From: Ginglymostoma cirratum
Taxonomy: Eukaryota
Direction of reading: 5' to 3'
DNA length: 64,000 nt
Assembly: GCA_024137785.1 (NCBI GenBank)
Contig: JAHRHZ010000144.1
Location: 80,299,606 to 80,363,605 of the forward strand
The position numbers were made by a program, and so were the translations under genes. Below, piece after piece: positions 1-64,000 of the stretch (the first letter of the stretch is position 1; each line of letters opens with the position of its first letter). A model generated the notes under the pieces. It searched no databases, was not told the DNA's origin, and worked only from the letters and a program-made list of their open reading frames with translations.

Positions 1-893
1 TGGGAGAGAAAAAGAGAGAGAGACCTCCTCAGTTAATATTTACAACCCCAGTGCCAATAATAATAATAATAAATCATTAACCTTTACTAAATCAAACAAA
101 GGGGATTGGGAGACCCCCCCCCCCCCGATCGCTTGACCACAATGGACCCTTTCTTTTCCTTCGGGTATTTTTTTTAAAGATTGTCTTTAATTACTTCCCA
201 TCTGATTTGTTCAAATTGTGAATGACTTTGTTTCCGTTTCGTTTCTTTCTTCTCTTTCTCTCCCCACCCCCAAAAACAAAATGAACAATGAAGGCCCATT
301 GCTTTAATTTCAGACTTTTGTTGTATCGCAGGCAGCCCTGTCTCCTCAGGTTCAGGTTCTCTGCCTACTCTGCACTATTCCTGAGGAAGGGAGGGGGAAT
401 TGTGTTTTTTTTTTTGCTTATACAGTTCTCCGCTTGTTGATAGGGACGGGTGGGGGTGGGGTAAGGTCTTAATTTCCGTTGGTGGGATGTGAATTTGGCA
501 GGAAGTTTACTGGAAAAAGGAGGTGGTGGTCAGGGTGAAAATCCCGCGCATGTGCAGGAAAAGATCTATTATCCTGCAAAAAAAGGGACGCAGCTGCCTT
601 AAAACCTTGTAACGGCACAAAAAAAATCACCCTTTAATGGCATTTTCGCCCTATTTACTGCATGAGTCTTTTGTTGTGCGTTTGCCGATCGCGCCATCGT
701 GGATAAAACATGTTGCGATGCTTTCTTAAAAGAAGCGGTGCTAAATCTGTCAGTCCTGTAATCTAATGGGCCTTGTGGAGGCAAACAATCGATTACTGGA
801 ACAACACAAAGCAGTTTTTTTTTCTAACTTGTTAGTTTTATTATTTTATCCATTATCAGATGTTTAAAGCTTGTAATTTGTATTTTTTTTTAG

Positions 894-1167
894 GAATTCT
901 GTGAATATTGAATTATGAGGCTGTCCTTTGTTGCACTCCCCACTTTTCCTGGATTGCTGCTATCTTGTTAGGATTTTGACGCTCCCCTCTCATCCAGCTG
1001 CTCCTGAAAACACACATGGTGCATTGTTGTCGTTCCCCAGATCGTGTCTGTTCACCAGAACTGTTCAGTAACCTTCAGCAAGCAGATCTGCGACCTCTAG
1101 GATAAATATAAAGTAGTTTGTTTTGCAGACCTAGTGCCCTTGTTTCTGCTGTGGCTGCACTGCAAAA
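894..1167 (+). other. CLASP1: Probable 5' UTR portion of the first coding exon of CLASP1
   Basis: Polypyrimidine tract plus AG (tatttttttttag, ending 893) 274 nt upstream of the ATG. The acceptor is inferred from sequence only. Confidence 0.6.
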
Positions 1168-1362
1168 ATGGAGCCTTGCATGGAGTATTTCTTGGCACAA
1201 GTGCTGCAGAAAGACATGGGACGTCGGGTGCAAATTGCTCAGGAGCTGATAGAGTACATCACAGATCGCCAAAAATCCCATGATCTGGAACAGGACCAAT
1301 CTATGCTGGATCGAATGGTTGATGGCCTTGCTGCTGGTTGGGTAAACTCCAGTAACTTCAAG
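1168..1362 (+). CDS. CLASP1: CLIP-associating protein 1, first coding exon (TOG1 domain N-terminus, 65 codons)
   Basis: MEPCMEYFLAQVLQKDMGRRVQIAQELIEYITDRQKSHDLEQDQSMLDRMVDGLAAGWVNSSNFK closely matches the human CLASP1 N-terminus (MEPRMESCLAQVLQKDVGKRLQVGQELIDY...WVNSSNYK). Ends at AAG|gtatgc donor, phase 0. Confidence 0.96.
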
Positions 1363-1888
1363 GTATGCTTATGCTGGACAGCTGAAATATCCGAAAAAAA
1401 CTAGCTGTTGGTAACAAAAAAGAATTGCTAAAAAAGACATTTTGCCAAAGTTTTTCATCTTCCGTTCATCAGGACAAACACAAGAATGCCATACTTCAAA
1501 TGCTCACAACAATAGAGTTATTTTCTAATCCGTCTGTTCAGAGCTGTTTTTACACACTCCTAGAGCAGGTGAGATTTGAACCCAGGCTTTGTGTTCAGAG
1601 GTATGGATGGTACTATTGTACCACAAGATCCCTCACAATAAGATATACTATGGGAGAAAAGTTCCCTGATTGGTTGGCAAGTCAACTGATCAACGATTTG
1701 CCGTAGAGAAACCAAAAACGTTGGAAATCATAGAAAATTTGTTCTTGTACGTGTGTCCCGAAGAGTGGAAGATGAACAGCTTTGGAAATGTGTCTGTCCT
1801 TGCAGCAATGTAAAGGTGTTTTTTTGTTTGCTGGTAAAATACGTACATCTGAATTATGGTTAAGCAACTGGACTTGTAATCCAGAGAA

Positions 1889-2226
1889 TCATAGAATCTC
1901 TACAGTGTGGAAACAGGCCATTCAGCCCATCAGGCCACACCAAACCTCCAAAGAGCATCCTGCCTAGACCCACCCCATCCCTGTAACCCTGTATTTCCCA
2001 TGGCAAGTCCACTTAGCCTGCACATCCCTGGACTCTGTGCAATTTAGTGTGGCTTATCCGACTAAACTGCACTTCATTGGACCGTGGGAGGAAACCGGAG
2101 GAAGTGCATGCAAACATGTGGAGAACACACAAACTCCACACAGACAATCGCCCAGGGCTGGGATCAAACCCAAGTCCCTGGCACTGAGAGGCACCAGTGC
2201 TTACCCCACTGAGCTACCATGCTGTC
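1889..2226 (-). mobile_element. HE1-like shark SINE
   Basis: tRNA-like head plus CR1-type 3' tail (ggcctgtttccacactgtagagattctatg on the - strand); recurs at 23610, 28745, 35971 and 57898. Confidence 0.8.
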
Positions 2227-3519
2227 TGACCTGGCCTAATAATCAAAAGTCAGTCAGTCAGTCATCTAAATCTGGAATAAAAAGCCTGTCTTAATAAAGT
2301 CTTGACTGTGAAACTGTTGAATTGTTGTTAACAACCTGTCCAGTTTTCTCACATCCTTTTAGGAAAAGAAACATTTTAACTTTGCCCAGTCTGAGCTGTG
2401 TTTCATCAGACCTATACAATGTATTTGGCTCTCAACTGTCTTCTGACAAAAACCACTTCAGTTGATACCGTTGTGTTTTTTTGTTTGAAGTCATTTAGGA
2501 ATGGCAGTAAATACTGATATTCAGGGAGGCCTGCATCCTGTGAATTAACAAATTGTTTAAAAAGTATATTTTTGTAGCATATTTCCCTGATTTCAGTCAT
2601 GTATTTGGGACCTCATTGGCTCAGTTGGTAGCACTCCTGCCTTTGAACTGGAGGAATGGTGCAGGCTTGGAGGGCCAAAGGGCCTGTTCCTGTGCTGTAA
2701 TTTTCTTTGTTCTTTGTTCTTTGTTCTTTGAACCTGAGTTCAAATCCTACTGCACGACCTGTTTACTACAGACTGAATTTTGTACGACATAAAGCAGGTT
2801 TAGTCTGCATGTAAAATCCTTCCATTAGACCACACCATTTTTTCAAAGGAGGCAAGTGTGAAATTACATCAAACATGCCAGTTTATTGCTTTTTAATAAA
2901 GGCAGCTGTTATTAGTAATTCTAATCTTCATTAGAGAAATAAATTTTGTATGAAAAATTTGTGCCTCTGGATTTCTACCCTCCTTTCATAAAAGAAAAGC
3001 TTTGGAATGTTTTGCCTGAGGACCTCGTCTTTTGATGATTTGCAGGAAATCCTTACTCATTGTATGCTTTTGTAATCAGTTTTCCCAACCTTATCCATCT
3101 CATATAAGTTGTCCAACTGGAAAGAATATAGAATTACACCCATTATTTCTGAAAAGTCTAATTGTATTTTGTAAGAATTTGTGTTTTTCCTGAAAATGAC
3201 TGAAATATGTGAGGACTGTTAGGATATCTAAGGGGCTCTAAAGCTGGTTATTGTTTTGATTCCCTCTCATGTACCTCTTCTAAGGGCTTGAAATGTCTGT
3301 TGTATTTGTGTACTAAAAAAAGCATAAATATGAATGTTGGACATTATACAAAAGAGATCAGTTTTCTTGTGATGAAGTGATCAATTTTAAGGAGCAATAT
3401 AATTTTGTCATGGTAAAGTTGAGAAATCCTTGTAGGATGGTAAATTTCAAGTTTGGAAATTTGTGAAGACCAGCATGAGCAGTCGTCATGTGTTTTCTGC
3501 CACAGCTGTCTTACTTGTA

Positions 3520-3990
3520 CTTACCTTGGAGGAATGCAATAAAGGTTCATTAGGCTGATTTCTGGGATAAGGAGGTTATATTATGAGATTGAGGAGACAA
3601 GGCGTGTATTCCCCAGAATTCAGAAAAGCAAAAGATGATCTCTACATTTAAAATTTTAAGAGGCTTGATAGGATAGATGCTGATAAGGTGTTCCCCTTCT
3701 CGAGCTAGGGACGATGGTCTCAGGATAAGGAGTCAGTCAATTTTGCACCGACGTGATGGGAAACTTCTTTACTCGGAGAGTTGTTAAAATTTGAACTCTA
3801 CCATACGGGCTTGTGCAGACATAATCAGTGAGTACATTCAAGATTGAAATTGATAGTCCCCCAAAAATCTAAGGGAATAGTATGGAAAAATGGTGCTAAT
3901 GTAGCTGTTCATCTATGATCTTATTGAATGGTGGAGTAGGTTTAATGGCTGCATCAGCTACTCCTAGTCGTGATCAAATGTTCTTATGTT
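3520..3990 (+). mobile_element. CR1 LINE 3' fragment
   Basis: Degenerate RT C-terminus and 3' UTR similar to the other CR1 copies. Confidence 0.65.
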
Positions 3991-5794
3991 TGGTTGGAGA
4001 GAGTAGATTTTGCATTTTTTGAGGATTGGCAATCTCCGGCTTTTGTATCCTAGACTTGGAACAGATTACTGGAAATGCTATTTCTGTTCTAGGGAATGTC
4101 TAATTCTGCATTCAGTTAATGTCGGTGATACTTCAATCTGAACTACAAAACCAGCTGAATACTACAAATGGGATGCATTTCACACAAATCCCAGATGAAT
4201 CCACTAGTAGAGTTTTTGCATATCTAGGGTTTTGTAAATCAAAGTACTGTATACGTAAATTAATTTTTAAAATTCTGTACAGATCCAACTGTAAATATTT
4301 TCAAATCAAATCTAAATCCTTGACACTTGATATGATAAAACAGAAGGAGTCTGTTTCAAATCCATCCAAGGAAAATAAGATGAAAAGAGACACACAATTT
4401 CAGTATCTGAGAGAAATGTATAAATTTATTCAAATTATATTTGCTGTCATAATAAATACTTCAGTTTCAATTTTTATTTTCATTTACTCCTCTCTTTCTG
4501 AAGGGTGGTGAAAGTAACACTCTTGCCCTTACCCAAGTGACTTCAAAAGTCACTTGAAGTCTGTTCATCCCAATTCCAATATGCTGCTCAGTGTACGTTT
4601 GAACGTTCCTACTCGGAGATTTTGGTTGGGATCCTAGTGCTTATGTATGTTACTTTTTTGCCTGTCTTACAGCATAGAGGTCAGTTGCAGCAGCCTTACT
4701 CTTGTGCAATTGGCTACCTCCAAATTTCTGAAACATGTTGGCCAAGGTTTTTCCACAGTTATTTTATGTATTTTCCTCGTGAGCAAATTGCATTCATTGT
4801 TTTTTTTAAAGAAAATCTAGCAGGGCAATTAATTGAATTATGATGTTTTCAAATCTATCTCCAGTATGATGGGCAACTTTTAGTTATCAGAAAGGATAGA
4901 TATGCCAATAGATAAAATTATAAATGTGTTAATGTTAATCAACTGAATGATATTTATCTGCAGTTGGCCAGTGAGTATTTATTTTTATGCTGGCTTCCAT
5001 TCCTTCGGGGCCATATCAGCTCCAGACCAAACCATTGCCAGTGCTGTCCTGCCTTTCTACCTTCATGATGCACTAACTTCAGTTCATCCAAAAATTCTGC
5101 TGCCAGTATCCTACCTCAGTCATCTATCACAATGATGTCGGTGTGCTCCCAGACATCCCATCATATCCAATCCAAAATTCTCTTCCATGTGTTCATGTTT
5201 CTTCAATGGCCTTGTATGTCCCTATTTCCAACCTCCAACAACCCTTTAGTTTATCCATGTAGAGCTTGACTAATAATGATTATTTCCCTATATGGCAAGT
5301 GTTGGAATTTTTGTAGAACATTTCCATTATTAAGTTATTTGTTTGACACTGTTCAATAGAAGTAACATCCTTTCTTAGGAAATTGTCAGGAAGTACAACA
5401 GTTTGGCTTTTTAAGTAGGATTGTAGGGGTAACCAATGGTGTGCATGGAGGCTGGGATTCCCCAGAGTTATTCTTCATTACTTTTGGAACCTGTTATGAT
5501 AAAGGACTTTGTGTTTACACTTGGATTAAGGATAAAGTTGCCATAATCACAGAAGACCATCGTGCTGCACACTTGTTGGTCATCATGCCTCCGGCGAGGG
5601 GAGAGATAACTGCCACTGATGCAGGAATTGAATCGGATACAGTTTTCAACCAATGCAAGTGATGTCACTTGATGTTAGTCTGTGTTGCAAACCAGCTGTC
5701 CAGCCAACTTAGCTAACTTCATGGAGTCTGTTCTATGGATTCTACATGCATGTGGAATATTGTCAGGAGAGCTAAAAAGCAGTTTTAGTTGTCA

Positions 5795-6190
5795 TCTTCA
5801 TACTGGGGAGACCACATGAAGATTAGATGACCATTTTGTCGAATACCTCTGCTAAGCCTGCAAGAATGGCTTTAAACTTCTGGTTGCTTGTCATTTCAAT
5901 TCACCTTGTTGTCATGTTCACATTTCTGTCCTCCGCCTGCTTCAGTGTTTAGTGGAGCTTGATGCAAGCTTGAACTGCAAAGGCCACATTTTCTGATTAG
6001 CCACTTTACAGCCTTCTGGACCTTACGTTGAGTTCAAGAATGTCAGAAACTCTACCCATTTTGATATTTTCATTCCTTCATTTTTACTCCCCTTTTGAAG
6101 AAGATCATCTTTGACTTGCAATACTAACGTTGTTTCTTTCTGTACAAATGCTGTCAGACCCGCTGAGCATTTCCAGCAATTTGTGATTGC
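5795..6190 (+). mobile_element. Degenerate Penelope-like (Neptune-type) GIY-YIG fragment plus terminal repeat
   Basis: LHTGETT*RLDDHFVEYL..VACHFNSP..ISVL.LLQC, followed by the tail (cagacccgctgagcatttccagca) shared with family-B short elements. Confidence 0.65.
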
Positions 6191-6939
6191 TGAAAGTAGG
6201 TGGTTTCCTTTTTGTTAACAAGTAATTGGGGCCTACCTTTCATCTGATGTATGCTGCTTCTAATTTTAATGTTTTCAAAAAAATGTAATACATAGCAAGT
6301 TGTGCATTTCAATAGATCATATTTCATCTCTTGCTTTATTATTCCAGTCCTCTGTTCTGAAAGTACATTTGCTGCATTAGAATTTTCTGGTCATTGTTGA
6401 CAGTCTATCACCTTGCAGAATTGACCACATATTGTGTACAAGGGCAGTGTTTTTAATAATCATCCGTACATCCCTCCAAAGGGATTGAAGAACAGTCAGT
6501 AGTTTTGGGCAGTCCAGCTAGGATTTTTGTCTTGTTCATTACTACCTAAGGATTATTTGAGGTAACTTCTGATACTCAATGTTTTGTGTTAACAGAAATT
6601 ATGCATCTCAGCAGTTTTGTATGTCAGTCTCTCAACTATTAAGGGAGTGTATAGGAGTATGAAACTTTAATAGTCGTGGCTCTTTCCTAATGTGTTTGTC
6701 TGCTAGCTTACCATTTAGATGCATGTTTATGACCAAAATACCACTACTTCATTTAATATTGTGCATACAGTTCATTGCCCCTGTAATTCATTGTGGTTCT
6801 CATGTTCTAGATTAACCTACAATTTTTTTTTCTGCTCCAAAATCAAAAGCCCTGATGGGTTTAGTATAAACCAAAGCTACGTCATTGGTCTGATGAACTT
6901 TTGAAGCCAGGGTACTTGGGGAAATAAACAGTGATGTCT

Positions 6940-8400
6940 TGAAGAGTTTGTTACAGAAGAGGAAGCGCTGGAGGCCTTAAAACATTTAAAGGTAGATAAA
7001 TCCCTGGGAACTGACTACGTTTCCCAGAACTTTGTGGGAATCCAGGGAAGTGATTGTTGGGCTCCTTGCTGAGATATTTGTATCATAGGTAGCCATGGAT
7101 GAAGTGCAGGAAGACTGGAGGTTGGCTAATGTGGTGCCATTATTTAAGGCTGTAAGGAAAAGCCAGGGAACTATAGACTGGTGAGCCTTACATCAGTGGC
7201 CAATAAGTTGTTGGAGGGGAATCTGAGGGACAGGATTTACATGTGTTGGAAAAGCAAGGACTGATTAGGAATTGTCATCGTGGCTGTGCATGCGGGGAAT
7301 CATGTCACTAACTTCATTGAGTTTTTATTTGAAGAGGTGACAAAGAATGATGAAGGTTCCACTTGGTGGACTGTTTAGTAAGGTTAGATCACATGGGATC
7401 TGGGGGAGCTAGCCAATTGGATACAAAATTCTCTTGAAGGTATGAGACAGGGTGGTGGTAGAGGGTTGCTTTTCAGACTGGAGGCCTGTAACAAGTGATG
7501 TGTCAGAAGAATCTGCGCTGGATCCACTGCTTGTCGTCATATATGTAAATAATTTGGTTGTGAGTATAGGATGTATTAATAGAAAGTTTGCAGATGATTC
7601 TAAAATAGGTGGTAGTGGACAGTGAAGAAGATTATTTCGGTGTTCAATGCGACCTTGATCAGGTGGGCCAATGGGCTGAGGAGTGTCAGAGGAGTTCAAT
7701 TTTGTTAAATGTGAGATGTTATATTTTGTAAGGCAAACCATGGCAGGACTTAAACAGTTAATGGTAGGGCCCTAGGTAGTGTTACCAAACAAAGAAACCT
7801 GAGATGCAGGTGGATAGTTCCTTGAAAGTGGAGTCGTGGGTAGACTGGGTGCTGAAGGCGTTTGGCACACTTGCCTTCATCGGTCAGAACATTGAGTATA
7901 GGAGTTGGGAGGTCATGTTGCTGTTATGCAGGACATTGAGGCCACTTTTAGCATACTACATTCAGTTCTGGTCACTCTTCTATAGGAAAGATGTTGTTAA
8001 ACTTGAGAAGGTGCAGAAAAGATTAGTGAGGATATTGCCAGGACTGGAGTGTTTGAGTTATAAGAGAGTTTGGATAAGTTGGGGCTTTTTTCCCCTGGAA
8101 TGTCTGAGGCTCTGCGGTGACTTTATAGATGTTCATAAAATCATGAGGGACATGGATAAGGTGAGTAGCCAAGCTCTTTTCCCCAGGGTGGGAGAGCCCA
8201 AGACTAAAGGACAAATGGTTAAGGTAAGAGGGGAAAGATTTTGTAAAGGACCTGAGGGCTAACTACTTAATAGTGGTGGTGGTGCATGTACGGAATGAGC
8301 TGCCAGAGGAAGTGGTGGATGTGGGGACAATTACAACATTTAAAAGGCATCTGAATGGGTATATGAATAGGAACGGTTTAGAGCGATTATTGGGAATGCA
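6940..8400 (+). mobile_element. CR1 LINE ORF2 (RT) fragment, frameshifted
   Basis: VDKSxG, WRLANVVPLFK, NYRxVSLTS, KFADDSK and LEKVQKRLVRILPGL motifs. Confidence 0.88.
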
Positions 8401-8574
8401 TAAATGGTCATTTTTAGCCTGCTACTTGCTCTCTACCCTTGCTTCCAGTTACATCTCTCAACTTGGTCAACCAGACCCTGCCTTGATGTCCTATGTGACT
8501 TCGATCTAGGCTTCTGACATCATAGCTACTCCGTCATAAAGAATGATCATTTCCATATCTAATATTTCCACCGT

Positions 8575-8968
8575 TTTTTAATTCGCTGATGGGACCTGGG
8601 TATTGCTGGCTGGCTGGCCAATATTTATATCCTGTCCCGAGTTGCCCTTGAATTGAGTTACTACCTAGGCCATTTCGCAGGGTAATTGAGAGTCCTCTAC
8701 ATTGCTGTGGGTCTGGAGTCACAGGTAGGCCAGATCAGGTGAGGATAGCAGATTTCCTTCCCTGAAGGACATTAGTGAGCCAGATGGTTTTTCCTGACAA
8801 TCAGCAATGATTTTGTGGTCATCAATATATTTTTAATTCCAGACTTTTTAAAATTAAATTCAAACCCTACCTTCTGCTATGGTGGGATTTGAACCCAGGT
8901 CCCAAAAATATTAGCTGTGTTTCTGAATTAATAATCTAGCAATAATAACACTAGACCATTGCCTCCCC
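8575..8968 (-). mobile_element. tRNA-derived SINE, second family
   Basis: Reverse-complement homolog of 24122-24470; appears to interrupt an old L2-like fragment. Confidence 0.78.
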
Positions 8969-10769
8969 TGCTTCATGCTACCTGTAACTGAAATACTTAC
9001 CCATGTTCTTTGTTTACAAGTTTAGCTGTTCCAGTTCTTTCCTGGTCTACTCCTCATCTCCATCATCCAGCTGTCCCAAACACTGCCCTATTCTGTCTCA
9101 CTTTCCCCAGTGCCTTTAATATTTCTGAACAATTTAGAATTTGTATTTGTGTCCTTAAGTTACTTTATGGCCTGGCATTTGTTTATTTCTAACACCCTTT
9201 GGCTATATAAAAGCCCAGTACATGCTTCCTCTGACTCTGGCCTTTTGTGTGCCACCCTTCCCCAAACCCCTTCATTCTCCATTGGAAACATTTTAACCCT
9301 CTTCCTACCCTAAATCTCTGTCTTTCTGTTTGCTCTCTCCCTTTGAAAATTCTCTCTAAAATTATCATCTTTGACTAAGCTTTTTGTGATTTCCACTGAT
9401 ATCTGTCTTTTGGCCTGGTCATTTTTCTGTTTATAGTTTGATCATTTGGTGTCTTTTTTCTATGTAAAAGGCATGACATAAATGCAAGTTGTTAATCATG
9501 TTGCTTTTAAATTTCAAGAAATTGGCTCCTGTAATAGTCATTGGATAATTATTCAGAGTGTCAAGTTGAGTCGCATATTTACTGAAGGTTTTATATTTTT
9601 GTCTGTACTAGATTTACACAACTTAATTGCTATTAAGGATTGGGAAAATTAGGAGGTGTTTCAGCTCTTGGTTGCAATTCATTGACTTCTGCAGAGTGGA
9701 CATATGAATATCGAATGAACGTGAGAGGATGGAGTTGCATGTGAAATCCTCTGGTAAATAGCCTTCAGTATTCACTGTCTACGTTTGTGGATAAAGATGG
9801 TTGGTGAGACTTTGTGGAAATATATGCCTTCATGAACCTACACCTTTCGTACAAAAGATGACAATTGATTAAAGAAAAGTCAAGGAATGGTCTGTACAGA
9901 ACAAGCCATACACTTACTCCTTTGTTCCTAATAATAGGGCTTCTTTTTCTCTGCAAGATGTTTTTCATACTATATAGGCTGATAGTGAAGAAATTTCCCT
10001 TGTGTAGTAAGTGATATTCTTGTTAATTTTAAGTTCCCTGCAATGCGATGCCCTAGAAGTCTAGGGTAGGCTTGACATGTATGTTTGATACCTTGAAGAG
10101 ATGAGCATTTTTTGAGGGGTAGGGTACGTCAGTAACAGAAGCCAGTGGAGAGAACTGGATTTTCTAAGACTTGAAATGGAATTCTTTTAAAAATTGTATA
10201 CCGATTCAAGTGGTGTTTGAATTTCTTTTGGGTATACTTGTAATCCTTTTCCTAATTTTGAAAATTATCCTCTTCTCACCGCCTTCCCTGCTTTGGAAGT
10301 TGCCAAATTTTCACGATGGTGGTCTGAACCTAAGAGGTCAGGTAGAGACTAGGACTGTCAGGAAGCTTTCTTAACTTGGCTTCAGTTGCAAATCTGCTTT
10401 CTAATTCTGAGCATTAATTATTTTTCAACACGCAGGCTAATAGTAAGGTTTTCTTCTTTTTGAGTTTGTAGAGTCAAAGGGTGATCATGATAGAAATAAC
10501 AGCTGGTGAGAATTAAGTTTCCAAATTGTGCAGCTCTCTACAGTCAAAGGGACTATCTTTTTGAGGCTGAGACTTTAGCTTTGATTTTCAATAAAAATCT
10601 TGCTACTTTCTGTTTTCATTCTCATGGTTTCCTGTAGCTTAGCTGTTTTAATTTAACAAAGTGTCAGATGCTGTTAGTACCTGCCCAAAGCACTGGTTGT
10701 CATGGCGAATGTTAGTGGCTTGCTTGCTCCTGTTAGCATCTGATGTGTACACATTAGTTTTCAGAACAA

Positions 10770-11210
10770 CAGTGGAAACAGTTCAGAGAAGGTTGACCAG
10801 ACTAATACCTGGATTGAGCAGATTGCCTTATGTGGAGGGGCTGGACAGGCTAGGCCCGTATCCTGTGGAATTCACGAGTCACAGGTGACTTAATTGAAAC
10901 ACAGATCCTGAAGGGTCCTGACTAGGTGGATGTGGAAAAAAATGTTTCCTCTTGTGAGAGAATCTATGACTAGAGGCCATAGTTTAAAACTAAAGGGGTA
11001 CACATTAAGACAAAGAAGATGAAAAAGATGTTCCTAGAATTCCCTTCCTCAAAAGCAGTGAATGCAGAATCTTTATGTATTTTTAAGGCTGTAGTAGATA
11101 GGTTCTTGATTAGCAAAGAAATTTGAAGATTACCATGGGGATGTAGAATTGAGGTTAAAATCAAATCGGCCTCAATCTTCCTGAATAGCAGAGTAGGTTC
11201 GAAGGACTGT
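10770..11210 (+). mobile_element. CR1 LINE 3' fragment
   Basis: ETVQRRLTRLIPGLSRLPY..LDRLG. Confidence 0.75.
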
Positions 11211-11529
11211 TGCTGCATGCAAACATTACCAGATAAAATCTGGCACCTGCATATGCGAATAGATATTAGAACAGATCGATCAAAAACTCACTTGGAACTG
11301 TGGTTAAGGACAACTTAAGAATTTAGCTAGTTTTAAGGGGGGAAAAACCCATGAGCTGGAAGCTAGATACTTCAAAGCACTACTCTACTGGTGGAATGAA
11401 GGAAATAGATGTGCCCAATGTCAGAATTGGAGGCTGTGGATTTTTGGGATGGAGGAAGTCAGGGAGAGAAAAGAAGGGACGAGAACACCAGGATGGGAAT
11501 TTTAAAATTATGTTGCTGGACCAGGAAGT

Positions 11530-13255
11530 CGGACCACCCAAAGATAAAGGAGGGAATATGTACTTGGAGGCAGAGAAAGTGGGTGAGTTCCTAAATGAGT
11601 ACTTTGCGTCGGTATTCACCCAGGAAAAGGATATGGAGGATAGTGAGATTTGTATGGAGCATGCTAATATGCCACGGCATTTTGAGATCATGAAAGAAGT
11701 GGTGTTGGATCTTTTGAATGGCATTAAAGTGGATAAGTCCCAGGGCCCGATGGTATCTACCCCCGGTTATTGCAAAAAGGCAAGAGAGGAGATTGCTGTG
11801 GCCTTGACCAAGATCTTTGTATCCTTGCTAGTTACTGGAGAGGTCCCAGAGGACTAGCATGTAGTTAATGTTGTTCCTCTGTTTAAGAAGGGAAATTGGG
11901 ATAATCCAGGAGATGGTGAATCTCACATTGGTGGTTGGGAAGCTATTGGAGAGAATTCGCAGTGAGAAGATTTATGCACATTTGGAAAAGCATGCCCTAA
12001 TTAGGGACAGTCAGCATGGCTTTGTGCAGGGCAGGTCATGTCTTATTAACTTGATTGAATTTTTCAACGAGGTACAAAGGTGATGGAAGAGGGTAGAACA
12101 GTGGATGGCTTTTGACACCGTTCCTCGTGGTAGGCTCATCCAGAAGATTAAGATGCATGGGATCCATGCTGACTTGGCTGCGTGGATTCAGAATTGGCTT
12201 GCCCATAGAAGTCAAAGTATGGTGGAAGTGTGTTTCACAGGCTGGATGTCCGTGACTAATGGTGTTCTGCAGGGATCCATACTGGGACCTCTGCTGTTTG
12301 TGATATATGTAAATGACTTGGATGAAAATGTAGATGTGTGGGTTAGAAAGTTTGCAGATGATACAAAGATGGGTGGAGTTGTGGGTAGTGTAGAAGGTTG
12401 TTAAAAGATATGGCAGGATATGTATCAGTTGCAGATATGGACGGAGAAATGGCAGATGGAGTTTAATCTGGGTATGTGAGAGGTACAGCACTTTGGGAGA
12501 TCAAATGTTAAGGAAAAGTACACAGTTAAAGGCAGGACTCTGAACAGCGTTGATGTACAAGAAGGATCTTGGGGTTCAAGTCGATAGCTCCCTGAAAGTA
12601 GCCATGCAAGTCGATAGGGTGGTAAAGAAGGCGTGCGGCATGCTTGCCTTTATCGGTCGGGGAATTGAGTACAAGAGTCGGGATGTCATGTTGCAGCTTT
12701 ATAAGACTTTGCTTAGGCCACCTTTAGAGTATTCTGTTCAATTTCGGTTGCCACATTATAGGAAGGATGTGGAGGCTTTGGAGAGCGTGCAGAAGAGGTT
12801 TACCAGGATGCTGCCTGAGTTAGAGGGTATGAGTTATAAGAAGAGGCTGGAAAAACTTTGTTTTCTCTTGAGCGACGCAGGCTGAGGGGAGACGTGAATT
12901 GAGATGCATTGGTAGGGTTGACGGTCAGACTGCTTTTTTTCCCCAAGAGTTGAAATGTCTAATACTAGGGGGGCATGCTTTTAAGGTGACAGGAGAAAGT
13001 TCAAAGGAGATGTGGGGACAAGTTTTTTTTTTACACACAGCAGTAGGAGTTTGGAACATGCTGCCAGATGTGGTGGTGGAGGCAGATACAATAGGGGCAT
13101 TTAAGGGACTTTAGATAAGCACATAATTATGCAAGGAATGGAAGGATGATGACCAGTGGTAGGCAGGAGGGATTAGTTTCATTTGGCCTCCTGTTCGGCG
13201 CAACATTGCGGGCCATTGGACCCATACCAGTGCTGTACTGTTCTATCTTCTACGT
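11530..13255 (+). mobile_element. CR1 LINE ORF2 (RT) 3' fragment
   Basis: LNEYFASVFT, QHGFVQGRSCLINL, QGSILGPLLFVIYVNDL, KFADDTK, LESVQKRFTRM; ends in the CR1 tail tgctgtactgttctat. Confidence 0.92.
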
Positions 13256-14066
13256 TTGGAAGCAGTGCAGGTTAGCAAGTGCAGGGTATGATTGGCGAGT
13301 AGGGTTTGTTGCAAATTAGGATATGTATAGCAGAGTTTTGAATAAAATTAATTTTATAGGAGTTGTTGACTAACCAAGCATTGGAGATAGCATTAGAAAA
13401 TACAAATGTAGAAGAAAACCATAACTCATGTTTAAAGGGTGTTTATCATCGGTTTCTTTTTTAATGATGTTTCTTCTGAGCTGTGCAAGTGCTGTGCAGT
13501 GTTCTGGAACATTACCAAGAGAAATTATGGGGAAATTATAAGTTTCAATTATGCAATGTGTCACAGTACATGTATCCAAATCTTGGAATGGAGTCAAACT
13601 CACAACCTCTGGTCTAGAGTTGACAGTACTCACAACAGTACTTAAATTGTTTTTCAGTAAGTGATTTTTCCAGACAGTTTATATTCAATTGTATGAGTAT
13701 TTCTGAGTAAGCTTCCTACAAATATGATTGCATTTGAAATCTAATTTTTGTTTAGTCTTCTAGGTTGGCAAGTTTTGTTTTGTGATAGCTTTGACCAATG
13801 CGTTTAAGGGTTTCATGGAGCCCACTAGTGTCTTTTGGTGGAAGTAATGTGATTGCTGTCAATGTGTTGCCGTGATTTTGATAGACTGAGTATAAATGAC
13901 GTGACAGAATAAAAAATATTCTGCTGGCTGCAAAAGGAATAGCAAAATTTTAAGTTTTAAATTGACTATTTTACTAAAAGCAGTGTGAAACCTGTTAATT
14001 TATCAATAGTAAAATCTATTTTATAATTAAGACTCAAATATTCATAACCAGAACAACAATTCACGA

Positions 14067-14579
14067 GATAATAGGTACTGCAGATGCTGGAGAATCCGAG
14101 ATAACAAGGTGTGGAGCTGGATGAACACAGCGGGCCAAGCAGCATCCTNNNNNNNNNNNNNNNNNNNNNNNNNNNNNNNNNNNNNNNNNNNNNNNNNNNN
14201 NNNNNNNNNNNNNNNNNNNNNNNNNNNNNNNNNNNNNNNNNNNNNNNNNNNNNNNNNNNNNNNNNNNNNNNNNNNNNNNNNNNNNNNNNNNNNNNNNNNN
14301 NNNNNNNNNNNNNNNNNNNNNNNNNNNNNNNNNNNNNNNNNNNNNNNNNNNNNNNNNNNNNNNNNNNNNNNNNNNNNNNNNNNNNNNNNNNNNNNNNNNN
14401 NNNNNNNNNNNNNNNNNNNNNNNNNNNNNNNNNNNNNNNNNNNNNNNNNNNNNNNNNNNNNNNNNNNNNNNNNNNNNNNNNNNNNNNNNNNNNNNNNNNN
14501 NNNNNNNNNNNNNNNNNNNNNNNNNNNNNNNNNNNNNNNNNNNNNNNNGCTGTGTTCATCCAGCTCCACACCTTGTTAT
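14067..14579. mobile_element. Palindromic PLE-end element, family A, spanning an assembly gap
   Basis: Inverted arms on either side of 400 N (14149-14548); 13-bp direct repeat caacaattcacga at 14054-14066 and 14580-14592. Confidence 0.8.
14149..14548. other. Assembly gap (400 N)
   Basis: Run of N. Confidence 0.99.
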
Positions 14580-15076
14580 CAACAATTCACGATTTGATTC
14601 AAGGCTTGCTTTCTCTCTACCTTCCTTCATGTTCCTATTTCTCCTTTTTCCTTGGTGAGGGGAAAATGGAGTTCTTTGAATGAACTTTACAGTTATAAAA
14701 GATGATGCAGGTTAGCATATGGAGCTAAAATGGAACAAGAGACAAAAATTGAACACACTGACTAAGCAGTAATATTGATAAAGTATGCGCGAGAGCTCAG
14801 AGGGACAATTCTTCAGATTATTAATTTGGCCATCTGCTTAGAACTCAAAGGTTTCAAGCTTCCTAGATTTGGGGTAGGGCTGGCATAACATATAAAAGCA
14901 GTGTTTAAGACTGTATGAAGAGTTAAGATTTGATGGGAAAAGAGCTGTGGAACATAAAAGAGGAAACTGAGCTGTTTGGCGGCAAGTTTGGTCTCTTTCA
15001 TGTTGGAACAGTTGATAATGTTTGTAATGTTAATAGCTGAAGGATGGAGCCATTAAAGACTAGAAATGCTATCTCA

Positions 15077-15265
15077 GCGATAGCAAGAACTGCAGATGCT
15101 GGAGTCAGAGATAACACAGTGTGGAGCTGGAGGAACACAGCAGTCTGGCCTCATCAGAGGAGCAAGAAAGTTGACGTTTTGGGCAGGGACCCTTCAGAAA
15201 ATGGAGAAGGGTCCTGGCCCGAAACATCAACTTTCCTGCCGCTCTGATGCTGCCTGGCCTGCTGT
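15077..15265. mobile_element. Palindromic element, family A
   Basis: gcgatagcaagaactgcagatgctgg...gacccttcagaaaatggagaagggtc..cccgaaacatc inverted structure. Confidence 0.8.
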
Positions 15266-18200
15266 TGTGTCTTTAGAAATAATAACTGTTGTTTGAAAAG
15301 TATTGAAAGTAAACCATGCTTTGAAGAACTGAAGTAAGACTTCTTGCTCCATAGCTGCTCTTGTCTGGAAATCTGTCTTTGTCATCTATCTTGTACCATT
15401 CTGTCGCATCACTTGTAACTTGTTTGCCATCACTGTTTGACATCCATCATCCAATGATGTCTGTATCCACCCCTGTTTTCTGCTTCCCTCCACTTTGTCC
15501 TGTAAAAGACATCCAGTAGCTTTTCAGCCGGGATGGAATGACTGAAATATTGACAGTCTTCCCCACTGTCATTTTTAAAAAATTCTTCTACTCTTGCAAT
15601 TTTTCAAATTCTTCTTCATTTATATTATGGTTTGTATATGGAATGTTTAGCATTAGTTTTTGCATCCACTTTTCAAAAGTCAGTGTTCTTCCATAGATCT
15701 TTCATATTGTCCATGTTTCTGAGGCATGCAGGAAAATGAGTAGATTGTAGCATGTTGCATATGACAAGGAGAAAGCAAGCTCGAGTTTTCTTTCTGACAC
15801 ACTTTTCATTTTGATAAAATTACTTCTGGTATCTCTCCTCCTCCAAACTTCTGCATCAGAGCAGCCACCTTCAGTATTCATTTGTGCTAAATTTGCAAAC
15901 CTATTTGTGTTCCAGTGGACAGTGTTTCTCTAGTTTCTTCAAATGTATTCCTCCATTTACCATTGTAAGGATCTGTAATATGAAGAAACTGAATGGAGAA
16001 TGTTGTTGACACACAGATCAGCAAGCACTGGGATGATGGATATGAATGTTTCTTTCACTGTTTAAAGAATAGTGGTACCAGTCAGACAGATTATTGAATT
16101 TAATTGATGGTTGTAGCTGTGATAGATTTTGTGTAAGAATTTTGTCAGCCCATGGTAAGATGGCTTGAGGTTGGGGCCTGTAAAATGGGGGTTAGTGGAT
16201 GTGGGAGAGAAAGCTGCACTGGATTCCCTTCCTAACTAATTCTCACATCAGAATTTCAATGACATCATCTGTACTGATCTCTGGCTTCCTGTCGCAAAGG
16301 AGTGGGATGCAAATTTAAATGTTCAGCTACCTTATTAAGGGTCATGTTATCAGGCTATTGGCATTTGCTGGATGGAAGGATACCAGCTGAAGGCTGGGAG
16401 CCTCCTGGCAGAGCAACAGGAGGAATGTGTTTTTTCACTCAAATTGAGAGCTACAAATAAGGAATGCAGCCACCCACTTTTTTTTTGCAACTAATGAATG
16501 TGCTGCTACTAGTAAAGTGTGGGGAGAGACCTACTGGGTGCCTAAGCATGTTACCAAGACACATTTCTGCCTGTTAATCGGTCTTTAACTATTTCTGGCG
16601 TTGGATTCAAATGTGTTAGGAATATATCAGGATGCCTTCTGCTACAATTATAACAGAAGGGAAGAGAGACCATCAAAAATTTTTAGAATTCAGTGTAGAA
16701 AACCTTTTGTCATCTGCTCCTTTTGATTTGGCCAGCATAAAGTTAGCGGTTTTTAATGTTCATTTGGTTAAATTATCAGTTGTGCACAATTATGTGTTCA
16801 ATAGTTACCCACAGTTTCCTCTTTATAAAGAGCCCTTCAGGATTGAACATGATTAGTGTTATTTTCATTCAAAGGGTTCTTAGCTGATAATTCCAATGCC
16901 TTGTTTGCAGACTCTGCCATAGGTGGGGAAGATGATGTTTGAAGGATTGGGTCAAATTTTTTAGTTTGTGTTGGGTGTGTTTGTTTGTTATTTCTTTTGG
17001 GGAGCTTTGTGTGCTTCCTCTGACATCTTTCCACTTTCCCAACAAAGTTTCGGTGTGTTTTGTGTTTTCCTGAATCTGCCTTCATTTTGACTGGTCATAA
17101 ATTAGAGTGCGCCATGAGTTAGTGGGTTTATTTGTCCTCCTTAGGAGTGCTTTGACAACGTCCCTAAAATATTTCTGTTGTTGTTGTTCTCAGGTTCTGT
17201 TGTTGCAACTAAATACCAAGTAGTGTAATTGCTTTGAATGCCTGGTATCAGGCACACTTTCAGGCATACTCGGGCAGACATGTCTCACCAGCAGAGCTGA
17301 TTTTGAGTGATTAGTGCCTTGCTGTTGGGCAGTTGCCTTGGGAGAGGATATTGCTGTTGGGACTGCCTTTTGTACCATGTCTGGTGGTACTTCAGCACTG
17401 GAGATGTACCCACATAATCCTAAAAGCTTGAATTGTTCATTGAAGAATGCGCTGTCTCTCTCCAAATTCTGTTCAGAGTTTGATAATTACAGTAATCGAA
17501 CGTATTTCTGTTTCATGCTAATAACATTTCATTATGACACTCTGGTAACACTAATCTTTGGGAAAGATTAGTGCCTGTGGGTAAATGTATCTTGCTAAGT
17601 TATGACATGGGATGATGGATGACTGAGGTAGGTGTAAAATGAGGTCACTGCCAATAGCTGAGCATTACGTTCTTTTGCTGTTTCATCTGGTGCTGAAATA
17701 TGCAGCATTGTAACAAAAATGCCATGGCTTTGGTTAGTTTTTCTCCTTTGTATTTAAGTATTTGCACGAAATTTTAATGGTATTATTGATGCTGTGGACA
17801 CTTTTTTTATATTGTTCTTTCTGTTTTAAGTGGGGTATCTCTTCTTTAACCGATATAACAACTTCTTGTTTTCATTGAACCGAGCACCATTTCCAGGCCA
17901 AGGAAACAGGTATTCCTGGTTATCTGCACACACTATATTTTCTTGCTGGCTGTTAAAGAATATAATTTCTGTTTTAACATTGGTACACTGTCAGATTTTG
18001 ATTTCAAAAACAAATGTCAGAAAAATATTGCTTCAGTCGTGAAAGGAGTATTATTCAGAAGAAAGTATTCATTTCCTAATTGATGTTGGGGAGTACAAGA
18101 GCAAAAAGTAATTTTTAAATCCTGTAATAAAATTGCTCTGCCTAGATCTTTTGAAAATATCTTGAATGCATCTAACTTATAGCTTTTCACAAATATCAAA

Positions 18201-19139
18201 ATTGTTTGCTGTTGCTCTACATCTGTGTTGCTAATTTTAGGCCCGCGCTCTGTTCTCTAATGGTATAATCGATGTGCTTAGGTGCATACATTAATTTTCT
18301 TAAATGCAGTGCTAAGCTGTGTTTCGAAATAACTATAATTTCTTCCTTGACAAAACAGGTAAAGTTGCTTGCCTGTGTTGCTCATTTTCACTCCCTCTTT
18401 GAATGGAATGCAAAACTGGGACATCTGACTTGCCTCAAATTAGTGGTTGTATCATCAAAACTCTGTTATGCATGTGCTGAGCAATGTCGTTAATCGGGTC
18501 AAACATTTGACTATCCCTTACTTATTTTGAGTTAATTTAGGTCTACAGTTTTGTTTAATGGCTTTGTAAGGTCTGGGTTGCAAGGTGCAAATTGGGAAAC
18601 TTTAAGTTGGATGTGCAACTTTCATATAAAACTAATTATTTTTGACTTTCTTTAGGATTAGATAATACAAATATTGGATTCATTGTATTTCCTTTTTGAG
18701 ATAAGCTGCTTGCAATTTGTTCTTTGACTCATTTTACTCAAATGAGTACCATGGACACTGTAGTGACAGAGTGTGGCTTTATTGTTAAGTTTTTGTGTAA
18801 TTAGGACATCTCAAGCTATGTTCTAACCAGTGAACCGTGCTGGGAATGGCATGCACAGATCCTTCAAGTGGCTGCGCACCCACCCAGCTTGGAGGAAATG
18901 TTGCTCCAGTTGCATTAGAAAAGAGACTTGAATAGCATTTTTAAAGACAACCACTCTTTTTAAAAAAAAAAAATGACTGACTTGCTTTGTATTCCCTCTG
19001 TTAGGTAATAGAATCAAAAATTGAGTGTGGGTGAGAATGCAGAATTCAAAATGCAAACAGATCAGCCATGATATTACTTAATGGTGGAGCAGACTTGAGG
19101 GGCCAATTTGCACACTCATATGGTCACAACTCAGGACTT

Positions 19140-19525
19140 CCTAAAACCTTCAGGAGCCCTGACATACTTTCAAAGTGTGGTCACTGTAGGAAAGTGGGAA
19201 ACATGGTGGCCAATGTATGTGCAACAAGCTCCCACAGAGAGCAGTGTGCCAAGGACCAGAATTTTTTTTTTTGTTGTTGTTGCTGATTGAGGGATAAATA
19301 TTGACCAGGACTGCAGGAATAACTCCCCTGTTCTTAGATATGAGCAATTCTATGGTAATATTTCAAAAGAAGCCAAGACATTTCAGTTGAAATGTCTTGA
19401 TCAGGTGAGACATCTTCAGTAGTGCAACTCTCCCCTGGTATCTCCAGTAGTTTTTGTGGTTAAGCCACTGGAATGGGAGTTGAACTTGCAGCCTTGAGTC
19501 AGAAGCAATTGAGACACAGCTGGCA
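19140..19525 (-). mobile_element. Deu-domain SINE (SacSINE1/AmnSINE1-like), degenerate
   Basis: The - strand reads ...caggggagttattcctgcagtcctggtcaatatttatccctcaatcagc...tgtgggagcttgttgcac..., the Deu core as recalled. Confidence 0.7.
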
Positions 19526-21439
19526 TTACATGAAGTATTTTAAGGTAGGTAGAGATGTGGTAGGGGAAAAGGGATTTGGGATTGGATTTTTACTAATGGG
19601 AACAAGACCTGACAGTGACTAGCCACCACTGATGTGGTAGAGTTCGTGAAACGTGCAAAAATTGGGAAACGGTTTGAGGTATTTGAAGACCAGTACAACG
19701 GTTTATAAATTTTTGTGCTGGGAGATCTAAACCAGTACAAAATATAAAAGGTATGATAAGTGGGTTAAAATTTTGTGTAGACTAGAGCTATGATTAATGG
19801 CTCAGTTGTGAGTGAGTCTGAGTTAGGGTATATTGGGACTTGAGACACTGGGAAGGTGTGATAATAGTGGAGTTGAGAAGTGACAAAGACATGGCTGATA
19901 GTTTACCATGTGGTCTGAAAGGGATGGAGATGGATGATTTTTCTTTTGCAACAATGTGCCATCTTGGCAATGGGCTGCATTTGAGAATTACATTGTACAT
20001 CTGGCACAGAAATGGGCTTTTAAGTCCCACCTGTGCATGCTGCTGTTTGTATGCTACTTAAACCTCCCCCATCCTTTTTCGCCATTTTTCCCCCCCCCAC
20101 CCTAAATCTGCCAATATAACCACCTATTCCTTCATCCTTTAAGTGCTTATTTGATTTTCTTATAAATGCATCCATGCAATTGTTGCAAGTCCCACATTCT
20201 TCCTGAAAAGAGTCATACCAGATTCACAGTGTAAACCATTCATCCCTCTCGGGATGATGCCAGACCTGCTGAATTTGCCTAGCATTCTATTTGTTCCACA
20301 TTCTTCCAACTGTCTTGGGTCCAGAGGTTTCTTCTAAATCCTTTATTGGGTTTTTTGACAGCAGTCTTGTATCCTGATCTCTGGTCATGTTCCCACTCAT
20401 AAGGGGAAACATTCTTTCTACAGTCACCCCCTCAAACCATAATTTTAAAGGCTACTGGTTGTTCACCCTTGGACCTTTTTAAGAGGATAGAGACCCAGTC
20501 AGTCAATCCTTTCCTGAAATGTATACCCAGATGTTTCTACTATCATCCTTGTCAGTCTTCTTCATACCCTCTTCTGTGTCTCTATCCATGCGTGTGTACA
20601 ACATTGTTCAGTATAACTTGCTACTTTGCAATTCTGTTTATTTAGAAATAAATACCAGTTCATGCAAACTGAGGTATGTGGCACTGAATGAGCTAGAGGA
20701 TAAATCCAAGAAGGGGTCTGAGATTTTAATGGACCTAAACAGTTAATATTGTTACAACTTTATCATTAACGTGGACCAATAGGAAATTTAAAGTACAGGG
20801 GCAATTTGATTTTGAAAGCAGCTTTGGAAGTGAGTTTAGTATTGAAGAGAGAAAACCTTAATATGCATGTGAGAGCTGTAAGGCACTTTGCCTTTGCTCT
20901 AGATTTTAAATTTGCAGTTACAAAGACCTGCATTTAATGTTCAAAACTGTGGTTTGGCTGACTATTCTGAAAGGTATCTTTGGAGTCTGCTGATGTTTCA
21001 AAGCAGGGAGTTATTTGTAATCTATTTTAAAACACAAAAAGATGCATTGAAGGTAGCAAGAAAACAAAAGTTAATCGTTGGTTGGTAAGTTCTGGTTCAG
21101 CAGAGATGAGATATTTCACTAGGTTATTATAGACTACCAGATCAACATGTATAGTGTTGGTATATTCCTGTTTTGTTGCCAATCAGATAGAATTTCAAAA
21201 ATATTTTTAATGCTACAAACACTTACCTGACTAAGAGTCAAAATATACTTGCGACTGAAATGTGAACCATGTGCTATTCAAAATTTGAAATTCTTCTGTC
21301 GAGAATATGAATTTTTAAGAGTTGAGACAGTCTTGCCTTTCTCTCCATTTATGACAATGTCATTTGTCTCTATTTGCTGTTTTAATGCGTTTGTCTCCGT
21401 AAATAACTTATTCAAATCTTATTTCAAAATATCTAGAAT

Positions 21440-22580
21440 TAAGAACATGGGGAGGATGAATAAGCCACTCTGCCCTCAATCCTGATTCACCATTTAACAT
21501 TATCATGGCAGATCCGTCCCAGGCTTCAGCAGTTGTTCATGACAGCTAATCAGAGCCCTCAACTCCCCTTCTACCTCCTGTTTTTGCCTCTACAATTCCC
21601 TGGCATAGAGAATTCCAGACATTAATTATCTTCTGAGATTGAGTATCCCCTTATTCCATAACTGTGTTCCTGAGTGCAAGATTTCCCCCACACGTGGAAA
21701 CATCTTATCGACATCTACCCTATCAAGTCCCCTCTGAGTCTTGTATATTACAATAAGATAATTTATTGTTCTTTGTAAAGTCCAGTAAATCAGGGCCTAA
21801 TCTTTTTAACTGATCTTGATAAGCCAACTCCTTCAATCCTGGAGTCGGCCCAGTGAGCTTGTTTTCAACTGCCTCCAATGCTATTATGTCTGTTCTTGTA
21901 TATGGGGACCAAAACTCTGTACAGTGACCTCAGCCTCCGCAGCTGTAACAAGACTTGACTATCTTTAAACCTCAGTCTCCTGGACGAGTAAGATTTTGAT
22001 TTGAATAATGAGGGGCAAAGATAGTATTATGCTTCGCTGGGTAGCATGCTGGAAATCCAGCCCCGTTATTCCCAGAGATGTTATGAAAATTAAACGTTTC
22101 AGTAAATATACTGAATTCCCGAATTTACCTCTCTTTTAGACCCAGGTTGACAGATAGCATGGGCCAGGCTTCTGCATTTAATAAATGTTGTAACTTTACC
22201 TGCGTCTACCACTTCCTCTGGCTCTTAATTCCATATATGAGCCATCCTCTATGTGGGAAAAAGTTGACCCTTGAGTCCCTTTTTAATTCCTTTGCCTCTT
22301 GCCTTAAAAAATATGTCCCATAGTTTTGAACTCACCCACCCAAGGGAAAAGACCTTTGCTATTCATTTTATCTGTGCCCCTCCATGATTTTGCAAACCTC
22401 TATAAGGTCACTCCTCAACCTGCTATGCTCCCGTGAAAAAAGTCTGAGCTCATGAAGCCTCTCCTTATAACTCAAACTCTTCAGTACTGGCAACATTCTT
22501 GTAAATCTCGCTTGAACCCTATCCAGTTTAATAATATCCTTCCTACAGCAGGGCAACCAGAACTGTATGTAGTACTGCAT
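21440..22580 (-). mobile_element. Two CR1 3' fragments
   Basis: IQFWLPCCRKDIIKLDRVQARFTRMLP (22368-22598) and a more degenerate copy at 21440-21980. Confidence 0.75.
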
Positions 22581-22587
22581 ACATACA

Positions 22588-22720
22588 GTGGGAGGCAACG
22601 GCCTAGTAGTATTATCACTGGACTGTTAATTCAGAGACCTAGGTAATTTTCTGGATAACTAGGTTTGAACCCCGCAGACAGTGGAGCTTGAATTCAATAA
22701 ATATCTGGAATTAAGAGTCT
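22588..22720 (+). mobile_element. 5' part of second-family SINE
   Basis: gggaggcaacggcctagtagtattatcactggactgttaattcagagacc head. Confidence 0.7.
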
Positions 22721-23609
22721 GTGCAGTTTCCAGATGCCACACTCCTGCAGCTGAACTGTCACCAACCTTTTAACGCAGTGAGTAAAAGCTATGCATATTT
22801 AATATTGCTGCTCTTTTGTAGTCCCTCAATCAAAATCCCTGAACTCCCTTCCTAACCGCTGCAGTGGGGTGTCATTACTGCGGCAGTTGAAGAAGGCAAT
22901 TCAACCACCAGGACCATTAAGGATAACCAATGGATGTTAGCTCAGCCAGAGAAGCCCACATTCCATGAACAAATTTTAAAAAAGTTAGATCCTTCTTCAA
23001 AAGTTTAACTTGATGCAGGAAACAGATTGTCAGCATATTGAAAAAAATAAGACCATACGAATTAGGAACGGGAGTAGGCCATTCGGCCACTTGAACCTGT
23101 TCATCCATTCAGTAGGATCATTCGTTTATTTTCCTCCCCTTCTGTCTATAAGCAAAGTGGTTTAATTTTGAATAGGCTGTATCTATTCTTGTCATTCTTG
23201 ACAATGACTCTCAAGTTTCGTTAAGGCCTATTACTTATTCACACACAAACATATGCACACAAGAAAAGAAAACATTTTACACCCAAGAATAAATTACAAC
23301 ACAGGTATAGATATTGTGTCACATGAATCAGTAAGGGTTCCTACCCTAAGGGGTTGAAGTCCAGGCAAAGTGGCAGAGTTTGCAGAATTCCTTTGAAGTT
23401 TGTGACAATGAAGAATGAGATTTGTAGAGTGGCAACTAATTTTACTTTTGTGATGAATCCTGGAATCGTTTGCAACTAGGTTTTGAGGAGACATGTATGG
23501 CAGACAGGCTTCCTTCAATCTAGAGTGCTTGCTGTTCTAATATTAAAAGCAAGCTCATACAAGGGTTGAGAAATGTACAACTGAAATTCTTCACAGAGCA
23601 GAGAAGATA

Positions 23610-23898
23610 GAATTATAGAATTTCTGTAGTGTGGAAGCAGGCCATCAGGTCCACACTGACCCTTTGAATAGCATCCCACCCAGATCCACCCTAGCCTGCA
23701 CAGCTCTGGAAACTATGGGCAATTTAGCATGGCCAGTCCACCTAACCTACACATCTTTGTACTGTGGGAGGAAACCAGAGCACCCAAAGGAAACCAGACA
23801 GACATGGGTAGAATATGCAACGGACAGTCACGTGAGATTGGCATCAGATCCGGGTCCCTGGTGCTATGAGGCAGTAGTGCTAACCACTGTGCCACCAT
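23610..23898 (-). mobile_element. HE1-like SINE
   Basis: Homologous to 1889-2226; head GGTGGCACAGTGGTTAGCACT on the - strand. Confidence 0.8.
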
Positions 23899-24121
23899 AC
23901 GTGGCAGTGTTCATGGATAAGTCAATTTTTTAAAACTCATTTATGGGATATGGCATTTCTGACTAGGCCAGCATATTTTGCCCCAACTATCCTTGTGAAG
24001 GTAGTGAATAGCTGCTTTCTTGAACAGTTTCAGACAGTGTGGTGTGGGTATGCTCATTGTGCTGTTTGGGATGGCATTCCATGATTTTTAAAGCAGCAAC
24101 AGCATAGGACCAATGATATAT

Positions 24122-24470
24122 GGGGAGGTGATGGCCTAGTGGGTTTATCGCTGGACTGTTAATCCAGAAACCCAGATACCATTCTAGGGACCTGGGTTCA
24201 AATTCCGCCATGGCAGATGGTGGAATTTAAATTCAATAAAATACCTGGATTAAGAATCTAATGATGACCGTGAATTAGTTGTTGGGAAAAACCCATCTGG
24301 CTCACGAATGTCCTTTAGGGAAGGAAACTGCCATCCTTACCTGGTCTGGCCCACGTGTGACTCCAGACCCACAGCAGTGTGGTTGACCCTGAACTGCCCT
24401 CTGGGCAGTTAGGGTTGGGCAGTAAATGCTGCCTAGCCAGCGATGCTCTCATCCTGTGAATAAATTTTTT
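24122..24470 (+). mobile_element. tRNA-derived SINE, second family (~350-390 bp)
   Basis: GGGGAGGTGATGGCCTAGTGG A-box, GGGTTCAAATTCC B-box, conserved body; other copies at 8575, 22588 and 54868. Confidence 0.8.
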
Positions 24471-24754
24471 TAAAAAATGGCCTCACCAATGTCCTGCACA
24501 ACTTCAACATGGTGTACCAACTGTTAGACACAGTTATGAGTAATGAAGGCAAGCATGCTTAGCGCCTTCTTAACCAAACTGTCTACCTGCAATGCAACTT
24601 TCAAAGAACTATTGTATGTGAACTCCGAGGTCTTTTTGTTCAACAACATCACTCAGGCCCTAACGTTAACTGTACGAGCCCTGTCCTTGTTTGTTTTACC
24701 AAAAGTGTGTAAGAATGAGCCGTAGCATGGACAAAACTGAGCACATTTAATGCA

Positions 24755-25645
24755 TTTGGGTGGGAGGGTGAACTGTGATGAGGATGCAGAGATCGTTCAA
24801 GCATGATCTGGATAGTTTGGGTGAGTGGGCAAATCAGTGGCGGATGCAGTATAATTTGGATAAGTGAGGTTACTCACTTTGGAAGCATTACTACCTGAAT
24901 GGCTGTAAATTGGGAGAGGGGAGTGTGTAGCAGGATCCAGGTGTCTTTGTGCACCGATTGCTAAATGTATGCAGGTGCAGCAGGCGGTAAAGAAGGCAAA
25001 TGGTATATTGGCCTTCGTTGTGAGAGGTTTCGAGTACAAGAGCAGGGATGTGTTATTACAGTTATGCAGGGCCTTGCTAAGGCCACACCTGCAGTATTGT
25101 GTGCAGTTTTGGCCGCCTCTTCTGAAGAAGAATGCTCTTGCACTTGAGTGCAGCGAAGGTTTACCAGGCTGATTCTGGGGATGGTGGGGCTGATGTCTGA
25201 GGAGAGATTGACTGACAATTTTTGGATGTTTTTGCTGGAGTTCAGATGAATGAGGCGGAGGGGGGTGGGGAGGGGAGATCTCATAGAGACTTAAAATTCT
25301 TACTGGACTTGACAGGGTAGACGCAGGGTCGGTGTGTTCAGAACCAGGGGTCACAATAGGAGGATTCAGGGTAGACTATTTCGGACGGAGATGAGGAGAT
25401 ATTTCTTCAACCCAATAGTGGTGAGCCTGTGGAATTCATTACCACATGAAGTAGTTCATGATAAACAATGAATGCGTTCAAGAGGTGGCGAGATATAGCA
25501 CTTTGGGCAAATGGGATCAAAGGTTATGGGGAGAAAGCAGGATTAGGCTATTGAGTTGGACGATCAGCCATGATTATGATGAATGGCAGAGCAGGCTCAA
25601 AGGGCTGAATGGCCTGATCCTGCTCCTTTCTTTGTTTCTATGTAT
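24755..25645 (+). mobile_element. CR1 LINE 3' fragment
   Basis: [43 protein letters not shown]; tail tttctatgtatgtttcta. Confidence 0.88.
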
Positions 25646-25920
25646 GTTTCTACATAAAATTTAAATTTGGCATTTCTTTACGTTGTTAATGACTGCATAT
25701 CAAAAATTAATTGATGGTAAAGCACGTTGAGATATCATGAATTTGTGAATGGTGTTATAAATATTAATCTGCTTATTTGTTCCTGTTGTGTCCGATTTGG
25801 GCACAGAATGTGTCCTCTTTGGGCTGTTAATCATGAAAGTAAATTCTTCCACCTTTTAGTTTTTCATTTCTTTGCTCCTTTTGGACAAACACACGGAAAA
25901 ACTAGCATGAATACGGTAAA

Positions 25921-26124
25921 AACCAGAAGAACTGTGGATGCTGTAAATCAGGAACAAAAACAAAGTTGCTGGAAAAGCTCAGCAGGTTTGGCAGTATCTG
26001 TGAAGGAAAAAAACAGAGTTAACATTTCAAGTCCGGTGACCCTTCCTCAGAACTTCTCAGGAACTGTTCTGAGGAAGGGTCACTGGACTGAAACGTTAAC
26101 TCTTTTTTTTTTTTTCCTTCACAG
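25921..26124. mobile_element. Palindromic element, family B, with a hammerhead-like motif on each strand
   Basis: 14-bp TSD atgaatacggtaaa (25907-25920, 26125-26138); CTGAGGA-A-GGGTC..GAC-GAAA.GTT on both strands. Confidence 0.85.
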
Positions 26125-26565
26125 ATGAATACGGTAAACTTGTCTTCACTGCATGCTGCCAAAAAGTGAAATTACTGCATATAGCTATCTGTCAGTTTGT
26201 ACAAATGTACTAGCCTTCCAAGAATGCCTTAATTGTGCATTCCAAATGCCAAACATCTGGCAGTTTAACCAGTTAATCTTGAGTCATGTTTGCTTTATAT
26301 TTGTCTTTATGTTTGCACGTGGTTTTAAGGCTTAGCAAGTGCAGGTCTTGTAAAGCTTTCGGAATCCCTGTATGTTCTCTGAATGACATTTTGTAAAATG
26401 CATTTTGCTTGTGATCTCAGTTGGTTTGTTGGCTATTTGGAGTTGTTGAAATGTTTTTAGAAGCATGTGCCTCTTGTGTCTGCTTTTTAAAGTTGGTATC
26501 ATAAGTTTATTTGCGACAGAATGATGGATAGTGTGCTGGACAAAAAGTAGAAAAGAATCTGTTTG

Positions 26566-26697
26566 AGAGATAGTAGGAAATGCAGATGCTGGAGAATCTG
26601 AGGTAACAAGGTGTAGAGCTGGATGAACACAGCAGGTGAGGCAGCGTCAGAGGAGCAGGAGAGCTGACGTTTCAGCCTAGACCCTCCCTTCAGAAAA
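26566..26697 (-). mobile_element. Family A half element
   Basis: Same consensus arm; the - strand reads ctgaagggagggtctaggctgaaacgtc. Confidence 0.8.
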
Positions 26698-27180
26698 TTT
26701 TCAGGAGTAGGCCATTCAGTCTGTCGAGCCTGCCTTGCTGTTCAGTATGATTTTGGATGACTGAAGACTTTTTTTTTACCAGCACGGTCCCCATAAGTTT
26801 GTATGTAGAGTTGGTGTTTGTAAAATTGTCTTTTTGGAACTTTGAGAAGTTATTGCATCTTAATACAATGGTGAATATTAAAAAAAAATTTGTAGGTTTG
26901 AACGTTGTACATGCACAATCTGAAATGTTTCTGTATTATTTATTGCATTACAGTTGTCATGTTGGCTGTACCATAGTACAGCAGGTGAAAGGTATAATTG
27001 CTGAAGACAGTAATCAGGTTTAAAATGGTGTGTGGATTTATGTTATCTAAGCAGCTTAGGCTGCCAGTTTATTTCTCCATGTGCAATTGATTTCCCAGTA
27101 GGTTTCTATTTTACCTAAATGAAGACCTATTTCATTCCTACATATTTTAATTATTGTTCGCATTCATATAGCTGTATGAC

Positions 27181-27300
27181 AAGGGTGTCTTGTGGCTTTG
27201 TGGTAGTATCCCTGCCTCTGAACTAGGAGGCCTGTGTTCAAGTCCTACCTGCTCCAGAGGTGTGTATTAAAAATCCCTGAAGAGGTTGATTAGGAAATAT
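27181..27300 (+). mobile_element. Short (~115 bp) tRNA-derived SINE family, representative copy
   Basis: cttgtggc..gtggtagtatccctgcctctg..gttcaagtcctacctgctccagaggtgtgt..aggttgatta. Homologs at ~1525-1633(-), 38478-38585(-), 46755-46860(-), 47035-47145(+), 58928-59010(-), 59305-59365(-) and 59650-59765(-). Confidence 0.7.
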
Positions 27301-27399
27301 CTATAGCATTATTGCGACCTTTACCCTGGTACCATATGGGGTTCAGCTGCTCAGGAAGGAGGAAATGGAGTTGAAGACCAATAGCAATAAGTACTTCAC

Positions 27400-28680
27400 T
27401 AGGGGAACAGACAAGTGTTTGTCACTGTAGATGCGACTTCAAGATGGTCTGGTGCCAGGGTCGCAGTCACTGGCTCGAGGATATTCTTCTTGGAGGATGA
27501 GCATTCAGATGTCTTGGTCTATACTGGTACTACAACAAAAGTTTGAAAAGGGATAAGACTCTGTGGGCAAATTTCAGAGTTTGGAGGGATTAAAAAACTG
27601 GACGTCTAAAAGCAATGCCATGTGCTCGTGAGCGTAAATATGAAGATTGCACCATTAAACACGAGGCTGGAGAACGCTCAAATTTCTGAGGCGGTTTGTC
27701 TACATCTGAGGCATTTGTACAGGATGGGTGCCTTGTACTGTAGTAGGACTAGGTTTAACATCCTTGCAGGGAAATTTGTTAATGCTGTTGGGCAAGGTGT
27801 TTTTGTTTAGACAGATGTAGCCATACCTAATTACTTTGGAGGAGGAGGAGTTGGTGGTGGTGGCGAGCTTCCTTACTGAGCCTAAGTAGTGCTTGGGGTG
27901 TTCAGATTTAAATAGGAGAGTAAGAACTGAGCAGGACCTCTAATTAGAGGGAAGTGAAATGCAGGAAACAATGGTAGAAAACAAAAAAATTAGACTGAAA
28001 CTAAGGCAAGTATTAAGTGGGATCAGAATATCAAATGATGTTATGAAGACTAAGTTAAAGGCAACCTCTCTGAATGTATGCAGCATTTGCAACAAGGCAG
28101 ATGATTTGAAGGCACAAATAGAGATTAATGGATATGATTTGATTGCCATGTCATAGTGACTGAAGACTGAGAACTGAATATTCAAGGATATTCATCATTT
28201 AGGAAGGATAGACCAAATGTTGAAATAGGTGAAATAGTGCCCTTAAATGATGAGATCAGTACATTAGTGAGAGAGGATCTTGTATGAAAGGTTTGAGATG
28301 TAGAATCAGTTTGGGCAGGATTAAGAAACTGCAAGCAGATATTTGGAGTTGTTTGTAGGCAGATTAGCAATGTTGGGCAGTTATAAATCTGGAAATTAGT
28401 GATGCATGTCACATGAGTAATAGAATAATTATAGATGAGTTGACTTTGCACACTGGCTAAAGCAAATCAGTAGAAATGCTGTGAAGGATGAATTTCTGGA
28501 TTGTGTACAGGAATGATTCTGGAGCACATATTAAAGAAACAATTCTAAAATAGCCTGATCTCTACTTAATATTGTTACGAGAAAGGGCTAATTAATAATC
28601 TTGACCATAAGGGAGCCTTTGGGAAATAGTGATCATAATATGTTATGTTATAAATTTAGATAAAAAAATTTGAAAGTGAT
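27400..28680 (+). mobile_element. Degenerate CR1 5' region (ORF1 esterase end and ORF2 endonuclease start)
   Basis: LNVCSICNKADDLKAQIEINGYDLIA (APE motif I), FRKDR, PLGNSDHN and GARV-type ORF1 remnants. Confidence 0.7.
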
Positions 28681-28744
28681 GCAGTTCATTCTAAAACTTG
28701 AATCTCAAGTTGTTTTGAAGTGCCAATTTTTAATGTTTTGTTTA

Positions 28745-28942
28745 TAGAATCCCCACAGTGTGGAAACAGGCCCTTCAGCCGAACAAATCCACACCAACCC
28801 TCAGGGCTTCCCACCCTGTAATCCGTCTAATCTACTCATCCCTGAACACTACAGGCATGACCAATCCACCTAGCCTGCACATCTTTGGACTGTGGAAGGA
28901 AACCGGAGCATGCGGAGGAAACCCACGCAGACACAGGGAGAG
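28745..28942 (-). mobile_element. HE1-like SINE, 5'-truncated
   Basis: Homologous to the 3' two-thirds of the other copies. Confidence 0.75.
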
Positions 28943-29369
28943 TTAAGAATCACCAATGCATTTTTGGTCTACAGACCTAGATGTATTCTGATATTGCTGC
29001 AGTCGACAAAGTAGAATCCAAGGTAGAGATGTGAACAAAACCTGGAAACACAGAACTGGATTCTGAAGATATGTGCAAACAAGATGCTTGATTATTGTGG
29101 GTGACAGAGCGGTTGGCAGAATGGCTTCTAACATAAGTTCTCATTTTTGTATCACTTTTAAAATTAACAAAACTTGTGTTTCAGGCTGGTAGAATAAAAC
29201 AGGCTGGGACTATTTTTGTCTAGGCTGCAAGGAAATATGGTTTGTTGATTCTGAAATGTTTGGTAGGATAAATATATTCTATTTGTTGGTTTAACCAAAT
29301 GTAAGAGCTGTACATATAAGATAGTTGCACATATATTTAGGAGTGAATTTGGAGGAACTTCTTTCATTA

Positions 29370-30200
29370 GACATTGGAGCAGAAATTAGGCCGTTCGGCC
29401 TATCGAGTCTGTTCCACCTTTCACGGCTGAGAAGTTCCTCAACCCCATTCTCCTGCTTTCTCCCCGTAACCCTTGATCCCCTTGATAATCAAGAACCTAT
29501 CTATCTCAGTCTTAAATGTACTCAGAAGACTGGGGAGGCCAGGTCATTGTGGCAGTGAATTCCATAGAATCACCACTCTCTGGCTGAAGAAGATTCTTCA
29601 TATCTTTGTTCTAAAAGGTCTTCCCTTTACTCTAAGGCTGTGCCCTTGGGTCCTAGTCTCTTTCCCCCCAGTGGAAGCATCTTCCCAACATCCACTGTGT
29701 CTAGGCCTTTCAGTATTCTGTAAGTTTCAATTAGATTCCCCCCTCATCCTTCTAAACTCCAATGAGTATAGTCCCAGAGTCCTCAAACATTCCTTATATG
29801 TTAAGCTTTCCATTCCTGGGACCATTCTCATGAATCACCTCTGAATTCGCTCCAGAGCCAGTACATCCTTCCTGAGATTTGGGGCCCAAAACGGCACGCA
29901 ATACTGCAAATGTGGCCTGACCAGAGCCTTTTAAAGCCTCAGTAGTACATCCCTGCTTTTATATTCATGTCCTCTCAAAATAAATGCCAGCGTTGCATTT
30001 GCTGTCCTGACTACTGACTCAACCTGCAAGTTTACCTTGAGAGAATCCTGGACTAGAACTCCCAAGTGTCTCTGCACTTCATATTTATGAATTTTCTCCC
30101 CATTTAGAAAATATTCCATGCTTTTATTCTTCTACCAAAGTGCATGACCTCACACTTTCCCACATTGTACTCCATCTGCCACTTCTTTGCCCACTCTCCT
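29370..30200 (-). mobile_element. CR1 LINE 3' fragment
   Basis: WAKKWQMEYNVGKCEVMHFG; LGVLVQDSLKVNLQVESVV..AN. Confidence 0.88.
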
Positions 30201-30489
30201 TTCCTGAGAATGTAGAGCTGGAAACCAGAAAGAGTAGTTGAGATTAATTGTATGAATGTATTTTGGGGAAGGCTCAATAAATTATTGAGGATCAAAGGAA
30301 TTGCTGGATATATGGATAGAGTTGATGAGTCAAGATGGATAGAATCTTGAATGGAGTAATAATAGCGTGGACTTGCTGGGCTGAATGACCTTTTTCTTCT
30401 GTGCTGTAATTACGTTATAATTTGTCTTTGTCTTTATCTTGATTACTAATTTTGAATTATAAGGTTTAATTTTTTAAAATCATGTTTAC

Positions 30490-30930
30490 AAAAATGATCC
30501 TGGAGATGAAGGGCTTGTCATGTGAAGATTAGTTGAGGATCTGGGTCTGTGCTTGGAGTTTAGAAGGATGAGGGGTGATCTGATTGAAAGTTACAGAATA
30601 CTGAGAGGCCTAAACAGACTGGACGTGGTGAACATGTTTTCCATTAGTAGGTGAGACTAGGACTGGAGGACTCTGCCTCACAATGAAGGGATGACCCTTT
30701 TCGAGCTGAGATGAGGAGGAATATCTTGAGTCAGGGGGTGGTGAATCTGTGGAGCTCATTTGATGCAGAAGGCAGTAGAGGCCAAGTCATCCAATGTATT
30801 TAAGACACAGTTTCTTGATTTCGAAGGAAACAAAGGGTTGTGGGGAGAAGGCAAGAGAATGGGGTTTAGATTCATATCTACTATGAATGGTGTAGCAGAT
30901 TTGATGGGCTGAATGGCCTAATTCTCTTAT
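30490..30930 (+). mobile_element. CR1 LINE 3' fragment
   Basis: Similar to the 3' ends of other copies (gggctgaatggcctaattct). Confidence 0.7.
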
Positions 30931-31574
30931 GTTAAGATCTTATCAAGGCATTTTTAGTTGAATTCAAAGATGGTGCGAGAGGAATCTTTGCAGATGTATG
31001 ATAGTCATTGGAATTATGGCTTATTTCCACTCAATGCTGATTTATTTAAATCTAAGAATTTTCACATTTTAGCTGATTGAAAAGGATACTCAAGTTAAGA
31101 ATTTTCAAAGTACAGAAACACTTTTGACTATCTGTATACTAAAGCTGTTTAACTTATTGTTTTAAAAAAGCAAACATTATTAACTTGTATTGCATAAATC
31201 GAGGCAATGACTTAGTGTAAGTACTCATTTCTGTAATTTTCTTTCAAACTGAGATTAAAATTGGGAGCCAGCCATTGGGGGAGGGGAAAGTCAATTTGCA
31301 ACTGATCCAGGGCTGCCAAGGCGCACATCCGGGTTTGGAGTTTGGCAGAGCCATTGTATCTGTAGAAATATTTTTGGCAGATGGTATGACATAAAGCAGG
31401 ATGTGTTCGAGAAGATGCAAATTACCTGCAAGACTGAGTTGGTGAAACATCTGTAAGATGAATTGCTTACATTAAATATTTTCAAGTTTTATAATTGTCT
31501 CTCGGAGGTTTACTTACAACTTTCCAGCTGAAAGATAACTGTGGCAACAGGAGCAAAACCAGAAAGGGAAGCAT

Positions 31575-31925
31575 GGTGATATAGTTGAGGTTGGTTGGTT
31601 CGCCGAGCTGGTTCGTTGTTCCGCAGACATTTCATTACCTTGCTGGGTAACATCAGTGCAGCCTCCAATGAAGCGCCATTGTGTTTTCCCGTCTGGTATT
31701 TTAAACTGTGGAGTCCGTTGAACTGGATTACCTCACTTCCAGTTTTCCTTCACAATGGAGTGTATATGTGGTCTAGCTCTGTGTTTATTGTTGGCTTTCT
31801 TCGTGGAGTACCAGGCTTCTAGGAACTCCCATGCTTGTCTCTGCTTTGCTTGTCCCAGGATCTTGGTGTTGTCCCAATTGAATTGGTGGTTCTCCTTATC
31901 CATGTGGATAGAGATGAGTGAGTGA
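31575..31925 (-). mobile_element. Penelope-like element 3' fragment
   Basis: The - strand encodes SLISIHMDKENHQFNWDNTKILGQAKQRQAWEFLEAWYS (GIY-YIG C-terminus), followed by a hammerhead-like terminal motif. Confidence 0.82.
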
Positions 31926-31994
31926 GTGAATATTCAGATTCTGTGTAGTCAGGAGATGAATTACTCACTGGAACTCTCGGGCTTTGACCTAGGG

Positions 31995-33455
31995 TCAGAG
32001 CATATGGCACGGAAGCCTTTTGGTTCAACTTGTCCATGCTGATCAAGTTTCCCAAATTAAACTAGTTCTATTTGCCTATGTTTTGGCCCAAATCTCTCTA
32101 AACCTTTTTTTTCCTGTTCAAATACCTGTCCAAATGTCTTTTAAATGTTGTAAATGTACCTGCATCTATCACTTCCTCTGTTTATTTCGCATACCCAAAC
32201 CACCCTCTGTATTGAAAAGGTTCCCCACCCCGGTCCCAATGAAATCTTTCTCCTTTCACTTCAAAATATGCCTCCTAGTTTTGAAGCCCCTAACCCAAGG
32301 GAAAATACCTTTGCAATTCACCTTGTCTATGCCCCTCGTGATTTTATATACCTCAATAAAGTCACCCCTCAACCTCCTATGCTCCACTGGAAAAAGTCCG
32401 AGCCTTTCCTTATAACGTAAGCCCTCCAATCCCAGCAACATCCTGGTAAACCTGTTCTGAACCCTCTTTAAATTTAATAATACCCTTCCTATAGTAAGGC
32501 AACCAGAGTTGTACATGGCATTCCAAAAGTGGCCCACCTATGTTCTGTACAACTTCAATATGACATCCCGATTCTTGTACTTGATGGTCTGAGCAATGAA
32601 GGCAAGCATGCTAAATGTCTTTCGTAAACACCTTGTCTACCTGCAATGCAACTTTCACCTGCAGTCTTTAGACCTGCCCCTTGTCTGTTTTTTACCAAGA
32701 TGTGATACCTGCATTTATCCAAATTAAACTCCATTGGCCACTCCTCAGCCCATTGGCCTAATTGGAAATCTTAGATAACTTTTTTCACTGTCCAGTATTC
32801 CAGTAAATTTGATGTCACCTGCAAACTTGCTAACCATGCCTCCTAAATTCACATCTAAATTGTTTGTATAAATGACAAATAACAGTGGACCCAGCACCGT
32901 TCCCTGTGGAACACCACTGGTCACAGACTTGAGGTTCAGAAAACAGCCCTCCAACAACACCCAGCGATAGTAAGAACTGCCGATGCTGGAGTCAGAGATA
33001 ACAGTGTGGAACTGGAGGAATGCAGCAGGCCAGGCAGCATCAGAAGAGTAGGAAAGTTGACGCTTTGGGTTGGGACTCTTCAGAAAATCAGAATTCCTGA
33101 AACGTCAACTTTCTTACTCCCCTGCTGCCTGGCCTGCTGTGTTCCTCCAGCTCCACACTGTGCTACCTACAACAACACCCTCCGTCTCTTACCATTAAGC
33201 TAATTTTCTATCCAATTGACAAGTTCTCCCTGAATCCCATGTGATCTAACTTTAATTTGTCCAATGTATAGAACTTTTGATAAGCTGTATTAATGTCCAT
33301 GTAGACAATGTCTCCTGCTCTGCTGTCATCTATCTTTTTGCTTACATCGTCAAACTCAGTCAAGTTTGAGACACGATTTCCTATGCACAAAGCCATGCTG
33401 ACCATCCGTAATCAGTCCTTGCCTCTTCAATTGCATGTAAATCTTATCTCTCAAA
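31995..33455 (-). mobile_element. CR1 RT fragment interrupted by a palindromic element
   Basis: SVTSGVPQGTVLGPLLFVIY, RVQNRFTRMLLGLEGL, RLRGDFIEVYKI. Confidence 0.88.
32963..33169. mobile_element. Family A palindromic element inserted in a CR1
   Basis: 11-bp TSD caacaacaccc (32952-32962, 33170-33180); removing it restores CR1 continuity. Confidence 0.88.
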
Positions 33456-35717
33456 ATTATGGCTTTAAAGTGTCTTTTGTCCTGTTTTTCATGAAGGGTT
33501 GGTACAGAGCGTTCTGCTCAGAGCTAACAAAGTAAATAATTTGTGAGGCCTTGGGTTTTTTTTAAATGTAGGAACAATAGAAGCAACTTAAATGGGTGAC
33601 GTCAAGCTCCCACAGAGCCAGGATTTTTATTTTTAGCTTTCTGCAGTTGCTGGGGTCTTTAAGCTGGATTTGGAATCTCATGTTCCTCTCTGTTACAGCT
33701 AAAAGGTGGGGTTCTGTTCCTACTGCTAAATTGCATGTGAGACAATCTATTTTACTGAATTTGCCTTTGCCAGGGGTGCGTTTATGGAATGTTACTTTTT
33801 TGAACAGTTAGTAGCTAATGTATATCTTATTTCGTTAAGAATTTTGATGGTTAAGTCATGTTGATTTTTAAACTATAGTGTTTAAACAAAAAAAAGGTGT
33901 TTTGTTTAGTTGTGTAGTTTAGCCAGTTGAATTGCATCTGGAACACAGTGCCGTACACTTAGCCTAGACTGTAATGTTTTCTTATTTTAAAAGTTATCTT
34001 TTTAACGCATTTTGAGGGATTTGGTCCAATTCATAACAGAATTCCCTTCAACAACTTACCCACCACTGATGTCAGTCTTCTCCTCTCAGCCTTCCCTAAG
34101 TAGGGGTACAACATTAGCCACCCTCCAGTTCTCCGGCACTTCACCTGTGGCTATGGATGATGCAAGTAGGGGCCCTACAATTTCTTTCCTAGCTTCCCAC
34201 AATGTCCTAAGTCCTGAAGCTTTATCTACCTATGTTTTTTAAGACCTCCAGCACCACCTCTTTGTCTGTGGACTCTTTCCAAGACATCACTGTTTATTTC
34301 CCGGAGTTCCGTAGCCTCCATGTCTTTCTCCATAGTAAACAAAAATATTTGTTTAGTATCTCTCTCATCTTCTGTGGTTCCACACATGGATCTCTTCTAG
34401 CCACAGTAATTAGATGGTCCAATTACATTTCTGGTTGATGGTTATTCCCTAGGATGTGGCTGTTGGAGATGGGAATGTCAAGCAGCAAGATTTCTGCACT
34501 GTTGGAGATGTTCCATGTTATTTGCCAGTTATCAGCCCAAGACTGTCAGAGGGTAGTGAACCTTTGGTATTGCTCACCTTAGAGTGCTGTTTCAAATAAA
34601 ATGCTGCTCTCCTATTACAATGCTGTAGAAACTGTATGATTAGGTATTTTCAGGGCTAAGATTCTTAATCAGTAAGGGAATCAAAGGTTATGGGAATAAA
34701 GTCACAAAGTGAAGTTGAGGATTTTTAGATCAGCCATGATCACATAGAATGGCAAAGCAGGCACGATGTTCTGAATGGTCTATTTCTCCCACATCTTATG
34801 GCCTTAGGTGAATGAGTGGGTCTTTTTGCTTCTCAGTCCTGTTCTGGCTGATCAGTGTTGTATGACTTCATCTACGTGCTTTGGCTCCATAAAACTTAAT
34901 ACCCTTGTCTAACAAAAATCCAACCAGTACTTTATTTCAATTGAAAGTATTAAAATGAATGCGACAGTTTTTACGATTGCTCGTGGTGATGGAGGAAAGA
35001 ATTCGAAGTTTCCAACATTATAATAAGTACTTTCTGACATTACTACAATGATACCTCAAAGAGTACTTATAATTGGCTGCAAAACACTTAGGGGCATCTT
35101 GTGGTTGTGAAAGACACTGTGTACAGGCAAGTTTTTTTTTTTCCTTTCAGCAATTACACCTGAATGCTCATGCTCTTCCCCGTACCATCAGAAAAATGTT
35201 TCTCTGTACGTACCCATTCAACTAATTAGATTATCTCAAATTCGTCTGTTAAATCGCCCTCAAATCTTATCTATTCAATACTATTAGAAGCCTAATATAT
35301 ACAACCTATTCTCGGACTATAACCCATGTCGTCCTGGTATCATTCTGGTGAATCTGTTCTGTTAAGTCTTAAGTCACCATGTTTCTAATGGCCAGAACTG
35401 AAAGCGTTCTTCCAAATTAAGTTTAACTGGAGTTCTGCACACTGTAGTTTAACTTTCTTTTCTTTGTGTTCCAGCCATCATGAGATACAGACCGATATTC
35501 CATTCACCATTATAAATCTTTTCTGTACCTGTTATCTGGCTTTTGCTGATTTTTGTACTTGGACCCCATAATCTCTATGCTCATTCACAGTTGTCAACGA
35601 TTCTTGCTAATTAGAAAATACCACCATTTAAATCTATTTATCTTGGGCCCAAAGTGGATTACCAGATGCTATTAATTGAATGGTATCAGTCTTCAGTTTT
35701 AATTAACTTTCTCCTGC

Positions 35718-35794
35718 GGTGCCAGAGCTCAGTTGATTAAAGTGCCTGCCTGGTAAACAGGACATCCTGGGCTCAAATCTCAGTCATGCCTCCG
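35718..35794 (+). pseudogene. tRNA-Thr(AGT)-derived pseudogene
   Basis: GGTGCCAGAGCTCAGTTGATTAAAGTGCCTGCCTGGTAAACAGGACATCCTGGGCTCAAATCTCAGTCATGCCT+CCG is colinear with vertebrate tRNA-Thr-AGT (GGCGCCGTGGCTTAGTTGGTTAAAGCGCCTGTCTAGTAAACAGGAGATCCTGGGTTCGAATCCCAGCGGTGCCT). T-loop and acceptor stem are broken. Confidence 0.8.
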
Positions 35795-35970
35795 CCTTGT
35801 ATTGAAGATTTCTCATTTAGTCTTGTTTCAAATGCCAGGTTGTTGATCTAACCTTGTGCTGTCGAAGGAGACAGTTGAGTATGCTTCTGGTTTTTGACCT
35901 AAGCCAGTTGTAACACGGTGCTCCCATTCCTGTTGCCTGGCTTTGACTCCACCCAGAAGTGTTGTTTCTT

Positions 35971-36257
35971 GGGGTGGCATGGTGGCTCAGTGATTAGCAC
36001 TGCAGCCTCCCAGCAGCAGGGACCTGGTTCAATTCTAGCCTCTGGCGACTGTGCAAACTCCACACAGACACATATTGCCCCCTCGTCTGTGTAGGTTTTC
36101 TCCCACAGTCGAGGGATTGTATAGTTAAGGTTGATAAGTCATCACGTTAATGTTACAGAGAAAAGGTAGGGGAGTGAGTCTGGGTTGGATGCTGTACGGA
36201 GAGTCAGTGTGGATTTGTTGGGCTAAATGGCCTGTTTCCCCTTTGCAGGGATTCTAT
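35971..36257 (+). mobile_element. HE1-like SINE
   Basis: ggtggcatggtggctcagtgattagcact...ggttcaattc head; ends ggcctgtttcc...gggattctat. Confidence 0.8.
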
Positions 36258-36665
36258 AAAGGCTTTATAAAAACTTGTATAAACCAGTGAAATTTGCAAA
36301 TATCATATGAAATTGTTGTAACCTGTAGCAATGAAGGCTTGAAGTCTTCCAATTTGATGCATTTGTTTTCTGAATAGTATTGGTCAACTGTTGACTTTGT
36401 TTCATGCATTTGGATTTTTAACTGGCAGAGGTTCAGTTCAGAGATCTTTGTTTTAAAGGTTTTGGAGTTTGATACAATAAGTTTCACGACTGTAATTTGA
36501 TCTCTATCACAATAGTAGAATGTTACAACACTGAAAAATAGGGCCCAAAACTCCATAGTCTCTGCTTAATTTTAATGTTTGCTGTACTGTTTAACCTGTT
36601 TAGGCAAGCAAGTCCTTTTCAAAGCTTTGCTTCAGCAGAGATTTTTAACATTTTTTTTCTCTTCA

Positions 36666-36872
36666 GAGATGATAGGAACTGCAGATGCTGGAGAATCTGA
36701 GATAACAAGATGTAGAGCTGGATGAACACAGCAGGCCAAGCAGCATCAGAGGAGCAGGAAAGTTGACATTTAGGGCCTAGACCCTTTGGTCGAGGCCCAA
36801 AACGTCAACTTTCCTGCTGCTCTGATGCTGCTTGGCCTGCTGTGGTCATCCAGCTCTACACCTTGTTATCTC
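36666..36872. mobile_element. Family A palindromic element (~85-bp arms, 4-nt loop)
   Basis: 36699-36783 is a near-perfect reverse complement of 36788-36872. Confidence 0.88.
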
Positions 36873-37269
36873 TTTTTTTGTTTCTTTGCCAGTTTTTAAT
36901 TTAATTTTTTGGAGCATAAGTTTGTGACATCTAGTTAATGCTTGGTTAACTGTTGGAAACATGCAATCATTGAGGTTTCTTTGCCACTGGAACTAGATCT
37001 GCCTTCTGTTGGGGACTCTATATCTGCTGATTTGTGACAGAATTCCCATGTTAAAAGTTGTCTCACACGAGGTCTACCTAGAACATGCAATTTCCTAGAT
37101 GGGCAACCCTACTCGTTAGCAAGTGATTTACTGATGACAATGACCTTGAGCAACCAATAGAAAACCTTTTCATTAGAAGATCTTTTCATCATTCTAGTAT
37201 TTCAGTAGTTTAAAATGCAGTGACATTATGGAGTATTTTACAACATATAATTGAATCAAAATTTTGAAG

Positions 37270-37755
37270 TAGTCATAGAGATGTACAGCAAGGAAACCAA
37301 CCCTTTGGTCCAACTCGTTCATGCCGACCACATATCCTCAATTAATCTAGTCCCATTTTCCAGCTTTTTGCCCATATCCCTCCCAACTCTTCCTACTCAT
37401 GTACCCATTCAGATGCCTTTTAAATGTTGTAATCGTACCAGTCTCCTCTACTTCCTCTGGCAGCTCATTCCATACATGCATCATCCTCTGCATGAAAAAG
37501 ATGCCCTTTTAGGTCCCTTTTAAATCTTTCCTCTTTCACCTTAGGTCTATGCCTTCTATTTTTAGACTCCCTTCCCCTGGGGAAAAGACCTTGACTGTTC
37601 ACCCAATCCATGCCCCTCATGATCTTAAACCTCTATAAGGTCACCCCTTGACCTACAATGCTACAAGGAAAATAGCCCCAGCCAGTTCAGCATCTCCCTA
37701 TAACTCAGCTCCTCCAACCCTGGCAACATCCTTGTAAATCCTTTCTAAACCCTTC
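37270..37755 (-). mobile_element. CR1 LINE 3' fragment
   Basis: Homologous to 31995-32480. Confidence 0.8.
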
Positions 37756-40064
37756 TATACTGTATTTCTGAGATTGATAATTGAACAATCTGTTTTGAAG
37801 CCCTTTGATGATTTTGTTCTTGCTCAAAACCAGTGAGTACAGCTGCAATATTTTTGGTTAAATGCCTATATTTATATCTGGAATGTCAGAGAGAACTAAG
37901 GCAAAGACAACTCCTAAACTAAGTATAACCCATACCTAAAGTAGGTATGCTGTAGCAGAATTGAATTCAAATTAAATAATGGATGCTTCTGAACTTGTAT
38001 TCTGAGTTTTGTATTTTAGTTTCCCCTAACTTGTACTGTGCTGTTGTTATTTATGTTTACACAATCAGCAATTGAGTGAACCTAAAATTAGAAGTTCAAA
38101 GTTGAAAATGTGACCTCGTTTCGATAGAAATGCACACGAGACATTGATTTCATAATAAAATTCTAGCAAAAAGATGGAATTACCTTTTTTGAGTGACCAG
38201 TTGGTCTGGTTAGGACACTTCTCTAAAGGAATTTGAAATTTCTAGCTAACTACCTTTTTGATTAGTATCTTATTACAGAATGCTGTAGAACTATTCTCAC
38301 GGTCAAACAGAAGAAGTATTCTTGTCTTCTTTGGTACTATGTCAATCCAAATGTATGGCATTTGAGGATTCCTTATTTCTTGTGCTGAATCTGGGGTGCA
38401 CTGGGTGATCTTGTGCCTTTGGTAGTTGGTGCTTGATTTCTGATTGGCACAGGTACTCTTTCTTTGCTAAATATTTTTAATCAATCTCTTCAGAGATGTT
38501 AAGTTGTATCTCTGGAGCAGGTGGGAATTGAACCTGGACCTTCTGGCCCTGAGGTAGAGAGAGTACCATTATGCCACATAAGCCCTGCTAAATCTGATTT
38601 ATTTGAGCTGCTTTTCAGGCCTAGCTATTAATGTAGCTTAGCTTAGTTGAGCAGTCATTCATTACTGATTTTCAAAATTCAGTTTATTGTACTTGCAATA
38701 TGATAGGTCTGAGTGGTTTTGAAGCAATGCTACCTGTTTGTAACTTTGGCGATTTTCTACATCTCTTGTAAATTTCACTATATCCCTAAAAAGACTTGAT
38801 TTTCTATCTGTTCTTCTAACTTCTTTCCTTTTGTGCTTGCATTTGTAGTTTGCTATGGAAGTTATGGAAGCTTACCTACATGCTTGTTGGCAGATTTTCC
38901 CTTATTACTGCCTGTGCTGCATCTGTTTTAAGTCATCTTAAACACTTCAGTCTGTATTCCTAATCCTAGTCACTTTGTCAGGCACGTCCCAAACATTTGG
39001 GGTTTCATCTCTTGTCCCTTTCGTTGTATGACAGTAGTTTTCAGTTGGTAGGCCATGAAATTTTGTTCAAGGTAATAAAAGTCAATATAAAACAAACATT
39101 ATTTCCTCTTAAATAATATTCTACCCAACTAAAATTAGCACCCTGTTGGTGTCACCCTGCGTTGCAAGCCAGTCGTTCATCTAACCCACACCTTCCTAGT
39201 ATTCCGAAAAAGGACTTCTGAATATTATAATTTCTTAGCAAACTGTGTCTGCCAGTACCCCCAAGAGGCAATTGTACATGATTGACTTTGACTTTAACAC
39301 GTGCAATAGACCAGTGTGATAGCTTTTGGGGTATTATTTGCTCTATCCTTTGCATTCAAGAGTAATGACCATTGGCCAAAAAAGGGTTTTTTGTTAAAAG
39401 TTAGTTCCTGCAGAGAAATCCAAATAGCTGTTTGGTAGTCCATGACTTGAGTATGTATTGCTGAAAAAAGATTTTTGTCTTGCAGTCATCTGGCCGATTT
39501 GTTGTAATACCAATTTAAGGGGGTAACTAATATTTACATTGTATGAGAAGAGTGCTGAATGTTAACAAATGAACTTTGGTAGAAATGTTGCAATGGACAT
39601 CGCAGCATTTAATGATTGACCATTAACTACCAAGCTCAGTTAAAATTTTAAACCAAGCAGGTGTCTCTGAATGTATGGCTCTAAGAAAAGACCCTGAAAA
39701 TGGATGTAGCCTATAGTCTTGAGTTGACACTGACTCTATATATACGAATTAATTCTAGCCTGCAAGGAATAAGGTCCTGTATTAATATTAGCTGACAAAG
39801 GTGGTCTGTATTGTGAGCCTGCCTGACATGCTAAATTGCTTGTCAATGGTCTTCTTTGCGCACACTGGCTGATTTTAGCAAGTGTTACCCAATTGCAGAA
39901 TTGCGTCTAATATTGGATTTTATGTTGAGTATTGAATCCGAGGGCCAGTTGGCTATGATCAGCATTTTGTTGTTGTGAGCAGCCATAGGGTTATGCTGTT
40001 TGCTATGAACTGCATTTTGCATGAGTTACCTACGTCTCACTGGCACTGAAATTCATATATAACA

Positions 40065-40250
40065 TTGTTGAATTGTGTGACAGGCAGAAATGTTTCAGAT
40101 CCAGTGACCTTCACTCAGAATGTTCTGAGGAAGAGTCACTGGACTGGAAACATTTCTAATTTCTGTCCACTGATCTTGCCAGACCTGTTGAGAATTTCTA
40201 GCAATTTCTGATTTTGTTTGTTTTTCCGGCATCCGCAGTTCTTTTGGTTT
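40065..40250. mobile_element. Family B element
   Basis: tccagtgaccttcactcagaatgttctgaggaagagtcactggactggaaacat plus tail. Related copies at ~20200-20295, 42075-42240, 59480-59645 and 60725-60887. Confidence 0.75.
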
Positions 40251-43200
40251 TAGAGTATTTTGGAGCATTAACTAATCCACTTGCCAGCCAATCAGCCTAA
40301 ATTTTGTATTTTTGTAGGTTGTCTTGATAAGTGCCAGATGAAAAGAGGAGATGATGCAAGGGAAAAATCAATATTTTCCCTTTTTACCTGATGGGTTGTG
40401 GGTTATTTAGAGGGACAAATATTTATATTTCCATATTACAAATAGTGTGTTAACCTATTCTGCATCTTCATCAAATGGGTTTCATTCTATAATAAATTAA
40501 TAATGTTGTGCATATTAAATTGATGGATCTTTGCATTTTGAAACCTGGTATAGACAAAGCACACATTTGGCCATATCTGGGACTTGGGAAGCATACACTT
40601 TTTTTTGTTTTACGTTGCAACCTGTGAAATAGTGGCACCAGAGGGCCAGTGAGTGCACTCTTCTCATCTGGGTTGTGATGCTCTTAAGATTGACCGTTAG
40701 TGAGTACTACATTATTTTTTAGCTGTAATTTTAAGAAAAATTTGTTCCACCTTGTTCTTCACTTTGTCAATATTTGTTGCTGTTACTTCTATAACTTCAG
40801 GTAACTGCCAGATGTGTTCGATCTTTGTGCAAGAAACTGTATAAACTTTGTTTCACAAAAATCCGTTCTTTTCCTCTCTAATTCCTCAATCCTGAGGTTT
40901 TAAGTGCCACTCCCAGATTTGTAGACTTAATGCGCTTTTTCATGCCTCTTGAGCTCATCTGAATAGGAAGACAGTAATTTTGGGCAGTGTGCAGTTTCCC
41001 TTTAATCCCCTTTAACCCCCTCATTTTCCTCCAACTCCCCTCCAGTGTCTAACCTATTTCTATTCTCATAATCTTTGTTGTCTTTATTTTATTATTAGTA
41101 TTCTGACCAGTAATTCTAATTCTTCCTCTTCTTTCACATTTGGAAGTTTCAGGATCACTGCCCAACATTCCTCCTTCATGTATTCCCACTATATTGCAAT
41201 TCAGCTCTAGACATACAGGATCCTATTTGAATTAATTGTTTTACAAGAGCTTAGCTTGGACTCTTAAATTGGAATCAATAAATATTGAAATTATTGAGAC
41301 TTTATTTTAACTGAAAAGTGCATCAGATTTTAGCTTGGTCTCAGTTCTCAGCTTTCATAGTATTTGACACTCGACTTTACGCTTGAACCTTTGTAAAGGA
41401 CCAAAGTCCTATTCAAAATGTCTGCATAAACTGTAATTGGGAAGTGCTGTTTCCAGTTGTGAGCTTTGTATGCTAATTATGCAATCTATATAAACACAAA
41501 GTGCAGCTGGGAATGCTTTGTTGCTGTGAGACTGGATAGTATTAATGAAAACACTTTCTAACCTTCCTGAATTTTTTAGAAGTCCCTTTGTACTTTTAAT
41601 GTCTTTTTTTCTGATATGAGCTTCAGAGAAGAGTATTACTCATTGGTTAGCTATTTAATCTGATATTTTGATGTGATCCTTGTTTTTATCTAAGAGACTT
41701 GCTTAAGGATTCATCATAGCATTGCTCATGTTCAGTTGTTGTGTGGTAGGTACAAAAGAGTGACTGAAGACAAGAGAAGCCTCTTGTCTAATATTTTGAC
41801 TAGCATTCACAGTTAGAACCAAGTATTGGTGTGTATGAGGTTTCATTTTAGTGAAGTCTATAAATAAGAGAATTTAGTCTTGAATGTTTTCTGCTTGCTG
41901 AAATTGATAATGGAATATAGTTATGTTTTCTAATTAAAGAAGGTGTTCGTCTTATTGTTGTAAAGGAAATATCTCCATGTTTGTTTCTGTTCTCATCACC
42001 TGTTTTCAGATCGTTTGCAAAAGGCGTCATAGAAGCAATAGGTAACAGGCAGCAGTAATAGCATATGAAAGCAAAGTCCTATAGAAACTCAGCAGGTCTC
42101 GGAATGAACGAAGAGTCACTGGACTCAAAATATTAACTCTGCATCTGTTGAGCATGAAAAACAGCCTGTGGAGTTTCTCCTATACTTCTGGTTTTGTTTT
42201 TATTTTGGATTTTCAGCATCCACAATTCTGGTGTTTTAATTTAGCCGGTATGGCATATTTTGTACTTGAATGTATATGTGAAATTGAAGCAGGAGAAAAT
42301 TTGCAGGTGGCTGTTTTAAGTAGCAGTTGTGAAGTAAAAACTATTCATTGCATGTTTGTATCATTTTTCACTCTGCGCAAGACAAAACCATTGCGAATCC
42401 ATTGCTTTTTTTAAGATATATCTGTCCATCTGGCTGATGGCATTCACATGCTCAGAAGACACTTTCCTATCTGGCATTAGTTTAACTGCAGTTACACAAT
42501 ACTGCATTTAGGCACTTCTTCTGATTCTGTCGATGATGGGTTAATCCTGCCTTCAAATGATATTCTCTGGCTTCCTCTTGTTGGATAATATCAAGTCCCT
42601 GCACCAGTCATGGCAACTCCAGGTAGAAATGCAGATGTTTACAGGCCAAATATTATCTCTCGAGCTATTTTAAATAAATTGCTTTTATGGTTGTGTTTAA
42701 TGTATAGATTGTGCAGTCTTTCCTGCAACTAGGCAAAGAAGTTTTTTGGTTTATCTTTGTAATTGTATTAGAATTTCAACTGTTTTGTATATTATAGTCT
42801 GTAAGATTTTGTCCTTCACCACAGTAACTGTTGGTGGTGGTGTCCAAGGCTAACCTACCTTGTGTCAAAAGAATTAAATATTACATTTAGTTAAACAAAT
42901 CTATTCTGTTGTGTTAGAATTACTCTTTAAATAAAGGGAAAAAATTATAGCCATTGGCACCTGTAATAGGAAGAATCCACCATGAACTAGTGTGCGTTCA
43001 ATGGAGCCCAGTGCCAGCAACCAGCTGTTGGATGAAATTGACAGAGCATGCAGAAATAAATAATGAGGTTGTTTCAGTCTGTTGTCTTAACTGGTCGGAT
43101 AGTGCCTCTATGACAGAATAACTGAAATGGCTGTGGTCTGCTTGGAAGATTGTCAAGCCTTGGCTTAGACTCAAACACAACAGAATAACCTTGCAATTGG

Positions 43201-44376
43201 TAAATAACATTAAAATTTACAGTGGCCATTGTTTCTTGTTAATCATACTAGAGGCACTGATTTGGGATTTAAAATTTTTTTTTAGTTTATCCAGTTAAAA
43301 TCTTTTAAATTTACTTCAGGAGATGATGACATGATTATTTTAAATATTAGGGCATTAAACATCTAGTCGCATATTTTTCCTGTCTCTTTTTTTTGTGTGT
43401 ACCCTTCATGCTCGCTGTAGTTTTTTTTTTTCCCCCTCTCCCCGGTTGGTTGGGAGACGTTATGGAGCAATGCTTTGAAACTCGACAGCAGCAGCTGTTT
43501 TTTGTGAAAATGGAATCAGATAACAGAGAGCACACACCGCAATTTGAGCCTGAAGAATGAAATTAGCACTGATCTGAGCACAGTCTAAGTCACACTGATA
43601 TAGCATATAGAACATGATACATTGATTGCCCATGTTATGTGCCAAGAATAATATGATTTGCTGCTGAAATGAATGAGAGGTGATTTCAGAAGTGAGACAT
43701 GCATTTCTAAAATTTGGGCATTGGAAATAAAACTTTTTGAATTGTCTCAAGGAAATGCACATATGCTCTTTTAAATTTTGGAATAAGACTTATTGGAAAA
43801 GTATGTCATACTTGTCAGTGGTTGGACAAGCTAATGAGATCACTTCTGAAATAAATTAATAGTTTTCATCAGTTTGGCTTGATTAGTTCTTTTGTGATTA
43901 CAGAGCTGCCTAATTTTCAGATGAAACTTCTGCCGTAGATGTTTTGTCCCTTTTTTGTGATTATGTGCATTGGTTAGAAAAGGCCTCTTTTGATGCACCA
44001 ATATGGGTGGACCTGTGAAAGTTTAAACTGTTTATTAATAGTGCAGTGTACTATGATTAGAAATTGTTTTGCCACTTTTTCTGGAAGCAAAATTTGACTA
44101 TTTGAGTGAGCAATTTTGGATGATTTTCGTGATTTATTGTAATGAGAAATTGGTTTGTTCTCTGGATGTAAAATTTGGAGCTCAGTTTTAAAGTCTGTGA
44201 ATTATGGTAACTGTTGAGACGTTAAGTGTTTCTTGATTGACCATTGTGGAACTTGTCTGTCTTCAAGAGAATAATACTTCCATCTTCCATCAGTTGAAGA
44301 TTAGAGTATCAGATTATTTGGCTGTTTTGGTTAGAAATTAATATGGGTTGCGTTCAAAGCTAACACTGAATTCTCA

Positions 44377-44507
44377 AATAGTAGGAACTGCAGATGCTGG
44401 AGAATCTGAGATAACAAGGTGTAGAGCTGGATGAACACAGCAGGCCAAGCAGCATCATAGGAGTAGGAAGGCTTACGTTTCGGGCCTAGACCCTTCTTCG
44501 GAAAAAA
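44377..44507 (-). mobile_element. Family A half element
   Basis: 12-bp TSD actgaattctca (44365-44376, 44508-44519); the - strand reads ccgaagaagggtctaggcccgaaacgta. Confidence 0.88.
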
Positions 44508-44709
44508 ACTGAATTCTCAGGCACTTTTGATGCCATGACTCCTATTGGTAGAAGTTGGTGTGTTGTGACTTGGCAGACTTGCAAATTTGTAGTTGCATGC
44601 AGATATAGTCAACAGAGGAATTTAGATAACCAAAGAAATTTTAAGCTGATCCTGAGCTGTAGGGACTTGGTGTAACTTTAGCAATTGAGAAATCAACTGT
44701 GCTCATCAC

Positions 44710-45600
44710 AGAGTACTTAAGGGAGTAGCTCTAGAAATAGTGGATGCATTGGTGGTCATCTTCCAGGATTCTATAGACTCTGGAACAGTCTCTGCAAATT
44801 GGAGGGTGGCTAATGTTACTTCAGTATTCAAAAAGGGAGGTAGGGAGAAAACAGTAAATTGCAGACCGGTGACCATAACATCAGTAGTGGGGAAAATTCT
44901 TGAATCCATTATCAAGGATTTTATAGCAGAGCATTTAGAAAGCAGTGGCAGGATCAGACAGGGTCAGCATGGATTTATGAAGGGGAAATCATGCTTGACA
45001 AATCTGTTGGAATTCTATGAAGATGTAACTTGTAGAGTGACAAGGGGAGACCAGTCAGAGTCCTGCATAAAAGATTATTGTGCAAGATTAAAGCGCATGG
45101 GATTGGGGGAAAGCCTATTGAGGTGAATAGGAAACTGGTTGGCAGAGAGGAAACAAAGAGTAGGAATTAATAGGTCCTTTTCAAATTGGCAGGCAGTAAC
45201 TAGTGGGATGCCACAGGGATTGGTGCTGGGACCCCAGCTATTCTCAATATATATTAATGATTTGGATGAGGGAACAAAATGTAACCTCTCCATATTTGCA
45301 GATGATACTAAGTTGGGTGGGAAGGTGAGCTGTGACGAGGATGCCGAGATCCTTCAGCATGATCTGGGCAAGTTGGGTGAGTGGGCAAATCAGTGGTAGA
45401 TGCAGTATAATTTGGGTAAATGTGAGGTTATTCACTTTGGAAGTAAAATCAAGAAGGCAGATTACTACCTGAATGGCTGTAAATTGGGAGAGGGGAGTGT
45501 GTAGCAGGACCTGGGTGCCCTTGTTCATGAGTCGCTAAAGGTAGGCTTGCAGGTGCAACAGGTGGTAAGAAAGCAAATGGTATGTTGGCCTTCATTGCCT
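44710..45600 (+). mobile_element. CR1 RT fragment
   Basis: NWRVANVTSVFKKG, QHGFMKGKSCLTNLLEF, PQGLVLGPQLFSIYINDL, FADDTKLGG. Confidence 0.92.
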
Positions 45601-46679
45601 TCATTGGTTCTTAAGTCTGTTTGTATCGCAGTTGATTATTGGTCTGATCAGTTGCGTCACTGTCAAAACTTTCGAACTAACCAAGCTGGCACTAAGTAAT
45701 GAAATTAGTGAGGCTTATTCAATGCTGACTATTGCTTGTGATGCTTCTCAAACAGCCAAAACTATGATGATCTGTGAAATTTGATACTAAACATGTTGCT
45801 CCTCAGGCAGCATGTGATTCAAAAATATTCATTGGTCTGGCAAAAATTGCGGGATTGAATTTCAAAGATGAAGCATTCCAAAATATTTGCTTCTTAAAAT
45901 AAAACATTGTTTTTTTTTTTAACTTTTGAAATTGTAGATATCTTCAAAATAATCCAGAAGTGTTTGCAAGTACTTGCAGGGAATGTTGCTACTTTATTGC
46001 TTAGTACATATAATGTTACAATTTTATGTGGTATAAATTTAGGCAGACTTTTTTTAACCTCTGCAAAGTCTGACTTTTGAGTAGTGGATTTTAGGCTATA
46101 CATAGGGTGTTATTAGTGTTGCTGTTATCAGTAGTGGAAAGAAGGATTTGGCATCTCCCAAATGTTTTTTATAATATCCTGTTGTTACATGTGTCTTCTT
46201 TGCTGGTATTAAATAAAACAGCACTTTAAAAATAAAGTGCATTGACCTATGGAGGATGCCACTAACAACAGATTGAAGGGAAATGTGTTGCAGAAAAGCT
46301 TGAATATGCCCAGAAGAGGGTAGGCAACAACAGCAAGACACTTGGAATGGTCTTGGCCTGCTTCGTTGTGAACAGGTTTAATTTCTTTGTGCATCCTTTC
46401 AGGCCAATAAAGCAAGCTTGTGCCTGCTATTATATGTGCATCTTCCCTGGAAACCACCCATGAAACGCATTTCCACATTCCCTCAGACGTCAGGATGGCT
46501 TCATGAGGTGGTTCATTATAACTAGATAACTAACCAGATGCTGGAATGGATTTGCCTTTGAGACAGTCTGCAGTTGATTTGTTGTTGGTAGCACTGAAAC
46601 TGAGAAATTTTTTTGACGGTTAAGGTATCGAGGGTACAGTGACTGAATGTGATCTAATTGGCGGATCATGTCTGAGGCG

Positions 46680-46706
46680 CGGCCCTGGCCCTGGCCCTGG
46701 CCCTGG
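46680..46706. repeat. (GGCCCT)n short tandem repeat, ~4 units
   Basis: ggccctggccctggccctggccctgg. Confidence 0.85.
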
Positions 46707-48149
46707 AAGGGTGTTTTGGAATCTGTGAGCTGGACTACCAATATGCAGGATTTTTTTTATTACCAACCTGTTTGGATGAGTTATGACATGCATCCCTGGC
46801 CATCACATCCTGACATGGAACTTGAAGGTATGATACTACCACTGTGTCACAGGCACACCCAACCATCTTCCCAAATGTACTTATATATGACCTAGAGAGG
46901 CTTTTTGGAAGCTCTGTGTAAGTGTTCAATGAAGTAACAAGCACTTTTTGACTCGCCACAACAGACACCTCTTTCATACCAGCTCACCTGAGTGCAAAGA
47001 ATTAGGTTGAAATTAAATAAACTAATTTCAGCAGCCCTTTTGTGGCACAGTGATAGTGTCCCAACTCTGGACTGGGAGACTTAAGTTCAAATCCCACCTG
47101 TTCCATATGTGTATAATGACATCAATGAACAGGTTGATTAGAAAAATAGGTAAAGTTGGAGGAAGCATCCTCATTCCATAATTAATTAAAAGGAATTAAT
47201 TTTGTTGTGCTGTCCAATTCTTCCACCTATAGCACAGTAACAGAAGTAAAATAAATATAATCAAATGCTTCAGGTTGTAGAAATCATTGAAAACGTCAAA
47301 TATATATCTTTAATATGATTACTTCAAATCTGGCTGTGCAAGAATTGGAGTTGTCTGAAACCTGGACACTTTTTTTTCTTGCATAAATTTTAGTTGAGTA
47401 ACATTTAACATTTAACTCAGTTGGCCAGGTCAATTTATTTTGTTGTTCTCTTGTCCTATCCAAACAATGTTTGACCCCCACCTAATCCAACTTGACCTAA
47501 CCCATCCTTTGCAAATCTGGCCATATCTGAAATTTGGTGTGGCCTTGGTCTTGAGATTGCCAGATTTGAAGTACTGTACCTGCAGTAACATTTTCCAGTT
47601 TTGCTGTGTTTAAAATAAGTGCTTGCTTGAATCAAATGGTCATTTATCTAATTGTTTGTTCAACTGTTCTATCCCTTTTTTAATCCAAGCCAGATAAACT
47701 TCACCTTTGCTTGGGTTGGAATCCGTTTGCCACAGTGGCCTGTTCAATAAATGTAGTTAATATCTTGTCCTTTTTACACTTCCTTCTATACTGCTTACCA
47801 CATTGCTTAAGCTTGGATAAGTGGCTTTCTATCTTGTCATTGAAGCTTTTTAAAAAAAAAAAAAAGTTTTGGAGGCTGTAACATCAATCTTAACAGGTTG
47901 CCACTTGTCATATATCTGGAGTACGAGTCGTTATCTCTACCCTTGTCTCCAGCCAACTTGCAAGTCACCTAAACGAATTGTTATTGCCTTTAGTTCCACT
48001 TTAACTTTAGTTAGCAGTCACCTAAGAGAAACTTCTGTCAAATGTATTCTTGCTATAGGTATCATCTTTAGCCATTCGTTTGTCTATCACTTCAGTCAAT
48101 GCTCCCAAAAATTCAGTTGTATTCAATCAATCTTGACCTCACTTCACAA

Positions 48150-49050
48150 AGCATAGAAACAGACTTTTGGTCCAACTCAACCATGCCCACCATGTTTCCC
48201 AAACTAAAACTAGTTCCACTTGCCTGTGTCTGGCCTGTTTTCATCTAAACCTTTCCTATTCATGTACCAATCCAGATGTCTTCCAAATATTGTAACTTTA
48301 CATGCGTCTACTACTTCCTCTGGCAGTTCATTCTACATATGATCCACCCGCTGGAAAAAGTTGCCCCTCAGGCCTCTTTTTAAATCTTTTGCCTCTCACC
48401 TTAAAAGTATGCCCCCTAGTTTAGAAATCCCCCACCGTAGGGAAAAGATCTTTTGCTGTTCATCTTAACTATGCCCCTCATGATTTTATAACCCTGAAGG
48501 ACAACTCTCTACCTCCCTACGCTCCAGTGGAAAAAAATCCCAGCCTATCCAACCTCTCTTTCATAACATAAATCTTTCCCAGCAACATCCTGGTAAATGA
48601 TTTCTGAAAAATCTTTTTAAGCACCTTGTCTACTAATGACGCAAGTTTCAAAGAATTATATACCTGAACTCCTATTTCCCTCTGTTTGGCAACATTACTC
48701 AGGGCTGTAACATTGATTGTATAAGCCACGCTCTTGTTTATTTTGCCAAAATGCATTACCTTGGATTACCATGGCCCAATTTATCAAGATCCCTTTTTAA
48801 TCTTAAGATATTTTCTTTTACTGTCCACTATACCACCAATTTTGGTGTCATTTGCAAACTTAATAACCATGCCTCCAATTTTTCGTTCAAATTGTTTATA
48901 TAAATGACAAAAGGCAATGGATTCAGCAGTGATCCCTGCGGAATATTGCTGGTCACAGGCCTCCAGCCCGAAAAACAACCCTCCACCATCCCCTGTCTCC
49001 AACCGTCAAGCCAATTTTTTACATAATTGGCAAGCTCTCCCTGAATCCTA
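48150..49050 (-). mobile_element. CR1 RT fragment with internal deletions
   Basis: KFANDTKIGG, MHFGK and KSFTRML motifs. Confidence 0.82.
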
Positions 49051-49849
49051 TGTAATCTATGATGTGGAACTTCATAACCCAGGGCACACCACCTGGTTTC
49101 ATGATTATAAGTGAAATTCCAGGAGCAGTACCAAATATATCTGAAACTGAGGTTGCTTCACTTGTGCCAGTGTTAGAGAAAGCTGAAGCGTTTGAATAAT
49201 CAGAATCAGAAATAACGGGTGACTGGTTCAGTTTAGCCTCTCTCAGATCCTTGTTCTGAAGGATACCAGTTTTTCCAGTGCCTTTAGCGTTTGTATTGAT
49301 GCCACTAATGGCCATTGAAGGCTCCCAGCAAAAGTACATCTTGAAAACATTGGAAATTTTTAAAATTTTGGGTGGTTTCCATGTCTATATTTGACTGGAT
49401 GCCTTGAGACTTCATAAGGTTTGATGTCAATGTTGAGGACTCCTAGTGAAACTCACACCTAATTATCACCAATTTTTTTTTTTTGGTCTGCCTAACTGGG
49501 TTCACCTTGAGCATCGATAGGGATGGTGATGGAACTGAATGGGGTATCAGCTGTGGGTATGTTTTGGCTTTCAGCTGTCATTTTTAGTCTATGGTATGGT
49601 TTCTCCCAATTTTGGAATAAATCCTCAGATGTGAGGAGGATTTTGTATTTCTGGTGCCTGCGTTAGCTGGATGAAATATCTATTTAGTAACTTCCTAGTT
49701 TTAATTCGGACCTTTTTTTAAAAAAAAAAGGCACAAATCACATCCTCTGACCTAATCTGGAGACATTGACATGAATGACTATGCAGGCTGCCTTTTACAC
49801 ATAATTATTGTCAACCTTTTTCCTTTGATCACTCTGGGATGTGGGCTAA

Positions 49850-50560
49850 ATACGAATGTGCTGACTGGGTTTCTATGCCTTTCCACCCAGTTGTAGCCAG
49901 GGAATCCCCTGCAATTGACTGCTTCTTGCACCGTTATTTCTGCTGGTCCCATGGATCTGTCCTTTTTATATTTCTCATCTAGTTGCTGTTCTATGACATC
50001 ATCTTGTCTGTTTCCACCTAACTAACTGCCATGTTCTTGAGTACCACACTAAGTTCAGAATGTTTGTCTGATATCCAGAACTGGTTGAGCATAAATTTTG
50101 TCCAACTAAATACTGGATGAGTTGTCTTTGGCTTCCAAGTATAATCTTCACCTCCAGGATCCCACTCCATCTCTTTTACCTTGGGTGACATGGAGCTATC
50201 TTACACCTCAAGATGCCTTAATATGGGAAATACATCCTTATTTAAGTGCATTTTCATTGTTTGTTTGTTTGTTTGTTTGTTTTTTTTCCTGTTTTGGTGT
50301 TGCTTATAAATTAAGCAAGTTTCCTGAGTAGCACAGTCTCCATTTTGATGTTAATGTGGTCATATGCTTATTCATCAGCTCTAAAACAAGCTGCTGCTTT
50401 AACATGCCACCTCTCTCACTTAACGCTTTCTTTTTCAATATTCTGAGTTGCCAACTCACTTACTCTGCCCTCCTCACCCCTCATCACTACTCTCATCTCT
50501 TCAACAACTTGCCATGCCCTCCACTGAACTCTTGCTACTTCCTGTTCACTTCCTTGCACT
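49850..50560 (+). mobile_element. Old L2-like LINE remnant
   Basis: CLSDIQNWLSINFVQLN (L2 RT C-terminal motif) near 50060-50110. Similar remnants near 5020-5260, 9000-9490, 11225-11520 and 51160-51480. Confidence 0.5.
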
Positions 50561-52470
50561 TGAGCTGTTGCTCTCTTCCTCACATTGGGGCAGTAAAGTG
50601 GGAAGTGAGTGGGAGAGGGGTAGGGCTAAGGATCAGTGAGCAGTAGGGTGAGGGAAATGAGGTAACAAGCTGGAAAGTCAGAGACGAATTAGCAAGTGAA
50701 TGTTTTTGTTAGGTTCAAGAAAAGCTGATAGAACTTTAATGTAACAATAACATGTCAGATACTTATCCCACCCTCGCTACATGCTTGCTTAAGAGAAATT
50801 GACTTTCATCTAGTACACCACTTTTGAGGGTTTCTTTCGGACCGTAAGGAATGCCAAGCCAGGGTTTACTGCACGTAAATGTAGATTGCTTTTTCTGTTC
50901 TCTCTCTTGTGGTTTTGGCTGCTTGTATGGTAATGTATTCTGTACTTTGAGTATATTTTGTCCTCGTCCCTCTCTCCACTTCTAGTAATAACTTTAAATT
51001 GGTTGGTTTGCTTCAGTTAAAGCTCCCAATCACTAACTCACTCAATGTTCCTGATTTATTAAACATTGTCGAGGTGGTTCTTTTATCGATGACTTTTTAT
51101 TGTTGTGGAACAAAAGTTCATTAACTCCAGCTCAAAACTGAATCTTCTTACACATTTTAATTTTCCTGTCAAGGTGCTTCACAAGACTGTTATTGGACAG
51201 AATTTGACAGCAAGCTGTGAGAGAAGAGATTAGGACAGTTGACCAAAAGCTGGAAGTAGATTTCAGGAGTGTTTAAAGATAAAAAGATCGCTAAGGAAGG
51301 GAATTCCAGTTGGTAGAAACCAATAAGCTCAAGGCATTATTGTCAATGATGCTGCAATTAAATTCAGGACTGAGCAAGACCAGAATTAGCAAAATGCACA
51401 AATCTGAGGAGTTTGTGATCTGGAGAGAGGAGGAGGCGTGGAAGGATTTGCCAACATGGATAGTAACATAAAACAAAGATGTATCACAACTCGAAGCCAT
51501 GATAGATCAAACAGTACAATTAAGGGACGCAGATTGGGTAGATGGGAAGAAGCATTTCCCCTGAATAGAAGGGTCAGTAACCACGGGGGCATAGATTTAA
51601 GGTTAAGGGCAGGATGTTTAAAGGGGATTTAAGGAAGAATGCTCTCACCAAGAGGGTGGTGGGTGTCTGGAGTGTACTTCCTAAAAGGGCAATAGAGGCA
51701 GGAACCCTCGGACATTTTTAGGAAGTATTTGGATGAACACTTGACTCATAACATACAAGGTTACTGACCTGACAGGTGCTCGATGACTTTTATGACACAA
51801 AATGCCTTTGGCCTGTTAACAATTATACAGGTTTGAATGACATAGGCAATTGAAAGATATATGGCACAATCGAGTGACAAGTGCGGTAAGGCTCATCTTG
51901 ACATTGGGAGCAGCTTGCAGCATGATTTTGGTTTTTCAAGCGGTATAGTGAGATTCCTGCCAGGTATCAGTGAGTTTCCAATTGACTGTGATTGTTCATA
52001 GAGTCAGAGTCCTAAAGCATGGACACAGGTTCTTCAGCCCAAACTGGTCCATGTTGACCAAAATGTCCATCCACGCTACCCCCTTTGCCTGCACTTGGCC
52101 CATGTCCTTCTAAACCTTTCCTCTGCATGTATTTTGTCCAAATGCCTTTTTAACTGTTGTTAATGTACTTGCCTCAATGTCTGTCATGGTCTTATAGAAG
52201 TGTTTAAGATCCCCACATCCAACCCCCCCCACCCCGCCCCACTCAGTGTCCTAGGCTGTAAAGAGAAAAGTCTTAGCTTGTCCAACCTTTCCCTATAATC
52301 CAGTCCCTTGAGTCTTGGCAACATCCTTGTAAATTTCTTCTGCACTCTTTACAGTTTAATAACATCCTTCCTATAGCAAGGAGACCATAACCAAACATAA
52401 TACTCCAAGTGCGGCCTCACCAATGTGCTGTAATGACTACAACATAACGTCACAACCTCTGTACTCTGTG

Positions 52471-53675
52471 TAGATGTTGGTGTGCTCACTGAGCTGGGAG
52501 GTTTGATAGCAGACGCTTTGACCCCTTACTCGGTGGCATCCTCAATGCTGTGGAGTCTCCGGTGATGTGCTGTTGCCTTGTGCTGGTTCGAATTTACGTG
52601 GTCTGGTTTTTGCTGCTTCCGGTCAGTGCCGATTCCGGCTGTGCGTTGTAATGGTTGGTATATCGGGTCTAATTCAACGTGTTCGTTGATGGAATCCGGG
52701 GGTGAATGTCAAGCCCCGGAGAATTCCCTGGCTGTCCTGTGTTTGGCTTGTCCAATGTTGTCTCATTGACAGTGTGGTTTTTTTCCTTGTGTGTATTGAA
52801 ACCAAGGACACCTGGTTGTGTCATTTAGTTGCTAGCTGGTGTTGGTGGATATGGGTTGCTAGTTGTTTACCTGTTTGTCCCGCAGTGTTTTGTGCAGTCT
52901 CTGTGTGGTATCTTGTAAACCACATTTGTCCTGTCCATGGTATCAATTGGATATTTAACCTTGGTCAGTTGTTGTCTTAGCATGGCTGCTGGTTTGTGTG
53001 CTGTCACGACTCCTAGTGGTCTGAGTAGTCTGGCTGTCAGTTCTGAGGTGTTTTTTATATATGGTATGGTTCTTATTGTTTCAGGTTTTGGTGTGTCCTG
53101 GTTGTGTTGCCTTTGGCTAGGCATCTGTTGATGAAGTTGCAGGGGTATCCATTCCTGGTAAGGACCTTGTAGAGGTGTTCTTCTTCCTTCTGTAAATCGG
53201 TCATGCTGCAGTGTGTAGTGGCCCTTTTGAACAGGGTCCGAATGCAGCTCCTCTTGTGTGAGTTGAGGTGGTTGCTGTGATAGTTTAAGACCTGGTCAGT
53301 TTGCGTGGATATTCTGTATGCTTTTGCAGTGAAGTCACCATTCTCTTTCTTTTCCACCATCACGTCCAGGAATGGGAGTTCGTTCTTTTCCTCCTCTCGT
53401 AAATTTGATCCCTGTCGGTATGGTGTCGACGAGTTGGTGGGTGTTCTCAATTTCTGTTCTTTTCATAATTACGAAAATGTCATCCACGTATCTGATCCAG
53501 AGCTTGGGTTGGATCTGTGGGAGGACTGTTTGTTCCAGTCTTTGCATGACTGCCTCAGCTATCAGTCCGGACATGGGTGAGCCCATGGGAGTCCCATTGA
53601 TCTGCTCGTATATCTTGCCGTTGAATGTAAAGTGTGTTGTTAAGCATAAGTCCAGTATTTTGAGTATGCACTGTT
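52471..53675 (-). mobile_element. Penelope-like element (RT + GIY-YIG), 5'-truncated
   Basis: FTFNGKIYEQINGTPMGSPMSGLIAEAVM, WIRYVDDIF, LPFLDVMV, TIPYIK..SE, NVVYKIP. Flanked by tgtactctgtg (52460-52470) and tgtactcagtg (53676-53686). Confidence 0.92.
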
Positions 53676-54867
53676 TGTACTCAGTGCCCTGACTGATGAA
53701 GGCCTGTGTGCCAAAAGCCACCTTTGCTACCCTGTCTGCCTGTGACTCCACTTTCGGAGAACTCTGCTCCTGAACTCCAAGGTCCACCTGTTCCACTACA
53801 CTCCTTTTTTTAAGGCACTACCAATCACCAATAAGCTCCTACTTTGATTTGACTTTGCAAAATGCAACACCTCACAGTTATCTGTATTAAACTCCTCCTT
53901 TTAGCCATTTCTCCTCCCACTTCCCCCACTGATCAAGATCCTGCTGCAATTTCTGATCAACTTCCTCACTGTTTGTGATACCCCCTATTTTAATGTCATC
54001 CATAAACCTACTAATCATGCCTTATACATTCTCATCCAAATCGTTGAAATAGATAACAAACAGCTTTGGGCCCAGCACCAACCGCTGAGGCACACCACTA
54101 ATTGCAGGCCTTTAGGCTGACAAGCATCCTTCCACTATTATTCTCTACTTCCTACCATCAAGCCAATTGTGCATCCAATTTGCCAGTTCTCACTGGATTC
54201 CATGTGGTCTGACCTTCCAGAGCAGCCTACCATGTGGAACCTCATCAAAGTTCTTACTGAAATCCATATAGTCTACGTCTACCACCCTGCCCTCAGCAAC
54301 TTTTGTGGTCACTTCATCAAAGAACTCTAACAAATTTGTGAGGCGCGATCTCTCTCACACAAAGCCATGCTGACTACTCCTAATCAAACCCTTTTTTTCA
54401 AATTACATGTATATCTTTTACTTGAGAAGATTCTCAAGTAACTTGCCTACCACAGATGTTAAGCTTACTGGTCTGTAGTTTCTGGGTTCTTCTTTGCAGC
54501 CCTTCTTAAAAAGAGCATAACATTCCCTCCCTCTGGTCTTCTGGGACCTCACCCGTGGCTAACAATGATGCAAATATATCAGCCAAGGCCCCACAATTTC
54601 TTCTCTAGCTTCTTGCAGGGTTCTTAGATATATTTGATCAGGACCAGGAGATTTATCCACCTTCATACATTCTAATACTTCCAACACCATCTCAATTGTG
54701 ATATGGACTGTCCCCAAGATATCGCCACTAACTTCCCATGTCGTCTTGGCTTCCTCCACGGTAAACACAGAGGAGAAATATTCATTGAGGACCTCACCCA
54801 TCTCTTGTGGTTCCACCCATACATGTCCAGTTTGGTCCTTGAGGGATTTTTTTTTGTTTTTGTTTTT

Positions 54868-55223
54868 TTGTTTTATTCGCTCACAGGATGAGGGCATTGC
54901 TGGCCAGGCAGCATTTATTGCCCATTCCTAATTGCCCAGAGGGCAGTTTGGAGTCAACCGCGTTGCTGTGGGTCTGGAGTCACGTGTAGGCCAGACCAGG
55001 TAGGGATGGCAGTTTCCTTTCCTAAAGGACATTAGTGAACCAGATGGGTTTTTCCCGACAATCGTCAAGGGATTTGTGGTCATCATTAGACTCCTAATTC
55101 CAGATACTTATTGAATTCAAATTCCACTATCTGCAGTGGCAGCATTCAAACCTGGGTCCCCAGAAATCTGGGGTCTCTGGATTAACAGTCCAGTGATAAT
55201 GCCACTAGGCCATCACCTCCCCC
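54868..55223 (-). mobile_element. Second-family SINE nested in a CR1 element
   Basis: Full homolog of 24122-24470 with an A-rich tail, lying between the endonuclease and RT parts of the CR1. Confidence 0.82.
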
Positions 55224-57897
55224 TTTTCTCTGTCTAGTTATTCTTTTTCCTTTTAACATACTTAAAGGATCTCTTTGGATTCACCCATTCTTCTCAGCCA
55301 AAGCTATCTCGTGCCCCGTTTCGTCCTCCTGTATCCCCTATATACCTCCAGGGATTCCCTTGATCCCAGCTGCCTGTTCCTGAGCCATGTCTCTTTTATT
55401 TGTTTGTTCTGGTCAAAGCCTCTTGTCATTCTAGGTTCCCTACTCCTGCCAACCTTGCCCTTCACCTGCACAGGAAAATACAGACTTTGAATTCTAACTA
55501 TCACTCTTTTTTAAAGGCCTCCCAGTGCTGGAGGTTCCTTTTGCCTGCAAACAAACTACTCCAATCAACCCCTGCAAGTTCCTGTCTAATTCCATCAACA
55601 TTTGCCTTGCCCCAGTTTTTCAAACTTAAACCTGTGGACCAGTTTTGTCCTTCTCCGTAACTATTTTAATATTAGTAGAACTATGGTCACTGGTTCCACA
55701 GTGCTCCCCCAGTGTCATCTTAGCCACCTGGCTTGCCCAATTTCCCAAGAGTAGGTTGGGTTTTGTCCCTTCCCAAGTAGGACCTTCTGTATACTGCTTG
55801 AGGAAACTTTCCTCAACGTGTTTAACAAATTCCACCCCATCTATGCCCTTAACACCAAGGCACTCCCAGTCTCTGCTAGGAAAATTAAAATCCCCTGCTA
55901 TGACAGCCCTATTGCTCCTGCACGTCTCACCAGTCTCCCTGCATATTTGTTCCTCTAATTCCCGTTGACTATTTGGGGGCCAATAGTACAACCCCAATAA
56001 CGTCACTATTCCCCTCTTATTTCTTCACTCCACCCACAAAGCTGCAATGGATGATCTGTTATTTCATCTGACCACTGTTGTGATACTCTCTTTAATCAAA
56101 AATGCAATTCCCAGACACCTTCTCCTGCCCCGAGGAAAGCGCCTGTGCACTGGCACGTTGGGCTGCCAGTCCTGTCCCTGTTTCTGTAATGGCTATAATA
56201 ACCTCGCCCCACGTACTCATCTGCAGCCTGAGTTCAGTGGACTTACCTGTCACCCCTCTTGCATTGAAATAGATGCAATTTAATCTCTTCAGCATTCCTC
56301 GCTCCCTGTTTTGGTGCAACCCATCCCTCTTGAACAGGTCACCTCTCTGCCCCAGAACAGATTCCAGTGATCCAAGAATCTGGATCCCTGCCCCTGCACA
56401 GATTCTTTAGCCATGAATTCATCTGCCATATCCTCCTGTTTTTATTCTCCTGTTCTTAGTCTCACTAGAATGTGTAGAATATGGCACTGAAAGTAATCCA
56501 GAGATTACCAGCGTCGAAGTCCTGGATTTTTAACTTCTTTCCTATTTCTCTAGAATCACTCTGCAGGACTTTATCCCTATTTCTATCTATGTCAATTGTG
56601 TCAACGTGCACAATAACTTCTGGCTGCTCACCTTCCCCCTTGAGACATCCTGGACATGCGCACCTGAGAGGCAACACACTATCCTGGATTCCTCTCTGTG
56701 GCCACAGAATCTCCTGTTTGTCCCGCTAACTATCGAGTCTCCTATCACTTGGGTCCTGTTTACCTTTACCCTTTCCCGTTTGCTCCAGAGCCAGTTGTAT
56801 CCAAAACGTTATACTTGTTTTCGAGGACATTGGCTGCAGGGGATTCCTGCACTCCCTGCCTACCCGCTTTGGCTTTCCTGGTGGTCACCCAGCTACTCTC
56901 TGCTTGCCTCTTAGGGAGACTGCCTCACCAAAGCTCTTATCTATGATGCGCTGTTGACAGCAGGCCCACGAGAATCCATTCTTCAGTGCAGGCGACTGCT
57001 TCCAGGCTCTAATGCATGCTCTTCCCCGTCAGTCACCCTGTGCTGGATTATTTCTTTTTTAAACTTGCTGTTAACAGCCCAACTCTCCTCATTAATATTC
57101 AGCCTCCTATTTTATCAAACTTACCAAAAGAGCTCAACAAAAACTCAGCAAGGAAATCAGCACAAGCAGGATTTAGTTGATGCTTGCTCATATCGACTTT
57201 GTTGGAAACCATTACTGGCCACGCATACTCTGAGTCCTCTACATTCTGATGCTGCACCATGACTGCACTGGCAACTATTATTGTAATGTTGCAAAAAAGG
57301 ACACTGCGTAGCTCAGGGGCACATACTCAGCTCATGAGTTAAGCTAGGCTGCACCTCTGGGCTCTTTTCTTGCTGTTTTAGAGAGAGTACGGAGAGGTGG
57401 CTGGATTCACATAGCATACCTGTATTGCATTGCATGCTTTGCCTTACCTTTTTGTGTTCTGTCCCCTCAGCCAGAAATACCAGGCTCGTATTACTGTTTT
57501 CCTGCTGTGCAGTTTAGCACAGGCACAAACCAGGCAACTTGTCCTAGTGGGCTGCCATCAGTTCAAGGGGATTAGCCTTTGGGCAGGATGTTCCAGCATG
57601 GCAAATCAAGGATCGTGTCCATACCAGCCCAGACCCTTCATAGGTTAGTCAGAGTCAGGGTCCTCTTCAGGTGAGAGGTGAGAAGTCAAATGTTAAGCAG
57701 CTCACCGCTCGTTTTGATTTTTTTTTTTTTCCTCTGCCCTATTATGGACTGTCTGAAATGAGCATGTGTGTGTGAGGGAGAGAGAGGGGGGCAGGTATTA
57801 CAGGAGGTGAAAATAGGTGATGCAGCTATTACTTCTAATGCAGCTGTGGAGATGTCTAAAGTGTTGGAGTAAGTAACTAAGAAGGCAGGCAGAGTTA

Positions 57898-58176
57898 ATC
57901 ATAGAATCCTTACCATGTGGAAGCAGGCCATTTGGCCCATCGAGTCCACACCATCCTTCTAATGAGCATCCCACTCCATCTCTGTAATCCTGCATTTCCC
58001 ATAGTCAATCCAACTAACCTGCACATTTTTGAACTGTGGGAGGAAACCGTAGCACCCTGATGAAACCTACATAGGCATAGGGAGAGCATGCCAACTCCAG
58101 GCAGACCGCCACCTAAGGTGGAATCAAACCCAGATCCCTGGTGAAGTGAGGCAGCAATGCTAACTGCTGAGCTGCC
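57898..58176 (-). mobile_element. HE1-like SINE
   Basis: Homologous to the other copies. Confidence 0.78.
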
Positions 58177-58324
58177 TTAATAGTTTGAGGGTTGGAGTGA
58201 ATGGGTGAAGATGTTTCATGTGATAATGAGTGGTCGAAGATGGGATATGGGTACAGTAGTAGAGAGAATGATCGACTGTGAGGTATCTGAGAGGGGATTA
58301 TGGCATTTAGCTGGAGTGGTAAAG

Positions 58325-58535
58325 GACATGGTCTCCTTTCTTACATTGCTCTGCGTTCCTCCGGATGGCTGAGACTGCTTTAATCCAGGTGAAATCCTCA
58401 GACCAGACAGGTATTGTCTGGCGTTAAGGTTTCCACTGCTTGTGCCAGGTGGAAAACGTCCCGACTTTTGTACAAGTCCATCTAGCAGGACCTCCAGGAC
58501 CCTGGTTAGAAAGTGGAGCATTGATTTCACCACCC
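58325..58535 (-). pseudogene. Frameshifted Myb/SANT-like domain relic, probably from a Harbinger transposon
   Basis: KSMLHFLTRVLEVLLDGLVQK / RQTIPVWSE..AVSAIRRNAEQCKK in different frames; resembles the F..(E)LEVLL...W..(V)...R...QCRK pattern. Confidence 0.55.
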
Positions 58536-59145
58536 ACCCCCTCCCCATACTGGGAGCTGTGCAGAGTAGCTCTGGACTGGCAATACTTCTTTGTGTGCAC
58601 TGGACTTTAAAAGCTGACATGGGTGCAAGGGATGCTGGTGAAGTCTGGGGGTACCTGCTGCGTTCAGTTGTTCCTGGCGTGTGGCAAGATGGAATGGAAA
58701 TCCAATGCGAGACACCCCATAGGGGTGGAGTAGGTAATTAAACAGCCAAGTTTGGCAAGCTACAGCCAGAAAACCAGCTAGGCCTCAGTGACAAACACAG
58801 CTTTTTTAAAAAAAAAAAGTGCTCAACGCAGTTGGGTTATAAGCAAATCGGACTTTGCCTGTGTTTTAACTCTGACTGTATTGTGAATGTGTTTAGAACT
58901 GTGGTGGGAGGTGATACAGATATTTTTTTAATCAGCCTGTTCATAGATGTTACCCACTTCTGGAGCAGGTGGGCTGGGGGTCCGTTTAGTTATTAGACCC
59001 TCCTAGTGCCTCAAATATATGTAAGTATTAGCATTGTATGTATGAGCAAGAGGTCTCTGGTTTTGTTTTGGTTAGAGTCAAATTCTAATGGTCTGTTTGT
59101 TTACTTGATATGTGGCTGTATAGAACCGAACTGCATTTGTAGTAG

Positions 59146-59241
59146 AGATAAAATTGTATCGTGGCCCGAAACGTCAAGCTTTCCTGCTCCTATGATGCTG
59201 CTTGGCCTGCTGTGTTCATCCAGCCCCACACCTTGTTACCT
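59146..59241 (+). mobile_element. Family A truncated element
   Basis: 14-bp TSD tgcatttgtagtag (59132-59145, 59242-59255); ggcccgaaacgtc. Confidence 0.85.
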
Positions 59242-60429
59242 TGCATTTGTAGTAGTGTTTGTCAGTAAATTTTTCATGAATGAAGTATATTTTTGAGATA
59301 AAAGGTTGGACTTGAACCCAGCCTCCAGGTCCGGGGTCGGGATACTACCACTGTGCCTCATGAATCCTTTAGGTGAAGGGCGTATTTTTAATCAACCTGT
59401 TTAGACATATTAAGACACATCTACATTAAGAGATAGGAACAGTGTTGATGTGCCAACAGAGCCCTAAAGTATTTTTTGTAACCAAATAAAACAAAACAGT
59501 TGCTGGAGATCTGAAACAAAAACAAAAATTGCTGGAGAGGCTCAGGTCTGGCAGCATCTGTGGAGAGAAAGCAGAGTTAATGTTTGAATCCATTGATTCT
59601 TCACCAGAACTGCAGAATCAGCAGTTTCTATTTTTGCTTCAGTTTTATTTAATCAACCTGTTTCGAAAGTGATGACACACTCTACAGACACCACACCCTG
59701 AGGTGGGGCTTGAGCCCAGAGTTTCTGGCCCAGAGGTAAGGGCACTGTCCCTGCACCACAACAGCCAGGTTGGTCAGGAATGCGTTTATGATCCAAGCTA
59801 GGTGCCACCCTGTTTTTACTTCCCTGTTTATCTTGACTTTCAGCCTTGGTTTCTGTAAGAAAATCCAGAGTGATATTTAGTTCCTTGAATGTGTTCACTG
59901 ACTATTTTGTATTATGCATTCTTTGCATTCTTCTTTGCCGTTCCTGATCTATTCCTGAAAAAATGGTTGGGAATTGTTGGGGGTGGACAGGTATTAAAAC
60001 TGCAATGTTCTGATTGTTTTCATCAAGTAAGGTGATGGATATGTTATTTGTTAGTGATCCTTGATTCCTGTCAAAAAACATAGAGCATGCGCACTCTGAA
60101 GTCTGGCAATCTTTGGTGCTTAGTGGTCAGAGTGAAGCAGCATGAAATCTAAATGCAGTGCCTGGAGAGTAATATTCTCGAGAATATTATTTATTTACAA
60201 ACATATACTGTATTCATAAGTTATCAAAAGTACTTTATGAAATATTTGTAGTTAGACATTACAGAAAGTACAATTAGGATATCACATTTTGCATTTGAGC
60301 ATTGCACTCCTCAGTGCCTCCATCCAAATGCAAGATTGGAACATTTAGTAAATGTGACTAGAGTGTGTGCGTGTGTGTACCAATACAAACTATAAGTGGT
60401 TCTGTAGATTAATAATACCTTGGGTAATT

Positions 60430-60690
60430 AGGCAGAAAGGGCCTTAGATTGTGGCCTTTCCCTGCTGTGCCTTTGCAATACCTGCTTCAAGCAATGGTCA
60501 AAAGTCACAGGACACCAACAGACTTATTTAAGATCTCTGCTCCTTCATCAGGTGAAGTGGTTAAGTCACTCCACCTTGAATTGGCCAGTCTATAACATTT
60601 GGTTGAGGCCAAGCCCTTGCGGTAAAATATCTACCAGTTTTGGGGCGACTTCTGTTCAAAGGTGCTTTCCTGTACAGATGTTTTTCCATG
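60430..60690 (-). mobile_element. Tx1/L1-clade ORF2 C-terminal relic with a small PLE-end insertion
   Basis: The - strand gives ..TKCYRLANS.. and AKAQQGKATI*, resembling Tx1-like ORF2 termini as recalled. Confidence 0.45.
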
Positions 60691-61056
60691 AAGGGCAAAT
60701 GACACATTACAGTCTAATCACTTGGAAAACCGGAAGAACTGTGGATGCTGTAAATAAGAAACGAGAACAGAAGTTGCTGCAAAAGTTCAGCAGGTCTGGC
60801 AGTTCTGAGGAAGGGTCACTGGACGTTTTAAGTTTTGATTTCTCATCAGATGCTGCCAGACCTGCTCAGCTTTTCCAGCAACTTCTGTAAATTCTATAGA
60901 AGGTTCAGTGGTAATGTGGCCAGACTGATCTTTCCAATACCATGGACAACAGCCTTGGCAGGTGATGTTATGAGGGTCTATGCACAACTTGATGCAGCCA
61001 AACAAAAAGATGGCTATTGGGCTAAGGTGACATTGGACAAGTGGAGCAGAAAAAAT

Positions 61057-61181
61057 GAAGGGTTTAGGCCCGAAACGCCAAGTTTTCCTGCTCCTATGAT
61101 GCTGCTTGACCTGCTGTGTTCATCCAGCCCCATGCTTGTTATCTTGGATTCTCCAGCATCTGTGGTACCTTTTATTTATCT
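61057..61181 (+). mobile_element. Family A half element just 3' of U4atac
   Basis: 10-bp TSD cagaaaaaat (61047-61056, 61182-61191); gaagggtttaggcccgaaacgcc. Confidence 0.82.
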
Positions 61182-61300
61182 CAGAAAAAATAAATAGTGT
61201 TTTTCCCCAAAATTCATGAAGCTAAATTTCTGGATTGTGTATTACATGCACCACAGAACACAGTTGCTGAATCACTATTTAATTTCACAAATATTAAAGG

Positions 61301-61426
61301 TTCCAAAAATTGCACCGTAGCCTAAACAAATGTCTAGGTGATGCACATGTGTTGTAATGGTGTTAGCAGTGCTGTTCTCACCAAACGTTCATTGAACAGC
61401 AACACAACCCCAAGATAAGGACAGTT
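61301..61426 (-). ncRNA. RNU4ATAC: U4atac minor-spliceosome snRNA
   Basis: Reverse complement AACTGTCCTTATCTTGGGGTTGTGTTGCTGTTCAATGAACGTTTGGTGAGAACAGCACTGCTAACACCATTACAACACATGTGCATCACCTAGACATTTGTTTAGGCTACGGTGCAATTTTTGGAA. It has the U6atac stem II segment, a k-turn 5' stem-loop (UGCUGUUC/GAACAGCA, AAUGA..UGA), stem I CUGCUAAC, a 3' stem-loop, and the Sm site AAUUUUUGG at nt 116-124. Syntenic with the human gene. Exact 3' end uncertain by a few nt. Confidence 0.96.
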
Positions 61427-61467
61427 GATTTGAATTGGATGTACAGGGGAGGGTAGGTGAATAGTAC

Positions 61468-61486
61468 CACCTTTAACTTATGGTGA
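61468..61486 (-). promoter_or_regulatory. Proximal sequence element (PSE, SNAPc site) of U4atac
   Basis: TCACCATAAGTTAAAGGTG at -60 to -42 from the snRNA start; matches the vertebrate snRNA PSE pattern and position. Confidence 0.85.
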
Positions 61487-61613
61487 CTATTTTTCTATTT
61501 TTGTTTGGCTTCTTTGCAGATTAGTACATCTTTATTAATTACTTTTATTAGTGTTTAATGATGTTTAAAACGCAGTGAGTGTGCATTTTTGGGCAGAAAA
61601 TAGTTATTCAAAT

Positions 61614-61632
61614 TACCCACAATGCATTGTGG
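61614..61632 (+). promoter_or_regulatory. SPH element (ZNF143/Staf site) in the U4atac distal sequence element
   Basis: TACCCACAATGCATTGTGG, a near-canonical ZNF143 motif ~190-205 nt upstream of the snRNA start; imperfect octamer-like ATGCTAAC (- strand) at 61647-61654. Confidence 0.82.
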
Positions 61633-62920
61633 CACCGCCACCAGCTGTTAGCATTTAGGAATTGCAATATATTTCTAGGATTGTACTACAATGCATCAAT
61701 ATATTAAAACAACTTTAATATGTGCACTTGTTTTTGTCTTTAATATGTATGTTTGTAATAACCCTGTGATAATTTTGGCTGGCTTTTTTTAATGTCCCAT
61801 TGGTGCATCTGAATTTTACATTGATCCATTGCAAATTATTAGGGCTGATCAATCAGAACAACTGGTGGAAATCAATTCTATCAATTCAGGTTTATTTCCA
61901 AGGTACCCTTTCTCTGACGAGCTGCCTGCCCATCTGTGTATGAATCGGAGTTTCTGCCTTAATGTACGGTGGAAAAAATAGTAGTAGCTCTGCAGATCAT
62001 GATGTTAGATTTGCTAAATTAAAATTATTTTCACCCTGTTAAATACAGCCAAAAAGCCATAACATCAGAATGTGAAAAAACATTTCAGTGTTATCAGTGT
62101 GATTGGCAGATGGTCCTTTTAAACAGCTTCAGGACTTGCAAAAATTCCTGTGCAGTCAGCTTCCATTCCAGGGGCCTCAGCCCAAATTCTTTATGTATGC
62201 CGAGTGGAGAAAGACAAACAATGCTGCACATTACTGAGGAGAGTGCCCTCTATAGACATTAGCAGAATATCACTTCACATTCAGCAAATTAGCTGATTTG
62301 TTTGGTTCCAAGGATCTGCTTTTTTTAAAAAGTAAAATTAAAAAACAGTGTGCAAGCTTAACTGAAAGACAGATACTCAGGAGAGTGTGCTAAATGAAGT
62401 AGCTGGGAAGAAGCCATTTGGATTATATTGCTTTCTCTTGCCCTTGATTTTGCTCTTTTCCTTCTTCAGTCCGTGAAGGTAATACCAGAGTTTTCTTTGT
62501 GTGTATTGTAGGCACAAGTCTTGCAGTATAGCAACAGTATTTTGGACTCTTAAATCTACCCGGATATGCCATTTGTCATCTTTTATAATAGAAATAAAGT
62601 TGAAAGCACTTTTTTTCTGGTCCATGCTAAACCTTTTCCTTTAATGTTTGTTTCTGATTCATGCCCCCTTCCGTTTATTGAGAGCTCACAATTGGACTAA
62701 TGTACCCCTAAAAAATAGCCATGACCAAGCCCTTCGTTCCCACCTCCTATCTCTCTCTTCCTGCTCAAGTGCCTGTTTTCAGTACTCTTGTCTTGAAGCA
62801 TTCTGTGATAATTCTTTTAAAGTAACTAAGTGCAGATATCTTTTCATTTCATTTCTGCTCTTCTAATTCTATCTTTAGAAGCTTTGGTCTCACATGAATT
62901 TTGTAATTTTATTTTTACAG

Positions 62921-62999
62921 GTAGCTTTATTTGGTATAGAAATTTTATCAACCCTCATTTCACGTCTTCAAGATCACTTTAAAACGCATATTGGTACAG
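62921..62999 (+). CDS. CLASP1: CLASP1 second coding exon (79 nt)
   Basis: tttttacag|GTA acceptor; translates VALFGIEILSTLISRLQDHFKTHIGT (human VVLLGMDILSALVTRLQDRFKAQIGT); G|gtatgt donor, phase 1. Confidence 0.95.
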
Positions 63000-63094
63000 G
63001 TATGTTTCATTTCTGGTTGATTTCAGTTTCTGAATTATTGAAATAAATTAATATGGTCACTTTTATCAAGATTGTTTTGTAGTTTCCTGTAATA

Positions 63095-63368
63095 TGTTCT
63101 CCCTTCAAGTGGATTTAAGATTACGTGGCACTATTTAAGAGAACTATTATCCCTGATTATGGTTTGAAAAAAAACAACCTGTCATTCACCATCACTAATA
63201 CATTATAAAGAAATTATTTTCTTTTAAGGTTGTGGGGCCTTCCAATGAAAGTTGTCTACTATGAATCCTTATAATACATTAGTGATCATAGTTCAGAAAT
63301 ACCTAAATGAAAAGTACTTTGCGAACATGCTGAGGTGGTGAGATGCTATACAAATACAAGTTTTTCTG
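63095..63368 (+). mobile_element. Degenerate Deu-domain SINE in the short CLASP1 intron
   Basis: gtggatttaagattacgtggcactatttaagag...ctgaggtggtgagatgctatacaaatacaagttt, with the L2-type tail. Confidence 0.55.
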
Positions 63369-63759
63369 TTTGCAATGGATGGTAATATCCATGTTTCTAA
63401 TATGAATGCATTTTGTTCTATAGTCTGAAAACTATAAAAGTTAGACCATTAACTTTTTTGTTTGGAAGAAAAGTTGTCTAAAATTATGATGCATCCTTTA
63501 TCCAAAGCTTACATCTAAACAGATGCTTAAAACAACCTGATGTGTCTTAGAATCTGTCAGTACTTTTAATTACAGTGTGCAGAACTGAGCAGTTGTTTCA
63601 CAGCGAGTAGGAAGCAAAATGTCTGATGTAACTTGAACATAGAATAAACATATTCACCTGAACCGGTTTTGAATTATTTTCCTATCAGTTTAGTTTTAAA
63701 CTATAAGCAATAAATGTGTTAATTTTAAATATGCATTGTCTGTTTCTAATTTTATGCAG

Positions 63760-63863
63760 TATTGCCAAGTCTAATAGATAGACTAGGGGATGCTAAGGAT
63801 CCAGTTCGAGAACAAGATCAAATCCTCCTGTTAAAAATTATGGAGCTATCGGCTACTCCACAG
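63760..63863 (+). CDS. CLASP1: CLASP1 third coding exon (104 nt)
   Basis: tttatgcag| acceptor; phase-compatible; translates (V)LPSLIDRLGDAKDPVREQDQILLLKIMELSATPQ (human VLPSLIDRLGDAKDSVREQDQTLLLKIMDQAANPQ); CAG|gtacat donor. Confidence 0.96.
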
Positions 63864-64000
63864 GTACATGCATAACAGCAGGAAACCTCACTTTGTTCTT
63901 TCCTCTTTTGATGCTACCGTATTAGCAAGAGCTATTTTTAAAATCTACTCTACCTATGGTTAATGGGACCTGTTAATATTGGCTCTGTTTCATAGTTGAT

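Follow-up and report, generated by a model that had tools for sequence, protein, structure and literature searches.

We consider it highly probable that the only full-length U4atac snRNA gene found in the nurse shark Ginglymostoma cirratum lies antisense in the first coding intron of CLASP1, where it likely has its own Pol II promoter and has likely been inherited from the jawed-vertebrate ancestor. The gene is very likely real, intact and the working copy. Throughout, the window denotes the whole 64,000-nt stretch of DNA that was analysed.

We scanned the window with cmscan. The results showed a match to U4atac (RF00618) on the minus strand at 61425-61299 that covered the complete model (1-132/132) with 101.4 bits (E 1.6e-16) against a cut-off (gathering threshold) of 53 bits, so the sub-threshold score named in the initial annotation as grounds for doubt was absent. 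With an extra 5' A, the gene spans 61426-61299 (128 nt), with +1 at 61426. The initial annotation had described a 126-nt minus-strand sequence holding all U4atac elements, which is the same gene under a different definition of its ends. Shark numbering equals human numbering, and the first A of the Sm site is nt 116. The parts of the gene, with the basis for each in brackets, are as follows.

61299..61426, minus strand: U4atac snRNA gene (Rfam RF00618 and the 5' end of a primer-joined contig; mature 3' end approximate)
61408..61424, minus strand: arm of stem II, nt 3-19, with predicted U6atac pairing (duplex energy against shuffles)
61370..61401, minus strand: 5' stem-loop with K-turn, nt 26-57, containing the U32-A51 pair (pair conservation in homologues)
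61362..61368, minus strand: arm of stem I, nt 59-65, with predicted U6atac pairing (nt 1-70 co-folded with nt 11-55 of U6atac)
61312..61344, minus strand: 3' stem-loop, about nt 83-115 (Rfam alignment; fold of -13.1 kcal/mol)
61303..61311, minus strand: Sm site AATTTTTGG, nt 116-124 (Rfam match and the consensus as cited in the available part of Khatri 2023)

The Sm site, the K-turn motif and both U6atac arms were intact. The 5' 22 nt of U4atac and this genome's U6atac (L002) gave a predicted duplex of -24.7 kcal/mol, which was stronger than all 1000 of 1000 shuffles (mean -13.7, best -23.9). Stem I appeared when the 5' parts of the two RNAs were co-folded, and the full-length U4atac/U6atac co-fold preferred another pairing there. 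In the 5' stem, all eight pairs were kept across five homologous sequences and seven of them showed two-sided changes; the covariation of 0.78 over these 8 pairs and 5 sequences was equalled in 0 of 500 shuffles. By established snRNA biology, Sm proteins would load onto AAUUUUUGG, the K-turn would be bound by 15.5K and PRPF31, and stems I and II would keep U6atac in an inactive state up to the activation of the minor spliceosome on introns of the U12 type.

The candidate transcription signals flanking the gene are these.

61469..61486, minus strand: PSE TCACCATAAGTTAAAGGT, -60 to -43 (matrix from other snRNA genes)
61606..61613, plus strand: distal element, variant octamer ATTCAAAT (differs from the Oct-1 site at one position; adjoins the Staf site)
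61613..61631, plus strand: Staf/ZNF143 site, distal element (1 mismatch to the published consensus; motif match, binding predicted)
61278..61292, minus strand: candidate 3' box, weak (the best fit has 3 mismatches to the consensus)

We built a PSE matrix on the promoters of six further snRNA genes in this genome (U11 and U12, the best U4 and the three best U5), leaving out the weaker U4, U5 and U12 matches, and scored the window with it. The element at 61486-61469, which agrees with the PSE placed at -60 by the initial annotation, ranked first of 127,962 window sites (16.5 bits, next best 13.4), and a GTCACC-type element also lay at -60 to -65 of U11, U12, U4 and U5 in this genome. The distal motifs sit at -180 to -205 and include the ZNF143 site earlier put at about -200, together with the octamer variant, which had been missed. 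As other near-consensus Staf candidates occur in the 64 kb (one with 1 mismatch at 29681 and five with 2 mismatches), it is position and neighbours that make this site convincing. U11 and U4 of this genome carry a like octamer/Staf pair at a similar distance, and the U4 PSE is also alike. No TATA box was found at -40 to -15 of U4atac, in contrast to U6atac L002; this absence fits transcription of U4atac by Pol II (available part of PMC5493778). Oct-1 and ZNF143 bound at -180 to -205 would help SNAPc onto the PSE, the lack of a TATA box would lead to Pol II recruitment, and the 3' box would direct 3' cleavage. U4atac is an independent transcription unit and is not processed out of the CLASP1 intron, because it lies on the wrong strand.

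The host intron is bordered by the following CLASP1 exons.

1168..1362, plus strand: first coding exon of CLASP1, 195 nt, bounding the host intron on its 5' side (peptide identity; splice to 62921 in run X1)
62921..62999, plus strand: CLASP1 79-nt exon, 3' border of the host intron (splice sites; joint in run X1)
63760..63863, plus strand: next CLASP1 exon, 104 nt (splice joint in run X1)

All three exons are followed by GT donors, the second and third are preceded by AG acceptors, and the reading frame stays open across the joints. The first-exon peptide matched CLASP1a of Chiloscyllium and Hemiscyllium at 100% identity, against 98% for Carcharodon and 83% for Callorhinchus, which marks the window as carpet shark DNA. 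In run X1, a contig spanned the CLASP1 splice, with the first-exon end placed before 62919 and the 79-nt exon joined to the next. The U4atac +1 lies 1,495 nt upstream of the 79-nt exon, as the earlier estimate of about 1.5 kb had it, and the gene points away from this exon. The host intron is the first coding intron and measures 61,558 nt, of which at least 21-25% is repeat (a lower bound from BLAST against itself and other fetched loci); the earlier description of the rest of the intron as filled with TEs is borne out in part. A 400-N assembly gap lies inside the intron at 14149-14548, and the long 'ORFs' there were rejected as artefacts of it. A short piece of a high-copy repeat occupies 62204-62257 of the window, between the U4atac promoter and the 79-nt exon. 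The only other Rfam match in the window was a marginal tRNA-like one at 35718-35791 (29.2 bits), likely a SINE head.

The nesting of U4atac in CLASP1 is not new: it had already been traced as far as bony vertebrates, and the shark extends this by one node. Human RNU4ATAC lies antisense in CLASP1 intron 2 (accessible text of PMC12703291 and PMC13484765), in line with the human arrangement put forward by the initial annotation, and the nesting has been published for human, mouse and zebrafish clasp1a (Khatri 2023, in the part available). We also scanned metagenome contigs by pattern and found four U4atac genes (L030-L033). L030 contains an intact antisense U4atac (94.8 bits), 329 nt upstream of a CLASP1 exon of 79 nt. 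Among 13 proteins, the peptide of this exon was nearest to bony-fish CLASP1 (22/26 for Megalops, 14-17 for cartilaginous fishes); judged by this peptide, L030 is a second bony fish with the nesting. The 79-nt CLASP exon was not seen within the 1-5 kb contigs of L031-L033, and a search for CLASP2 by the first-exon peptide returned CLASP1 only.

In zebrafish, the chr9 copy nested in clasp1a intron 1 (122 nt) is barely expressed and dispensable, a 212-bp deletion of it gives no obvious phenotype, and the working rnu4atac is a chr11 copy without CLASP1 synteny (Khatri 2023, in the part available). The zebrafish nested copy is non-functional, so position alone is no proof of function. The claim that the arrangement had survived applies to the shark, where the copy is intact, and does not extend to zebrafish, where it has decayed and can be lost. 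It is conceivable, though unlikely, that the nesting of a genuine gene has been kept by selection on a tie to CLASP1, through a shared enhancer or antisense interference. In both the shark and a bony fish the gene occupies this intron on this strand and lies close to the same exon (1,495 and 329 nt away, respectively), the proximity has held although the shark intron is 61.6 kb long, and mammals are reported with the same intron. However, zebrafish that lack the nested copy through the 212-bp deletion show no obvious phenotype, the chr11 copy is non-syntenic, and passive retention of an essential single-copy gene accounts for the pattern. Most likely, then, the nesting persists passively, because an essential single-copy gene stays put, and a functional link to CLASP1 is unneeded.

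We searched the 4.36-Gb assembly for the U4atac family and obtained one match among the best 51 of about 85,500 candidates scored, a count that covers the best-scoring candidates, such that a diverged second copy could escape the genome searches. A DNA search added one 5'-truncated copy on contig C270 (L013:1501-1600). The Rfam check proposed in the initial annotation therefore returned one full copy, and no better copy was found elsewhere among the best candidates scored in the genome searches. The C270 copy runs from nt 52 to about 23 nt beyond the 3' end with 83% identity (17 differences/100 nt), and the flanking stretch at its 3' end points to the retrocopying of a precursor that had not been trimmed. 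It was rejected as a second working gene, lacking nt 1-51 and a promoter and carrying 17 differences in 100 nt. It is also present in organisms B and C, with identical flanks in organism C, and is therefore an old fixed fragment. An 18-nt core pattern matched the genome four times (control 5) and yielded no further U4atac copy; three matches with 1 mismatch were attributed to chance, being identical at only 41-49/128 positions. The C270 copy and the window U4atac are each followed, after about 100 nt, by a repeat from one and the same family, whether by shared origin or by chance.

The family searches gave 42 U6atac matches against 1 for U4atac. Among nine U6atac copies inspected (L003-L011), three abutted LINE-like coding fragments (L004 and L006 reverse-transcriptase-like; L008), and L005, L007, L009, L010 and L011 abutted tRNA-like SINE heads, while L003 gave no clear match to either, the LINE and SINE assignments being presumptive and made from known motifs and by inspection. 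These copies resemble chimeras of U6atac with retroelements, comparable to the U6/L1 chimeras of mammals. A promoterless U5 copy (L028) had a SINE-like head in its 3' flank. Divergent U4 copies of 59-88 bits, clustered on C115 (L018, L019, L021, L022) and joined by L020, had PSE-like elements at about -60; they are possibly variant U4 genes rather than retrocopies.

We compared the shark gene with the human RNU4ATAC reference, from which it differs at G5, A51, A52, A66, U4 and U32. The human base was kept at 20 of 23 disease positions (PMC7337319, in the part available), the exceptions being 5, 51 and 66, and the shark bases at 5 and 66 are human population variants that the available supplement rows do not flag in patients. 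A51 (n.51G>A) is the commonest and most severe human disease allele and is lethal (PMC7337319), and in human RNA it impairs 15.5K binding (available part of PMC4114687). In the shark, the partner of A51 is U32, the human pair is C32-G51, and pairing is kept. L030 and L033 also have U-A at this pair, L031 and L032 have C-G, and the zebrafish chr11 copy has U32 and A51 as in the shark, read from a printed morpholino sequence. The U32/A51 swap is ordinary covariation. He et al. (2011) reportedly tested compensatory changes. Human n.32C>T is present as 16 alleles in gnomAD.

We lean, with modest confidence, towards an ancestral jawed-vertebrate U4atac that lay in the CLASP1 intron with a U32-A51 K-turn pair, n.51G>A being a one-sided return to that state and the chr11 copy a derived relocation. 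If this is true, n.32C>T in cis would neutralise n.51G>A, and the shark U4atac would be a natural compensated allele. The U32-A51 combination shows that position 51, a hotspot of human disease, requires pairing and not a G, so that variants at this position can be misjudged when conservation is scored column by column.

We then considered constraint across related sequences. In organism B, one contig spans U4atac and the exons and carries 134 substitutions in some 2,600 nt. A single listed one fell in the 128-nt gene (P about 0.009), a count that rests on the 40 differences listed out of 170 and assumes that those of the long contig are complete up to 61845. The organism B PSE had no substitution among those listed, and its Staf site had 4 substitutions in 19 nt and, by reading, still fits the consensus with 1 mismatch. 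In organism C, a 151-nt contig had four listed changes (of 5), all in the spacer between PSE and +1. The pieces from organism D include U4atac, the PSE and both exons as separate contigs. Linkage of gene and exon was seen in this genome and in organism B, the contigs of organisms C and D being too short to span it.

During template switching, a cDNA 5' primer is added at RNA 5' ends. Run X15 (organism A, taken as RNA by guess) gave a 119-nt contig consisting of 61326-61426 with 0 differences and an 18-nt loose end that matched a published cDNA 5' primer and was joined exactly at 61426 (available part of bioRxiv 10.1101/2021.09.27.461747). The contig likely marks the 5' end of an RNA at precisely the predicted +1, for one contig from one study with a guessed run type, and it speaks against the lack of expression that the initial annotation had allowed for. 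None of the runs listed is catalogued as RNA. Other candidates for expression were rejected. In X17 and X18 (organism D, RNA guessed), U4atac nt ~27-131 was embedded in unrelated flanks on both sides, and two 151-nt X1 contigs near U4atac (depth ~3) may be intron pre-mRNA or DNA. In organism D, two studies thus contained a U4atac fragment (window 61296-61400) within another, probably transcribed, sequence.

These data bear on whether the shark copy is a decaying relic at the ancestral place, with the working gene elsewhere, unassembled or missed. The zebrafish chr9 copy is a precedent, the 3' box is weak, the shark carries the A51 that is lethal in humans, and the genome searches are lower bounds. 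However, A51 is offset by U32 in a co-varying pair; no damage is seen in the Sm site, the K-turn motif or either U6atac arm; the promoter is complete; organisms B and C show constraint; the primer-joined 5' end falls at +1; and the sole other copy found lacks nt 1-51. We therefore regard a relic as very improbable and the nested copy as very likely the working gene.

Parsimony from one shark lineage and bony vertebrates suggests that the nesting dates at least to the jawed-vertebrate ancestor, the origin proposed in the initial annotation and here a lower bound on the date. That sharks and bony vertebrates each acquired the gene in this intron by a separate insertion, with no common ancestral arrangement, is barely credible. 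Copies of snRNAs are mobile (at least 41 additional U6atac matches and a U4atac fragment in this genome), but retrocopies lack promoters, none was seen upstream of the nine U6atac copies viewed, and it is very unlikely that the gene, the intron, the strand and the position near one end of a long intron would agree twice by chance. By parsimony, the intact nested U4atac is the ancestral jawed-vertebrate state and zebrafish is derived. This polarises the zebrafish case, with the nested place ancestral and the working chr11 copy derived, and moves an already known host/guest nesting back from the ancestor of bony vertebrates to that of jawed vertebrates, with no new mechanism or system.

Beyond the cited papers, we found no report of a shark U4atac, its synteny or the compensated pair, in a search that left most subscription journals outside. 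The available parts of bioRxiv 10.64898/2026.08.20.745718, PMC13063612, PMC4667643 and PMC2211285 held nothing on the subject, and the preprint supplements could mention synteny. Genome databases probably already annotate the shark U4atac.

Compared with Rfam RF00618 (clan CL00007), the shark gene is full-length and its differences are ordinary variation. U4 (RF00015), with 17 matches elsewhere in the genome and none in the window, is alike in architecture and promoter class and differs in sequence and partner. In zebrafish, the nested copy has decayed and the chr11 copy works, whereas the shark has its intact gene at the nested place. Human RNU4ATAC shares with the shark gene the RNA family, numbering, host gene, antisense orientation and single full copy. 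The shark 79-nt exon is presumably the counterpart of human CLASP1 exon 3, and the distance from gene to exon is 1.5 kb in the shark against about 0.6 kb in human. Human RNU4ATAC is occupied by SNAPc, POU2F1 and ZNF143 (available part of PMC3499247), so that its PSE, octamer and ZNF143 sites are demonstrated by ChIP, and the same motif set is present in the shark as a sequence match.

What the first reader, a model, noticed from the sequence alone, without database searches (positions are those of the whole stretch)
61370..61401. Shark U4atac carries the human disease allele 51A, naturally compensated by U32
Seen: numbering is colinear with human; nt 51 (pos 61376) is A and its partner nt 32 (pos 61395) is U, so human C32-G51 becomes U32-A51. 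Other 5' stem-loop changes also keep pairing (A27-U56 to G-C; U31.G52 to U-A; G39.U47 to A-U). Known, from recall: 51G>A is the recurrent MOPD1/Taybi-Linder mutation, and a 32C>T second-site change was reported to rescue it. Other disease-associated positions (C13, G16, G30, G37, G48, G50, C53, G55, G111, U118, G124) match the human wild type. Inference: a compensated pathogenic deviation in an ncRNA, useful for variant interpretation.
Basis: partly seen in the sequence, partly recalled or inferred. Interest (0 to 1): 0.8.

Follow-up and report, generated by a model that had tools for sequence, protein, structure and literature searches.

The report
Disease allele 51A: ancestral U4atac base
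This animal's minor-spliceosome RNA U4atac has A at the position where A causes a human dwarfism syndrome, paired with U so the stem stays intact; most non-mammalian vertebrates in a published alignment have the same pair, so it is likely the ordinary ancestral state and not a shark oddity.

Summary
Window 61299-61426 (minus strand) is an intact U4atac snRNA gene (Rfam 101.4 bits) in CLASP1 intron 2. It has a PSE-like promoter element and pairs with the genome's U6atac. Numbering is colinear with human. Nt 51 is A and nt 32 is U, so the human disease base 51A sits in a Watson-Crick U-A pair.

This is not special to sharks. In a 2008 published alignment (counted by eye), 9 of 10 non-mammalian vertebrates have U32-A51 and one has U.G. 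All 5 mammals have C32-G51, and 0 of 38 rows have the disease state C.A. Zebrafish's knockout-proven functional gene also has U32-A51.

Mammals are likely the derived group, and human n.51G>A is likely a lone return to the ancestral base. This is ordinary base-pair covariation in a k-turn stem. I found no paper saying so in words. The 32C>T rescue experiment is recalled only, because that paper was not held. Interest is low.

The parts
61299..61426 (-). U4atac snRNA gene (nt 1 = 61426; the exact 3' end was not determined)
   Evidence: Rfam RF00618, 101.4 bits, 61425-61299; the only match at E<=0.001 in G000 among 51 candidates scored
61395..61395 (-). nt 32 = U, the -2b position of the k-turn C helix (human C32)
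   Evidence: human allele; k-turn numbering rule, applied by me
61376..61376 (-). nt 51 = A, the -2n position; the base of human disease allele n.51G>A
   Evidence: disease allele
61370..61401 (-). 5' stem-loop, nt 26-57: eight-pair stem (26-33 with 50-57), k-turn core A34 A35 U36, G37.A49, A38.G48, then A39-U47, C40-G46 and a five-base loop
   Evidence: fold; Rfam structure line
61408..61424 (-). stem II strand (nt 3-19), pairs with U6atac; A11 pairs with U40 of this genome's U6atac
   Evidence: co-fold with U6atac copies L004-L006
61362..61368 (-). stem I strand (nt 59-65), complementary to U6atac
   Evidence: identical to the human reference alleles. The co-fold formed stem I with L006; with L004 and L005 it chose an alternative pairing to the U6atac 5' end
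61311..61345 (-). 3' stem-loop, nt 82-116, diverged in sequence but folding
61303..61311 (-). Sm site, nt 116-124
   Evidence: same as the consensus Sm site quoted in PMC9992838 SI
61470..61486 (-). PSE-like promoter element at -60
   Evidence: a similar word at -60/-61 before this genome's best U12 (L014) and U4 (L016) genes; contigs from other loci of organisms A, C and D match this stretch
61613..61631 (+). SPH/ZNF143-like element about 190-205 bases upstream, beside an octamer-like word (weak)
   Evidence: 1 mismatch to a recalled consensus; 7 matches with up to 2 mismatches in the window against 1.5 expected, so not specific on its own
1168..1362 (+). CLASP1 first coding exon (65 codons, followed by GT)
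   Evidence: its length fits the next exon starting at residue 66; not searched against PDB on its own
62921..62999 (+). CLASP1 exon, residues 66-91
   Evidence: best PDB match CLASP1 6mq5, E 1.2e-4; CLASP2 E 0.074
63760..63863 (+). CLASP1 next exon, residues 92-126
   Evidence: best PDB match CLASP1, E 8.1e-13; CLASP2 2.8e-6

Best explanation
This is an intact U4atac snRNA gene in CLASP1 intron 2 with U at nt 32 and A at nt 51, a pair that likely keeps the k-turn stem closed for SNU13/15.5K binding and is likely the ancestral vertebrate state from which mammals moved to C-G. Shown: the gene, the numbering, the two bases, and the same pair in most non-mammalian vertebrates of a published alignment. 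Inferred mechanism: the protein needs a closed, short canonical helix next to the three-base bulge, not a particular base at this second pair. U-A, U.G and C-G all serve. C.A, the human disease state, opens the pair and in the model also the neighbouring C33-G50 pair, which would explain the reported loss of 15.5K and PRPF31 binding. Inferred history: U-A to U.G to C-G on the mammalian stem, never passing through C.A; human n.51G>A is then a lone back-mutation to the ancestral base.
For: Gene, host intron and partner; PMC9992838 SI places the human and mouse genes in CLASP1 intron 2. Cross-species count by eye from the U4atac alignment of PMC2396436 (38 rows). Vertebrates (15): 5 of 5 mammals C-G; 9 of 10 others U-A (chicken, lizard, Xenopus, elephant shark, lamprey, zebrafish, Fugu, stickleback, medaka); Tetraodon U.G. 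All animals (31): 16 U-A, 8 C-G, 5 U.G, 2 mismatches other than C.A. C.A in 0 of 38. U-A is also in the sea anemone and sponge rows. The zebrafish morpholino target aligns at 20 of 25 bases to nt 32-56 (next best offset 11 of 25) with U32 and A51, and deleting that gene causes intron retention and arrest. Fixed-structure energies in this RNA's background: U-A -10.0, U.G -9.5, C-G -12.4, C.A -5.5 kcal/mol; probability of pair 33-50 is 0.99, 0.96, 1.00 and 0.02. L7Ae-family proteins read the G.A guanines and loop bases, and the C helix gives ribose contacts (PMC5061560 passages). Human 51G>A cut competition for 15.5K by more than 80% (PMC4114687 passage).
Against: No expression or binding data for this animal's RNA. 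The 38 rows are best-scoring predictions, one per species, from 2008, counted by eye, and related species are not independent. No tree was built, so ancestry rests on where the states fall among known groups. Only 5 mammals and no monotreme are in the set. The pea aphid (U.C) and silk moth (G.A) rows show a mismatch here, so pairing is not absolute, or those rows are misaligned or non-functional. Four of the five plant rows have insertions or shifts and could not be read with confidence. The closest outgroups to vertebrates in the file (two Ciona, sea urchin) have U.G, so U-A is surer for the vertebrate ancestor than for deeper nodes. The folding model does not represent k-turn geometry. The 32C>T rescue is recalled only.
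Confidence: 0.88

Rival explanations
1. A shark-lineage change: the human C32-G51 pair is ancestral and sharks gained the disease base with a compensating change.
For: The window does differ from human at both positions. C-G also occurs in two mosquitoes, one Drosophila and Rhizopus.
Against: U32-A51 is in lamprey, elephant shark, four teleosts, frog, lizard and chicken. Among vertebrates C-G is confined to the 5 mammals.
Confidence: 0.03
2. A51 is tolerated only with more than U32: other changes in the RNA (G27-C56, A52, A39) or in SNU13/PRPF31 are also needed, so mammals have become dependent on C-G.
For: U-A is 2.4 kcal/mol weaker than C-G in the model. The window also has stronger pairs at 27-56 and 39-47 than human.
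Against: The lizard row has U32-A51 with mammal-like A27-U56, and Xenopus has U32-A51 with G39.U47. Changing nt 52 leaves the U-A energy unchanged. Human U4atac rescues zebrafish, so fish proteins accept C-G. A recalled experiment says 32C>T alone largely rescues 51G>A (not verified).
Confidence: 0.07
3. The locus is a decayed copy or has an assembly error, so A51 says nothing about function (in zebrafish the clasp1a-linked copy is the dispensable one).
For: The zebrafish precedent. No RNA evidence for this locus. Genome searches score only the best candidates (51 scored).
Against: It is the only full-length copy found by two searches; the other copy starts at nt 52. Sm site, k-turn core, stems I and II and the PSE-like element are intact. 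Three related organisms show no change to G51 or C32.
Confidence: 0.02

Closest known systems
U4atac snRNA (Rfam RF00618; human RNU4ATAC in CLASP1 intron 2)
   Same: Same family, host intron, opposite-strand orientation, numbering, k-turn, stems I and II and Sm site.
   Different: 33 of 126 positions differ from human (by eye), including U32-A51, G27-C56, A52, A39, A11 and A66.
Elephant shark, chicken, lizard, Xenopus, lamprey and teleost U4atac in the alignment of PMC2396436; zebrafish u4atac_chr11 in PMC9992838
   Same: The same U32-A51 pair. Fig. S2C of PMC9992838 aligns the human and zebrafish genes with an arrow at 51G (legend only; the picture is not held).
   Different: A further species; the passages I saw do not remark on the pair.
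Compensated pathogenic deviations in mitochondrial tRNA stems (Kern and Kondrashov 2004, as reviewed in PMC4141909)
   Same: A human disease base is wild type in another species because its Watson-Crick partner also differs (passages).
   Different: Here the RNA is a nuclear snRNA, and the non-human state is likely the older one.
Major-spliceosome U4 k-turn (RNU4-2 n.26-52 equals RNU4ATAC n.31-57)
   Same: Same k-turn and protein partner.
   Different: This genome's best U4 copy (L016) keeps C27-G46 at the equivalent pair, so the U-A pair is particular to U4atac here.

Membership tests
U4atac snRNA | Scores above the Rfam gathering threshold over the whole model | tested here: met
   101.4 against 53 bits, positions 1-132
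U4atac snRNA | Pairs with U6atac through stems I and II | tested here: met
   Stem II formed with 3 of 3 U6atac copies tried; stem I formed with 1 of 3 in the unconstrained co-fold, and nt 59-65 equal the human alleles
U4atac snRNA | k-turn in the 5' stem-loop (three-base bulge, tandem G.A/A.G, closed canonical stem) | tested here: met
   Sequence and fold; geometry itself not modelled
U4atac snRNA | Sm site near the 3' end | tested here: met
   nt 116-124
U4atac snRNA | snRNA-type polymerase II promoter (PSE near -60) | tested here: met
   Similar word at the same distance before this genome's U12 and U4; sequence likeness only
U4atac snRNA | Expressed and assembled into the minor tri-snRNP | not testable with these tools
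   No RNA reads were laid on this locus; assembly needs bench work
RNU4ATAC ortholog | Lies in CLASP1 intron 2 | tested here: met
   Between the first coding exon (1168-1362) and the exon for residues 66-91 (62921-62999); the two exons searched match CLASP1 better than CLASP2
Compensated pathogenic deviation | The human disease base is the fixed wild-type base at the homologous site in another species | tested here: met
Compensated pathogenic deviation | A second change restores the structure | tested here: met
   U32 pairs with A51; C.A in 0 of 38 rows; model energies
Compensated pathogenic deviation | The second change restores function experimentally | not testable with these tools
   Indirect support: the zebrafish gene with U32-A51 is essential. 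The human double-mutant rescue is recalled; paper not held
Shark-specific change | U32-A51 is restricted to sharks | tested here: not met
   Present in lamprey, teleosts, frog, lizard, chicken and 7 invertebrate rows

The most novel reading that the evidence does not exclude
The commonest RNU4ATAC disease allele is a return to the base most vertebrates still use, and this has not been stated in print: mammals switched the 32-51 pair from U-A to C-G through a U.G step. The rare human variant n.32C>T (16 of 161,800 alleles) recreates that step and would suppress n.51G>A on the same chromosome. The same alignment holds further natural suppressors (chicken C29-G54, insect A30-U53), so pair-aware comparison across animals could separate U4atac variants that act through pairing from those that act through base identity.
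Probability: 0.45. Interest if true: 0.35.

Novelty: new member of a known kind. Interest (0 to 1): 0.2.

Why it matters
It is natural evidence that n.51G>A harms by breaking a base pair, not by losing a specific base. It warns that single-column conservation can mislead for RNA stems: placental PhyloP at nt 51 is 1.37, against 2.12-2.63 for the other seven alleles in Table 1 of PMC4667643. It also reminds users of fish, frog and chick models that their native U4atac already has 51A, so the disease state there would be made at nt 32. None of this changes the classification of 51G>A or what is known of the minor spliceosome.

Tried and rejected
Indel shifting the numbering: rejected. A second intact gene carrying G51: not found (lower bounds, only the best candidates are scored). 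The one other copy (L002) is homologous only from nt 52 and says nothing on nt 51. Shark-specific change: rejected. Nt 52 offsetting the weaker U-A pair: no effect in the model. Whole-RNA folding z-scores were unremarkable (-0.66 and -0.93), as expected for an RNA that folds with U6atac, and were not used as evidence. Expression: no RNA holder listed, and no RNA-like run was laid, so expression is open. Run X11, 99% or more alike to the window, did not cover nt 32 or 51. Papers not held: He et al. 2011, Liu et al. 2011, Padgett and Shukla 2002. Searches for a printed statement of the 32/51 covariation or the rescue found none; two searches were swamped by general terms and are weak. Most subscription papers and all figures are outside the library, and Fig. 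S2C of PMC9992838, Supplementary Figs 2-3 of PMC4667643 and the bioRxiv supplements were not seen and may show or remark on it. Earlier scan notes: nothing. Branchiostoma is not in the 2008 file.

Full report
What is there. Rfam finds U4atac (RF00618) at window 61425-61299 on the minus strand, 101.4 bits against a threshold of 53, over the whole model. The predicted fold has the expected eight-pair stem (26-33 with 50-57), the k-turn internal loop and a 3' stem-loop.

Numbering. I compared the window by eye, without gaps, with published human alleles. 61 of 79 positions (nt 1-79) equal the reference column in the supplementary table of PMC7337319, and 93 of 126 equal the human row printed in the supplement of PMC2396436. 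The Sm site lands on nt 116-124. Of 24 disease positions, 21 match the human reference. Nt 51 carries the disease base; nt 5 and nt 66 differ from human but not to the disease base.

Is it the working gene? It lies in CLASP1 intron 2, on the opposite strand. The first coding exon is at 1168-1362, and exons at 62921-62999 and 63760-63863 match CLASP1 better than CLASP2. PMC9992838 places the human and mouse genes in the same intron. A PSE-like word sits at -60, as before this genome's best U12 and U4 genes; an SPH-like element further up is weak evidence. Stem II forms with 3 of 3 U6atac copies tried and stem I with 1 of 3 in an unconstrained co-fold. Two genome searches found one full-length copy (lower bounds) and one copy that begins at nt 52. 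Contigs from coded organisms A, C and D cover both sites with no change to G51 or C32 (for D, 8 rows were hidden, but the tallies show all T>C and A>G changes were listed). The fourth run laid did not cover the site. Expression was not shown. One caution: in zebrafish the clasp1a-linked copy is the dispensable one, so position alone does not prove function.

How widespread is U32-A51? The published morpholino against the zebrafish gene u4atac_chr11 aligns to nt 32-56 at 20 of 25 bases (next best offset 11) and reads U32 and A51. Deleting that gene causes minor-intron retention and arrest by 22 hpf. The U4atac alignment in supplementary file 3 of PMC2396436 has 38 rows, which I counted by eye. 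Among 15 vertebrates, the 5 mammals (dog, human, opossum, mouse, rat) have C-G. Nine others have U-A (chicken, lizard, Xenopus, elephant shark, lamprey, zebrafish, Fugu, stickleback, medaka), and Tetraodon has U.G. Among all 31 animals: 16 U-A, 8 C-G, 5 U.G, 2 other mismatches (pea aphid U.C, silk moth G.A). The two fungi have U-A and C-G. Of five plants, one reads U.G and four have shifts that I could not read with confidence. No row has C.A. These are single best-scoring predictions from 2008, related species are not independent, and no tree was built.

How it likely works. By the numbering rule in PMC5061560, 32-51 is the second pair of the canonical helix. The passages seen say L7Ae-family proteins recognise the G.A guanines and cap the loop bases, while the canonical helix contributes ribose hydrogen bonds. 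PMC4114687 reports that human 51G>A cuts competition for 15.5K by more than 80% and impairs tri-snRNP formation. In this RNA's background the fixed-structure energies are U-A -10.0, U.G -9.5, C-G -12.4 and C.A -5.5 kcal/mol, and the neighbouring 33-50 pair has probability 0.96 or more except with C.A (0.02) (the model ignores k-turn geometry). I infer that the site needs a pair, not a given base. The likely path is U-A to U.G to C-G on the mammalian stem, which avoids C.A; U.G exists in 5 animal rows, and human n.32C>T (which gives U.G) was seen in 16 of 161,800 alleles with no patient listed. Human n.51G>A is then likely a lone reversion to the older base.

Comparison with what is known. The gene is an ordinary U4atac ortholog. 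A disease base rescued by its Watson-Crick partner is the leading example of compensation in mitochondrial tRNA stems (PMC4141909). The U32-A51 pair has been visible in a public alignment since 2008, a cartilaginous fish included, and the legend of Fig. S2C of PMC9992838 describes a human-zebrafish alignment with an arrow at 51G (picture not held). Seven searches found no sentence stating the covariation; two were weak, and figures and most subscription papers are not searched.

What I saw of each paper. PMC7337319: passages, supplement rows, parts 1-2 of 5 of supplementary file 3. PMC9992838: passages, methods section 17, supplement search, SI part 3 of 5. PMC2396436: passages, supplement list and searches, part 48 of 49 of file 3. 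PMC4667643: passages, figure and table section, supplement search. Passages only: PMC4114687, bioRxiv 10.64898/2026.08.20.745718 (23), PMC13550442, PMC5784706, PMC13083247, PMC5786027, PMC13063612, PMC5061560, PMC4141909. Not held. Recalled and from no call: the rescue experiment, the SPH consensus and part of the CLASP peptide patterns.

Verdict. Observation confirmed; interpretation partly supported. It is a real compensated deviation, but it is the usual non-mammalian vertebrate state and not a shark novelty. New member of a known kind; interest 0.2.

Noticed in passing
window 61416 (U4atac nt 11) with L004 U6atac nt 40: A11 pairs with U40 of this genome's U6atac. In the 2008 alignment chicken also has A with U, zebrafish G with C, and human U with C, a mismatch: covariation between the two RNAs in stem II.
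   Followed up: partly
PMC2396436 supplementary file 3, U4atac rows: Other human disease bases seem to be wild type elsewhere, by eye: chicken C29 with G54 (n.29T>C), Xenopus U53 opposite G30 (n.53C>T), and A30 with U53 in Aedes, honeybee, Daphnia and Ciona savignyi (n.30G>A with n.53C>T).
   Followed up: no
L002 1508-1585, minus strand (G000:C270:11661741-11661824): A 5'-truncated U4atac copy from nt 52 to a little past the Sm site, 86% identical. Organisms A and C have contigs with the same junction, so the insertion predates their split. Likely a retrocopy.
   Followed up: partly
G000, L004-L013 and 32 further places: 42 U6atac matches at E<=0.001 against 1 for U4atac and 2 for U12. L004 has a TATA-like word about 30 bases upstream and looks like the source gene; six other copies viewed lack that upstream sequence.
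   Followed up: partly
window 61361 (nt 66) and 61422 (nt 5): Differ from human at disease positions without carrying the disease base. A66 is common outside mammals. A contig of organism D has A5 instead of G5.
   Followed up: partly
window 35718-35791 +: Marginal tRNA match (29.2 bits, threshold 29, several broken pairs); likely a tRNA-derived repeat in the CLASP1 intron.
   Followed up: no
window about 52200-56400: Broken reading frames resembling reverse transcriptase and endonuclease pieces of non-LTR retroelements (resemblance judged from recall, not searched).
   Followed up: no
L002 2620-2696: A long inverted repeat scoring weakly against several microRNA families, far below their thresholds; likely two repeat copies head to head.
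   Followed up: no
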